Source: Selaginella moellendorffii (taxonomy: Eukaryota; Plantae; Lycopodiophyta). Taken from it: a DNA stretch of 64,000 bases. The translations under genes and the position numbers were made by a program. The notes under the pieces are model-generated. The model was not told the origin of the DNA. It did not search any database and saw nothing but the letters and a program-made list of their open reading frames with translations. The stretch's first letter is position 1, and every line of letters starts with the position of its first letter. Shown piece after piece: positions 1 through 64,000 of this stretch. The stretch spans positions 124,001-188,000 of the forward strand of contig NW_003314377.1 of assembly GCF_000143415.4 (NCBI RefSeq), read 5' to 3'.

Positions 1-3000
1 ACAATACTTAGTAACAGAGAACAGATCATCATGGAGTGATTCACCACGTCCAAGACTCAATAAAATCCAACACTATGGACTAGATGTAACCAAATGATAT
101 CGACAGAGGTAGAGTCAACATAAAAAAAACCATGTAAGTCTAACGACACGATCCTCCGCAACATCATCTGGTAAAGCAAGCCCATCACTGCTAAATCATC
201 ATCGAGCGAAGAAAGTATCAACAGTCTTTTGACAAAGTCTACAAGTAATCATTAGTCACAAAGCAACTAACAATCACCCTTCAACTTGCCTTCACAAGAC
301 CCAAACACCAACTCTTATCATTAAGTTATATACTTGTCCAACATGAATGTGATACCCCAGGTACGAGATAAAAGTTCATAGACAAGCACAAACTAAATGA
401 CCACTCGAATCCAACTCAACCGCGATAAGCTCACTAAAACATTTAGCCACTAACTCTAAGCAAAAGACTAGCTACGCATGATCAACACTCAGTCGAAACA
501 AAAGTGAAGATCATAAGATGGACTCATGTCGGTACACAACCTCCTCATAGACAAAGCTATAGTATGGGTACCAACACCTCAACTCAAACAACTAAGTTGG
601 ACATCTCCATCCTCAGCCAAGGTGCAAGGCTACCAAGACTAAGTCAAGATTAGTGAGAGCTCACTACTCTCATAGAGTCTTAGTGAAATGCAAGGTGCAA
701 CCTGCTACCAAGCAAAACACTATAAAAGAAGGGCACAAGGGTCACCCTTCTTAGAAAAGTGCATCAGCCACTTTTCTACACTAACTCCAGACTCTATCCA
801 ACTCAATTGCCTTAGCCCCAAAAATTAGCATCCCTTTCGGGTCGCATCATACAAACTATATACAAAGGTCTAAGCTAACCAAGGTTAACTCTAACCCCTT
901 CACTAGTTTGTACTAGCTTACGAAAATGGAATGGTTTTCGGCAAAGTGATCAACAGATCAGCCATTGGGGAAGTCTAAGAAAATTTGTGGAAAAATTTCC
1001 ATCATAGAGAAAGAATGACTCTCAGTCCAGGATTGCAAACTTTCAAGTCAACCAACTTCCTCCTACTAACAACTTCACATAGGTTCACCTCAACACAAAT
1101 TCTCACGACCCATAATATGCTTAAGCATCGAACATCTTTGCCCATTTTTCCGACATCCAACACCGACATCCGCAAAAATGCAAAATGAACATCCAAGGCT
1201 TGATCACGAAGACCACATCTTCGGATATCCACCTTTGCACTAACACTCTTCTTCAACCACCATCAAGATCCAATGTGAAGCCAAAACACTAACAAGAAAA
1301 ATGACATGGAAAATCAAGATACAAGGAAAATTCCTCATCACTCGAAATAACAATGCCACTTCCACCAGCACAAGTGCTAGTGATGTTAATGCCTCAACTA
1401 CACACCTTCTCCATCCAAAAATTTACTCCAAGTGTTAACAGATCAACCGACAAGTTATAGCAAATGTATGCTATAACCCTTTTCCAACACCTTAATGGGC
1501 AAACTCAAGGAAACAAGGTACCAACTTAAGCTTAGCACCATGGATCACCATTGAGAATCTAGTCAAAGCTACTACAATGCTACTTCGTACAAGTAGATTA
1601 GCTTCACCATCAACCACTTTGGGGTTGATCATCATTTAACCAAGCAACTTTGTAAACGCATTACTCTTTATCACATGGATATGATATAAGCATCACAATG
1701 ACTTGATCATCAATTGAGCAACACCATGAGCAATGCCTATATCATTACTTCAAAAGTTTATGTGAGTATTAAGTGTCAACTCGATTCGACAAAATGCAAC
1801 ATAAATGCCACACTCTACCGATAGAAATTTACAACATCGAACACCACTAACTTTTGTTCATAACATGGACAAGTTCATGCCACTCTCTTTCCGACTAAAC
1901 TCAAAACTAATCCAACACCAAGCTATTCAATGAGCAATAGCAAAGTTCCCCGGAAAAGAATTGAGCATTGCAACCCAAGTCTTCTAATAGCAAGCCTAGA
2001 CAAAATGGTTTAGCGTTTCACCGCTATCCATCCCACAACTCACTATTTGTAAGACCATCACCTCCAAGATGCATCAAGGTAGGGACTCTTGATTGCATAA
2101 TATGAACACAAGCAATGAGTTAACACCTCGTTGCAAATCATCTCTCCAAGAAGAGAAAATGATTTATGTGTTTGATCCTTTATCCTCGACGACTCTCTTT
2201 TCGGCCTCATCTTGACTAAACTTCAAGCTTGCTTTCACACTGCCTTCAGTTCAATCCAAGAAAAGTTTATGAGAGAGCACAACAATAATTACTTGAACCA
2301 ATAGACTAATCCCTACAGTCTTGATTGATCCACTTATAATCATGCCTAGGAAGGATCCACTAGTGCCGTGCTAAACAGCTACGGACCAGCCTATTTGCCA
2401 CTCATAGTAAACCCAAAGAGGTTTGCTTTCACTCATGGTACATAGAACAACTCATGGAACCATCGATAGGTTAACATTAATCCTGTCAACTCAAAGTGTA
2501 ACCTTGAATTGCTAATGCGCCTCACTCACGAGCCCAAGTGCAAACTCGTGTAAAGTCAGTCTACCCTATGAGCCCAAGAGCAAGCTCACATAATATGGAA
2601 CAAAAAGGTAACCAAAACCTATCCCAAGGAACCAATGCGAAGTCTTTACACCAAAACATGTACCCACTCGGATCATCGTTTTCATCTCTGCGTATGCAAC
2701 GAGACTAGTTACCCAATCTCATTGAATAGTTCTCACCGAGACTCTACCTCTGATACCAAATGTANNNNNNNNNNNNNNNNNNNNNNNNNNNNNNNNNNNN
2801 NNNNNNNNNNNNNNNNNNNNNNNNNNNNNNNNNNNNNNNNNNNNNNNNNNNNNNNNNNNNNNNNNNNNNNNNNNNNNNNNNNNNNNNNNNNNNNNNNNNN
2901 NNNNNNNNNNNNNNNNNNNNNNNNNNNNNNNNNNNNNNNCTAGGAGTGATGGAACCGAACCACGGAGCAACTCCCGAGCATAAAGCCCAAGGAGCGAGGA

Positions 3001-4531
3001 ACAAGAGCCCTGTAGTGCATGTGATCATGGGATGAGATTTGGATATACTGTCACCGCGGATCCTTGGAACCTTGAGGGATAAATGGGGATAAAATAGCCA
3101 CTAAGGGCTCTCTCATCAAGCAATTGCCCCTTTTCCAGTTGGCTTAAGGGGAGAGAGATAAGGTGCGCTACAGTTGGTATCAGAGCAAATGGCACGGGTT
3201 CGATTCCCATTGATTAGTGGCTACTTAAAAGTATAATATACCCTTGAGCAAGGTATATTCCTACCCCTAAATTTGAAATCGTACGTATTGGGCATCCATG
3301 CGTATGTCCTTCCTCTTGTGTGGAGTATCCACGGACGAAGGTATCCACTGTGGGACTGCGGTACGGGTGGATGACTAGTTGCCTCACATGGAATAGCTGA
3401 TCTACACAATTGAAGGATTGATAGATTGAGTGCAGAAATGGAGGTGCTGGTTCCCCTTGGCAATAATAGTCAATGAGGACATTGACATCTCTGAAGGGTG
3501 ATCGCATGTGATCATGGGATGAGATTTGGATATACTGTCACCGTGGATCCTTGGAACCTTGAGGGATAAATGGGGATAAAATAGCCACTAAGGGCTCTCT
3601 CATCAAGCAATTGCCCTTTTTCCAGTTGGCTTAAGGGGAGAGAGATAAGGTGCGCTACAAGCCCGGAGCGACTTGGAACAGTCCTAGAGTAACTAGCATC
3701 CCATTGCCAGGACCAGCACGCAAAATGGAGCCAAACGGAGTCTGGCGCTATTTCAGCATACCGGTGGCCTAATGCGAGGATATGGGTACCCCACCAACTA
3801 GCATGGTATGGAACTTGGGCTTAGACCCAAGCCAGACACAAAACAAGGATAGGCATGCAAGTGGGAGCTAGACTATGCCTCAGGTTGGTCGGCCATGCTC
3901 GACCTACTCACTATCCTTACTATATATTTGGAACCCCCCATAACCCCCCCCCCCCCCCCCCCCTTGAGGAACACACGCTTTGGGCTTTCACCCCAAGCCT
4001 CCCTTAGTATCAGGAGTTAGTCTCTGGGACAAGCTTAAAATTTACTAAATATAGAATGTCCCTAGATTGTGAATTTGGACACGGGACGAACACCACCGAT
4101 CTCTACATTCTGTAGATATGCCAAATGAGCGAATCTAAACACTTTCCATAAATAGCATTTGGGACCAAAATGAGACTAACACAAAGGGCATGATAGCGAG
4201 GGTGTTTGGCAGACACGGTAAGCTATCATCTAGCGATATTGAGGGACCAATCTCAATACGCGAGGGTTCTTGTCACTAGCCTGTGCAAGACATAACGAGG
4301 CGGGAACTCCTTACCGGGCTAAGTATGCTTAGCTAATAACACGTAGGAATTCCGTCCTTATGCTCGTCCGGTCTAAGTACATTCGAAATGCCCAATTAAC
4401 TCCACTAGTACAAAAAGGATTAATAAAGGGTCTAGCAATACCGACCTCCTGCCATTGTGGCAGTAAGGTAAGAGTGTCCGTAAGGACTAGTTGACAGGTA
4501 ACTTTCGATACCCGAAGTCACATTTGCGACA
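1..4531 (-). mobile_element. LTR retroelement copy 1 (non-coding, LARD-like): 5' LTR ~4531->2761 and internal region running off the window start
   Basis: On the minus strand the LTR starts TGTCGCAAATGTG at 4531 and ends TACA at 2761, followed by PBS TGGTATCAGAG (2748-2758). It is the reverse-complement homologue of 10170-15063. No long ORF. An assembly gap (N, 2765-2939) lies inside the LTR. Confidence 0.85.
3011..3659 (+). mobile_element. TRIM (miniature LTR retrotransposon) nested in the LTR of copy 1
   Basis: Near-identical ~160-bp LTRs at 3011-3172 (TGTA...TACA) and ~3499-3659. PBS TGGTATCAGAGC at 3175-3186 and a short purine tract near 3494. 5-bp TSD AGCCC at 3006-3010 and 3660-3664. 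Confidence 0.92.
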
Positions 4532-4866
4532 CTTCTACAACAACATTTTCTTCGAGCTACCACCTCTTGTCAACAGCATAGATTCCAAATGGAAGGGGAT
4601 GGAAACCAAGCAGTATATCCACAATTGGTGCAATATCAAGATCACACACTTTCAACATTTTGAAGGTACAATGTTTACTTTCCAAATAGAAGGAATCTTT
4701 GCATAGGATAAATAAACCTCCTTAAATGGAATGATCTAAAAAGTAGCAATTGAATTAAGCCATAAAATCTCAAATTCACAAATACTAGAACTAACAACAT
4801 ATACTTGATTAAGATGTACACTATCTATAAGTATATATATTTCCTAGATCACCCTTCAATAAGACA

Positions 4867-5166
4867 ATGTATTTAACAATTTTGCATGCCAAGAAATTGA
4901 GTAAATTTTGTTTAATTGGTAAGCTTGCCTACACCAGTACCCATTGTGGAGTCACCAATGCAAAATTCTATGAGGCTAAAGGTGTTGGTTCTATTCGCAT
5001 TGAGCTTAACAAATGGCACTATACGCATGTCTCAGAAATGCAAGAAAATTTGTTATCTATGAAAAGCCTTACTGATACTAGTCTTCAATTTTCTGGAGAT
5101 CAACACAGTATTACTTTTTATTTTGATGTGGTCAAGGTGATGCACAGTACCTATTTACAAAGTTAA
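4867..5166 (+). pseudogene. possible degenerate Ty1/copia pol fragment (post-protease region)
   Basis: AKGVGSIRIE...HVSEMQENLLSMKSLTD resembles the copia G.G.V.I...HVP.L..NLLSV..L.D motif. Flanks are AT-rich and stop-ridden. Confidence 0.4.
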
Positions 5167-6370
5167 TGCTATTTTAGTGCCTCTCCTTGTCAAAATCTAA
5201 GATGCACTGATTCTAGCATAAAAAGTATGGAAATAGAAATGTCGCATACACTTTGGGATTGCTTGCTGATCCTCTCTCCCACCTCTTATTGGTTATGGAC
5301 AAGATCAGGCTTTTTTCACATTAAAGCCTTCCTTTCTTAATAATGTTATGAAAGATCAGTAGTCCAGTGGTGCCTTGGTTCGAGCTATATAAAAGAATAT
5401 TTGTGATAGTTACTCATTTTATGCCCTAGATAGCACTTGAAAGTTTGTGGCATGGTGCGGTGACAACTGGGACGCTTCCAGATAGAACAGAAAGTGGTAG
5501 TTCTGCACCATCAAGCTCCTGCTGCTCTCACTAGCAATAATCAAGAGGCACGAGAGATTTAGTTCTCCTGTGGCAGATCAATGCGGGGGTGATCCTAGGG
5601 AACTGTAATCACCCCTTTGGCGCTTGTCAAAAGCCTCGACCACGCTCTTGCTGAGAAAGTGTTAAAGCTGACAGTGAGGGTGGCGTCCTCCTTCGCATAA
5701 ACCTTTCATGTAGACACCATGGAAGTCTGGCTAGTAAATATCCTTGATGCGTCTCAAGAATCGGGGTGATTTTTGGGTGCTAAAATCGGGAGGAGTATCA
5801 AGCTCGGGCAGGACGGCAGTCTCTCCGAGAAAAAGCGGGCTTGTTTGATTCCCCCAAACCCACCAGGCACATGGAGAACTTCGTCCACTTGAGCTGCCTG
5901 AGGATGGAATTGCCTGTTCGTGACAGGAATGGATGGTGAATGTGTGGCGTCGATGCTCCAAGCACAGCCCTGAACTTGGAAAGATCACACCGAAAGCTTA
6001 CAAAGTCTACTTCTCTGGAAGTTCATACCTCTCAACCTTGGTCCCTGAAAACGTATCCCGCCACCAGGGCGCCAAACACAAGGTCAGCGTCGAGAAAGCT
6101 AGACTGCGAGGAGGAGGAGGAGGAGCGACAGGAGGAGCGCCTGCGATCGATCATGTCTTGTCAATGGAATCAGACGAGACAAGAGAGGCTGGAGCCGCCG
6201 CTGCGCCGATAGGCCAGGAAATGGACTATCACAGCTGCCGCAGTCTCCAGCTTGCCCACGTCAATCTGCGCAAGGCTGAGGTGCTCCAGCGTCGCAATGC
6301 CAGAGCATCCGCATTGATGATCGACGATGATTCAGTGTTTGGCTTGCAAGTATTTACAAATATCGGGAAG

Positions 6371-6614
6371 AGAATCGAACCTGAAACGTTTGTTTTGGGA
6401 GACCGATGTCCTAAATGACTGGTCTAAGCTGTTTTTGTGAGCTGGCGAACCAGAATAATGGCTCCTTATTTAGCAAAATTTTTGCATAAAAGTCCTTGTT
6501 GAGTGGACCCTTCGGCATCGAACCCGGGTCTTCTACAACGGTTTACCTCTACACTTACCTGATAGCCATCATCTCAGCAACCGGGTTCCCGTAATAAAAA
6601 AATCATACCATGTA
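6371..6614 (-). repeat. dispersed ~245-bp repeat with tRNA-like boxes, copy A
   Basis: Highly similar to 19992-20234 and 21119-21361. The minus strand carries GGGTTCGATGCC and GGTTCGATTCT B-box-like motifs. Confidence 0.8.
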
Positions 6615-6749
6615 CTTGAACCATATGACAGGGGTCTTTGCGAAATCCATGGCGTTTTTGTTAGATCGCCCACCAGACGAGATTATCCCCCGCATTCGTG
6701 CTGCTCGGCGTTTCGTCCTTGGCAAAGCCCCTCTTGGGTTGTGAATCGA

Positions 6750-8121
6750 TCATCGTGGTAATGGATCGTCAAGAGTTATGGCCTGGGTTGCAATAGAAAC
6801 TCGCAGAGCAATCTCCACAGCCGCAGGAGCTTTGCGATCTTCTGCTGGTGTGAATCTCATCAGCCCCAAAACTCCACGTTTCAGCAATCCGACGAAACCT
6901 GTAGCGTGTGGCCATACAAACGAACATACCTCGGTATCATCCTCGGCTGCCTCGATGCCTGGAGAGTAACAGTCCCGGGAAGAACCATCATTTGCCCGAA
7001 ACGAAATGACGATGGATCCCCTTGCATTCCCGCTGCCAGCCAAGGACCAGCTTGTGTAGAACTGAGCCCGAGCCGGAGACCAATCCACCGGGGCTGTCCA
7101 AGTGATGCCGAGATCAAGCTCGCTGTGTGTGCCAGAAAAAGAGAGCCTGAAGAGGACGCGAGCACCCGACTTGGAGCAGGGCTGAGACTGAAAACACGAC
7201 TGTCCGCGAAGTTGATGCCTGTTTCTTCGCTGAGATCTCCAGCCAAGTGCTTCGCCAAGCTCTTCTCCAGCTCCAGATAGACACTACTTGTAGTTGCAAG
7301 CGGGCACTTGCCTACCAGCTTTGAGCCAAACATGCTAGAGAGTGTCCAGTCTTGCAGCTTTCGGAAAACAACCTGCTCCAATGTCGTGCCTTCTTCGTCC
7401 CGATCGAAGTCACCGGAAGTGATAAGCAGCCTCTGGGAATGGTACATACCACTGTAAATCGTCTGCCTGTCCAAGAGCGTCGTGAGCCCAGCCTTGTCTC
7501 TACATGGGAGAAGCGTGAGCCATGGCGTGAGCCGTGGCGTTCTACAGAGTGCTTCTCTTGGGAGTGCTCCATACCTCGTCATCGAGCTCTTGCTCCATTT
7601 CTTTCCTTTCACCACCCTCTTCATGCCAGGAGCGTCGAAAGCTCCTCCTCCTCCTGTCCGGTTTGCCTCGGGCCTCGACGAGAACCACGGCCCCAAGAAC
7701 GTAGTTGGCAATTCGAGGAAGTTGATCGATGCGCAAAAGAGGACCGAGAGAGCGTGCGTGAGGTTTCCCCACGTCGAATCCACCTCTGCCTCTGGAAATG
7801 CCGTGAGCTCCACTCCCACTGGCTTGGCGGCGAGCTGCGCGATCGGATCGCCCACGCCCCAGCGCTCGTTGTTCCATCGCCCTTGCCATTTCTTTGATTC
7901 GAAACTTCCAGACCTGTTCCAAGCGATTCTTTCATCATCGTTTCGGGATTTGAGGACTTACGAGCTGGAAGATCGACAAAAGAAAGGGCAAAAGGAGGAT
8001 AGGGTTCGATTTTACCTCTCCACTGAGAAACGTACTTGGAGTAAGAGTTCGCACCTTTGGAAGCACTCTTCTGAAGGCCATGGGTATTTGCACTGTGCTG
8101 GGAGATTCTCTCCAAGGGCAA
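6750..8121 (-). pseudogene. PIG-T: GPI transamidase subunit PIG-T/Gpi16 pseudogene
   Basis: Motifs VDSTWGNLTHALSVLFCASINFLE, RYGALPREA, LTPWLTLLPCRDKAGL, YHSQRL and YGHTLQV. The conserved VCTEN is scrambled, there are frameshifts and internal deletions, and the C-terminus is missing. Confidence 0.8.
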
Positions 8122-8139
8122 GTAAATCTGTGCTTGAAT

Positions 8140-8790
8140 TCTTTCTAGTAGTTATGGCACTAGCATTTTACTGAGTTTATATGTATGGAAAGTGTGGGCT
8201 CATTGAGATGCATTTGATTGAGCGGGATGAAACACGACGATCACTGTCTACGTGTCGCATGAGTGTGGTAAGCAAGCAATCCACCTCTATGCATACTTAT
8301 GTCTAGAAGGGACAAAATGAGTTGATGTTTTGCCAATGCTTGCTCAATGTTGCATGACCATTTGTTTGGTTGCAATTTTGTCTCTACCCAGATTGTTCTT
8401 ATTAGTTGAGCAATAGTCTTGAAGTGCAATTATGTTTTAGTGGAGTTTTGAGCCTTGGACGATTGTCATTTAGCACATATACTTGGCATGGAAAGTTGCA
8501 ATATACATTTCTGATAGAGCAAAATGCAGGCCTAAGATAAAAAAAAGATCACCTTCTCATGGCTTTAGATGCTTGTTTTTCTCTTGAAGTTCTTTGAACT
8601 GATAATCACATTTATAAGTTGTAGTTGGTTATGGGTTGGATTTTTCTCTTTAAGTGGAAAATTTATGGAAAATGCAGGGATGCATACAATGTGTTTGACA
8701 GCATGTGCTATAAAATAAACGTGATCATTTGAATTGCCATGGTTACTGGACATGCTCAATGTGAACATTATTTACAGCAAGGTGAAGGAA
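8140..8790 (+). pseudogene. heavily decayed PLS-class PPR gene remnant
   Basis: Stop-interrupted motifs VYMYGKCG (~8175), ANACS (~8332) and YGKCRDAYNVFDSM...VII*IAMVTGHAQ (~8664-8760). Confidence 0.55.
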
Positions 8791-9234
8791 AAAAAAGGAA
8801 TGAATTGCATAGTCTATGCAAAATTTTCATAATGAATTGATTCAAGTCTTTTAACCACAAAAGAGATCAGGAATGCCCTTAGTGAAGTTGGGAATTTTGC
8901 TTACCATTCTCATATATTTAAAACCAAAGAGCCCATTAGCAAGTAAGTCTTGAATTTTCTCACAATGCCCTAACATTGAATGCAATGTGATTTTAGCCCT
9001 CTTAACACACATATTTTTTCTGTTTTTGCAAAGTGGTTCTATTTCTTTTTCTATATGGGGTAATTTATCTTTTAACTATTGGGCAGGAATATTGCACACT
9101 ATTGTGGCTTTGACATTTTAATATGTTAGGATGTATTATAAAAATTTATTAAATTTAGCATTAAATAGAACAAATAACAATTCTTATTGTACCACCCTCT
9201 AGAGACTAGGTAGTTGTAAGTAATCAAAGATAAC

Positions 9235-9320
9235 AGAATTACACTATATATTGAGAATTACATGATAGAGAATTACACTATATGTTGAGAATTACATGAT
9301 AGAGAATTACATTACATGTT
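9235..9320 (+). repeat. tandem repeat, ~34-bp unit x2.5
   Basis: AGAATTACACTATATRTTGAGAATTACATGATAG is repeated. Confidence 0.8.
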
Positions 9321-9379
9321 AAAATTGACATTTAGTAAATTTAATTTGCCTTTAATTAAGTTCAACATAAATGGTAGGG

Positions 9380-9650
9380 TGTCAAAAGAGCAAGGCTCTT
9401 GGGAAAGTTGTGGATTTTAACTTCCATTTACGAGCATGAACTTGTAAGAAAGTATAATAAATTATAAGTAACTAAAAAGAACGAATTGAGAGAAAATCTA
9501 TAAAGGTCAAATATAGAGGGAAATAACAAAAGTACACCCTTTTTTTTGGGATACTTAGGGGGTTAAAACATCTTAGATTTGAGTATTGGGATATTTAAGG
9601 GTTAAATCTCCTTAGGTTTGAGTAATATTGGGCTAGGTGACCTCTAAAAA
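9380..9650 (+). mobile_element. decayed fragment of the TRIM family found intact at 13531-14225 (internal end, PPT and LTR)
   Basis: Degenerate match to the reverse complement of ~13560-13810 (e.g. ttaacttcc...gagcatgaacttgta...aaaaagaacga...gggctaggtgacctc). A second LTR piece lies at ~10103-10162. Confidence 0.6.
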
Positions 9651-12565
9651 AATCTAAATTTAGGAATGGTATATTTCTCACTCATCTATATAGCATGATT
9701 TTAAATTTAGTTCTCTTAAATATATTGAGCATAACAATTTTAGATCTGATTCTCTAAATACATTAACCATGACACAATTGAGAAATGAGACTATGGTTAT
9801 TTCCTCCTACTACATTAGCATAAAATTGTTTTTCTTTTTATAAAGCTTTATGATTTTTTTTCAATTTATCAATACTTTAGATTTTAGATGTGATTCTGAG
9901 GATAAGGAGAAAGCCATCCTTTGAGGGAGGACAAAAAGTTGGCAGGTCTTTATATTAAATATCTATAAATCCATTTAGTAAATTCTTATGAAATATGATT
10001 GTCTAACATCCTTTTTATTTATAATTTCTAATATATGAGAGACATTGTAATTTGAATTTCTATAATAAATCCACTAAAAACTATTAGTGAAATATAACTT
10101 TATATAAACTCCTGAGTTTGGAGTTTCTAAGAGATCACCCAACTCAATATTATTCAAACCCATAGATATTGTCGCGAATGTGACTTCAGGTATCGAAAGT
10201 TACCTGTCAGCCAATCCTTATGGACACTCTTTCCTTATTGCCATGACGGCAGGAGGTCGGTATTGTTGGACCCTTTATCAACCCCTCTTGTTCAAGTGTT
10301 AGTAAATTAGGCTTTGCATCTATATTTGGCCGGAAGAGCATAAGAACGAAATTCCTAAGTGTCTATTTAGCCAAACATACTTGGTCTGGCTTTTTAGTTC
10401 TCTTTTGCTTTTTCTTGCACTGGCTTGACAAGAACCCTCATGTATTGAGACTAGTCCTTCAATATCGTTACATGATAGCTTACTGTGTCTGCCAAACACC
10501 CTCGCTATCATGCCTTTTGTGTTAGTTTCAATTCGGTTCTAAATGCTATTTATGGAAAGTTGCTCATTTGGCATATCTACGGAATGTAGAGATTGGCTTG
10601 AACACAATGGTGTTCGTCCCGTATCCAAATTCGCATTCTAGCGCTATTTCATATTTAGTAAATTTCAAATTTGTCCCAGAGACTAACTCTTGATACTAAG
10701 GGAGGTTTGGGGTGAAAGCCCAAAGCGTGTGTTCCTCAAGGGGGGGGGCTGTGGGGGGTTCCAAATGTATAGTAAGGATAGTGGGTAGGTCGGGCATGGC
10801 TGACTAGCGTAAGGCATAGTTTAACTCCCGCTTGCGTGCCTGTTTTTGTTCTGCGTCCGGCTTGGGTCTAAGCCCAAGTTCCATTCCATGCTAGCTAGTG
10901 GAGTACCCATATCTTCACGTTAGGCCACCAGTATGCTGAAATAACACCAAACTCTGTTTGGCTCCGTTTTGTATGTAGGTCCTAACATTGGGATGTTAGT
11001 TGCTCTAAGACTATCTAAGTCACTCTATGCTCCTGTCCCTTCGCTCCTTGGGCTGTATGCTCAGGAGTTGCTTTGTGGTCCGGTTCCATCACTCCTTGGC
11101 TCCATGTTTGGGGGTTTGGCATCGTTCCTTTGTTTAGTGGCCCAAGACCCTAAAACTCGGGTTTCACACCACTGTCCTTTGGACACGTGGCATGTGACAT
11201 ATGGCATCTGTCACATGGCACAAAGAGGGTTTAGGTTCCGCTTCGTGGTGTTATCCTATGGTAAATCACCACAGGATAAAGGGTAAAAACCACATGCACT
11301 ACATTTGGTATCAGAGGATGAGTCTCAACGAGTACTATCTAATGAGATTAGGCAACTAGTCTCATTGCATATGCAGAGATGAAAACGATGATTTGAGTGG
11401 GTACACGTTTTGGTGCGAAGGCTTCGCAAATGGTTCTTTGGGTATGGATTTGGTTACCTTTTTGAACTGCATTGTATGAGCTTGCTCTTGGGCTCATAAG
11501 ATGGATTGAGACGTTCCATTTACACGAGTTTTCGCTTGGGCTCATGAGTGAGGCACATTAACAACTCAAAGTTACATTTTGAGTTGGCAGGATTAATGTT
11601 AGCTTATTGGTGGTTCCATGAGTTGTTCCATGTACCGTGGGTGAAAGTAAACCTTCCCTAGGTTTGCTATGAGTGGCAAATAGGCTAGTCCATAGTTGTT
11701 TAGCATGGCACTAGTGGATACTTAGGCATGATTATGAGTGGATCAATCAAGACTGTAGGGATTGGTTTATTGGTTCAAATAATCATTGCCATGCTCTCTT
11801 ATAAATTTTTCTTGGATTGCACTGAAGGCAGTGCGAAAGCAAGTTTAAGGTTTAGTCAAAGATGAGACCGAAAAGAGAGTCGTCAGGGATGAGGGATCAA
11901 ACACGTAAATCATTTTCTTTTCTTGGAGGGATGATTTGCAATTTAGTGTGACTCATTGCTTGTGTTCACAGTATGCAATCAAGAGTCCCTATCTTGATGT
12001 ATGTTAGAAGTGATGGTCTTACAAGTGGTGAGTTATGGGATGGATAGTGGTGAAACGCTAAACCATTTTGTCTAGGCTTGCTATTGGAAGACTTGGGTTG
12101 CAATGCTCAATTCTTTTCTGGGGAACCTTGCTAATGCTCCTTGAGTAGCTTGGTATTAGATTAGTTTTGAGTTTGGTCAGAAAGAGAGTGACATGAGCTT
12201 GTCTGTGTTGTGAACAAAAGTTAGTGGTGTTGGGTATTGTAAATCTCTATTGGTGGAGTGTGACATTTATATTGCATCTTGTCGAATTGAGTTAACACTT
12301 GATACTCACATAAACCTTTGTCATAGTAACATGGGCATTGCTCATAGTGTTGCTTGATTAATGATTAAGACATTGTGATACTTATATCATATTCATGTGA
12401 TAATGAGCAATGTGTTTACGAAATTGCTTGGTTAGACAATGATCAACCCCAAAGTGGTTGATGGTGAAGCTAGTCTACTTGCACGAAGTAGCGTTGTAGT
12501 AGCTTTGATTGGATTCTCAATGGTGGTCCATTATGCTAAACTTAAGTTGGTATGTTGTTTCCTTG

Positions 12566-12854
12566 AATGCTTTATTTCATTAAAGTGGAACTTATTCAGT
12601 AAAGTGGGACATTAATTAGCATGTGTCCACATGCCATTTCCTAGTACTTAATTAATATTTATTAATATTTCTATCAGTTTTTTAATTTATTTTTTATATT
12701 TCACAATATTATAACACAAAATCATATGAAAAGTTTTTAATTTATAAATTATAAAGCTAAAACTTCAATTTTTTATTGTTGTTATAAAAATGGCATGTGG
12801 CCACACACCATAAGTGGGATAATGAAAAGTTCCACTTTAACGAAATAAAGCATT
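12566..12854. mobile_element. MITE (~290 bp, AT-rich) inserted in LTR element copy 2
   Basis: 28-bp terminal inverted repeats AATGCTTTATTTCRTTAAAGTGGAACTT with 1 mismatch, plus sub-terminal inverted CCACATGCCATTT/AAATGGCATGTGG. It is absent from the homologous site in copy 1 (~1505). Confidence 0.85.
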
Positions 12855-13530
12855 TGAAAGGTTTGCCCATAAGGTGTTGGAAAAAAGGGTTGTAGCATTC
12901 ATTTGTTATAGCTCATCAGTTGATCTGTTAGCACTTGGAGTAGATTGTTGGATGGAGAAGATGTGTAGTTGGGGCATTGATCATCACCAACACTTGTGTT
13001 AGTGGAAGTGGCATTGTTATTTCGAGTGATGAGGAATTTTCCTTGGACCTTGATTTTCCATGTCATTTTTCTTGTTAGTGTTTTAACTATACATTAAATC
13101 TTGAAAGTGATTGAAGAAAAGTGTTAGTGCAACGTGGATATCCTAAAATATGGTCTTCGTGATCAAGCCTTAGATGTTCACTTTGCACTTTGCGGATGTC
13201 GGTGTTAGATGTCGGAAGTATGGGCAAAAATGTTCGATGCTTTAGCATATTGTTGGGTCATGAGATTGGTGTTGAAGTGAACCTATATGAAGTGTAGGTA
13301 AGAGAAACTTGGTTGAGTCTTGAAAGTTTGTATTCCTAGAGTGAGAGTCATTCTTTCTTTAGTTTTCCACAAATTTTCTTAGACTTTTCCAATGGTTGAT
13401 TTGTTGATCACTTTGCCTGAAAATCATTTTGTTTTTGTAAAGCTAGTGAAGGGGTTGGAGTTGACTTTGGTTGGCTTAAATCTTAGTAAATAACTTATAT
13501 GATGCAACCCGAAAGGGATGCTGACCTTTG

Positions 13531-14225
13531 TGTAAGCTCCTGAGTTTGGACTTCCCGGGAGGTCACCTAGCCTAGTACTATTCAAACACAAGGATGCTTA
13601 ACCCCAAGTATCCCAAAACCCTTAACCGATTGGAAAAGGGGGTGCACTCTTTCTTATTCATGGGCCCTTTCCTTCTATATTTAAACTCTATGGACCATCT
13701 TTCAAGTCGTTCTCTTTGGTTGCTTACAATCCACCACGCTTTTCTACAAGTTTATGCTCTCGTGAACGGAAGTTAAGAGCCGCAGCTCTCCTGAGAGCCC
13801 CGCTCTCTTGACACCCTACCCCTCGGGTCGAGCCCAGCAGGAGCAAACTGCCCTCGTGAATGGAAGCTGAGAGCCACAGCTCTCCCGAGAGCCCTACTCT
13901 CTTGACACTCTACCCCTCGGGTCGAGCCCAGCAGGAGCAAACTGGACCAGCCAGATGTCAATCAACATATGATGTGATTCCCCTAGCCAACCAACAAAGC
14001 TGGACTTGAGACCCCTCTGATACCAAATGTAAACTCCTGAGTTTGGACTTCCCGGGAAGTCACTTAGCCTAATACTATTCAAACCCAAAGACACTTAACC
14101 CCAAGTATCCCAAGACCCTTAACCGATTGGAAAAATGGGTGCACTCTCTTTTATTCATGGGCCCTTTCCCTCTATATTTAAACCCCATTGACCGTATTTC
14201 AAGTCGTTCTTTTTGGTTGCTTACA
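13531..14225 (-). mobile_element. TRIM (second family) nested in LTR element copy 2
   Basis: 198-bp LTRs at 13531-13728 and 14028-14225 (TGTA...TACA). Minus-strand PBS at 14015-14025 and PPT-like tract next to 13728. TSD CTTTG at 13526-13530 and 14226-14230. Internal 75-bp duplication (13776-13850, 13870-13944). Confidence 0.93.
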
Positions 14226-15277
14226 CTTTGAAGTTAAGGCAATTGAGTTGGATAAAGTCTAGAGTTGGTGTGGAAAAGTGGTTGTTACACTTTTCTAAGA
14301 AAGTTGATCCTTATGCCTTTCTTCTGTAGTGTTATGCTCGATGGCAGGTTGCACCTTGCATTTTATTAAACTCTATGAGAGTAGTGAGCTCTCACTGATC
14401 TTGACTTAGTCTTGGTGGTCCTATGCCTTGGCTGAGGATAGTGATGTCCAACTTACTTATTTGAAGTTGAGATGTTGGTACCTATACTATAACTTTGTCT
14501 ATGAGGAGGTTGTGTACCAATATGAGTCCATCTCATGGTCTACACTTTAGTTTTGACTAAGTGTTGATCATGCCTAGCTAGCCTCTTCAAGGCATGCTCA
14601 GGGCTGTTGGCTAAATACATTAGTGAGCTTATTGCGGTTGAGTTGGATTTGAATGGTCATTTAGTTTGTGCTTATCTATGAACTTTTATTTCGTATCTGG
14701 GGTATCATATTCATGTTAAGATAAGTATATAACTTGATGACAAAAGTTGGTGTTTGGGTTTTGTGAAAGCAAGTTGAGGAGTGATTGTTAGTTGCTTTGT
14801 GACTAATGATTACTTGTAAACTTTGTTAAGGACTATTGACACTTGCTTTGCTCAATGATGATTTAGCAGTGATGGGCTTGTTTTACCGGATGGTGTTGTG
14901 GAGGATTGTGTCATTAGACTTACATGGTTTGTTCCATGTTGGCATATCGATTCTACCTCTATCAATATCATTTTATTGCGTTTAGTTCGTAGTGTTAGAT
15001 TTTATTGAGTCTTGGACGTGGTAAATCACTCCTTGATGATGTGTTATTTATAGTTGAGTATTGTTGAAAGAATTAGTCTCCGATACTAACTAAAATATCT
15101 TTGATTTTGGTTAGCTTGGTTGCTAAAGAGTTTTGAGTGGTGATTCACTCTTGCTTTCTTTTAGTTTGTTCTGCTGTTTAATAGCATTGAAGTGGTGCCT
15201 TGTCGTTAACATTATTAATGTTGAGATTTGAGTGAAATGAAATGTCTCTCATGAAACAGTACTAAGAAACCCTGTAG

Positions 15278-15466
15278 AAACTCCAGGCGGACGAAGATCT
15301 CTACATGAGGATGAAGTTCTTCATCAAAGACTTGTCAAGCTTCGAAAGTGACGAAGAAGCTCAGGAAAGGCTCGAGCACTCTGGCAAGTCACAGTATTTC
15401 TTCACGACGGCATGCGAGGAAGAAATCACGAGGATATACTGCGTCACGAGAATTATCCTAGGATAA
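15278..15466 (+). pseudogene. truncated paralogue remnant of the orphan ORF at 19590-19958
   Basis: DLYMRMKFFIKDLSSFESDEEAQERLEHSGKSQYFFTTA aligns with DLETRCRILVHDLLNFES-EEAQARLCFDPAARFFLSRA. There are in-frame stops upstream and similarity is lost after ~40 codons. Confidence 0.6.
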
Positions 15467-16177
15467 ATCTCGCAAAACCTGTGGATAATTCTCCGGACCC
15501 AGTATTACCTAGATAAAAAGAGAGAGCAGGATGACGAAAGTGTAACAAAGAAAAAAGGAACAAACGAAATTTTAAAGTACTGAAACTGACCTCCAATGCA
15601 GATAGTACCTAAGCTTTGGACAGCGATCCCGTCGTTTCAGCCGCTGTCGTGCTGCTGCTTTGATGAGTCCTTCGAAAATGTATGCCTTGTTCGTCGAGAA
15701 AGCTCAAGCTACAGAAGAAGAAAGAATGAAACGAACGAGTGTTAATGCAGCAAAAACAAAATATCGCTTTTGTCCTATCGCACACAAACCACTCACAATT
15801 GTTGCGATGGTTCGTCCTGTGAGAGATAGAGCACAGTGCGCAAGTTGAGGCGCTCTAGAAAAGGAAAATTGAGCTGATGAACAACACCTGATCCTGCGAG
15901 ATCGTACTCCACCATGCCATAGTTGAGAGGAGCTCATGTCACTCACGGAGGAGACACTGGAGAGAGGCTTTCAGCACTCGAGAACACGGCTACGGATCAT
16001 CGCCTGCAAATCTGAGCGGCAAGACGAACGAGAAATGAACAGGAGAAGATGAAGAGGGAAACAAATAAGAGAAAAGAAGTGAAGTAGTGGATATTCCAAG
16101 GATATGCGAAGATACGCTTAATCTCACGCCCTCATCGCGTGGCGATTCTGTTCGCCATCGCACATCTGGTCTGTTCA

Positions 16178-17072
16178 GTTCATCCATAGCTTGAGCACTC
16201 GATCCTTTCCCCGATGCGACTTTTTGGCCGTCAGGGCTCCAATCCACGGCAAAAACCTGCACAGGAATGTTTTGCTCGTAAGCATCCCTTGCGGCTTTGA
16301 AGAGGTACCTCGTCGGCATGACCCGGAAGATCCTCCAGAAGTTTATGGTTTCTCATGTTCCACACCTGTTTCCCAAATGGTGAGGATATGAGAGTGAAAA
16401 AAGAATGCCAACCTTCAACGTAGAATCCTTGCTTCCACTTAGTAAAGTCGGCTATCAGCTGACCAACTGATTCACCTCGTTCAAAACGAAACCACCACAG
16501 AAGAAGATCGACAAGGAAGACGAAAAACAAAGAGAGACCTTATCTGATAAACCGGACCAACATGTCTGCGGAACGTGGTGACGTACTCCATTCCAAAGCT
16601 TGACGGACTTATCAAAGGATGCACTGGCAATCCACCGGCCATCAGGCGAGAAGTAGACGTGATTGACAAGCTGAAAACATGGAGCAGCATTACAAGCAGG
16701 ACGCCAATGATGAGAACGTTACCTGTTGATGGCCAGACATACGCGTCTTTGGATGCTTGCCAGTTGCAGGGTCCCATAGGTACATTGACGAGCCTTTCTT
16801 GGGAATCACCTTTGGCGGCTTTGTATCTTCTAAACGCGGCCTACGACACCACCGTGAGAAACAGATGGAAGAGAGTCACAGTAAGTGTTACCTCTTTGAT
16901 CTCTTCGTCTGTTGCAAAAGTTCTTCCTGTGTGATCGAATGGTCCAGTCCTTAGAACATACTCCGTGCTTAATGCTAATGTGTTAACCCAGTGAGCATGA
17001 CAGTGTCAATGTCACAGTAAGAGATCACAAGCAGGGCATCCCTCCAGCTTAAGCACCTCGCGCGGTGTGTAC

Positions 17073-17112
<40 letters not shown>

Positions 17113-17618
17113 GTACTAGGAATTCCTCGTAGGCTGAATGACACAGACAAAATATGGCCTGATAGTTCAACTAAGTTTGATTCGAAAACGAAATAACACT
17201 TCGCACCTGAGATGGTCGCTGAGCAACGCGTAACCGGACGGATCCGGAAGATCGCTTGCGGGTGGTAAACTATCTGCAGATCCTTCTCCACAGATACTGA
17301 ATCCCAAAAGAAAATGGAGCGTTGCTTCATGAAACTATTTCGATTCTAGATAGAGAGCACCTTTGTTTCGAAGTACGTGTTCTCCGAGCTGTCCAACGAG
17401 CTCGAGATCGTTAATATAAAAGGCGTATGGGAGCGGCTCTTCCCATACAAACGAAAAAGAATAAGAATTACACGAAGGAAGCGAAAGAAAGAAAGAATGC
17501 GTCGCTCACATTGTGAAGAACAGTGTTGATGAGCGTCTGGAGCTCCTTCTGCGTGAGATTCTGCGGCACATCCAAGCGCTCCAGCATTCACGAAGACGCA
17601 GATGATGTTATCCTCCAT
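16178..17618 (-). pseudogene. NLE1: Notchless (NLE1) WD40 ribosome-biogenesis gene, intron-containing but disrupted
   Basis: Motifs VSVEKDLQIVYHPQAIFRIRPVTRCSATISG, HWVNTLALSTEYVLRTGPFDHTG, HVGPVYQI and DLPGHADEV-FAVDWSPDGQKVASG. Frameshifts are present and the middle WD repeats are missing. Confidence 0.8.
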
Positions 17619-17862
17619 CGGAGAACCCTAAATCTCTACTAAAAATTTTAGCTTGTTGGAACGAGGAAGAAGACGATCGCAATGCGGCGCTCGGCGGAAG
17701 CGATCCTCCTTCTTGGAGGATCATCCATCGATTCTGTGGCAGCGCCGCTTCCATCAGATGGATTGATCGATCGGCGATTGCTTACTTATCAGGTAAAGAA
17801 ATTCCAAAATCTCCTCGTTTTATTTTTCCCTTCCATCTTGGCTAAGGTGCGTGTGAGCGGCG

Positions 17863-19370
17863 ATGGCGCTCTCTCTCCAATTCCCGGTCTCCACGCCCCG
17901 GCAAGCGTCGCTGGAGATTTCAAAGCTAACGCCCGGCTGCCTTGCGTCGTCCTTCTCCTTGCGATCTCCTTCCACTTCTTCGCTCCATTCTCTCGGCACA
18001 AGCAGCGGCATTGCCACGGCCGTGAAGAAGAGCTCGAGAAGATGGAGAGCGGCGAAGACGGTGGCGATGGCGGCAGCCGCTAACGAGGTGTCGAATCGCA
18101 AGGTACTGATTGTCAACACCAATTCCGGTGGACACGCCGTGATTGGCTTCTGGCTCGCCAAAGATCTCGTCGCTGCTGGCCACGAAGTTACTGTCATGAC
18201 TGTCGGTGAGGAGAGCTCGGATAAGATGAAGAAGCCACCATTCTCGCGGTTCTCGGTATGTTCTTGACCATGTCTTCTGTATATTCGTGCTTCCTCTTCC
18301 GTTTATTCTTTGCAGGAACTGCGAGATCTTGGAGTATCAACCGTGTGGGGCGATCCGAAAGACGTTGGAGCAGCCGTGGGTGGCAAATCGTTCCATGCCG
18401 TTTTGGACAACAATGGAAAAGATTTGGATGCTGTGAAGTATGCGATCATCTTTCTCGTCTTAGAGGATGAAGTTGGCTGGTTTTTTTGCAGGCCTGTTGT
18501 GGACTGGGCGAAATCCCAAGGTGTGGAGCAATTCTTGTTCATCAGTAGCGCAGGAATCTACAAAACTAGTGACGAGCCTCCGCACGTCGAAGGGGTAAGC
18601 AACCTCCACTTTCTCTCTTTTCTTTCTCGCTTCTCAGCTCAAGCGAATTGCTGCAAACAGGATCCTGTGAAAGTGGACGCAGGCCACGTCGGTGTGGAGG
18701 ACTACATTTCAAAGTCGGCTTTCAAGTTTTGGTCCTCGTTTAGACCCCAGTACATGACTGGCTCCGGGAACAACAAGGACTGCGAGGAATGGTTTTTCGA
18801 CAGTAAGCTTTTCCTTCTTCTGTTCGTGTTTCAAGGGATCATGAAAACGTTTTGGACAGGAATTGTTAGAGACAAGCCCGTCCCGATACCTTCTCCGGGG
18901 ATCCAAGTGACAAACATTGCTCATGTATCCGACTTATCGAGCATGATAACACTGGCGATTGGGAAACCGAGCGCGTCCAACGCTACCATCTTCAATGCTG
19001 TGAGCGACCACGCTGTTACTTTCGATGGTCTCGTCCGGTTGTGCGCCAGAGCTGCGGCGAAAGAAGCGAAGATCGTCCACTACGACGCCAAAGCTCTGGG
19101 AATCGATGCGAGGAAGGCATTTCCTTTCCGAAACATGGTATGCCCAACCTTTGATTATTTTGGTTTTCATATTTTCCTTTCGTTGTTTGCGCTGCTGTAT
19201 AGCATTTCTACGCGGAACCAAGAGCAGCAAAGGAGAAGCTCGGGTGGACGAGCTCGACAAATCTCTCAGAAGCATTGAAGGAGAGGTACGAGGAGTACAT
19301 CAAAATTGGGAGAGACAAGAAGGATATCAAGTTTGAGATCGATGATACCATTCTGAGCAAAGTCGGATAA
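17863..19370 (+). CDS. CSP41a: chloroplast stem-loop RNA-binding protein 41 kDa a (NAD-dependent epimerase fold), multi-exon
   Basis: Ser-rich transit peptide; [57 protein letters not shown]|HFYAEPR; GT-AG introns. Confidence 0.95.
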
Positions 19371-19550
19371 ACATTGCTTTGCCAAATGAGGTTCTTCCAT
19401 ACGACGTGGTCAGTAGTATCCCGTCTCAGAGAACCAGTAATGTCACTTTCAGATCGAAGGATGTTTGAGCTTCTCTGAGTTTTTTTTCCTGCTTGCTTCA
19501 TCGCTTACTTAAAGGTCTAAACTACAAATGAAGAATGAGGTTAACATTGG

Positions 19551-19560
19551 CTATATAAAT
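19551..19560 (+). promoter_or_regulatory. TATA box of the orphan ORF
   Basis: CTATATAAAT about 38 bp upstream of the ATG at 19590. Confidence 0.6.
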
Positions 19561-19589
19561 ACGGGGACAATTAGGGCTCGTGAAGCTTG

Positions 19590-19958
19590 ATGGATCTCGA
19601 GACCAGATGTAGGATTTTAGTACACGATCTTCTCAACTTCGAGAGCGAGGAGGCGCAGGCGAGGCTTTGTTTCGATCCAGCTGCGCGATTTTTCCTCTCT
19701 CGGGCTTATTTATCCCCAGAGGAGGTGGACAAACTCAGCAAGACGCAAACTAGCGAGGGCAAAACTTTGGGCGAGGCGCTGGAGGAGGTTTTGGAGCGGA
19801 AGAAGGGCAAGGGGGACTACCAGCTGTGCACGTCACACGACATCGCGCCCATCTTGCAACAGGCGCTCGGCATCCACAGGGATTTCCAAAAGAATCCAGC
19901 GTTTAAGAAGGCCTTGAAGGCATTCAACAAGGAATGGAAGAAGAGAAAACCTTTGTAA
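19590..19958 (+). CDS. intronless 122-aa orphan protein of unknown function
   Basis: Clean ORF with GC3-rich codons, a canonical TATA box and a diverged paralogue remnant at ~15290. No plant domain recognised. Confidence 0.75.
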   Translation: MDLETRCRILVHDLLNFESEEAQARLCFDPAARFFLSRAYLSPEEVDKLSKTQTSEGKTLGEALEEVLERKKGKGDYQLCTSHDIAPILQQALGIHRDFQKNPAFKKALKAFNKEWKKRKPL

Positions 19959-19991
19959 GAACTCCTTTGTAAAAATTACAAGTAATCGACC

Positions 19992-20576
19992 AGAATCGAA
20001 CCCGAAACGTATGCTTTGCGAAACCGATGTCCTAACTGGCTGGTCAAAGTTGTTTTAGTGAGCTAGCGAACCAGAACAAGGGCTACTTAAAGAGCATGAT
20101 TTTGCATAAAAGTCCTTGTTGATTGGACCCTTCGGCATCGAACCCGGGTCTTCTACACCGGTTTACCTCTACACTTACCTGATAGCCATCATCTCAGCAA
20201 CCGGGTTCCAGTATTAAAAAAATCATACCATGTACTTGAACCATATGACATGGGTCTTTGCGAAATCCATGGCGTTTTTGTTAGATCGCCCACCAGACGA
20301 GATTATCCCCCCGCATTCGTGCTGCTCGGCGTTTCGTCCTTGGCAAAGCCCCATCTTGGGTTGTGGAATTAGAAGGACTGGAAGAATCGATCATCGTGGT
20401 AATGGATAGTCAAGAGTTATGGCCTGGGTTGCAATAGAAACTCGCAGAGCAATCTCCACAGCCGCAGGAGCTTTGCGATCTTCTGCTGGTGTGAATCTCA
20501 TCAGTCCCAAAACTCCACGTTTTGGCAATCCAACGAAACCTGTAGCGTGTGGCCATACAAACGAACATACCTCGGT
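19992..20576 (-). repeat. tRNA-like repeat copy B plus duplicated 3' PIG-T fragment (duplicate of 6371-6935)
   Basis: Near-identical to 6371-6935, with an extra ~19 bp near 20366. Confidence 0.88.
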
Positions 20577-20754
20577 GTGATCACTCACTCGAAAATCTCT
20601 GCTTTTACGAGTGGAGTGAATCATCTTCCGAGCGTGTGGTTCTCCATGGGATAAGGCTGCTACTTTCTGTTTTTTCAGTAAGTATTTTTCTGTTTGCTAC
20701 TACTTGTTTGGTAATTTGGTTTGCAAGCTTAAGCTCTTGAAACTGATGAAATCT

Positions 20755-20859
20755 GGCACCAGGGGTGCTTGCCCTGAAAAGAGTCTTTCTTCTGAAAGGG
20801 TAGGCTGAGATGAGACCCTCACGACCTGATCAGGATAATTCCTGCGAAGGGAGTGTGCC
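20755..20859 (+). ncRNA. TPP (thiamine pyrophosphate) riboswitch aptamer, plant type, inside a putative intron 20678-20886
   Basis: GGCACCAGGGGTGCTTG-[P3]-AGGCTGAGA...ACCCT...ACCTGATCAGGATAATTCCTGCGAAGGGAGTGTGCC. Stems: P1 GGCAC/GTGCC, P2 AGGG/CCCT, P3 CTTGCCCT/AGGGTAGG, P5 CAGG/CCTG. CTGAGA and GCG ligand-binding motifs are intact. Donor GTAAGT at 20678; pyrimidine tract and TGCAG acceptor at 20886. Confidence 0.95.
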
Positions 20860-20953
20860 GACGCTGTATTTTATTTTTCTGTGCAGGTTTTATGACGATC
20901 GCACAGAATCAAGCTTGTGCACTGTATCTCAGATATCCAACTTGAAGTGACTC

Positions 20954-21037
20954 TATCGAGGATGATAATGGGAAAACTGAGCGCGTCCAACTTCAATGGT
21001 GTGAGCGACCACCCAAAGCAGGCATTTCCTTCCCGAA
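20954..21037 (+). pseudogene. patchwork fragment of the neighbouring CSP41a exon
   Basis: Matches 18935-19011, 19088-19094 and 19115-19132 with the intervening sequence deleted. Confidence 0.8.
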
Positions 21038-21118
21038 TTTAAATTGAATTATTCTGTGTTTTGACTTTTAGAGCAAAGAATATTGTTTCCTTTATTCTAT
21101 TTTAAGTTAGTATTGGCA

Positions 21119-21361
21119 AGAATCGAACCGGAAACGTATGCTTTGAGAAACCGAGGTCCTAACTGACTGGTCTAAGTTGTTTTAGTGAGCTAGCGAACCA
21201 GAATAATGGCTCCTTATTTAGCAAAATTTTTGCATAAAAGTCCTTGTTGAGTGGACCCTTCGGCATCGAACCCGGGTCTTGTACAACGGTTTACCTTTAC
21301 ACTTACCTGATAGCCATCATCTCAGCAACCGGGTTCCAATAAAGAAATATCATACCATGTA
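21119..21361 (-). repeat. tRNA-like repeat copy C
   Basis: Near-identical to 6371-6614. Confidence 0.85.
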
Positions 21362-21726
21362 GTTAAACAAGTACTGGACGAGATTGGGATCTAGATGGAT
21401 CGATCACGCTCGATCGCCTCGCCTCTTCTGCTTGCACCGGGAACAAGATCCACCGCGTAGCGAGCAGCCTCAACCGATCCATCGCGATTCAAGATGGAGA
21501 AACCTCAAGGCGGTCTAAATGCTTGGCCCCTCTCGGCAGACCCACAAATTTTCATCCAGCGACAGAAATAAGGGCCACAACATTTTCTAACCCCCAGCTC
21601 CATTTGCTTGAGAAATCGTCGCCTCTTCTTGAGTTTGCTCGCACATTTTTTTGGAATTGAGAACGAGGAGAAGAAACAATCCTCAATGCTTGAGATATAT
21701 TTTTCTTCTCTGGGTTGTGGTGTTTG

Positions 21727-23547
21727 ATGCGTGCTTATGCCACTGATTTAAGCTTGGATTTTCCAAAGTGCGCCGCTCTCTTGCGCCAGTGCACCGGACT
21801 AGCCAGCCTCCGCGAGCTCCACCACAAGATCGCTGCTGCCAATTTGGATGCGCACACGTTTCTGGGCAACCATCTCGTCCAGATGTACGGCAAGTGCGGG
21901 AATACGGCGGAGGCGCTTCTCGCTTTCGAGCGCATACGGAACAAGAATCGCTTCTCGTGGAACATCGTTCTCACGGCATATGCCCAAAACGGGCATATTC
22001 TGGAGTCGAAATTTCTCTTTGAAAAGATGCCGCAGAGAGACCTTTACTCTTGGAACTCGATGATTGCGGCGCTAGCACAAAACGGATGTTTGGAAGACGC
22101 GTTTGCGCTGGCCGAGAAGATGCCCGAGAAAGATACTGTTTCTTGGAACACGATACTTGCGGCATATGCCGATTCAGGAAGCTTGCCTATGCTAAAGACG
22201 ATGTTTGATCGAATGGAGAAGCGCAATGCCGTCTCCTGGAATGCAATTATCTCTGGATATGGCCAAAACAACAGTGTGGAACTCGCAGGAAAATGTTTAG
22301 CAAAAATGCCGCAGAGAAATCTCTTGTCTTGGAATGCCATGCTTGCGGCATATGCCCAAAACGGGTATTTTGCTATGACAGTAAAGCTCTTTGCGGAGTT
22401 GTGCGCCGAGGGATTTGAACCCGACGCGTTTACCTGCGTGAGCGTACTGGACGCCTGCGATCGTTCCTTGGGCGAGGAGATCCACGACGAGGCGCGATTC
22501 AATGGCTGGGATTCCAGCGTCTTCGTTGGCACGGCGCTCGTGGCCATGTACGGGAGGTGCCAAAGTGTGGACCGTGCAAAGGAGGTTTTTGGTTTGATGC
22601 CCGAGCGCAACATTGTGTCATGGAACGCGATGCTTACCGCATATGCCGAGAATGGGCATCTGGAAGATACCATGGCCGCGTATAAGCATATGCCAGCTAG
22701 AGATCTTGCATCTGGAAATGGCCTTGTGTCTGGCTACGCGCGATTAGGGCAGTGGGAGAGCGCCCGTGCAGCATTTTGGGCTCTCCCCGAGCGAGATGTG
22801 GTTTCTTGGAACACGATGATCGCGGCGTGTGTCGAGAGGGATCGTCCGCAAGAATCGCTCGCGCTCTTCCGGGAGATGGATCTCGATGGCGTCGCGCCAA
22901 ACCGGATCACGCTTGCGAGCATCTTGAGCGCCTGCGATGGAAGCCAGGAAAATATCGCGCATGCGCTCATCGCCGGGCTGCGGGATCTCGAGCCGGACGC
23001 GATGATCGGCACTGCGCTGGTGATCCTGTATGGCCGGTGCGGCAGCTGCGAGAAATCCTTGGAAATCTTCCACCAGATGGAGGAGCCGCGCGATCCAGGC
23101 GCTTGGAATTCGATCATCGCGGCGCTGGCACGCAATGGCCACACCGATGCGGCGATCGCGATGCTGCGGCGGCTGGAATGCGAGGGGATCGAGCCGGATT
23201 TCGCCGTTTTCAACAGCATTCTCTTTGCATGCAGCCATGGCGGATCTCTCCGCGAGGGCTACGCACATTTCTTGATCATGGGTGGGGATTACGGCATCGC
23301 GGCCAGCGCCAGCCATTTCATGTGCCTGATCGATCTGCTGGGCCGCGCCGGGAAGCTGGAAGCCGCGGAGGAGCTGATCGATTCGATGCCATTCGAGGCG
23401 GATGGCCTGGCCTGGACGATTCTCCTCAGCTCTTGCAAGAGCCACAACGATGTGGAGAGAGGGGCCATGGCGGCGATGAGAGTGGCCGAGTTCGAATCCT
23501 GGCAAAGCTCCACTTATGTGATGCTCAGTAGCATCATGAGGAATTAG
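21727..23547 (+). CDS. PLS-class pentatricopeptide repeat protein with C-terminal E domain (organellar RNA editing type), intronless
   Basis: Repeated SWNAM/MPERN/MYGKCG motifs. Ends HFMCLIDLLGRAGKL...MPFE...WTILLSSCKSH...YVMLS, with no DYW domain. Confidence 0.93.
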   Translation: MRAYATDLSLDFPKCAALLRQCTGLASLRELHHKIAAANLDAHTFLGNHLVQMYGKCGNTAEALLAFERIRNKNRFSWNIVLTAYAQNGHILESKFLFEKMPQRDLYSWNSMIAALAQNGCLEDAFALAEKMPEKDTVSWNTILAAYADSGSLPMLKTMFDRMEKRNAVSWNAIISGYGQNNSVELAGKCLAKMPQRNLLSWNAMLAAYAQNGYFAMTVKLFAELCAEGFEPDAFTCVSVLDACDRSLGEEIHDEARFNGWDSSVFVGTALVAMYGRCQSVDRAKEVFGLMPERNIVSWNAMLTAYAENGHLEDTMAAYKHMPARDLASGNGLVSGYARLGQWESARAAFWALPERDVVSWNTMIAACVERDRPQESLALFREMDLDGVAPNRITLASILSACDGSQENIAHALIAGLRDLEPDAMIGTALVILYGRCGSCEKSLEIFHQMEEPRDPGAWNSIIAALARNGHTDAAIAMLRRLECEGIEPDFAVFNSILFACSHGGSLREGYAHFLIMGGDYGIAASASHFMCLIDLLGRAGKLEAAEELIDSMPFEADGLAWTILLSSCKSHNDVERGAMAAMRVAEFESWQSSTYVMLSSIMRN

Positions 23548-23581
23548 CTAGGGTTCTTGGATTGGCCCTAGGCCACAGTGA

Positions 23582-25710
23582 ATGGCGGACTGGGGAGACG
23601 ACAACGTCCAAGAAGGGGAGGAAGAGGATGGATCGGAGGATTTCGAGCTCCCGGAGGAGGAAGAAGGCGCTGGATCGCAGCAGAATCACGGCAGTGACGA
23701 GGAGAGGAGCAGCAGCAGTGGCAACGAGGAAGGGAGCAGCAGCGGTGAGGAGAATCAAGGCGATGGCGATGATCCGGTGGAGATTCAGGATGATCTTTTC
23801 GGCCCCGATAACGAAGATTATATGCGCACTACTCCGCAGAGCCAGCTTCCCATACCAAGTAAGAGCGATTGTTCTTCTTCTCCCTTTTTATTTTTGTTGG
23901 TCACACACATTTTTTGTGTAGTCCTTCCCGAGCCCCGGAATGACCAAAGGAATGATCACGAGTACCGGCGAGGAAATCCTCGTGGAGAAAGAAATTCATC
24001 CTTCTACTCTGGCGGTTTCAAGTCGAAGGATCTCGTTGCTGACCTGAAGCTTGGCCCTCCTGGCCACTTGGACGAGACCTTGCGCATTGCATGCCCCCCT
24101 TTTCAAGAGGTAATCGTCAGGTTTGTGGTTCATTTTTTCTCCACTTACGTAGGCCTTGATTAACAGTGGAGAAATTTGGCTTGCATGGTGGTTCTTTGGA
24201 GCAGCCAAATCAGATTTGCTGTTACAGTCGAACACCGGATGGAACCGTTTACTATGACGAAAGGTGTCTGGTGAGTGCGGTGCTTTTGCGAGTGGTTCTC
24301 TAAATAATTGAGTTTTCTTTCCTTTTTTATTCCCCTTGTCGACAGAGAAAATTCAGGAGGAGAGTTCTCTCAAGTTTTGAGGCCGACTTAAACGAGGGGT
24401 TTGACTCTTTTGTTCAGAAGAATGATGGTTGGTGATCTGTGATTTTGCGTGGTTGAGTTTCTTTCTGATTCGCGAGCATTGCAGATTCGGAATCCAGTGC
24501 TTTCGGCGACTTGCTGGCGTGTGTGCGAACAAAATTGACTTCTTTCAAAGACATTCATTTTGTAGTAAGTTTTCACAAATCTTTACAAATTACCATCACC
24601 CATCGTTTTGTTGGCGCAGACATTTCGGAACAACTTAAATAAGATACTGGGGACGACCTATAGTAGACGCGACGCCTGGGAGATGGGCGTGCACAAACGT
24701 TCTGGAACAGTGTATTTGGATTGTCGTAAAACTCCTGATCCTCCCCAGACTGAGCTTCAACAACGACAGTAATCACAGCGCTTCTTCCTCCACTTTTTAC
24801 TTACGAAAAACTGGTTGTTGCAGATGTTATTGGGGCTACAAGTATGAGGAGGTTGCGACTGAAAATCCTCAACGAGATCTCTACGAGATGTCGGGCGACG
24901 CAGGGCCGCCTGTCGCTGTGGATGCGAACGTTGAGTTTTGCACAGTCGTTAGAACCAAACTTGGTCCCCATCGGATCATTATGGGTGCAGAGATCGACTG
25001 CTATGACGTCGGCTCCGACGGTACGAAGCGTTACACTGAGTTAAAGACCAGTCGCGAGGTGAGTGCTTGTTTTTATGTTCTCTTCGACGTTTAGGTGTTA
25101 TGCTCGCTTGCAGTTGGACAAGAGAAGTTTTGAAAGATTCGAGAAAGAGAAGCTTTTGAAATTTTGGGTGAGAGTCACTTTCTTGGATATAATTTTCTCT
25201 GCCTAACTTGCTTACCATCGCAGATACAATCGTTTTTGGTTGGAGTTCCACGAATTGTATGCGGCTTCAGGTAATGTTGTTTCTTCCCCTCTTCGGGCAG
25301 AGAAATGAATATCTTGATCTGGTCATGAAAAACAGGGACGACAATGGTAGGCTTTTGCGCTCTGACATGATGCTCACTCAAGAAATTGCACGTAAGATGA
25401 AACAAAAGCATTACTGGGAGGTAAGGCATCTACGTTTTCAGCGATTCAAGTCAGCAATGGTTGTGACAGGGAGGTGTGTGCCTGGCATTTGCGGATAGAG
25501 TCCTCTGCTGGCTCTATGGCAGCGTAAACGATGGTAACGACAGAGATCTCTTTCTCTCATTTTGGATTTCACTGAGCTCCAAAACTTGGTGCAGGAGGAG
25601 ATTATACTCTTCGTTACATTCCCAATAGCAACAGGATTGAGCTAGTGAACTGTGATTCCTGTCCAAGAGTTATCAGCGAGCACATTGAGCTCCTGGAATC
25701 CTCGAGCTAG
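23582..25710 (+). CDS. DXO1: DXO/Rai1 family decapping exoribonuclease (NAD-cap deNADding), multi-exon
   Basis: Acidic N-terminal extension; [54 protein letters not shown]|IQSFLVGVP. Confidence 0.92.
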
Positions 25711-26200
25711 AAAGCTGCTCGAGAAACCATTTCTAGCAACACAGCTACTTCATGGAAAAGTATTTCCAAGCACATAGTTTAGTTTTAAACACTGCGAGTG
25801 TATGGACGACAGAGCCACGACAAACGGATCCAAATAAGAAAACTTTAACACGTCGTTTTTCGCGGGCTAAAGTTTGAAAGATTCCCAGCGAATCAAATTC
25901 AAATACTTTCACTTTACACTGGTTTGGCTGTGTTTAATCAGCGCGGCTCAGCTCCAGCCATTAGGGCTAAGATAAGCGATCCAAATTCCAACCCATCCAG
26001 CGCTGTCCAGCCCACCTTGACATGACATCTCTCTTACGCCATAGCCGGCGGATAGCACTTCCATTCTCTCTGATCAATGAGTTGGGCGGATGGAGATCCA
26101 TTTGAATCGTCCATCCTTTGAAGCTCTTCCTCGTTGGCGCTGCTGTTGGAGTGTCGGATCGAAAGGAATTTGGTACCGGACTGATCAGAAAAAGCAGCTC

Positions 26201-26203
<3 letters not shown>

Positions 26204-26251
<48 letters not shown>
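26204..26251 (+). repeat. (CT)n microsatellite upstream of the heparanase-like gene
   Basis: About 24 CT units. Confidence 0.95.
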
Positions 26252-26253
<2 letters not shown>

Positions 26254-26584
26254 TTGTCTCTTTGATCTTTCGTTTTCTTTGGTCCGTGAAGAAATGACAG
26301 TACGTGCGACAGTCGCCCCCACTAAAACGCACTAAAGAAGAAGGGGAAGGGAAAAAGGGAGCGAATTCTTTTTCCCTCTATCTATCTAGCGTTTTCGGTG
26401 TCTTCCCAATCGAGAATCTCTGGGAAACAAGCAAGAAGCGATCGATCAGGCGGCTGCCCACATTCCAAAGCGATCCTGGAAATGATGGGCTTGCGCTGAA
26501 ATTGCGCAATTTCGTCGCGCCGATTGCGATTCGACGCAGCGAAAACAGAGGATCCGTCTTCCTCTCTTTTATCTTTGGGGAGAG

Positions 26585-28915
26585 ATGGGCAGAGCGCTGC
26601 TGTTCTTGAGCTGCTGGATCTTTCTCCTGGGCTGGGTTCACAAGTGTGGCAGCGCAGCAGCAGCGGCAGTCCCGGGCAGATCCAAGTTTCTGGCGGAGAA
26701 GATCGTGGCGAGGGCGGCGGTGGTGGAGATCAACACGAGCAACACAATCTGGCGGGTGTCAGAGGGATTTCTGTGCGCCACGCTCGATTGGTGGCCAGCG
26801 GAGAAATGCGATTATGGGACTTGCAGCTGGAAGGACGCCTCGCTCCTCACCATGGCAAGTTTGCTCGCCAAATCCCTCCTTTTATCTCGATTTCTTCCTT
26901 GCTCATCAGATTTCTCCATGTTTGGTAGGATCTCAAGCACCCACTGCTGGAAAATGCCATCAAAGGTGAGTGAAGAGTACAGGGAATTCCAGCTCTCAGC
27001 CACCAAAGTTTTGGTTTTTTCTCGCAGCTCTCTATCCACTCACATTGCGCCTGGGCGGATCGCTCCAGGACCGAATGTTCTACAAAGTCGGGAGGAGCGC
27101 GCAGCGGCCATGCTCCAACTTCGTCAAGCAGCAAAATTCCATCTTTGGATTCTCCGAGGGCTGCCTCAACATGTCGCGCTGGCTGGAGCTCAACTCACTG
27201 TTCCAAAGGACAGGGTATAGTTAGTAAGCAAAACTTTCCCTTCATCTCCTCCCTTAAATTCGCGTCTTGTTCGTGCCAGAGCTTCTGTGGCATTTGGATT
27301 GAATGCTCTCAATGGCCGCCAGCGCGTTTCCAAAGGGGTTTACTCAGGATCCTGGGATTCGACCAATGCCGAAGATTTCATCAAGTTCACCCACGACAGT
27401 AAAATCGCCATCGCGGCTTGGGAGCTTGGTAAGATCTTCACAACGTTTGCATTTACAGCAAATGCCCGGTCAAGGCAACCTTTTGACGTTTCGGATTTCC
27501 AGGCAACGAACTTAGTGCCAATGGAGTTGGCACGACGATCAACTCTCGTCAGTACGCCACCGACGTGAAATCTCTTCGCGAGATCATCGACGGGATATAT
27601 GGCGACCAGATCGACAGGCCGATGGTGGTTGCTCCCGATGGATTCTTCGTGGCGGCGTGGTATCAGCAGCTCTTGCAGTCGACAGGGCCGCGAGTGCTGG
27701 ACGCAGTGACGAGGCACATTTACAACCTTGGAGCTGGCGTGGATCGCCATCTCATCCAGAAGATTCTAAGCCCGACTTATCTCAGCCAGGAGGCCGGAGC
27801 TTTCAAGCAAATGCGTGACACCGTCTCGAGATATGGTCCCTGGGCTCAAGCCTGGATTGGAGAGGCCGGAGGAGCTTACAACAGCGGCCAGCACCTTGTC
27901 AACGATGCGTTCGTGTCTAGCTTTTGGTATGTAAAATTCCTCTCTTTAGCGTTTCTTCTTTCGGTCTTTTCCTTTCTTTCCGATTGAGTGAAGATAGTTC
28001 TATTGTTGTGAGTTTGGATGGCTAAAGGTCTGGTTCCTGGTTTTGGAAGCTAGAATATTGGTCTTTCTGCTTGTGCTTTTTTGGTAGATTAAGAATCAAG
28101 ATGGTGTTTTTTTGTTTTTTTTTTTCTTTTTTTTTTTTGTCTCAGTGGTTCAATGTGTGATTTTTTGGAATCAGGTATTTGGACCAGCTTGGCATGGCTG
28201 CATCGCACAGCACCGCTGTCTACTGTCGTCAAAGTCTCGTAGGCGGAAACTACGCACTGCTTCGGACAAATAGTTACAATCCCAATCCGGACTACTACAG
28301 GTGTGTCTTGTGTTCTCATGCGTTAAGTTCTTTCTTCACTGTTTTTTTCTCTTTGTTGCATTCGTCAACCGGGCTGCTAAGAGTCTCCCTTTTGTCTATG
28401 GTTTCTTGGCAGCGCTCTTTTGTGGAAACAAGTAATGGGCAATGACGTCTTGCCTGCGACAGTGGTCAGCGAGACTTATCTTCGCGCGTATGCACACTGT
28501 GCAAAATCAAACTCGGTAAAGAGATTCTGAAAAGCTCCCTTGGATCCACCACTAAAGTTGTATTCGTTCTTTGTTTTCCATTCATCCCCAGGGTGGACTA
28601 GCCGTGCTTGTCATCAACATGAGCAACTCCACGGTCTACAGCGTGAGCCTCAAGCTGTCGGGCTTCGCAAAGAGCAGCAAAGGCTCTAGTCGAACGCCCC
28701 GGCTCGAATACCACTTGAGTGCTCCCCTGACGGATCTCCAGAGCCAGAGCATACACCTTAACGGCAAACTCCTCGACGTGACTCCAGATGGCAACATCCC
28801 CGTTCTGAAGCCAATCTCGGTGGATTCCAAGCAGCCCATCACGATTGCCCCGCTCAGTATTGCATTTGTTGTGCTGCCTGATGCTAAGCTCCAGGCATGC
28901 ACCATAGTTGAGTGA
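26585..28915 (+). CDS. heparanase-like beta-glucuronidase, glycoside hydrolase family 79, multi-exon
   Basis: Signal peptide; FLCATLDWWPAEKCDYGTCSW, LRLGGSLQD, WELG|NEL, AWIGEAGGAYNSG, YLDQLGMAA...YCRQSLVGGNY. Confidence 0.95.
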
Positions 28916-29475
28916 AACTCTTTAGGAGGAAAAAATGTACAAATGGAGCAAGTTCCACTAAACGTATAAGTTGACAATCTACGCTATAATTTTAAATATT
29001 TGTATATTCGATTGAAGACTATTTGGGCCTCTAATATTCAAGCGCCTCTAAGTCCAAGTTCCAGCATTTTTTTTTCCTTTTCTAGCATTTTTAATACAAT
29101 ATATAAATCATTGATTTGTTTACACTTGTTCTTCTATTTTTCTTTAATTATTACTTTAATTTATATTATTCTTAATATTTTAAAATTAAAATTTTTTTAA
29201 TCTTTAAAAGTGGTATATATGAACATGAAGCATGGGACCCAAACATCTCTGCCACCTGCTAAACTCAACGGAAATTACTCAACAAAAACTTCTTTTGATG
29301 ATATGAAAATCTTAAATTTCAAATTAAAGTTAAAAAGTAAAAAATTAATTTAAATATATAAAGTTGACTAAAACTGAAAATGTATTTAAACTTAATTTTA
29401 TGAGTTAATCTAACCAGTTTAATAAAAATAATTAGATCTCCAAGGCTATGTTTTAGGGTTTTCCGAGCGGTGGCG

Positions 29476-30410
29476 ATGGCGACTGCGATAACGGGGACGA
29501 CGATGGAATTGGCTGTGGGGGTGGCCCTGTGGAGCTCGCTCTTCACCGCAGTGCGCTTCATCCTCTTCCCAAGCAGATCTCACGATTTCTCCAACCGCAT
29601 TGTCTCCCTCGTCCACGCCTTCGTCGCGCTTGCGCTGTGCACGCTCTCGCTCCACGACTGGCGGCACCCCTTCCAGCCCCTCGCCTCGCCCGCCTCCCCA
29701 GCGCAGGTGAGCGATTGAACTTTCTCCCTCCTGCAAGAAGAGATCGATCCATGAGATCTTCGTCCACAGGTCAGAGCAATCACCGTGAGCCTCGCCTACT
29801 TCATCTACGATTTCTTCTGCTGTCTCCTCGAGGTCCCTTTCGATGCCGCCACCGCTCTTCATCATCTGGTTAGCATCATGGGCCTGTGCTATGGATTTCT
29901 CTACAAAGTGGTGAGGAAGAGCAAACTCATTCGTTTTTAATTGGTTGATCTTAGTTTTTTCTTCTTTCATCCAGTCTGGAACTGAGCTTGTGGGCTGCCT
30001 GTGGCTCATGGAGATGTCCAATCCATGCATGCATGCACGGGAGATTCTCAAGGAGCTGGGCGTCAAAGATCGACCACTCAACTTGTGGAACGACGCAAGT
30101 TCTTGGCCCTGGATCTCTCCTCGCTTTATTTTTTAATCTCTCCTTCACTCTTTGCCACTGCATTGCAGCTCTCATTTGCGATCACTTTCACCATCGCTAG
30201 GATGGGATTCGGACCGTACCTCACTTTCATCACCTTGAGAGCCAACAATCCACTGACTGTCAAGGTGAGTTCTCACAAATAGCTCGAAAAATGAAAGAAA
30301 TCACCTCGCAGTTGGGAGCTTCCGGGATTCAAATCGTAAGCGTCTTTTGGTTCTACAAGATCGCCAGGCTCGTCCGCTACAAGCTAAAGAAACAAGTCAA
30401 GTCCAGCTGA
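29476..30410 (+). CDS. TLC (TRAM/LAG1/CLN8) domain membrane protein, TMEM136-like, multi-exon
   Basis: RSHDFSNRIVSLVHA, SLAYFIYDF, HHLVSI, LWLMEMSNP..HARE, F..ARMGFGPY. Confidence 0.9.
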
Positions 30411-30487
30411 TCGAAAACGCGGGTACCTTGTTTTGTTTTTACTTCCTCCATAACACGAGCGTCGCAACTTGGAGCTTGTTGGAGCGA

Positions 30488-30997
30488 TCAAAGCTTTTTG
30501 TTGGCAATGAGAATTCCATCCATGTCCGAGTAGCACCACTCTCCTGGTAAGATCCTCACGCCACCAAAGACCACAGCCACGTCCTTCTCGCCCTGTCCTC
30601 GTTTGAAGCTCTTGAGTGGATGCGGAGCCAGCGCTCTCACTCCGACGTCCACCGCGTTGATCTCTTCCACGTCTCGGACGCATCCGTTCACTAGAATTCC
30701 TGCCCAGCCATTGGTCGAAGCCATCGCTGCCAGGTTTCCTCCCAGCAGCGCGCACCTTAGGCTGCCACCTCCGTCCACGACCAGCACCTTTCCATCACCC
30801 TGCTGCTCCAGAGCCGCACGAACCAGCGAGTTGTCCTCGAAAACCTTAAGAGTTGTCACCGGACCCGAGAAGGAACAACGCTTCCCGTACACTTGGAAAG
30901 CTGGCGCCAAGACGCGGACTGTACCACCGGTGATTATCTCCTCATAGTACTTGTCACAGAGGTCCGTCGTCGGCATGGTCATGAAGCCTTGCTGCAT
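30488..30997 (-). CDS. RraA/MenG-like 4-hydroxy-4-methyl-2-oxoglutarate aldolase
   Basis: [52 protein letters not shown]. Confidence 0.93.
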
Positions 30998-31804
30998 TGC
31001 GGAGAAAACCGTTTTGGACCTGCACAAATCAATAGAACACTTCTGAGAAATCAGAAAGATTAAAGAAACACGAGCAAGCTCAAAATTGAGTAGCAAGACA
31101 TCTAGCCATACCCGGTGCGAAGATGAAAAAGCCCTCTAGAAACTAAAGCCCTTGCCATGGCTATAGTTCAGGGAAAGCGATTCGAACCCGCGAACTCGCG
31201 AGTCGTGACGAGAAAAAGTTTTCCATTACGTACGTTCTTGAGTGTCTGAATGCCTTCAGTGGAGCTGACGGTCTTCAATCAGTCAGTCACAGGTCTATAA
31301 AAGTAAATGTGAAATCGCTGCTGTCTGGTACAAGACGCCATAAAACCACAACACGTTAACAGAGTAACAACAATGGTGAGAGTATTTTTACCTTCGTTTC
31401 GTGTCATGCTCTCCTTTTCTATACCATAAAACTTTCTTACAGATGCAAGCGCGACCACCCATCACGTCCTGCTTCTTTACGGCTGCTTTTGCAATCACTC
31501 CATGCTGAAGCTTTGCAAAAGCTTGTGGAGCGAATTAGGAGCCTTGGCTGAGATTTTCCAAAAGCGCCGACTCGCGCCTTGAATGTGAAACGGGGAATCC
31601 AGATCGTGACCTCCACCACAGTTCCTGCATAGGCCTCACTGTGTCACACAGTCTTTCAAGGAAACTCTTGCTACCTTCGATATCTGTGCCGGCGTTGGAG
31701 GTGTTGGAGAAGCAGGAACCTCGTGTTCCTCTCTCTCTTGCGCAGGTAGCGATTTCTTTTCTTGCTTTCTGTCGAAGTCGTTTCTGTCTTAGGCTCCTGA
31801 AGCA

Positions 31805-33666
31805 ATGGAGAATGAGCTGCTAGCAATCGTCTCCGTTTTGTTGCTGTTGTCAGCTGTTGTTGGTGCACAGCCAGGTATTGCTCTCCTGTTGGACTCAAAG
31901 TCCGACGAAGTTCAGAGTTGAAGAGAATCAAAGTGTTTTTCTTACCACTATACAGGGAAGTTCACGTTCTTGCAAGAGGCCTCTTCCTCGGCCTCGTCCA
32001 ATGAGGAGTACGACTACATTGTCGTCGGCGGTGGCACTGCCGGTTGCCCCTTGGCTGCTACGCTGTCCGAAAAGTTCAAAGTCCTGCTACTGGAACGTGG
32101 TGGAGTGCCTTACGGCAATCCAGACATCGAGAGAATAGAGATGTTTGTCCACAATCTGGTCTGGACCAATGCAACTTCCCCGGCGCAAGCCTTCATCTCG
32201 GAGGATGGAGTCATCAACAGACGGCCCCGGGTTCTCGGTGGAGGGACCTGCTTAAATGCGGGGTTCTACACCCGTGCAAGCCAAGAATTTATCCAAAAGG
32301 CCGGATGGGACGAAAAACTTGTCGACGAATCTTACTCCTGGGTGGAAAACGTGGTCGCTTTTGCTCCGGAACTAAAGCAGTGGCAATCTGCGGTCAGAAG
32401 AGGTTTGTTAGAGGTTGGAATACTTCCAGACAATGGAGTCACGTACGATCACTTGATTGGTACCAAGACCGGAGGATCGATCTTCGATAGCAATGGACAT
32501 CGCCATACGGCCGCAGATCTGCTCAAATACGCAAATCCGAGCAGCATCAAAGTAATGCTGCATGCAACAACAAACAAAATACTATTTACCGGTACGAAGT
32601 CTCATCTGTTTTTTTACCAGACAGTTCACTGACATTGAGACTTTCAGCTGATAGCGAACGTCCAAGAGCATACGGTGTCGTGTACACAGATACGTCTGGT
32701 ATGGAGCACCGCGCAGTTCTCAATTCAAATCCACGCAGCGAGGTCATACTATCTGCCGGAGCACTGGGGAGTCCACAATTGCTGATGCTGAGTGGAATTG
32801 GTCCAGAGGAGCACCTAAAGGCGTTCAAAATACCAGTAGTCATGAACGCACCAAATGTTGGTCAGGGAATGGCAGACAATCCTATGAACGCAATCTTTGT
32901 ACCTTCACCGAAACCGCTCGAGGTATCGCTGGTGGAAGTCGTTGGCATCACCAGCTTTGGCAGCTTCATCGAGTCTGCTTCGCCGGCTCTTGGTATCACG
33001 ATGATCAGCAGCGTTCCTCCGCCACTGCGAACACCGAGTTTCATACAGGCTGTTCAGAATCAGCTACAAGAGATGTCTTCCTACCTCCCGCGTACTGGAG
33101 TTCTGATGGAGAAGGTAGATGGCCCAGTCTCCAGTGGTTATCTCAAGCTTCGCAACACCGACCCTCACGACAATCCCGCAGTACGGTTCAACTACTTCTC
33201 CGATCCCCAAGACTTAAACAAGTGTGTCCAAGGAATCCAGCTTATCGAAAGAGTCATTGGTTCGTCCTCAATGACATCTTTCACGTACGTGAACCCCGAG
33301 GAAATACCGGAACCGATGCTCAAGTTCGTGAGTCTGCTCGGAAACCTTTTGCCGCTGGATACGTCAAACAGGATCGCGATGGAAACTTTTTGCAGAGCAA
33401 CTGTGACCACGATTTGGCATTACCACGGCGGCTGTCAAGTTGGACGAGTTGTAGACGACAGCCATCGGGTCATCGGTGTGAATAACCTCCGAGTCATAGA
33501 TGGATCGACGTTTCTGTCATCTCCAGGAACCAACCCGCAAGCTACTGTCATGATGATGGGAAGGCAAGTAAGCTCCCTTTCCAGTTGCATCGGACTGAAT
33601 CTCTAGTGACTCGTCTGCAGGTATATGGGTGTGAATATCCTCAAGGAACGTGGATCAAGCTACTGA
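31805..33666 (+). CDS. GMC oxidoreductase, HOTHEAD/mandelonitrile lyase-like, multi-exon
   Basis: Signal peptide; YDYIVVGGGTAGCPLAATLS, RVLGGGTCLNAGFY, SAGALGSPQLLMLSGIGP, TIWHYHGGC, SPGTNPQATVMMMGR|Y. Confidence 0.95.
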
Positions 33667-33780
33667 TAAGTATATAGGAAATTATTCCTGCGAAGCGGAC
33701 GTAAGCAGCAGCTAGGAAAAAAAAAGAAATCGGTATAATTTGTACCTGAATTTAACAAATGTAATTCCCTGTCCAGAAGA

Positions 33781-35385
33781 TTACTTTAAGTCCTTGGCAG
33801 CTGAGCAGCAGACTTGTTGTAAGAACTTGCGTTTTATGGCGTCAACCACAAGTTCCATTCTCATTCCTCTGCTTCCCTTCACGAGCACAACGTCACCGGG
33901 CGTGACCCTGGCAGTAAGTTCCTCGGCAAGAGCAGCGGAGTTTTCACATTTCACCACCTCGCACTTTTCCAGTTCTAGACCATTAAGCGCGTCAGAAAAT
34001 GCAGGCCCTGCTGTACCAATAACATCCACATGGACCTCTTGACAGCACTTAATGGCCTTCATGTGAGCGCCCCTGGCGAAATCTCCCAATTCGAGCATAT
34101 CACCCAGCGCCACAACTTTCCTGCCTTTGCATTCGACACTGGCCAGGATCTCCAAAGCGACTGTCATACTCATGGGATTCGCATTGTATGCGTCATTGAT
34201 CAGCTGGATGTTGGAACTTATAGCTTCCAACCTCGACCTCATGCCAACCGGTGAAAACTTGGAAATCGATTCTGATGCTGCCTTCAGTGGAACCCCCAGA
34301 CTGGTCGCAACACACGCTGCTGCGCAAGCATTTGAAGCCAGATGGATTCCCGGGCATGACAAAAACGTTGTCTCGAAACCTGGAACACCTTGTTGTTGCA
34401 AAGTAAATTTGACACCCTGACCACCACTGGTGACTTCTCCGTTTAGCAAACGCAAGTCACTTACTTCCGAGCGTCCAAAGAATCTCTAGAAAATGTTTTA
34501 ACAGTTAAGAACACAAGCGGAGAAAAGAAAAGAAAAACTTACAATCATTGCATCTGGTGAGACAGGCATAGCCATCACTAAAGGATCATCCGCATTAAGA
34601 ATGCATACGTCTCCGCGTCCAGAATCCCTGAAAAGCTCTCCCTTGGCCAAGGCCACTTGTTCTAAACTGCCAAGGTTCTCCATATGAGCAGGACCGACGT
34701 TTAAAACCACCCTCACCGACGGCTTGCAAATCCTGGACAGCTCCAAAATCTCCCCCAGGTGGTTCATTCCCATCTCTATAACGCACGCCGGAGAAAAAGA
34801 TGGCAGTGCTAGTAGTGTCAGAGGAACGCCAATATGATTGTTCTCACTCCCCTGTGTCTGGTGTATGTGCCCGAGAGATTCCAGAGCCAGTGCGACCATA
34901 GCCTTCGTGGTTGTCTTCCCACAACTCCCAGTAATTCCCACTACATGACCTCTATATCTGTTCCTTGCATCGACCGCCAGCTTGTGCAAAGCTGCCAGAG
35001 AATCCGACACCTCCACGAATCCCACGGGCCAGTCTGTCGGCATCGATCGGCCAATCGCTCCAGCACACCCGGCGGCCAGGGCTTGCGCAAGGAAGCTGTT
35101 CCCATCGAAATTTCGACCTACGAGCGCTAGAAACCAGTCACCCCGGTGGATTCCCCTAGTGTCTGTGCAAATGCTGCCAGGCGATCCCTGCTTCGCTAAA
35201 ATCCCGCCCACCGCCTGCGCGATCTGCTGGCAATCCCAGATTACCCCGCGAGGACCGTCCTCCCAATCTCCAAACGAGCGGCCGGAAGACGCTAGCGTCT
35301 TCGATCTAAAGCTCCTGGAGCAAACTATCGTACCTGGAGCTCGCGTCGTGCTGGGCGGAGCGCAGAGGACGACGCCCAGCAACAT
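33781..35385 (-). CDS. murF: plastid UDP-N-acetylmuramoyl-tripeptide--D-Ala-D-Ala ligase, two exons
   Basis: Transit-peptide-like N-terminus; TDTR, FDG, VGITGSCGKTTTK, NNHIGVPLTL, EMGMNHLGEI, INDAYNANP, LGDMLELG, LVKGSRGMRME. Confidence 0.95.
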
Positions 35386-35484
35386 TCCTCAAGAACTAGG
35401 GTTTAATCTATGCCGTTGGAATCTAGTTTGAATTTGACCGTCGGATTAAAGACCTGTTAGAGAAAAAAAGAATAAAATAGAATT

Positions 35485-35556
35485 TATCAGAGACAGGTTT
35501 CGATCCTGTGACCTGTGGGTTATGGGCCCACCACGCTTCCGCTGCGCCACTCTGAT
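35485..35556 (-). tRNA. initiator tRNA-Met (CAT)
   Basis: ATCAGAGTGGCGCAGCGGAAGCGTGGTGGGCCCATAACCCACAGGTCACAGGATCGAAACCTGTCTCTGATA. A1-T72 pair, ATCG in the T-loop, upstream CAA motifs and a downstream T-run terminator. Confidence 0.98.
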
Positions 35557-35649
35557 TTTGTTGTAAGCCTCTATCTGAAAGAAATTATCGCATTTCTTGT
35601 GTAAAGGAAGTAAATGAGAGAGTTTAGGTCTTTCTCGGGGGAAGGAAGG

Positions 35650-38627
35650 ATGAATGCCGACAGTGGCCATCGCAAGGGCGAGATCGCGGAGCTTAAATCC
35701 CAGCTCCGGCAGCTCGCGGGTAGCCGGGCGCCCGGCGTGGAGGAGGTGAAGCGCGAGCTCTACAAGAAGGTAATCTCCTACATGACCATCGGCATCGATG
35801 TCTCGTCGCTCTTCAGCGAGATGGTGATGTGCTCCGCGACATCGGATCTCGTCGTCAAGAAGATGTGCTACCTCTATGTCGGGAATTACGCCAAGGTCCA
35901 TCCAGATCTAGCGCTGCTCACCATAAATTTCCTCCAGCGGGATTGCCAGGACGATGATCCGATGATCCGGGGCCTGGCGCTGCGGAGCTTGTGCTCCTTG
36001 AGGGTGATGAATTTCGTGGAGTACTTGGTCGGGTCTCTCAGGAAGGGCCTCAAGGATAACAATGGTTACGTGAGACAGGTAGCTGCGATGGGAGTGCTCA
36101 AGCTCTACCACATTGCTCCTACTGCTTGCATTGAGAATGATTTCGTGGCTACATTGAAGAGCATGCTTTCTCAGGATCCCGATGCTCAGGTTCGTGAGTA
36201 GTTCTTCCTTTTTTCTTTTCTTTTCTTTCTTTCTTGATATCTTGTTTACTCACTTTGTTACCTTTAGGTGGTCGCGAACTGTCTGTGTGCGCTGGAAGAG
36301 ATTTTGGTTCTGGAGAGAACCAACAGTGACCGTGCAAACAAAGATCGGGAGATGCTACATAGCAAGCAAATCGTTTTCTCGCTGCTAAACAGGCAAGGCT
36401 CCGGTTTTGAAAGCTTTGCTGCTCTTAATTGTTGTGCTTGATACAGGATCAAGGACTTCTCCGAATGGGCTCAATGTCTCGTGCTTGATATGGTATCGAA
36501 GTACATTCCGGTGGATCCAAATGAGACATTTGATATCATGAACCTGTTGGAAGATCGGCTGCAGCATTCCAATAGTGCGGTGGTGCTAGCAACTATCAAA
36601 GTTTTTCTTCAGCTGACAATCTCTATGGCCGACGTTCACCAGCAAGTGAGTTCGTTTGTTTTTCGTTCGCATTGTTAAGTTTGGTTGGTTCTTCAGGTAT
36701 ACGAAAGGATAAAAGCTCCTCTGCTTACTTTGATAAGCTCGGGCAGCCCAGAGTTATCGTATGCGGTGCTCAGCCATCTCCATTTGTTGGTAATGAGAGC
36801 ACCCATACTGTTCTCATCCGATTACAAACATTTTTACTGTCGCTATAGTGACCCGTCTTACGTGAAAAAGCTGAAAATTGAGATGCTTACTGCCGTTGCG
36901 AGCGAGAGCAACATGTACGAAATTGGTGAGCATCTTTCCTCCAACACTTTAGTTCTTGATGTTGAAGTATTTGATCCACTGAATGCAGGCTTTGTTTTTT
37001 GAATGATCAGTGACAGAGCTTAGCGAGTACGCGGCAAACGTGGACGTTGGAATAACGCGAGAAGCCATAAGGGCCGTGGGAAAAATCGCGTTAAACCTTT
37101 GCGACGTCAATGCGATCGTTGATCGGCTGCTTCAGTTTTTAGAGATGGAGCGGGATTATGTTACTGCGGAAACACTGGTATGGCTATTCAATTTAAAGAC
37201 ATCCCTTACGCTTTGGTTTCGTTTCAGGTCTTAGTGAAAGACTTGGTGAGAAAGTACCCAGAATGGAGTCATGACTGCATTGCGGTTGTTGGAAATGTGA
37301 GTAGCAAAAGTATTCAAGAACCGAAAGCGAAGGCAGCTCTCATATGGATGCTCGGAGAGTATTCTCATGATATGCTCGATGCACCTTATGTGCTTGAAAG
37401 TTTTGTGGATAACTGGCTGGAAGAGGACTCTCCCGAGGTTAGTCTTGCTCTCTACGTTTGTCTTTCAGTTCTGGAAAGCAGTTATTGTTTACAGGTTCGT
37501 CTGGAGTTGCTGACAGCCGCAGCAAAGATTTTTTTCAAACGACCACCTGAAAGCCAAAAGCTTCTTGGAGCTGCATTAGCAGCAGCGGTTGACGATCCTG
37601 ATCAGGTACGTTTCTTCTTAATCCGTTATTTAATTGATAATTGCTTGTTAATCTTTGCCAGGACGTCCACGACAAGGGTCTGTTCTATTATAGGCTTCTT
37701 CAACAAGGGGTTCAAACTGCGGAGTCAATAGTCAATCCACCAAAGAAGGCAGTCTCTGATTTTGCAGATATCCAAAACAGTGAAATGAGAGATCGAATAT
37801 TTGATGAATTCAACAGCCTATCTGTCATCTACCGCGAGGTGAGCTGTTATTTGAAGTTTCTACCATGTATAAAGTGGACTTTTTGCAGCCTTCGTACATG
37901 TTTTTGGACAAGGAACATAGAAAACTGTACGAGTTTTCTGATGAAGCAGCCCCAACTGATGTGTTGCCGACACAAAAACTGGACGCAAACGACAATGATT
38001 TGCTCCTTGGTGCGTTTGATAAGGAAGAAAGCCAAAGTGGCGTGAGCAACGGGGATGATGGACCACTCAGTGCGCCACGATCGCCATCTCCAACGCTACT
38101 AGGTGACTCAGTGCCTCCAGTGTCAGCTTCAAATATTCCTGCGGCATTCGGGATTGATGATCTCCTCGGCCTGAACATCTCTACGCCACCTCCTCCTCCG
38201 CCATCATTGGTACTCAGCTCAAAGCCAGTTCTCGACTCTGGCACGTTTCAAAAGAAATGGTCACAGCTTCCTGTTGCTCTAAGTTTCGTAAGTACCACTC
38301 AGTCTTACATGGCGTTCGCTAACGACGTGCTTTTGTTAACAGGAGCATCCAATCTCAGCGCAGAGCCTCAAGACCACTCAGCCGCTTCTGCGCCATATGC
38401 AGGAAAAATCTGTGCAGTGCATGGCGTCGGGTGGCCAGAGCCCGACTTTCAAGTTCTTCTTCTTCGCGCAGAAGGCCGATGGGATGCCTGGGACAGGCTT
38501 CTTCCTCGTGGAGTGCCTGGTCCATACGAGCGCAGGAAAGGCCAGCGTTAAAGTAAAGAGCGAAGATTCGACATTTACAGCGGCCTTTAGCGACCTTTTC
38601 AAGTCCGCACTATCGTCCTTCATGTAG
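35650..38627 (+). CDS. AP4B1: beta-adaptin-like protein A (AP-4 complex beta subunit), multi-exon
   Basis: LRQLAGSRAPG...KKVISYMTIGIDVSS...KKMCYLYVGNYAK...DPMIRGLALRSLCSL, plus a C-terminal appendage (QCMASGGQSPTFKFFFFAQ). Confidence 0.93.
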
Positions 38628-38800
38628 GTGGCTGTAATATCCTTTTCTGTACTTCTTCGTACTAACGTCTTACATTTCGCAGCATTTGACCAGTAGCTCG
38701 AGTTGTCTAGATGAACAAGTGCAAGAGAAAGAAAGAAATCCTTGAGGTTTGCGGCCTACATTGTGCTTTCAAGAATATCGTGTAGGATATAGTTGCTTTG

Positions 38801-39304
38801 CTAAAGATTCTCCAGGCTGACGACATAGAGATCGACGAGCTCTTGAGCCTGCGAGGAATCCAGGACGACGTCGCTGTTCTCAATGTGCCAGAGCAGGAGG
38901 TGGAAGAGATCGACCGGGCAGGGGATTTGCAGCGGTCCCTGGTGGCAGAAACCAAACTTCTCCTCGCACTTTTTGAGCAGCACCTTGAAGATGGGATGGT
39001 GGAGGTGATTGGTCGGGACGATGAACCTCTCCTGGTGCTGCTCGCCAACGTAGACGGCGAGGTATCCTCTGGGAACATCGGCGGTTCTTGAGTAGGAGCT
39101 CTTGTCACCGCTCAGTGGGCTGTAGCTGCCGCTCCTCCGGCTGCTCCGCAAGCTCGCCAGCTCCTGGAGGCCTTTGAGGACGAGCTTGGTGACCGTCTTG
39201 TGGAAGCTGGAGCTCCGCCCGGGCATGGTGGTGTTGCTGCTCGCCTTGCGATCGTCTCCTCCGCCTCTCAAGAGACTTTGCTGCCGCTTGTTCGTCGTCG
39301 TCAT
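38801..39304 (-). CDS. SAUR auxin-responsive protein
   Basis: DVPRGYLAVYVG...RFIVPTNHLHHPIFKVLL..CEEKFGF...GPLQIPC. The start codon is uncertain (the ORF is open to 39412). Confidence 0.9.
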   Translation of the reverse strand: MTTTNKRQQSLLRGGGDDRKASSNTTMPGRSSSFHKTVTKLVLKGLQELASLRSSRRSGSYSPLSGDKSSYSRTADVPRGYLAVYVGEQHQERFIVPTNHLHHPIFKVLLKKCEEKFGFCHQGPLQIPCPVDLFHLLLWHIENSDVVLDSSQAQELVDLYVVSLENL

Positions 39305-40265
39305 ACACTCCCGGCCTGGAAGACTTGCAGCATGAGAGAACACTGGGAGAGAAAAGACGAGAAGGGAGAGCGCTCGGATTTTGCGCTCTTGTGTGGCCCG
39401 GAAGTTAGTCAAATGCCGCTCGGCTCGCGAGTATCATCGTCGTTATCATAGACTTTGCTTGAGGCAGGGGCGAAACAAGGAAAGAAAAACTCTGCGTACA
39501 TTCTCTCCAGGGTCGAGAGTCATGCTTCTTTGATGATACGCTGCTAGAGAAATAGTGGCGAATCACTGCTCCTCTTCTCTCTCTCCTCTCTCTCTCTTTC
39601 TCTCTGGCTTGAGGCATATAAACGAAAGACAGAGAGAGAGGGAGAGACGTTCTCTTTGTTGCTGCTTTCCTCAGAGAAAGAATAAGAATTTCCTTTCCTC
39701 CCCTCGGCTATAATTCGCATCGGTCAACTGGGAATGGAAGAAAGGAGTAAAAAAGAAAACCACAGTTTTAATGAAATGAGGCCAAGCACCTACCTTTGCA
39801 GAAGCTTCTCCGACCGAGCATATGCTCGCATCGGCACACATCATGCGAGTAAAAGCTTCGGGCCTTGACTTGTCGTCCGCGAAGCTCTGATAAGAAGAGA
39901 CTTTGAATGGCTCGGGGTGGACTTTCCGATCGATCCTCACAGCTCGCGGGAAAATTTCTGGCTTGTGACGAGCGTAATACTTGAAAGATTCATTCATCAC
40001 AGCTGCAAGGAAAGATCGTCGGGACCAAGACCAAGGTGTGAACAAAGAAAATACTCATGCCTCGTGTACGGCTTTGAAAAGAACTTCCCGCTGGGTCCCG
40101 GTCCTCGAGTGCACGGAGAGCTCTACGGACGGACTAAAGAAGAACTGTCAAGGCAAACAAAAGAGATCTGGACCAACAAGTCAAAGGAAAACTAAACATC
40201 GTGCTCAAAGCCACTGCTGAAGAGGAGAAAAAGCGAAAGGAACGTTTTATATTTACCAATGTGAT

Positions 40266-41160
40266 TCAAGCTCCATTCATGGTGACAACCACCTTCCTTG
40301 CTCCGCCACGATCACGATGCTCGCACAGCCAGATTCCCTTCGCAAGCAGAGTTAAAGTCGCAGCGAGTTTCGGAGCAAAAGTTACCTGCCAAGTTCCCAA
40401 GTTTAATCGCCCATCGGTGATCGGGATCCTGTAAAGAGCAAGCAATAAGAGCAAAGAACAATCCACACCCTCACACGACAAAAACCAGAACAAACTTACG
40501 TGACCGAGCAGCCAAACATTGACGACTTGATGTGTGCGGGCATGTCATCCGGGCCTGAAAAAGAAAAAGTGAGTTGTTTCTTTCCGCCGCGACAGAAGAA
40601 TCGAGGACAAAAATAAGCGTACCTTCCATTGTGTGCTTCCATGGAGCGGCACGACCCTGTCGAGGACCACCACCGAATCAAGGAGATCAGGGACAGGGAA
40701 AACTATCGCTAACAGCGTGGCCATGGCTACCTCGGGCACAGTCTTGTTTAGAAACGTTTCTACATCTTCCTGGACATCGCTATCGTAATTCTCGTTCACC
40801 GTCAGAGACGCGCTCGTGTGTTGCACTAAGTAGCAAAAAAAATAAAAGTAAGGAGAAGTAAGTAAGAACGTGACAAAAAAAGATTCCTAAGAAGCTCAAT
40901 GAGGAACACGCAAAGAGATGCGAGGGAAAAAAAAAAAAATTAGAGAATGGCAAAGTAAAAAGACTTACAAAAGAAATGTGCAAAGCCACACTTGATTGAC
41001 GAAAGGTCCGCCTCGATGTCGCGAAGAATCTGGGAGGAGATGGAATTTGACCTAGGCGAGCTAAGCGCGTGGAAGAATCCAGCGATGGGAGAGTACCTGG
41101 GACGTGACGAGATGGCAGCCGCGCTTGTGAGGGGGGAGCACCACCGTTCGCTGTAGCCAT
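40266..41160 (-). CDS. yjbQ: YjbQ/UPF0047 family protein (secondary thiamine-phosphate synthase family), multi-exon
   Basis: [60 protein letters not shown]. Confidence 0.93.
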
Positions 41161-41280
41161 TTGCTCGCCATAGCTGAAAATTCCCAGAATGAATTCTAGG
41201 GTTTAGCAGAATATGCTTTTAACGTCTTGAAATTAATCGCACAGAATATTCCACGAAAGATGCGGCTTAAGCCTTAAGCC

Positions 41281-44200
41281 CTACTTCATAGCGGCATATG
41301 CAGTCGTAGATGGCGCCATTGAAGAGTTTCTCTGCCAAGCGCTGGTTTTTCACCATAGCTAACTGGTAAAAAACAAAATTACCACACCACATTTTGAGGA
41401 GGATAGGAAGAGAGAGAAAAAGAGGAAAATATATACCTTTAAGGCCTCACACGTAAACCGGGCGTCATAATTCGTGTGCAACGATCTTCCCATGCCTTCC
41501 AAAACAATCTGTTTATTTGGCGTCACTTTCGTCAGCGATGCTTTCCCAAGGGACTCGGGAAGAATGGAAAGTTTTTTACCAGGTCCGCCTCCTCGGCGAG
41601 TATCGCCAGCTCCGAGCTCACTTGGCGGAAGTCGAGGCACGGGCTGCCGGAGCCGCTCTGGACGACCATGAGCCTGGGAGCTGTGGACGTCGTCGCAGAT
41701 CGATCGTCGAGAGAAGTAGCATTGAGCAGCACGCCGCCAGCTATGGCGGCCTCTCGAAGAATGCTACAATGCTGCAATGCAAAGAGAGTGGTCTTACTCC
41801 CCAAACATATGGAGTCTTCACGTTTACCGTGGCTGCTGCTGCTACCACCGTTGGAAGCTCCATGTAAGTGACATCGTTGATTGCAGGGAGCGTGTTCGCA
41901 ACCAGGACAACCTGTGAGTGAGAGAAAACTTAGGAGCTGGCTTGAACGAAAGGAATCGGGACACAAACGTTGATACCTCTGTGCCGCGTCTAAGGAGCTC
42001 ACGAGCAAACGGGAGCATCCCCAGGACGATATCGGCTCCAGAGTTGTCGACGAAAAGCAGTGCTCTGTAGTGCGGTTTTCCTGACATCCACCTGTTTCGA
42101 AACGCATCAAAGTCGTCCACCTGATCACAGCGAAGTAAGTTCTTGTTACAGGAACTGCGAGAAACAGTACTCTCCAGGGCCGCTGCATTTTGTTGCGACT
42201 CATGCGGTATATCTCGATAATGGTACCGCTCTGATAGAGCTCTACGCAGGCTCGAGAACCCCAGTCAAAAATGTTAGCAGCGAGGACGCCTTCTATTATT
42301 GTAAGTAATCTTGTCTCCTGTGCATATAGATGAGAATGAACATGACAAATCTTAGGCTAGTACCGTGTCCATGGTGTCAAGCTCCGAAAAGAGGTCAGGC
42401 AATACCGCCAGGGATGCTTCATTTTCCCTGCAATAAGAGACAGAGACTTGAAGAACAAAATAGAGGACAGTACCAACCTTTGCTTGATTGCTCGATACGC
42501 ATCCGTGAAGTGGAACTCTCGAAGGCACTCTTCTCTGAGTTCTAGAAGGTTTGCAAGGCCGAGCTTCCCATACGCTGCTGGTTCTTCTCTCAACCTGAAC
42601 TCCTAGCTGAACAATTTTACGTAGAAAAAACCACAATTACCTCGCAAGATGGGCTCGAAAGGCTTGTGCAAAAGCGTCACCTCTGCGCTTTGCGTTGTCG
42701 GTGCCACCTTCACTAGCGACAGCCTGAAAAAAACAGTTTTTCTGAAGCTCGGTCGCGAGTTTTTGTGAATACCTTTTCAACCAAGTTCGGCAGCTGTTCG
42801 GAAAGAATGTTAAACCAATACCTGCAAGGTTATAGATAAGTTATTAGTTCCAAATAAAAACAATGATGACTAATTCCTTACTCTCGCTCATCAAGGTCTC
42901 CCAAGTCAATGGTGTTAGGCTCGTACCTAAAAGCAAACAACGTCAATGTAGCTGATGGGAAACTAATGCTTGCTTACACACGTTTTCGGATCTGCTAGCA
43001 GCGGAAATGGTTCAAGAGAAGGTATTAGGTGAAGGACACCAACGTTAAGTGCTGCACTTGAATCAGAACGTAGCGACCTGGCACGACCTAGAGGACGCTC
43101 AAAACCACCGAGCCCAGTTGTGCTTGGATAACCTGTTGGTACTGGGGCAGTAATTTCTCCACCCTTTTGTACAAACTTTTCCATCCAAGTGATCTAACAT
43201 TCGAATGCGGTTAAAAAACTGAAACAAAATATCTGCTGAGTACCTTCTCGTTTAGATCCCGAATAAGAGGGCCATGAATATTTCCCCCGGAGTATGGAGC
43301 ACCCATAGGAAACCGCTCCACAAACTGGTGCGCGGTCAGGTTGGCAAGACCGTGTTTGTCGTAGCTCAAAAATGCACCTAGCGCGCCAAGAAATCCTTCA
43401 TGCCTCAAGAACATTGCCTGCGCTTCACCTTTCGACCTGTGCGTTGATCTACGTTAAAAAATTTCAAGCAGTGTCGAAAACATACCAGAAAGAGATGGCG
43501 AATGACATTGTGTCCATTGTGTATGCATGCCCGCGAATAAAAAAGCCTCCAAAAAATATGCGTTTTAATTTGTATCTGATAGCATTTAAGTAAGCAATCT
43601 GCAAGAACAGTATCAGAAGCCTACTAACCGGAATGCCTCATAGTACACAACCTGACCAATGTTGTAAGAGATCATTCGAAGTAAGGAAAGGGCAATATCC
43701 TCTTTACGGTAATCCGAAAGACTCTTTGTTTCAGATATAACTCTACCAAAGCTGGAAGCTATTGTTGACGCAGACAATCCAATCTGTCATGAGATTATAA
43801 ATTTAAGAAACGACCGCAGCATATACCTTCGAGTAGTCTAGGCCGCCGTAGATATCTCCTACAAGCATATCGATGGCACTATTATCACCTTGCTGGCTTA
43901 GCTCCAATATCTGGTCGAATCTGCAATGCATTATTTACAGAGGATTGACAGGAGGCCAGAAAACAGCATCTCTTACGTTTTACATCCTGTTAGCAATCGG
44001 CCAAGGCCCCAAAAGGTTCCTCCACCAACATTTGTCCCACTCACCCTTTGAAATTGGCCATCTGCATCAACCTGTTCCTCGATTTTAAATACTTTGTTGT
44101 GTACAAAGGCACCGTACCTTGATCATGCTGACACCAGATCCGATGTTAACGAGAAGGTACGGGAACATATCGCTTTGGTCAATTTGAACGAACTGCTTAT

Positions 44201-45043
44201 TCCCTTCCAAGTGTGTGAATGCCTCGTCTCTGATAGCCTGCCTTGAAGAAGAAAGGTAAAAGATCCGTTTCCCGGAAATGGTGTGAGAGCTTACTCTTTG
44301 TAAGAAATTTGCTCCAGCGACCAAGCAATCCATCTCGTCCTCTTTGTCGAGTGTCACACCCAAACGCTCCTTGAACATATCCGCGTACTTGAATGCCCCG
44401 CCACCCGTGGCCTTCATCCACCACCCGCAAAGCAATTACAAACGACAAGGAAGTCTCGTCACTCACCTTAATTGTGATTCCTTCCTCTGACCGGCTAACT
44501 ACACAGCACTTCTTAGAAACAGCGCAAAATAAAAAAAGAAAAGAAAAGAAAGAGCTTACATGGATCATTGCAGCAATGAAGCCGCTTTGACTCGATAAAG
44601 TCCAGGCACTCGTTGATTTTCCCGGTCTCAAACTTGACGAAGTGAAGCCGCCCGCCAGAGAAGTGACCGCGAAGGCTGGGAGATTTTGGCTGCTCCCCCG
44701 ATCTTCTGGAGCTAGAAGGCTCGGGATGCCTCGAAAAATAGATCAGCTTGATAAGCGAGCCTGCGATCAAAATATTGACTCGGCGATGCGATGAATGGGA
44801 AGAAGGAAGAAAAAGAAAGGAAAGAATAGAAATTCTACCTCCTATGTCGATTGCGAAGTGGCTGATGTCGTCGTTTTGATTCGGCAGAAGAATGCTGGGG
44901 TTTCGATCCTCCGTGGATCCTTGAATCGCAGCGCCGCTCAGATCCAGCTGCGGCCGCGACAAGCTCCTGGGAATCGATTGCTGCTGGTGCTGCTGCTGCG
45001 ACGCCGGCGGCTCTCCATCCATGGCGCTGGATTGCGTCGCCAT
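41281..45043 (-). CDS. PANK2: pantothenate kinase 2 (PanK plus C-terminal DUF89 domain), multi-exon
   Basis: AIDIGG|SLIKL, ATGGGAFKY, DEMDCLVAGANFL, PYLLVNIGSGVS, FLRHEGFLGALGAF, FVDNSGAD, LEGMGRSLHTN. Confidence 0.95.
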
Positions 45044-45295
45044 TCCCGATGGCGCGCGCTATCTCTACCTAGCTCGAAAAAATATTCACAAACCCCTTTG
45101 CATGGGCTACCTTCTTAATCGGCGAATATGCCTTGACGGCGTGAGAACATTCCGTCTGGGCCGGCGGGCGAATATTCGTGGTCCCTTTCACGAGAGCGTT
45201 TCAGTGGCCTGTTTAGCCTAAATTGCTTCCACTGAAACGCTCCGGACGTGAAGAAAATCCCGCATTGGCTCTCAATCCATGCGCTGGAGAGAGCT

Positions 45296-46681
45296 ATGGC
45301 GGCGCCCTGGCGGACGAATCCGTGCTGGTTCTGTCTAGCTAGCGGCATTGCAATTCTCCTGTGGAGCGCGGCTGGGGCGAGGGCCGATCAACAGCGAGCT
45401 GCGACGATCTTCCACAGTAAGTGCTCCTGGAAATCCTTTCTGTGCGCGCTAGTGGCAAATGTAGCTCGGATTTTTTCGAGTAGACAGCAGCATCGATCCC
45501 TTGCTTGGTCTCCAATGCATCGCCCTAGTCCTTTGTTCTTCGTGGATTCGTGCCAGTCTTCTTCCTGGACTTTCATCTCTTGCGCTCTTGCAGATACTTC
45601 GTTACGCATCGACTGCGGCGGGCCAAGAACTTTCGTGAACGAATTCAAGGAGAAATGGCTCTCGGACAGATTCTACACGGGAGGGAGCACCGCCGCGCTC
45701 GTCTCGACCTCGGACCACTTGAGGCGATCCCACGAGTGGTCTCTACGCTACTTTCCTCCCTCAACCGGCAAGAAGAATTGCTACATTGTGGAGCTCCCAA
45801 ACGGCCGCTACTCCATCCGGATGTTCTTCGTCTACGGGAACTATGATCGCAAGTCCAGGCCCCCAAACTTCGATGTCTCGGTGGAAGGCACGGTGGTTTT
45901 CAGCTGGAGATATCCTTGGTCCGACGAGGAAGCAAAGAATGGTGTCTACAGCGATCTCTACACCTTCATCGACGATGGCGACGCGAAGATTTGCTTCTAC
46001 AGCATTGCGACGGACTCGCCGGTGATAGGGGCCTTGGAGATCGTCTCGGTTGATCCACAGTCGTATAGCTCCCTGGCGACTGGGACCGACGTGATCCTTG
46101 TCAACTATGGACGTTTCACTGGTGGGCTCAAGGCTTTTGGAGCTGGTGTGAGCCGCGAAGGTGACAAACTCGGTCGGGCATGGGAACCGGATGCTACTCT
46201 CGCCACCACTTTCGGGGAGAGCTTTTATCTCCGAACGGATGATCCTATCAAGAACGCTGAGGTTGCTCCAAACTATTTCCCACAGCGGCTCTACCAGTCG
46301 GCTCACACGCTAACTTCACCCGGCAGCATCGAGTTTATGTTCACGGTGGACACGAGCCTCGACTACATGCTGTGGTTTCACTTCGCGGAGATTGATACGG
46401 CGGTCACGGCTTCTGGCCAGAGAGTTTTCGACGTCTTCATCAACAGCGAAGCTGCGTTCTCGGAGGTGGATGTTTACAAGGAGGCTGGAAGCTTTGCTGC
46501 TTATGACTTGTTTCACGTACTTAAGAACCTCACTGGCTCGGCTCTCAACGTGACGCTCTCGCCGCGAGTAGGAACACCAATTCTCAATGGATTGGAGAAC
46601 TATGCAATCCTCCCTATGGATCTATCAACAAGCGTGGATGAAGGTATGTTAAAGGAAGTTTCGGACGTGATGTTTGTAAAC

Positions 46682-46719
<38 letters not shown>

Positions 46720-47813
46720 AGTTCTAGCAATGCTAGCTTTGAAAGAAAGCTTGCGAGTTCCTGAGAGAATGGGATGGAATGGCGATCCTTGTGCTCCGTT
46801 TAATTGGGATACATGGGAAGGTGTCACTTGCAATTATGCTCCGGATGGGAAATCCCTCGTCATCACTCGTCTGTAAGTTTTCAGTGCTTTACTTCTCTTT
46901 CTCATTTAAGGCACGAGCAGGGATTTGTCTGGTCAAGGACTGAAAGGAACAATCAACGACAAAATCACCTCACTGAAGCATCTGAGATATTTGTAAGTTC
47001 CGCTCTAGAAACACATTTCAAGGCCCGAGTTTGATGCATTCTTCTTGGATCCACAGGAACATGAGCAACAACAACTTACGAGGAAGCATTCCCTCCGGTC
47101 TTGGAAACGACAATCTCGAAACTGTGTAAGTTTTATATTCATTGACTTGGCAATTTAATGTGCTGGACTTTTGGACAGGGATTTGTCTTCGAATGATCTG
47201 ACAGGAAGCATTCCAGAAAGCTTGGGCCAAGCGCAACTTGTCAAAGTGTAAGAACACGTTTTTCTCTAGAAACTTTCGCCTAATCTTTAACAGGCTTCTA
47301 AACAACAACGAGCTAAATGGACAAGTTCCACTGACTCTCTACACCATCGGTGTACGTGGTGGATTCTTCAAGTAAGAAAAGAGCTTATAGATTTGTTCCT
47401 CTTCTTTTGGCGAACTTACCATTCTCTCCGGATCATTGCAGCATTTCTTCCAACGACGATCTCTGCGGAGTTCCCGCACTGCCCGATTGCCCCTTCTGGC
47501 AACGCCAGGAGCTCTCGACTCCTGCTAAGATTGGCATAGCTCTCACAGCTCTAGCCGGCGCTGCTGCTCTTTCCACGCTGATCTACATTTTCGTCATCCG
47601 GAGGCGAAGAGACGACTATAACTTTGGCCTTCCTCATCAGCTCGCCTGTAAGTTTAAGCTTGTTCCTTAGGAGCAACTCCTGGCTCTTTCTTCTTTCTTT
47701 TTCTCGCAGCTCGGAGCGCACGGTATCAAAGACACAAATCTAAGCTACGACTGGAAGATTCGTCCGCGCCAGTGTCAAAGTTTGGCTTCGCCGCAAACAT
47801 GAACACGCTGTAA
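45296..47813 (+). CDS. malectin-like/LRR receptor-like protein (RLP4-like, no kinase domain), multi-exon
   Basis: Signal peptide, malectin-like domain (RIDCG, LRYFP..GKKNCY, WFHFAEID), GWNGDPCAP..W, short LRR exons, one TM helix and a short cytoplasmic tail. Confidence 0.9.
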
Positions 47814-47920
47814 AAACAAAACATAGATATCTACCTTTTAACTACAACAGTGAAGTTTTAACGGATTTTAGGGCAGGGAGAAGTGAATGGCAAGCGCGAT
47901 CGGGGCGGGAGGAGCTTTGC

Positions 47921-50170
47921 ATGGATCTTGGACGCGGCCGGAGCTGCCCGATCGCCAGCAAGCGCAGGAGACCCTCGGCTGAGGGCGGAGCGTGCATCGA
48001 TCGATCGAGAATGGAGGATGTTTTGGAGGTTCTTCTCACGGATTTGGATGCGGGGGTCACGGACGCGGCGTTGGAGCACATTTTGCACAGGCAGAGCAGC
48101 GATGACGAGAAGGTAGAGTTATTGGATCGATGCCTGGCGCTAGGTCTCCAATTGCAAGGCGTGGCCAATCGGCTCGCTAGAGAGCACGCCGCGCAGCACA
48201 ACTCCTCCGTGTGGCCGTTTACTCCTGATCTAAGCATTAAGGTGAGCTCGCTCTGGAATTTTTTTTTCTCCTCCTTGATGGGCGATGGTTTGCACGAAGC
48301 GAAGATTTTCTCGTCGCTGGGAACGCAGACTTTGTGCCAGGCAGCGGCGGCGTGTACCATGTTTAGCAAGCTCGCGCTGGAAGCTGCTTGCTACACTAAC
48401 ATCGATCTCACGACTGGCGGATCGACTGTGACGGATGAAACGGTGGAAAAGGTCATTCACCGAGCTGGCCGCTGTCTCAGGTTTTGGTTTCGTTCTTTCT
48501 CTCGTTCTAGACTAAGTTCCATTTGATTTTTCAGATCTTTGAAGCTCGGAGTTGTGCTCCACCATTGCCGTTTGCACGGACTGAAGCCGAGTTCTAGTCC
48601 TCTCAAGTTTCCTGTCATATATGACAGAAGCATGTTCAACAAATCTTCGGAGTGGACGGCTTGTCCTCTCTCAAAGAGCTGCCTTCGTCCATTGATTGTC
48701 GATGGTGTAGCTGGGTAAAATTTTTCCTGTTTGCAAATCCTCGCTTACGATCTTTCCTTGCGTTTTGTTTCTCTTTCTTCAGAAGAATGTTGAAGGCCTT
48801 GCATCTCTACAACATCGAATCCATGGACAGCAAGTTCCTTTGCAAGGCACTGATGGCCTGTCCCGCTTTGATGGATTTGAAAGTCGTTGGCCTGTAAGAA
48901 GGAATAGTACCTTTTTATTTCTTCCGCGCTAACTTCTTACCAGCTTTTAGCAACGTGAGCTTGACGACATTGATGGATTGCTTGGGCACTACTTGTCATG
49001 AACTCGAGGGTCTATGTTGCCAACAGGCAAACCTTGGCTCATGGCCTGGACGTAAGTTTTCTTGCTGCTGTTGTTCGTTCGTCACCGCTTAATGTCCTGT
49101 CAAATCTTTGCAGACAATGTGAAATTTAGTGCGTGTAGCACTCTCGTCAAAGGATGCCCAAAGTTACTGTCGTTAACACTGAGTGAGTACCGGCTAGCAG
49201 ACAGAAAAGCTTCCGTCCTTTTGACTGTACGTTTATTGCTGGATTGTTTTTATGTCAGCTGAAACTCTCGTGCTTCTCAGGGACTGGAGCACCTTACTCA
49301 CGCTGATTTCTCTGGAGCCGATTACCTCAATGGTTTCTTCTTGAGGTAAGCGAGTGAAGAGTATCTCTTGTAAACTGAAAGCTGAGCTCGAGTTGTGTTT
49401 TGTTAGGAACCTCGTCGGCTGTGCTGAGCTTTGTCTCAAGACCTTGATTTTAAGAGATTGCGTGCGTTTGAAAGAGGTGTTAACTCGTCTTCACTTCCGG
49501 ATTTGTTAATGGACGGAAATGCAGGTTGAAGTCCAACGTTTTCTCTTTGGCTTAAGAGCAGGCGAATGCAAGAACCTCCGTCACCTTGTGAGTTATTAAA
49601 CATACCTGAAGGAGCTAGCTAACAGCGGCCTTATTGTTTCAGGACATTTCTAACAGAAACAATCTAGTTGGATCGGACTGGGGAAGAAGGATTCGTCCGA
49701 GGTACGTACGTTCCCGTTCCAGCCTTCACAAAACTAACTCTGCTCTCTTACATGGAAAAAGCTCCGAGTCGTTACTAGTTTTGCGCTCCGAACGTTCGGA
49801 TCTCTGCCTCATGGCCGACTACCCAAGCTCCAAATGGTATGCCGATTTGAAATCATATCGCTCTTTGCTCAGTCCTTGATCCTTCCCTCACAGTGGCAGT
49901 GATAGCTCCGTGAGCATGGACAGCTTCGAGGACAGCGAGAACGAGCAGATCCAGCTGAGCATCGAGTCCTCGGAGTACATGTCGGAGAACAGCTTCAGCT
50001 CAAGCAGTAGCAGCAGCCAACAGGACGAAGAGGAAGTGGAAGATGACGAGGAGGACCAGTACTTGATGAGCCAGGACGAGTTTTTTGAAGGCGATCTCGG
50101 AGAGCTCAGCCGTGGCAGTGAACAAAGCGATGGCATCAGATTCAACCTTCCTCTACCAAGTTTCGGATGA
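47921..50170 (+). CDS. F-box/LRR protein (SKIP17-like) with acidic tail, multi-exon
   Basis: F-box-like segment (LSIK|IFSSLGTQTLCQAAAACTMF) followed by RNI-type LRRs and DISN...RSDLCLMADYP. Confidence 0.75.
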
Positions 50171-50228
50171 GACAAGCAACAGAGAAGAAAGGCCGCATTC
50201 AACAAGAAAAAACTCTGGCTCTAGAAAC

Positions 50229-53143
50229 TCAGTCTCTATCCTTACCGAGAACGAGGAAGAGCTTCTCCCTCTCCAGCGCAAAAATGTTCCACAGCGTCTG
50301 CTCATCCGGCTCCCGCTGCTTCTGTGCCAATATCTGCGACTCCACCACCGAAATGGCCGCGTCCTCGAGCTTCTCAATCTCGTCCTCGACGCGCAAGAAA
50401 CTCTCCATCAACACGTCCTTGACCGCCAACGCTACCGCGACGTTCTCGTATAGCTTCGGAGGTGGCGGCGGCGGGATCTCCTCCCCATCTTCGTTATAAA
50501 GTGGCTCGGGTGGTGGCGGCGGCTCCTCCTCCTCGAGCATGTCCGGGTCGAGCCCTTCCTCTATGGCCTTCTGGCGGCGGACCTCAAGACGAGCGTCCTC
50601 CTCCGCCTTGGCCTTCGCAGCGATGTCCGCCAGAGTGTTCTCCACCGCGTCGTGGACGGGATGGATGGCCTCGCTGAAGATCTTGAAGAGAGCCAAGTGG
50701 AACGTCGACGATGGATGAGCTGGGATCTCCGCCAGCTTCTTGATCTTTGGACACAGGCTGAGCACCTCGCGCCGGTTCTCCTCGCTGGTGATGTTCTCGC
50801 TGGCCTTGATGGTGTTTGCGAGCGATCCGTCCCACTCTATAGTGAGAACCGGCTCTGGCGGCGGGGGTGGCGGCGGGGGTGGCGGCGGGGGGGCTCCTTT
50901 CTTGGGTGGCGGAGGTGGCGGCGGTGGTGGTAACTCTTCTACTGGAGGCTTTCGACTCTCGGCCTCCTCGAGCAAGGTGGCGTTGATGGCGGTGACGAGC
51001 TTGCGGCAGTAAGCGTCGGCGGCTGGGTTGTGGTACATTGGTGGCTCCGAGCCGAGGTTTCCTCGCAGGAATGCGTAGGCCGCGGGGGAGTACAGGTAGT
51101 CGGGCTTGCTCTTGAGCGTGGTGCATGTCAAGTCCGAGGAGTTGTCCAGCAGCTCTTCGATGACTTCCTCGACTCCGTGCATCATCTCTCGGTACTCGAG
51201 CTCCCGGGTCAGCTTGTTCCTCAGGTCCCTGCGAAAACAAGATGAAGTTCACGCAAAGTTTGAGATGGAGGGAGGAGTTTACCCTTTGAGATCTTCGGTC
51301 GTGGCTACGCCCTTGAAGTAGATTGGCGCGGGAGGGTCGGGCAGCACGGGAGTGGTCCAGAGGACCCACGTCTCGTAGAAGGATCCCGCAAAGTTGGAGA
51401 AGAAATTGAAACGGAAGTTTTGCACTTCGCCGGGTAGTATGCGGCCGCTGGATGCCAATACGGTGAAGCGGTTGTGACGAGGAACTTGGAAGTTTTTATC
51501 TGCCAAAGGGATGTTAGAGCTTTGATGAAAACTATCTTTCCAAAGCTATAACATATTGTCTCGACAATAGCAAATACCATTCCAAGACTTTGATGGCTCC
51601 ACGATTGGATCCTGAGGCCGCTTCTTCCAGCTATAGTAAACGGCAACAGTGCCAACGTTTCTCATGGTGACATCTCGACTTGCTATCTCACCTGATGCAA
51701 GCACAGGCCATGTTTCGGAGCAACGGCAATTTTCGAGCTTTCACAAACCTGCCTTTGCTGTGAACAGTAGCGATTCTGTGCTAACTTTGATGGCTGGCTG
51801 GCTGTAAACCTCGCCAGCAGGCGCCTCCTCGCTTTTCTTTCCAAACTGTAAGCCGGAAGAACAAGAAAAACACTTCAAAAACACAAGCAAATTCCTGAAA
51901 GTCGACTACCTTGATACGCTCTCCTCCTTTCCGCTGCCGTTCAGCCTCTGGTTTGATCTTGTTTCCTACAAGCTGCCAACACCACTCCGTTGTTAGAAGA
52001 TCGTTAATAGAAAGCAAACACTAGCTCTAAAGTGTTGCCTTGCTGAGAGGATGCGTCACCCCGTCTAAAACCGCCAGCCATCCATTACCAGAAGAAAAAC
52101 TTAGCAAGCTTTGCAAACCCTGGCTTGTCCCAAAGAGATGAGAGCCACCACAAGTGGATTCCAATCCCAAAACACCACTCCTGTTAAAACATTATTCAAG
52201 GTTTTGAAAGCAAGCCTCGGCTTCCAAAACCATTAGAAACTGGACAAAAGAAAGAAAGCTTTCGAAGAAAACTAAAGCTCTGGTACATACCTGGAAACCA
52301 TGAAAGTTTGGACGATGAGGCACTGTTGTCCGGATCCCCTTCTCGAGGCGCTCCATGTAGAGCTCAAACGGCCCCCATCGGCTTTTTCTCGTGTCCTGCC
52401 GCGAGTCTGTTTTGGTGAAGTAGTCCAGAGACATGTTTTCTTTGAGCGGGTTGCCAATCCTTTCGAGCGTGCGCTGAGCTAGAAGATCGTAAGGCATAGG
52501 CACAGCCGTTAAGTCACCAATCATAGGCTCGACCATCCAGTAATCTCGCAAGCTGATCTCCCACTGCCAAGAACCGGGAGGAAAAAAATGAGAAAACAAA
52601 AACGAGAGCTCGTGAGAAATCGAACAGAGGGAGCTTACCGTGTTTTCTCCGTAGTATCTATCTAAGTCGGACTTGGATTTCTCAAGGATGAGAATGTTCT
52701 CTTGCTTCAAGCGATAGAGGTTGATGTTTTCCATGAGTATGTCCTCCTCGACTTTCTCGGTTTGCTTCATTGCCAGCTTTTTGGACTCCTCGTAGTTTCG
52801 ACAATGGTACTGGTATCGCCTGCGAGATAGAAACAATGAGCAAGAACTTTCTTCTATCTAGAACAGAAGAATCAGGAAAAAAAAATGGAAGTGCTGCTTA
52901 CTTGAAGGCGTTCTGGTGCTTGCGGTCCTCGATTTTCTGGAAGATGTGCTTCTTCTCTTTGGCAACCTTTTTTGGCGGCTTGAAGATGGACACCCTCGAT
53001 CGCTTTTGCAACTCAGAGGGAAGCTCCTGGAGGGGCTGCGCGAGCGCCTTGTTTGAATCAAAGCCATCGCCAGGGACTGGAATCATGGTCGCCCGGAAAG
53101 ACCAATTGTTCTTCTTCACCGGGTACATGTTCTTGGCCGCCAT
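50229..53143 (-). CDS. MYCBP-associated protein-like (ciliary/flagellar), multi-exon, with Pro-rich inserts
   Basis: WEISLRD, an Ig/ASH-like segment ENVGTVAVYYSW...SGRILPGEVQNFRFNFFSNFAGSFYETWVLWTTPVL...FKGVA, and a Glu/Pro-rich C-terminus. Family assigned from memory. Confidence 0.65.
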
Positions 53144-53544
53144 GGCGCCGCCCTCCGCCCTCTCTCCAATTCAAATGCTGGAAACGCGCCAAATGCCGAG
53201 CCCTAGGTCCCAGCTCGGCCGAGGTTCGAATCCCTTCCTAGCTCGTTCGATCGATCTAATCGCTATTCTAGCTAAGAATCTCCCTCGCATCGATTACCTT
53301 GCTAGGTCTTGGCGAGCCTTTCTCTTGATCTCTCATTTCTTCGCTCTAGCAACGCCAGCGATCGCGAAGCCCTCGCATTCTTCCTTTGGCGGGAGTGATT
53401 TCCTCGAGCTCCGAAAGGTCGCGAGCTCGAATCCCAGCTGGGCCGGATGGACTGACGGAATGTTCTTGGTGATATTTGGGGGTTTAGGGCTCAAGTGACG
53501 GAATATGATAGGGCCTTGCTCGAGCTGGAGATAGCGCGCGCGCC

Positions 53545-55482
53545 ATGGCGGGCGTTCTTCCTTTCTCATGCTTCCAGCGGCGATATTTCGACGCGCCCGA
53601 CACAAAATGTGGATCTTCTTCTCTTTCAGATTGCGCTGAGCCGTGTTCTTCGTCCGTCGCCTCTCCGTGCTGGATTTCGTCGAGGTATGATCCACGCAGA
53701 GCAGCGCGGGGGGTTAGAATCCAGGTAGCGGCTGCAGTAGCGAGGAATTCTCCAAGGATTAGGAACCTTAGGAACAATCCCGGCCCGGCGTTGAGCCCCG
53801 AGCAGCTTGCGTGGGAACGGATGATGCTCGAGGTAGAGAAATCTCCCGAGCCACTGGCAATTCTCAAGAAGTACGCTGGAGATGGAAATATTTCTAGGGA
53901 GAGTGTCGTCGGGACGCTCACCAGGTTTAAGCAAATGCAGGCGTGGAAGATAATTATCAAGGTTCGTGATCTTAGGAAAGAAAAACATGTGTTTCTCATT
54001 CTTTCTCTTCCAGTTCACGGAATGGCTCATGGAGCAAGGATGGTACAATTTCAACCAGAAGGATTACTTCCTGGTTTTGCTGGCCTATTGCAAGGATGGG
54101 CAAGTCGACAAGACGGAAGGAATTTTCCAACGAATGGCAGAGCTTGGTGTTGCGGCCAACATCGAAATGTACACGCTACAAATCGAAGGCTACGGTCGAC
54201 GACGGAGTTTTGACAAGGCTGAAGCTGTGTTTCAGAGACTGCTAACAACTGGTCCTTCGCCTACAGCACAGACTTATCAAACCATGATGAAATCATACAG
54301 TGAGGTAAATCCTCTTTCCTTATTTCCTATCGATCAATGTGTGTTACACAGGCTGGGAGGTTGGATGATGTCCAACGAATTTTTAAGCTGGTAACAGATT
54401 CGCCGAGTCCAACAGTAAAACCGGACGCGAGAATGTATAATTTGATGATTCATACGTATGGGAAGCAGGGCAAAGTTGAACAGGCCATGTCCGTTTATCA
54501 GTCGATGAAACGTGAGCGCGTGGCATTAACGATAGTTACGTTCAACAGTCTTCTTGCATGTCAAAAGACTTGGAAGGATGCTGAAGATGTTTTCCGGAAG
54601 GTAAACATTCATTTCGATTATTTCAGCGATGCTGAACCCGCTCTTTTTATTTTGCAGTTGCAAGCTGCCAAGCTCGACCCAGATGTCTTCTCATATACCG
54701 CTCTGGTAAATGCGTACGCCAAGGCGAGGAGGGCGGAATGTGCACACGCTGCTTTCGATGACATGATTGCCGCTGGCATAAGGTAGTGAGTGATTGAATC
54801 CTTGTATGATCTAAATTTTTGTTTTTCAGACCGACACAAGTTGCCTATAACGCACTTATTAATGCGTATGCGAAGTGTAAAGATCCGGAGGGAGCACGAG
54901 CTGTTTTAAAACAGATGAAACAGAACGGGTATAATTCTCCTAACTATTTTTTAGTCGAGTCTAATAGTCGAAAACAGGTGTACCCCTACCGTGGAGTCCT
55001 ATACGTCTTTGATATCTGCTTATGTTAGCGTGAACTTGATGGCTAAAGCGGAACAGACAGTTTTGCGAATGAAGGAAGCGGACTTGCAACCCAACTTGCA
55101 GACATTTTGCATTCTGATGACGGGCTACGCGAACGGGAACAAGTTAGACAACATGATGAGGTCTTTCGAGACGATGAAGCTTGCGGGATTAGAACCAAAC
55201 CGTCACGTGTACACGGTACTGGTAAACGCCTATGGGTCCAACGACGATTTTGATTCAGCTATCATCTGGTACAAGCAAATGCTAGGCACTGGATGCAAAC
55301 CGGATCCAATTCTGAGAACAGTACTGCTGAAAATAGCCAAGAGTCACGAGCAAACGGAGGAGATACACGAGCTTCTAGGAATGCAAAAATCTGCTAGGAG
55401 TTTGGAAGAAGGCTTGGACACAGGAGTGGATACTCTGGTTCTGCCCCAACTGGAGAAACAGGAACTAGTGGCTGCTCGATGA
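53545..55482 (+). CDS. P-class PPR protein, probably plastid-targeted (At3g59040-like), multi-exon
   Basis: VVGTLTRFKQMQAW...EWL..QGWYNF, KPDARMYNLMI, PDVFSYTALVNAYAKARR, RPTQVAYNALINAYA. Confidence 0.9.
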
Positions 55483-55945
55483 AACCACAGACAGGAAATT
55501 TTGCTTTAGATCCAGGAAACTAGAGCTGGGGACCTGCTGGAATTGTATACATAAGTCCAAAGGTACGGCCTTTCGTTTAGTTTCGGTTCTGAGTGACTTG
55601 TGTTTTGCTCCAGGCTTCAGTTTCTCTACTGTACAGAGCGGAACTGAACTGACTGTTGCAAGCAAGTTGCTGCTGGTCGTGATTAAAAAACAAAGAAAAG
55701 AAAAAAAGAACTACTTTTTGTTATCGCTTTGGAGTTGAATGGACGTGAGTTTCTGCATTGCATTTCTTCTCTTTCTAGGTAGTTAGTTTGGATTTCTAGG
55801 ATATTCTCGTGTCGAGAAATCCATATCTTACAGATCTCGTCATCATAGACCGAAGCTGACAAAAGACAAGGGGACATATTCCAGATTCTCAGCCTGTATG
55901 TAAAAAAGACTGGTTTCTTCGGTGTTCTTGAAACAGCAGCAAGAA

Positions 55946-58173
55946 ATGGCAACCACAGTTCTAAGTGTGAGCGTTCCAGCGAAGAATGATTTCCAGCATC
56001 CTGTCGAAGATCAGCAACCAGAACTGGAGTACTGCGTCAATGACAGTCCTCCGTGGGGTTCGTATGAATTTTGCATTTCATTTGGTTCTTGTTCCTGCTG
56101 ACAGTAGTTTTATCTTCTTTTTCTAGTCGAAACATCGTTTCTGGCTTTTCAACACTACCTCACGATGCTCGGAACGACTGTAGTAATTCCAAGTATCATG
56201 GTCGACGCAATCGGAGGCGACGATGTAAGTGGAGCATTTTTGTTCTCAAGGCTGACACGCTGCACTGTTTTGTTTCTTTTTTCTCCAGCGACACAGGACT
56301 CTAGTTATTCAAGCGTTGCTCTTCGTCAGCGGCCTGACTACGCTCGGTCAGACTTTCTTTGGGACGAGGCTCCCGGCAGTGATTGGAGGATCCTACGCCT
56401 TTATGATTCCGACGCTGACAATTATCAATTCCCCGAAACTGCTTAGCATCTATGATTCCGAGGAGGTACTTTGTGTTTGTTTCTTTCTTTGGTGATTGGA
56501 TTTGAATGTTTACGTTGTAGAGATTTCTTCAAACCATACGTGCAATTCAAGGTGCTCTTATTTGCGCTTCCAGCATTCAAATAGCTCTGGGATTTAGTGG
56601 AGTGTGGGGTGTATTTTCAAGGTCAGTTTTGAAAGATTTTCTTCTTTCGTTTGTTGTAACGAACTCGACCAGGTTTATGTGCCCCATGACAATAGCTCCT
56701 GTTATTATGATGACTGCTCTAGGAATTTACGAGTATGGATTTCCCGGGGTTGGAAAATGCGTGCAAATTGGACTTCCTCAGCTGGCATTGATACTCATCC
56801 TTTCACAAGTATGTTATCAACTTTTTTTTTCTCACCTCACAATGCGTTTGCTCCACAGTACTTGAAATCGGTGAAGCTGCGGCCTCAAGGAATACCAGTG
56901 TTTGAGCGTTTTCCGATTATCTTTTCTATGGCCTTAATCTGGGCCTACGCGCAAGTTCTTACACTGAGTGGAGCTTATCGACATTCAAGCCCCTTGGGGC
57001 AGATGCACTGTCGAACGGACCGTGCTAATCTCATCAGCTCAGCTCCATGGTAAATCGTTTTGAACGTTCTTAGACACCTTACAGCTTTAAACATATAATG
57101 CAGGGTCAGGGTTCCGTATCCTTTGCAATGGGGAACTCCAACGTTCAGTGCAAGTCATGTGTTCGGGATGATGGCCGCGGTGCTTGTTTCTCTTGTTGAG
57201 GTGAGGAGTATTTTGGTTTTTATTCACGAGAGGAACTTCGTACGTTCTTCACGCAGTCTACGGGAACTTTTTATGGTCTATCGAGACTTTCGGGGGCGAC
57301 GCCTCCACCGTCTCATGTTTTGAGCCGTGGAATAGGCTGGCAGGTTCGTGTCACTCAATCTTTTGTTCTCTGATGAAGGTTGACCGTTTTATAAATATGA
57401 AAGGGAATTGGAATCATGCTCTGTGGCATGTTCGGGACTGCAACTGGTTGTACAGCTTTAGTGTAAGTTTGAACCTTTTTTGTTATCAAATCTGCAGTTT
57501 TCACTTCTGTGGTTTTGTAGGGAGAATGCAGGTTTGATTGGCCTAACAAGGGTTGGAAGCCGAAGAATAGTTCAACTATCAGCTATCTTGATGATCTTCT
57601 TCTCGGTTTTCGGTGAGCTGCAGAAACCAATCAAAAAATCATAACGTATTCTCTCTTGTTTTTCAGGTAAATTTGGTGCCATCCTTGCTTCAATCCCCGT
57701 GCCACTGTTTGCAGCGGTCTATTGCATTCTGGCCGGGGTGTTAGCTTCGACCGGTTTCACCTTTCTCCAATTTGCAAACTTAAGCTCCCGGAGGAATCTC
57801 TTCATCCTGGGATTCTCGCTGTTCCTGGGACTGTCAGTTCCGCAGTACTTTCGAGAGTTCGCCGATTCCGCAGGCCACGGTCCCGTGCACAGTGGAGCCA
57901 ACTGGGTACGATAAAAACCTCAGCTGTCCTCACCAAAATCTCTACCTCTCTTTGCAGTTTGACGATGCTCTCAACGTTACGTTCTCCTCCAATGCCGCAG
58001 TAACTCTGATGGTGGCGGTTCTCCTCGACAACACGCTCGACATTGGAGCGCCAAATGCAAAGAACCGCGGCGTGAATTGGTGGAGCAAGTTCTACAACTT
58101 TGGAGACGACGTGAGGAGCGAAGAGTTTTACAAGCTGCCACTAAACCTCAACGATTACTTCCCGCAAGCTTGA
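55946..58173 (+). CDS. nucleobase-ascorbate transporter (NAT/NCS2), multi-exon
   Basis: HPVEDQ..LEYCVNDSPPW, AFQHYLTMLGTTV, NAT signature ENAGLIGLTRVGSRR, SRRNLFILGFSLFLGLSVPQYF, SEEFYKLP. Confidence 0.95.
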
Positions 58174-58527
58174 AAAAAAATCCAGGCAAGAACATTGGTA
58201 TACTATATTCTTTTCAAGGACGCTGCTGGCTAAACTTTTCCTGTGCAGGGACGTGGCAACCACTGGTGTGCCTATAATGATAAAGGCGCGACTTTGGTTG
58301 GATTCCCGCCACGTAGCCGACGAATATACCCCTCCATGGAAGCCAGGTGCTTCCTCTTCGTCGCCCAAGAACTAAAGAGCTCTGTGTGTGCTGCAGTTAG
58401 AGGATAGGGTTAGGGTTTGCGATGCGCCTTCCAGTGGATGGAGAATTCCCGGAAGCCGATGTCTAGAATGAGGTACAATACCGATCTCTTCTTTCTACCA
58501 AGCTGGTCGTCTCTGCCCACTGTGAGC

Positions 58528-58666
58528 ATGGGAATGCTAGCTAGTCTCTTTTATGTTCTTCTTCTCTTCCTCTTTTCTCGCATTGGAGGGGCGGAGCTTC
58601 CTGTTGTATCCAGGATTGCTTTTGGTTCGTGTGCTCATCAGGACGTTCCTCAGGTTAAAAAAAACT

Positions 58667-58706
<40 letters not shown>

Positions 58707-60350
58707 ACTGATCCATATTCTTTTGTTTTTTGTTTTCCAGCCGATATGGTCGGCTGTGCTGGATTTCAAGCCCGAGGTGTTTATCTGGCTTGGAGACAAC
58801 ATTTACGCGGATAACAAGCGGCCGACTCGGGTGTTTGGAAAGGAACGCACCGCTGGGCCTTGGAAGAACATCCCCCGCTTCTCTCCTGTGTCGCTTGAAG
58901 AAATGGCGGAGAAGTATCGGAAAGGGAAGAGCGTTCCCGAGTACAAGAGATTGAGAGCAACTACACAGGTTGGTTCGTGATTTTTCTGGCTTGTTTATAG
59001 CACATTGCTCTTGGACAGATTATAGGAACTTGGGATGACCATGATTATGGCCTCAATGACGCTGGAAAGGAGTTTGAAGGCAAGAGGGAGAGCCAAAAGT
59101 TAATGCTGGAGAATTTGGACGAGCCTTTGGACAGCCCCAGGTAGGCAAGCGCGTAATTTTTCTATTATTCATCTGTTTTTTCGCTTTGTCTAGATGGTCC
59201 CAGGAGGGGGTCTATACGTCTTACTCTTATGGTCCTTTAGGAAAGAGAATTAAGGTATGATCGAAGCTTCGTTATCGTTTTGAGCTCCTGAAAGTAGCAT
59301 TTACAAGCAGGTTATTCTTCTAGATACAAGGTACCACAGAGATCCGATTTTCAGCGACGGGACGGTGCTGGGAGAAAAGCAGTGGACGTTTCTGGAGAAA
59401 GAACTGACCGAGACCGATGCGCAAATCAATATCATAGCTTCGTCCATTCAAGTGAGTATCTTCTGCTATTATCATGCTACATACGTGGGATTGATCTGTT
59501 TGCGCTTGTAAAGGTGTTGGGCAACTTTTCTTCGACTGTGCGACCTTTCTTTCACGTGGAAGCATGGTCGCACTTTCCAAAAGAGCAAGAACGACTTTTT
59601 GATGTAATTGCACGCTCGAATGTAAGTCTGGATGCTGAGGCTTTGGGATTTTGACATCCAGCTCTCTCCATGCACAGGCAAGTGGTGTTGTCTTTATCAG
59701 TGGGGATGTGCACTTTGGGGAAATCACTAGGTACGACTGTGGTATCAGCTACCCGCTTTATGATGTGACATCGAGTGGCCTTACACAGGCAGTGGAGCAG
59801 TCTAAGCTTGCTCCGCTAGCAAGGTTCTCTGCCTGGCTAATGCCAACTAGTATGAGGGTATACAATCAATGGTGCCGATACAGCTCTTGCGTTTATGGTT
59901 CGTATCAGTCTCTCTTCTCTTCTACTCATGTCTTGAGAATTTTGCAAACCTTCGTCACTCCAGGCAAACAGAACTTCGGAACTTTCCTCATCGACTGGAC
60001 CGAGGACAATGTCAAAATTGTCGCGGAGATCAGAGACGTGTTTGGACGGCCTGCGCTCAAGGAGATCATCCCGCTCTCGAAACTCCAGGCACAAGATGGA
60101 GCAGAGAGAAACTTCAAGCGGCTAAGGAAGAAGATCCAGAGGCACTGTACACGGGAAGTCGACCTTCCCTGGTACCTGAGATACCGACTGGCTGCCGTCG
60201 TTTACTCTCTCTTCACTGGTAAGTTCCCTTGTTTGCTCGCTTCTCGTTCTGACACAAGCAAAATGTGCAGTGATCATACTGGCTGTTTCTGTTTCCCTTT
60301 ACTGTCTGGTGAGAGTGGGAAGCAGCAAGCTTCACAAGAAGTCCGAGTGA
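58528..60350 (+). CDS. PhoD-like (alkaline phosphatase D) metallophosphatase with C-terminal TM and KKxx motif, multi-exon
   Basis: RIAFGSC, FIWLGDNIYAD, GTWDDHDYGLNDAG, LLDTRYHRD, FISGDVHFGEI; ends ...KKSE. Confidence 0.92.
58672..58704 (+). repeat. (TG)n microsatellite in the first PhoD intron
   Basis: About 16 TG units. Confidence 0.95.
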
Positions 60351-60534
60351 AAGTTAAAAGTACGTAGAGTTTATACTTTTGTTCTATTTTTAATCCACAA
60401 AGGGGATAACACTTGTTTAAGGATAAAGTACTATCTTACTCAGATAGTTTTTAATAGCATCCGAAATGATAGAGATGAGCAGGGCCTATAAAATGGTGCT
60501 ACAATCACAAGGGTTCGTGGTATCAGAGCTTGTG

Positions 60535-62910
60535 ATGAGAATGGGAAGGAGGAGCATCTGCCTGGCGTCCTTTGTGGCGCTTTTGTGCCTGGGGTCGACG
60601 CTTGCTACACAGGTACACTCCTCCCTTCTATCTTTTGTGTACTGATATCGGGGCTCCAGGAGAAGCGAGTCGCAGATCAAACATGTGGTTCCGGGTTCCA
60701 GGAAGGGGAAGTCGAGTTTTTCCCCAACATCTCGAAGATAGAGTACGAGGTCTGGGATTTCTCGTGTTTCTCATCTCAATACCTTTTCTAAACGCGCTCG
60801 GATGGGAATTTCAGGGACCCTCTAGCAAGAACCCACTTGCTTTCAAGTGGTACAATCCGGAGGAAGAGATCTATGGCAAGAAGATGAAGGTAGAAGCCAC
60901 TTCATTCCATCCATGCGCTCGACAAAAAATCCTTTTTGCTTTCCTTTATCTGTGTAGGACTGGCTGAGGTTCAGTGTCGCCTTCTGGCATACATTCCGAG
61001 GGGATGGTAGTGATCCTTTTGGATCTCCGACGAAGCAGTGGCCTTGGGATGATGGAACGGACTCGCTCGAGATGGCCTTCACAAGAAGTACGTGTGCTTT
61101 GCGTTCGGTTTGGTGTTTATCTTGTTCTTGTCTCCAGTGCGGGCAAACTTTGAGTTCCTGAAAAAGCTTGGCCTTAACCGATGGTGCTTCCACGATAGAG
61201 ATATTGCGCCAGAGGGCCGGACTCTGGAGGTTTGCTGGCTCGAAGTTTTTTCATTGATTGACAAAGCTTGGTGTTTCAGGAATCAAATGCCAACCTCGAC
61301 AAAGTTGTTGCTTTAGCTAAGCAGCTACAGGAAGGCACAGACATCAGGCCTCTCTGGGGAACCGCGCAGCTTTTCAAGCACCCAAGATACATGCATGGCG
61401 CGGCCACCAGGTATTAGATTTTCTTGTTGCTCGCTTTCCTATTATAATTGTTTCTTCCCCTGGTAGTCCCGACGCTAGGATTTATGCTTATGCAGCCGCT
61501 CAAGTCAAGAAGGCTATGGAGGTATGTTACATGTTTTGCTTTACTTTGATTCATGATGTCTGAGCTTTCTGCTTTCAGGCTACGAAAGAGCTTGGTGGGG
61601 AGAATTACGTGTTCTGGGGTGGCCGGGAAGGATATCAGTCTCTCTTGAACACAGACCTTGAGAGGGAGCTCAATCACCTGGTAATAATTCCTTTGTTCTT
61701 TTCAACTTCGGCAGCTATAACTCTTGGCTTTGCAGGGACAATTTTTGAAATCAGCCGCTGAGTACAAGAAGAAGATCGAATTTGACGGTAAGCATCTCAC
61801 GCTGACTGCTTGGTACTGAGACATTTTTTTCATATGGCAGGCGTGCTTCTCATTGAACCAAAGCCTCAGGAACCCACGAAGCATCAGTACGGGCTTGCTT
61901 TAAACTTAATGCACCTTACTTAACGTTTGTTTATGTAGATATGATTGGGATGCTGCAACTGCGATTGGATTCTTGCAAAAATATGGATTGAAGGGTAAGC
62001 TAGCTTGTGGTTTTCCCTGTAGATCCAACTAACTCTATTCCTACGGCGCAGACGACTTCAAGCTGAACATTGAATGCAACCACGCAACGCTTGCGGGTCA
62101 CAGGTAAGACAGCCGAAAGTTTATTGTTTGTACTGATACTCGTGGAATGCAGCTGCTATCATGAACTGGAAGTTTCTCGAATCAATGGAGTTTTGGGAAA
62201 CATTGACGCCAACACTGGTGACGCTCAAACAGGTACGTTTTTTCCGCTTCTTCTTTTCACGCAGTACTGAAGAGATTGTTTTTCAGGATGGGATACCGAC
62301 CAGTTCCTGATGGATATTGCAGAAACCACGCAAGTGATGCTTTCAGTGCTTCAGAATGTAAGTCACTCAAAAACATGTTTCTTCGCCTGACCGTATCATC
62401 TTTTGCTTGTAGGGAGGTCTTGCTCCTGGTGGATTCAACTTCGATGCCAAACTGTGCGTGTATTTAGAAACCATTCCTACCGATTCGTGCTCACTTGTGT
62501 GTTGTGTGTTGTTTTTCAGGAGAAGGGAAAGTACAGACGTGGAAGACTTGTTCATCTCTCATATCGCTGGCATGGACGCAATGGCACGCGGGCTTCGCAA
62601 TGCAGCCAAAATCCTTGAGGTAAAATTGCTTCATTTGTGGCATTTCTCACGGGCAAGAATTTTTTTTCAGGAGGGTACTCTTCCAAGTATCGTGAAAGAG
62701 CGATATGCAAGCTTTGACTCTGCTTTGGGAGCTTCCATTGAGGTACACTAAAGCTTTCTACGACGTTTCATTTACCAATTGCTTTTGGTGTGCTAGTCTG
62801 GGGAGCTCGGATTTGAAGAGCTGGAGCAGGAGGCCCTGAGAATGGAGGAGCCACTACCTGCGTCTGGGAAGCAAGAGCTAGCTGAGATGGTGTTCTATAA
62901 CTCCATATAA
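60535..62910 (+). CDS. xylA: xylose isomerase, multi-exon
   Basis: Signal peptide; [82 protein letters not shown]. Confidence 0.97.
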
Positions 62911-62952
62911 CCAGCATGAGATAACTCCATACTCCATATAACGATGTGATAT

Positions 62953-64000
62953 CTATGTAAAGGCTTGATTACATGAACTTGTAAAGAATGTTATCACAAA
63001 ATGTCTTTTACCTCTCAAGGATGAAAGTAGCTTCTCTATTGTAATCGTCACCGTATCGCAACCATCAATCTTCTTTACCAGGTTACAGAATGTCTCCAAG
63101 GTATATATCTGCAGCGGGGGCCTGGAGCTGTATGGAAGCACAGAGATTAGTTTCCTGTAGACCTCTTCCTGGAGCACGCTATTTTGGTGCTCCTCAATTA
63201 CTTCGTAGAACAGCTTCTTCTTGTCTGACTGGGGAGATGGGTTTTATGAACGAGGTTTGGAAGGAGGCCAGAGCTAAAGGTGTGGAAATCAGGCTGGATT
63301 TGAAAGATGTTTGGTCTAGCAAATTGCTTCCGGATGGAAGAAGACAGTCTCTTTGGTGCTTGAGATGGTTGGCTCATATGAGCCAATGTCAAGGGGTATG
63401 AAAGAATGGTGTTGTGTCCATTGTATCCAACGGCAAAACTGAGCCCAAAAGGGAAAAACCTTGTCACTTCGGGCTTGAAACGGGCCCTGGACGATGAAAA
63501 GACTGTGACTTGTTCTTGGATGCGAGACAATAAGCTACCGAGCCTTCCCTCGTACCTTGAAGAAATGTCCAAGGAGGCCTAGAGTCTTCATCATGTCCAC
63601 TGCTTTCAATACGTCAATATGAAACAACCATGGTGAAGGTGTTCTATGTCTCGTCCAGCAACGACAAGGCAATCCGGACATGTCCATTCTTAAAATGCCT
63701 TGCGTTGGCACCCTGTCCAGAATCACGCTGATCAACTCATCGCTAAACAGCTCCTTCCTTTTGTGTAGAGTTGGGCCTTTCAACAGTGCGTCAACCGGTT
63801 TATTAATTTTTAAAAAAAAATTGGGACATATGAGGACTATTTGATGCCATGCAAAGAAAGAATCTCGTCTCGTGGACTGCCATGGTAATTCCAGCACGGG
63901 CATCTGGATGAGGCAAACCTTCTATGCCCGAATGATCGCTGCATGGTTCATCTGGGGATTTAAATGGAAGTAGGCAGCTGTTTGAGAAAATGGAAGAAAA
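62953..64000 (-). CDS. partial gene, possibly F-box-like protein (5' end may lie outside the window)
   Basis: FSDELISVILDRVP...CRCW resembles an F-box. Three successive minus-strand ORFs are joined by probable introns or frameshifts. Confidence 0.4.

Follow-up and report, generated by a model that had tools for sequence, protein, structure and literature searches.

An intergenic stretch of the Selaginella moellendorffii genome carries a complete TPP riboswitch aptamer together with its splice signals. The site is most likely a non-functional duplicate, made fairly recently at the DNA level, of a riboswitch module in the 3' UTR of a gene under thiamine control, hereafter the donor. The locus itself is a DNA-level patchwork of gene scraps and not a gene. 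The analysed sequence, a stretch of 64,000 nucleotides referred to in full as the window, lies on scaffold GL377681.1 (GCA_000143415.2), and its portion 11727-33547 is denoted L001. Transcript evidence comes from contigs of four public runs (X1, X4, X5 and X6) aligned to window 17600-23500, of which X4, X5 and X6 probably represent RNA (contigs of X4 and X6 omit the introns of the neighbouring CSP41a-like gene at GT..AG, and CSP41a is uncovered in X5). The remaining run, X1, dates from 2020; it likewise lacks CSP41a coverage and hence is probably not mRNA. The main features of the riboswitch module are as follows, where the allele is the copy of the locus in a second assembled haplotype.

20678-20683, + strand: 5' splice site GTAAGT (GTAAGC in the allele); in one X6 contig the joint begins after 20677.
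20751-20870, + strand: TPP aptamer, recognized by Rfam model RF00059 at 59.5 bits and by its minimum-free-energy fold.
20760-20762, + strand: proximal acceptor CAG, placed where P1 meets P2 and used in donor-type RNA.
20845, + strand: C of the 'GCG' J5/4 loop, replaced by A in the second haplotype.
20882-20886, + strand: distal acceptor TGCAG, read from the sequence; a joint to 20887 occurs in none of the four runs.

The aptamer matches the full length of the Rfam covariance model RF00059 (positions 1-105 of 105) and exceeds the gathering score of 54.3, with E = 3.9e-9 when the 64-kb window is searched and 1.3e-10 when the local 2.2 kb is searched. It contains the CUGAGA and ACCUGAUCAGGAUAAUUCCUGCG motifs and the P1 strands GGCAC/GUGCC, and the alignment shows P2/P3 with a long P3 insert and a P4/P5 arm of sequence ACCUGAUCAGGAUAAUUCCUGCGAAGG. 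The three-way junction is satisfied, comprising P1, the pyrimidine-sensor arm P2/P3 (CUGAGA) and the pyrophosphate-sensor arm P4/P5 (ACCUGAUC...GCG), and an energy-only fold of the 120 nt agrees with the three-way junction from cmscan (-42.5 kcal/mol, z = -2.3). The P3a hairpin of the RF00059 model is missing, as is usual for eukaryotic TPP aptamers. When the whole intron was folded, no additional structure reached significance (z = -0.5), and the 5' splice site was not clearly paired with the aptamer. Together, the aptamer and splice signals are far above chance, and the complete TPP aptamer that the initial annotation placed between GTAAGT and TGCAG is borne out by both the covariance model and the fold. 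The sole other Rfam match within the 64-kb window is a tRNA-Met at 35485-35556.

The public annotation places zero genes between the CSP41a-like gene (17863-19370) and a PPR gene (21727-23547), which flank the site. Genes called nearby encode Gpi16/PIG-T, a WD40 fragment, RAI1, GH79, TLC, an RraA-like protein and a GMC oxidoreductase, and larger ORFs elsewhere in the window match Mur ligase, malectin and adaptin (Pfam). A Pfam scan found no Thi4 or ThiC domain among the called genes and larger ORFs of the window, in agreement with the original statement that neither THIC nor THI1 is present. The aptamer is thus not carried in the 3' UTR of a thiamine-biosynthesis transcript, and what stands upstream of it is an antisense PIG-T fragment. 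The WD40 model beside CSP41a (window 15458-16785; L001 3732-5059, - strand) is 127 aa long, compared with 474 aa (NLE/WD40) for the copy in a third related region (L003, described below), and the window copy may be truncated or mis-modelled.

The origin of the module is revealed by very deep RNA contigs that match the window only in one short span, here called fragment B.

20577-20991, + strand: fragment B, a copy of the donor 3' UTR with the riboswitch, the only place where the very deep RNA contigs match.
20578-20580, + strand: donor stop codon TGA, which in donor RNA follows ...GCC GAA GAC GAC GAG ACC ACC GCC ACG GCG.

The deep contigs are confined to 20573/20592-20919, and in part extend to 20991, with depths of 1733 (X4) and 1253 (X6), compared with 26-78 for CSP41a contigs in X4. 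Upstream of 20573 they continue for hundreds of letters unlike the window (...CATCGGCCGAAGACGACGAGACCACCGCCACGGCGTGATCACTCGCTCGA), and the donor coding sequence ends in frame with the TGA at 20578-80 as ...AEDDETTATA-stop. Past 20991 the donor RNA again leaves the window (loose end GCTACCATCTTC). Since the match is limited to this span, with unlike sequence on both sides, 20577-20991 is a duplicate of ~415 bp from a highly expressed gene elsewhere. The copy begins 1-5 nt ahead of the donor stop codon and ends abruptly at 20991; it has the properties of a gene-fragment duplicate, being near-identical to part of a functional gene and having ends (20573-77 and 20991) that ignore gene structure. 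An origin of fragment B as a retrocopy was considered and rejected, as no A-run follows 20991 and the donor RNA runs past that point.

Divergence from the donor was measured against the RNA contigs. Fragment B is ~98.5% identical to donor transcripts, with about 5 differences in ~415 nt (mismatches at 20576, 20587, 20602, 20878 and 20923), and more variable positions are present past 20919. Near-identity to a THIC/THI1 UTR had been named at the outset as the mark of a recent passive duplicate, and this is what the donor RNA displays. The compensatory differences from the donor UTR that were also proposed as a check are absent, since the aptamer contains 0 mismatches between donor and copy.

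The identity of the donor is less firm, with THI1 tentatively and only somewhat favoured over THIC. The lean towards THI1 is based on the depth of donor RNA, 14-66x that of the CSP41a contigs in X4, and on its short Ala/Thr/acidic C-terminal tail, which we take to resemble the C-termini of THI1 proteins. For non-seed plants, TPP riboswitches are reported both in THIC and in the 3' UTR of THI1 (PMC11521341).

In donor RNA, the form that retains the 3' UTR intron dominates. A single spliced contig was found (X6, depth 469, 29-nt side), joining 20677 to 20763 with GT..AG boundaries, and no contig in the four runs uses the TGCAG ending at 20886. The junction 20677/20887 predicted from the sequence was therefore not seen, and 20677>20763 is the only one present in the RNA contigs. 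The acceptor CAG of the spliced contig sits exactly at the aptamer P1/P2 boundary. Judging from this one contig, P1 formation in the donor could mask the 3' splice site rather than the 5' one. Plant TPP riboswitches are known to work through a choice of retaining or splicing an intron. In the donor, TPP-dependent intron retention versus splicing would alter the 3' UTR and hence the fate of the mRNA, and TPP-induced closure of P1 could shift the choice of splice site, the acceptor being embedded at P1/P2.

Upstream of fragment B the window contains a second gene scrap, fragment A, derived from the 3' end of a PIG-T gene, and copies of a ~250-bp repeat lie on both sides of the riboswitch.

6371-6941, - strand: PIG-T 3' end (part of the last coding exon plus 3' UTR), the source-like copy of fragment A (blastn).
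19992-20576, - strand: fragment A, the duplicated PIG-T 3' end, cut at 20576 (blastn and contigs).
20573-20577, strand not applicable: left junction A/B with microhomology CGG(T), PIG-T reading ...CCTCGGT/ATC and donor RNA ...GCCACGGCGTGATC.
19992-20241, - strand: ~250-bp repeat inside fragment A, with two GGTTCGAT motifs.
20992-21118, strand not applicable: spacer unique to the locus, uncovered by X4, X5 and X6.
21119-21368, - strand: second local copy of the 250-bp repeat.

Window 19992-20582 aligns to 6371-6941 with 91% identity over 592 bp (blastn), and ORFs at 6750-7855 match Pfam PF04113 (Gpi16) with E = 4e-35. True PIG-T RNA and DNA contigs continue beyond 20576 as ATCATCCTCGG..., equivalent to window 6936 onward. 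The PIG-T copy reads ...CCTCGGT/ATCATCCTCGGCTGCC..., and the same loose end is found on contigs that leave the window after 20576. At the switch between 20576 and 20577, PIG-T (...CCTCGGT) and the donor (...CCACGGCGTGA) have 3-4 nt of microhomology in common. The initial annotation's description of a riboswitch-plus-intron module, relocated with its aptamer intact among decayed gene fragments, is supported.

An X4 RNA contig on the PIG-T fragment (20409-20576) has one mismatch and then continues as true PIG-T (ATCATCCTCGCC). From this it follows that a PIG-T allele or paralogue closer to the fragment than the window's copy at 6.4 kb must exist, from which fragment A was probably derived. The 250-bp repeat is present in three window copies (6371-6621, 19992-20241 and 21119-21368) with 90-92% identity. 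Its GGTTCGAT motifs resemble a tRNA B-box and the repeat is possibly SINE-like; searches with ARAGORN and Rfam (E <= 1) returned no tRNA or SINE match for it. Variant letters in RNA contigs at 21144-21192 point to further copies of the repeat that are expressed elsewhere.

A second copy of the locus (L002, GL377682.1:152629-173486) was reached via a 90% cluster member of the PPR protein, and aligns colinearly along 6.4 kb of the window (17654-24000) with 94.4% identity. It bears the same mosaic with letter-identical junctions, which excludes an assembly chimera, the artefact that had been raised against the site at the outset, and which places the formation of the mosaic before the divergence of the two scaffolds. 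The L002 aptamer (8079-8198) scores 54.6 bits, barely over the gathering score of 54.3. Its only difference from the window aptamer is C20845A. The change falls within P4/P5, in the internal loop 'GCG', which in the thiM/THIC structures of Serganov, Thore and Edwards (all 2006) reportedly contacts the pyrophosphate through Mg2+. When the L002 aptamer is folded, this A and the facing U form an extra U-A pair that closes the loop. The donor splice site of L002 is GTAAGC instead of GTAAGT, and L002 carries a 10-bp deletion ahead of this site, a 12-bp deletion directly after the distal acceptor and a 9-bp deletion further along.

A third copy (L003, GL377682.1:124850-146199) was compared with window 15483-19975. 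Scaffold GL377682.1 contains two WD40/CSP41a-like/ORF blocks ~25 kb apart, each ~94% identical to the window, and only the second of them runs into the riboswitch mosaic and the PPR gene. The homology of L003 stops at window 19975, just short of the mosaic. The region resembles a segmental duplication hotspot, or one that is partly mis-assembled. The gene model EFJ07655.1 (344 aa, L003 10001-11350) overlaps two duplicated pieces, one 93.7% identical to window 15250-15433 and the other an inverted piece of CSP41a (window 18938-19147) with 78% identity, and its ends may be annotation artefacts over another fragment mosaic.

The two haplotypes allow the constraint on the copy to be assessed. The alleles differ at 1 of 120 aptamer positions, compared with 11 of 262 positions, plus 5 indels, in the remainder of fragment B; the single aptamer change is not significantly low, about 3-5 being expected (P about 0.2, Poisson estimate). 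With the donor RNA as outgroup, private substitutions in 20592-20919 number about 8 in L002 and 1 in the window copy. The PIG-T fragment, with 12 private changes in L002 and 6 in the window, shows the same direction, and because of this the L002 excess looks like a lineage effect and not like riboswitch protection.

Transcripts of the copy were sought through the letters that distinguish it from the donor. At 20602, 20878 and 20923 the donor letter accounts for 100% of the depth in the covering RNA contigs (X4, X5 and X6), and none of these three runs has an RNA contig on the unique right flank at 20992-21118; Logan contigs drop rare variants, and weak expression of the copy would hide under the ~50-80x deeper donor. 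An X1 contig spans 20603-21222 with zero differences and crosses the right junction, in the run taken above to be probably not mRNA. It had been proposed that the relocated module may have come to regulate another gene, or may serve by itself as a TPP-binding RNA. This proposal is not supported by the data, in which no RNA contig carries the copy's letters or its right flank and the allele has a mutated loop.

A candidate for a new host is an ORF located 720 nt upstream of the riboswitch module on the same strand.

19590-19958, + strand: 122-aa ORF, a C-terminal-domain-only family member with the motif LCTSHDxAP (phmmer).

The initial annotation regarded this ORF as an orphan, and a word-indexed search did return zero homologues; this reflects a sensitivity limit, as exhaustive phmmer gave 201 matches, the best with E = 4e-21 and 46% identity. 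The ORF aligns either to the C-terminal ~115 residues of proteins of 300-395 aa or to whole proteins of 120-160 aa, with the motif LCTSHDxAPxxQ. Members of this LCTSHD family occur in chytrids, Blastocladiomycota and Glomeromycota and include S. moellendorffii EFJ07655.1, often with several per genome. The distribution is patchy, covering fungi and a lycophyte. No Pfam family was found for the homologues, and ESM Atlas gave no usable match for the PIG-T ORF or the 122-aa ORF. Both the window and L002 (6932-7300) keep the ORF open, and the two versions are separated by 5 synonymous and 4 non-synonymous substitutions, without any indel. The copy in L003 is frameshifted by a 19-bp deletion, and LCTSHD-family positions on L003 are 9055-9383 and 10535-10876. 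An unstranded window-type RNA contig (X4, 19843-20179) extends across the end of the ORF to fragment A, which shows that there is some transcription in the vicinity. The 5' half of the ORF has depth 0 over 19570-19766 in all four runs, and a TATA-like box upstream of the ORF is deleted in L002.

The sequence of events that best accounts for these data can be outlined as follows. The donor, probably THI1 and possibly THIC, resides elsewhere in the S. moellendorffii genome. A 415-bp piece, from just before the donor stop codon to an arbitrary point in the 3' UTR, would have been joined through microhomology to a duplicated PIG-T 3' end, in a rearrangement-prone intergenic stretch reaching from the CSP41a-like gene to the PPR gene. 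The mosaic predates the split of the two assembled haplotypes and has drifted since. The window haplotype keeps the donor aptamer letter for letter, and the other has lost a pyrophosphate-contact nucleotide, with several indels alongside. A copy with neither host coding sequence nor detected transcript is most likely inert and decaying.

Some observations run against a mere relic. The window aptamer is intact, scores above the Rfam threshold and retains its splice signals, an ORF with a conserved domain (19590-19958) is present upstream on the same strand and open in both mosaic haplotypes, and a window-type RNA contig (19843-20179) maps nearby. These same observations would suit a co-option, in which the 122-aa ORF is a real gene outside thiamine synthesis whose 3' UTR extends via the antisense PIG-T fragment into the riboswitch intron. 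Its family is conserved, with 201 matches reaching 4e-21, and the ORF is free of indels in both mosaic haplotypes next to non-coding sequence with many indels, while the L003 copy, which is without the mosaic, is frameshifted; moreover, the X4 contig links the ORF to fragment A, and the aptamer and GTAAGT are intact in the window. We nevertheless regard this co-option as unlikely, because in four runs no contig covers the ORF 5' half (19570-19766), and no contig joins 20179 to the riboswitch or shows the copy's letters or right flank. The allele also combines a mutated ligand-contact loop with the weaker GTAAGC, indels beside both splice sites and loss of the TATA-like box, and there is no gene model at the site. 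Use of the riboswitch by the ORF, if true, would be the first case in a land plant of a TPP riboswitch on a gene other than THIC or THI1, and would represent a recruitment in progress, with one haplotype carrying a working aptamer and the other a natural ligand-contact mutant. The recruiting gene would then be a member of the LCTSHD family, otherwise found mainly in early-diverging fungi.

The juxtaposition of unrelated gene fragments and the direct 250-bp repeats at 19992-20241 and 21119-21368 bring to mind the interior of a fragment-capturing transposon of the Helitron or Pack-MULE type, which could spread copies of the riboswitch. Such an origin as mobile-element cargo appears improbable, as a search around the mosaic turned up neither terminal inverted repeats nor other element ends, and the left repeat is continuous with the PIG-T duplicate just as in PIG-T itself, and thus arrived with the fragment. 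In addition, the second copy that was retrieved is colinear over 6.4 kb, a pattern that fits an allele and not transposition. A chimeric read join between the riboswitch gene and PIG-T would likewise produce abrupt homology breaks beside repeated sequence, as seen at both flanks of fragment B, but an assembly artefact is barely credible when two scaffolds that differ by 3-5% have exactly the same two junctions, and when the 2020-run contig covers 20603-21222 without a difference and across the right junction.

As a passively duplicated 3' UTR fragment, the site carries little biological weight, and adds one more copy to a riboswitch class that is already known. When plant genomes are scanned automatically for riboswitches, such detached copies will be called new targets, and a check for truncated UTR duplicates should come first. 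The locus also documents the intact copying of an entire eukaryotic riboswitch-intron module to a new site, providing raw material for the kind of recruitment seen in fungi and algae. In addition, the two haplotypes offer a natural pair of aptamers, one canonical and one with C>A in the pyrophosphate loop, for a binding test.

The model of the TPP riboswitch in the 3' UTR of Arabidopsis THIC was reportedly established in 2007 by Wachter et al. and Bocobza et al. The Selaginella module is similar in belonging to RF00059, in its eukaryotic form without P3a, in its CACCAGGGGUGCUUG...GGGAGUGUGCC frame, in its location in a 3' UTR intron past the stop codon, and in the presence of both retained and spliced forms in donor RNA, but differs in that the copy is detached from its coding sequence and no copy transcript was detected. 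A TPP riboswitch in the THI1 3' UTR of non-seed plants is also said to have been described by Bocobza et al. in 2007. The extreme RNA depth of the donor and its Ala/Thr/acidic tail fit THI1, although the copy itself holds no THI1 coding sequence. Lycophytes are among the groups reported to keep the THI1 3' UTR riboswitch (PMC11521341).

The copy resembles gene-fragment duplicates, such as pseudogene pieces (processed or unprocessed) and the filler DNA of repaired breaks, in its abrupt ends, junction microhomology, adjacent scraps of other genes and presence in both haplotypes, and also in its neutral-looking decay, with indels and a changed critical nucleotide, but unlike these it contains a complete and canonical metabolite-binding RNA domain. 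TPP riboswitches on non-biosynthetic genes are known from DUR31-type transporters in Candida (PMC5997356) and from marine algae (PMC4260697), and these recruited cases show that the module can gain control over other genes, the kind of event that was proposed at the outset for this site. The fungal and algal examples belong to thiamine-related genes, in whose transcribed UTRs or introns they sit, and show conservation between species; the window copy has neither feature.
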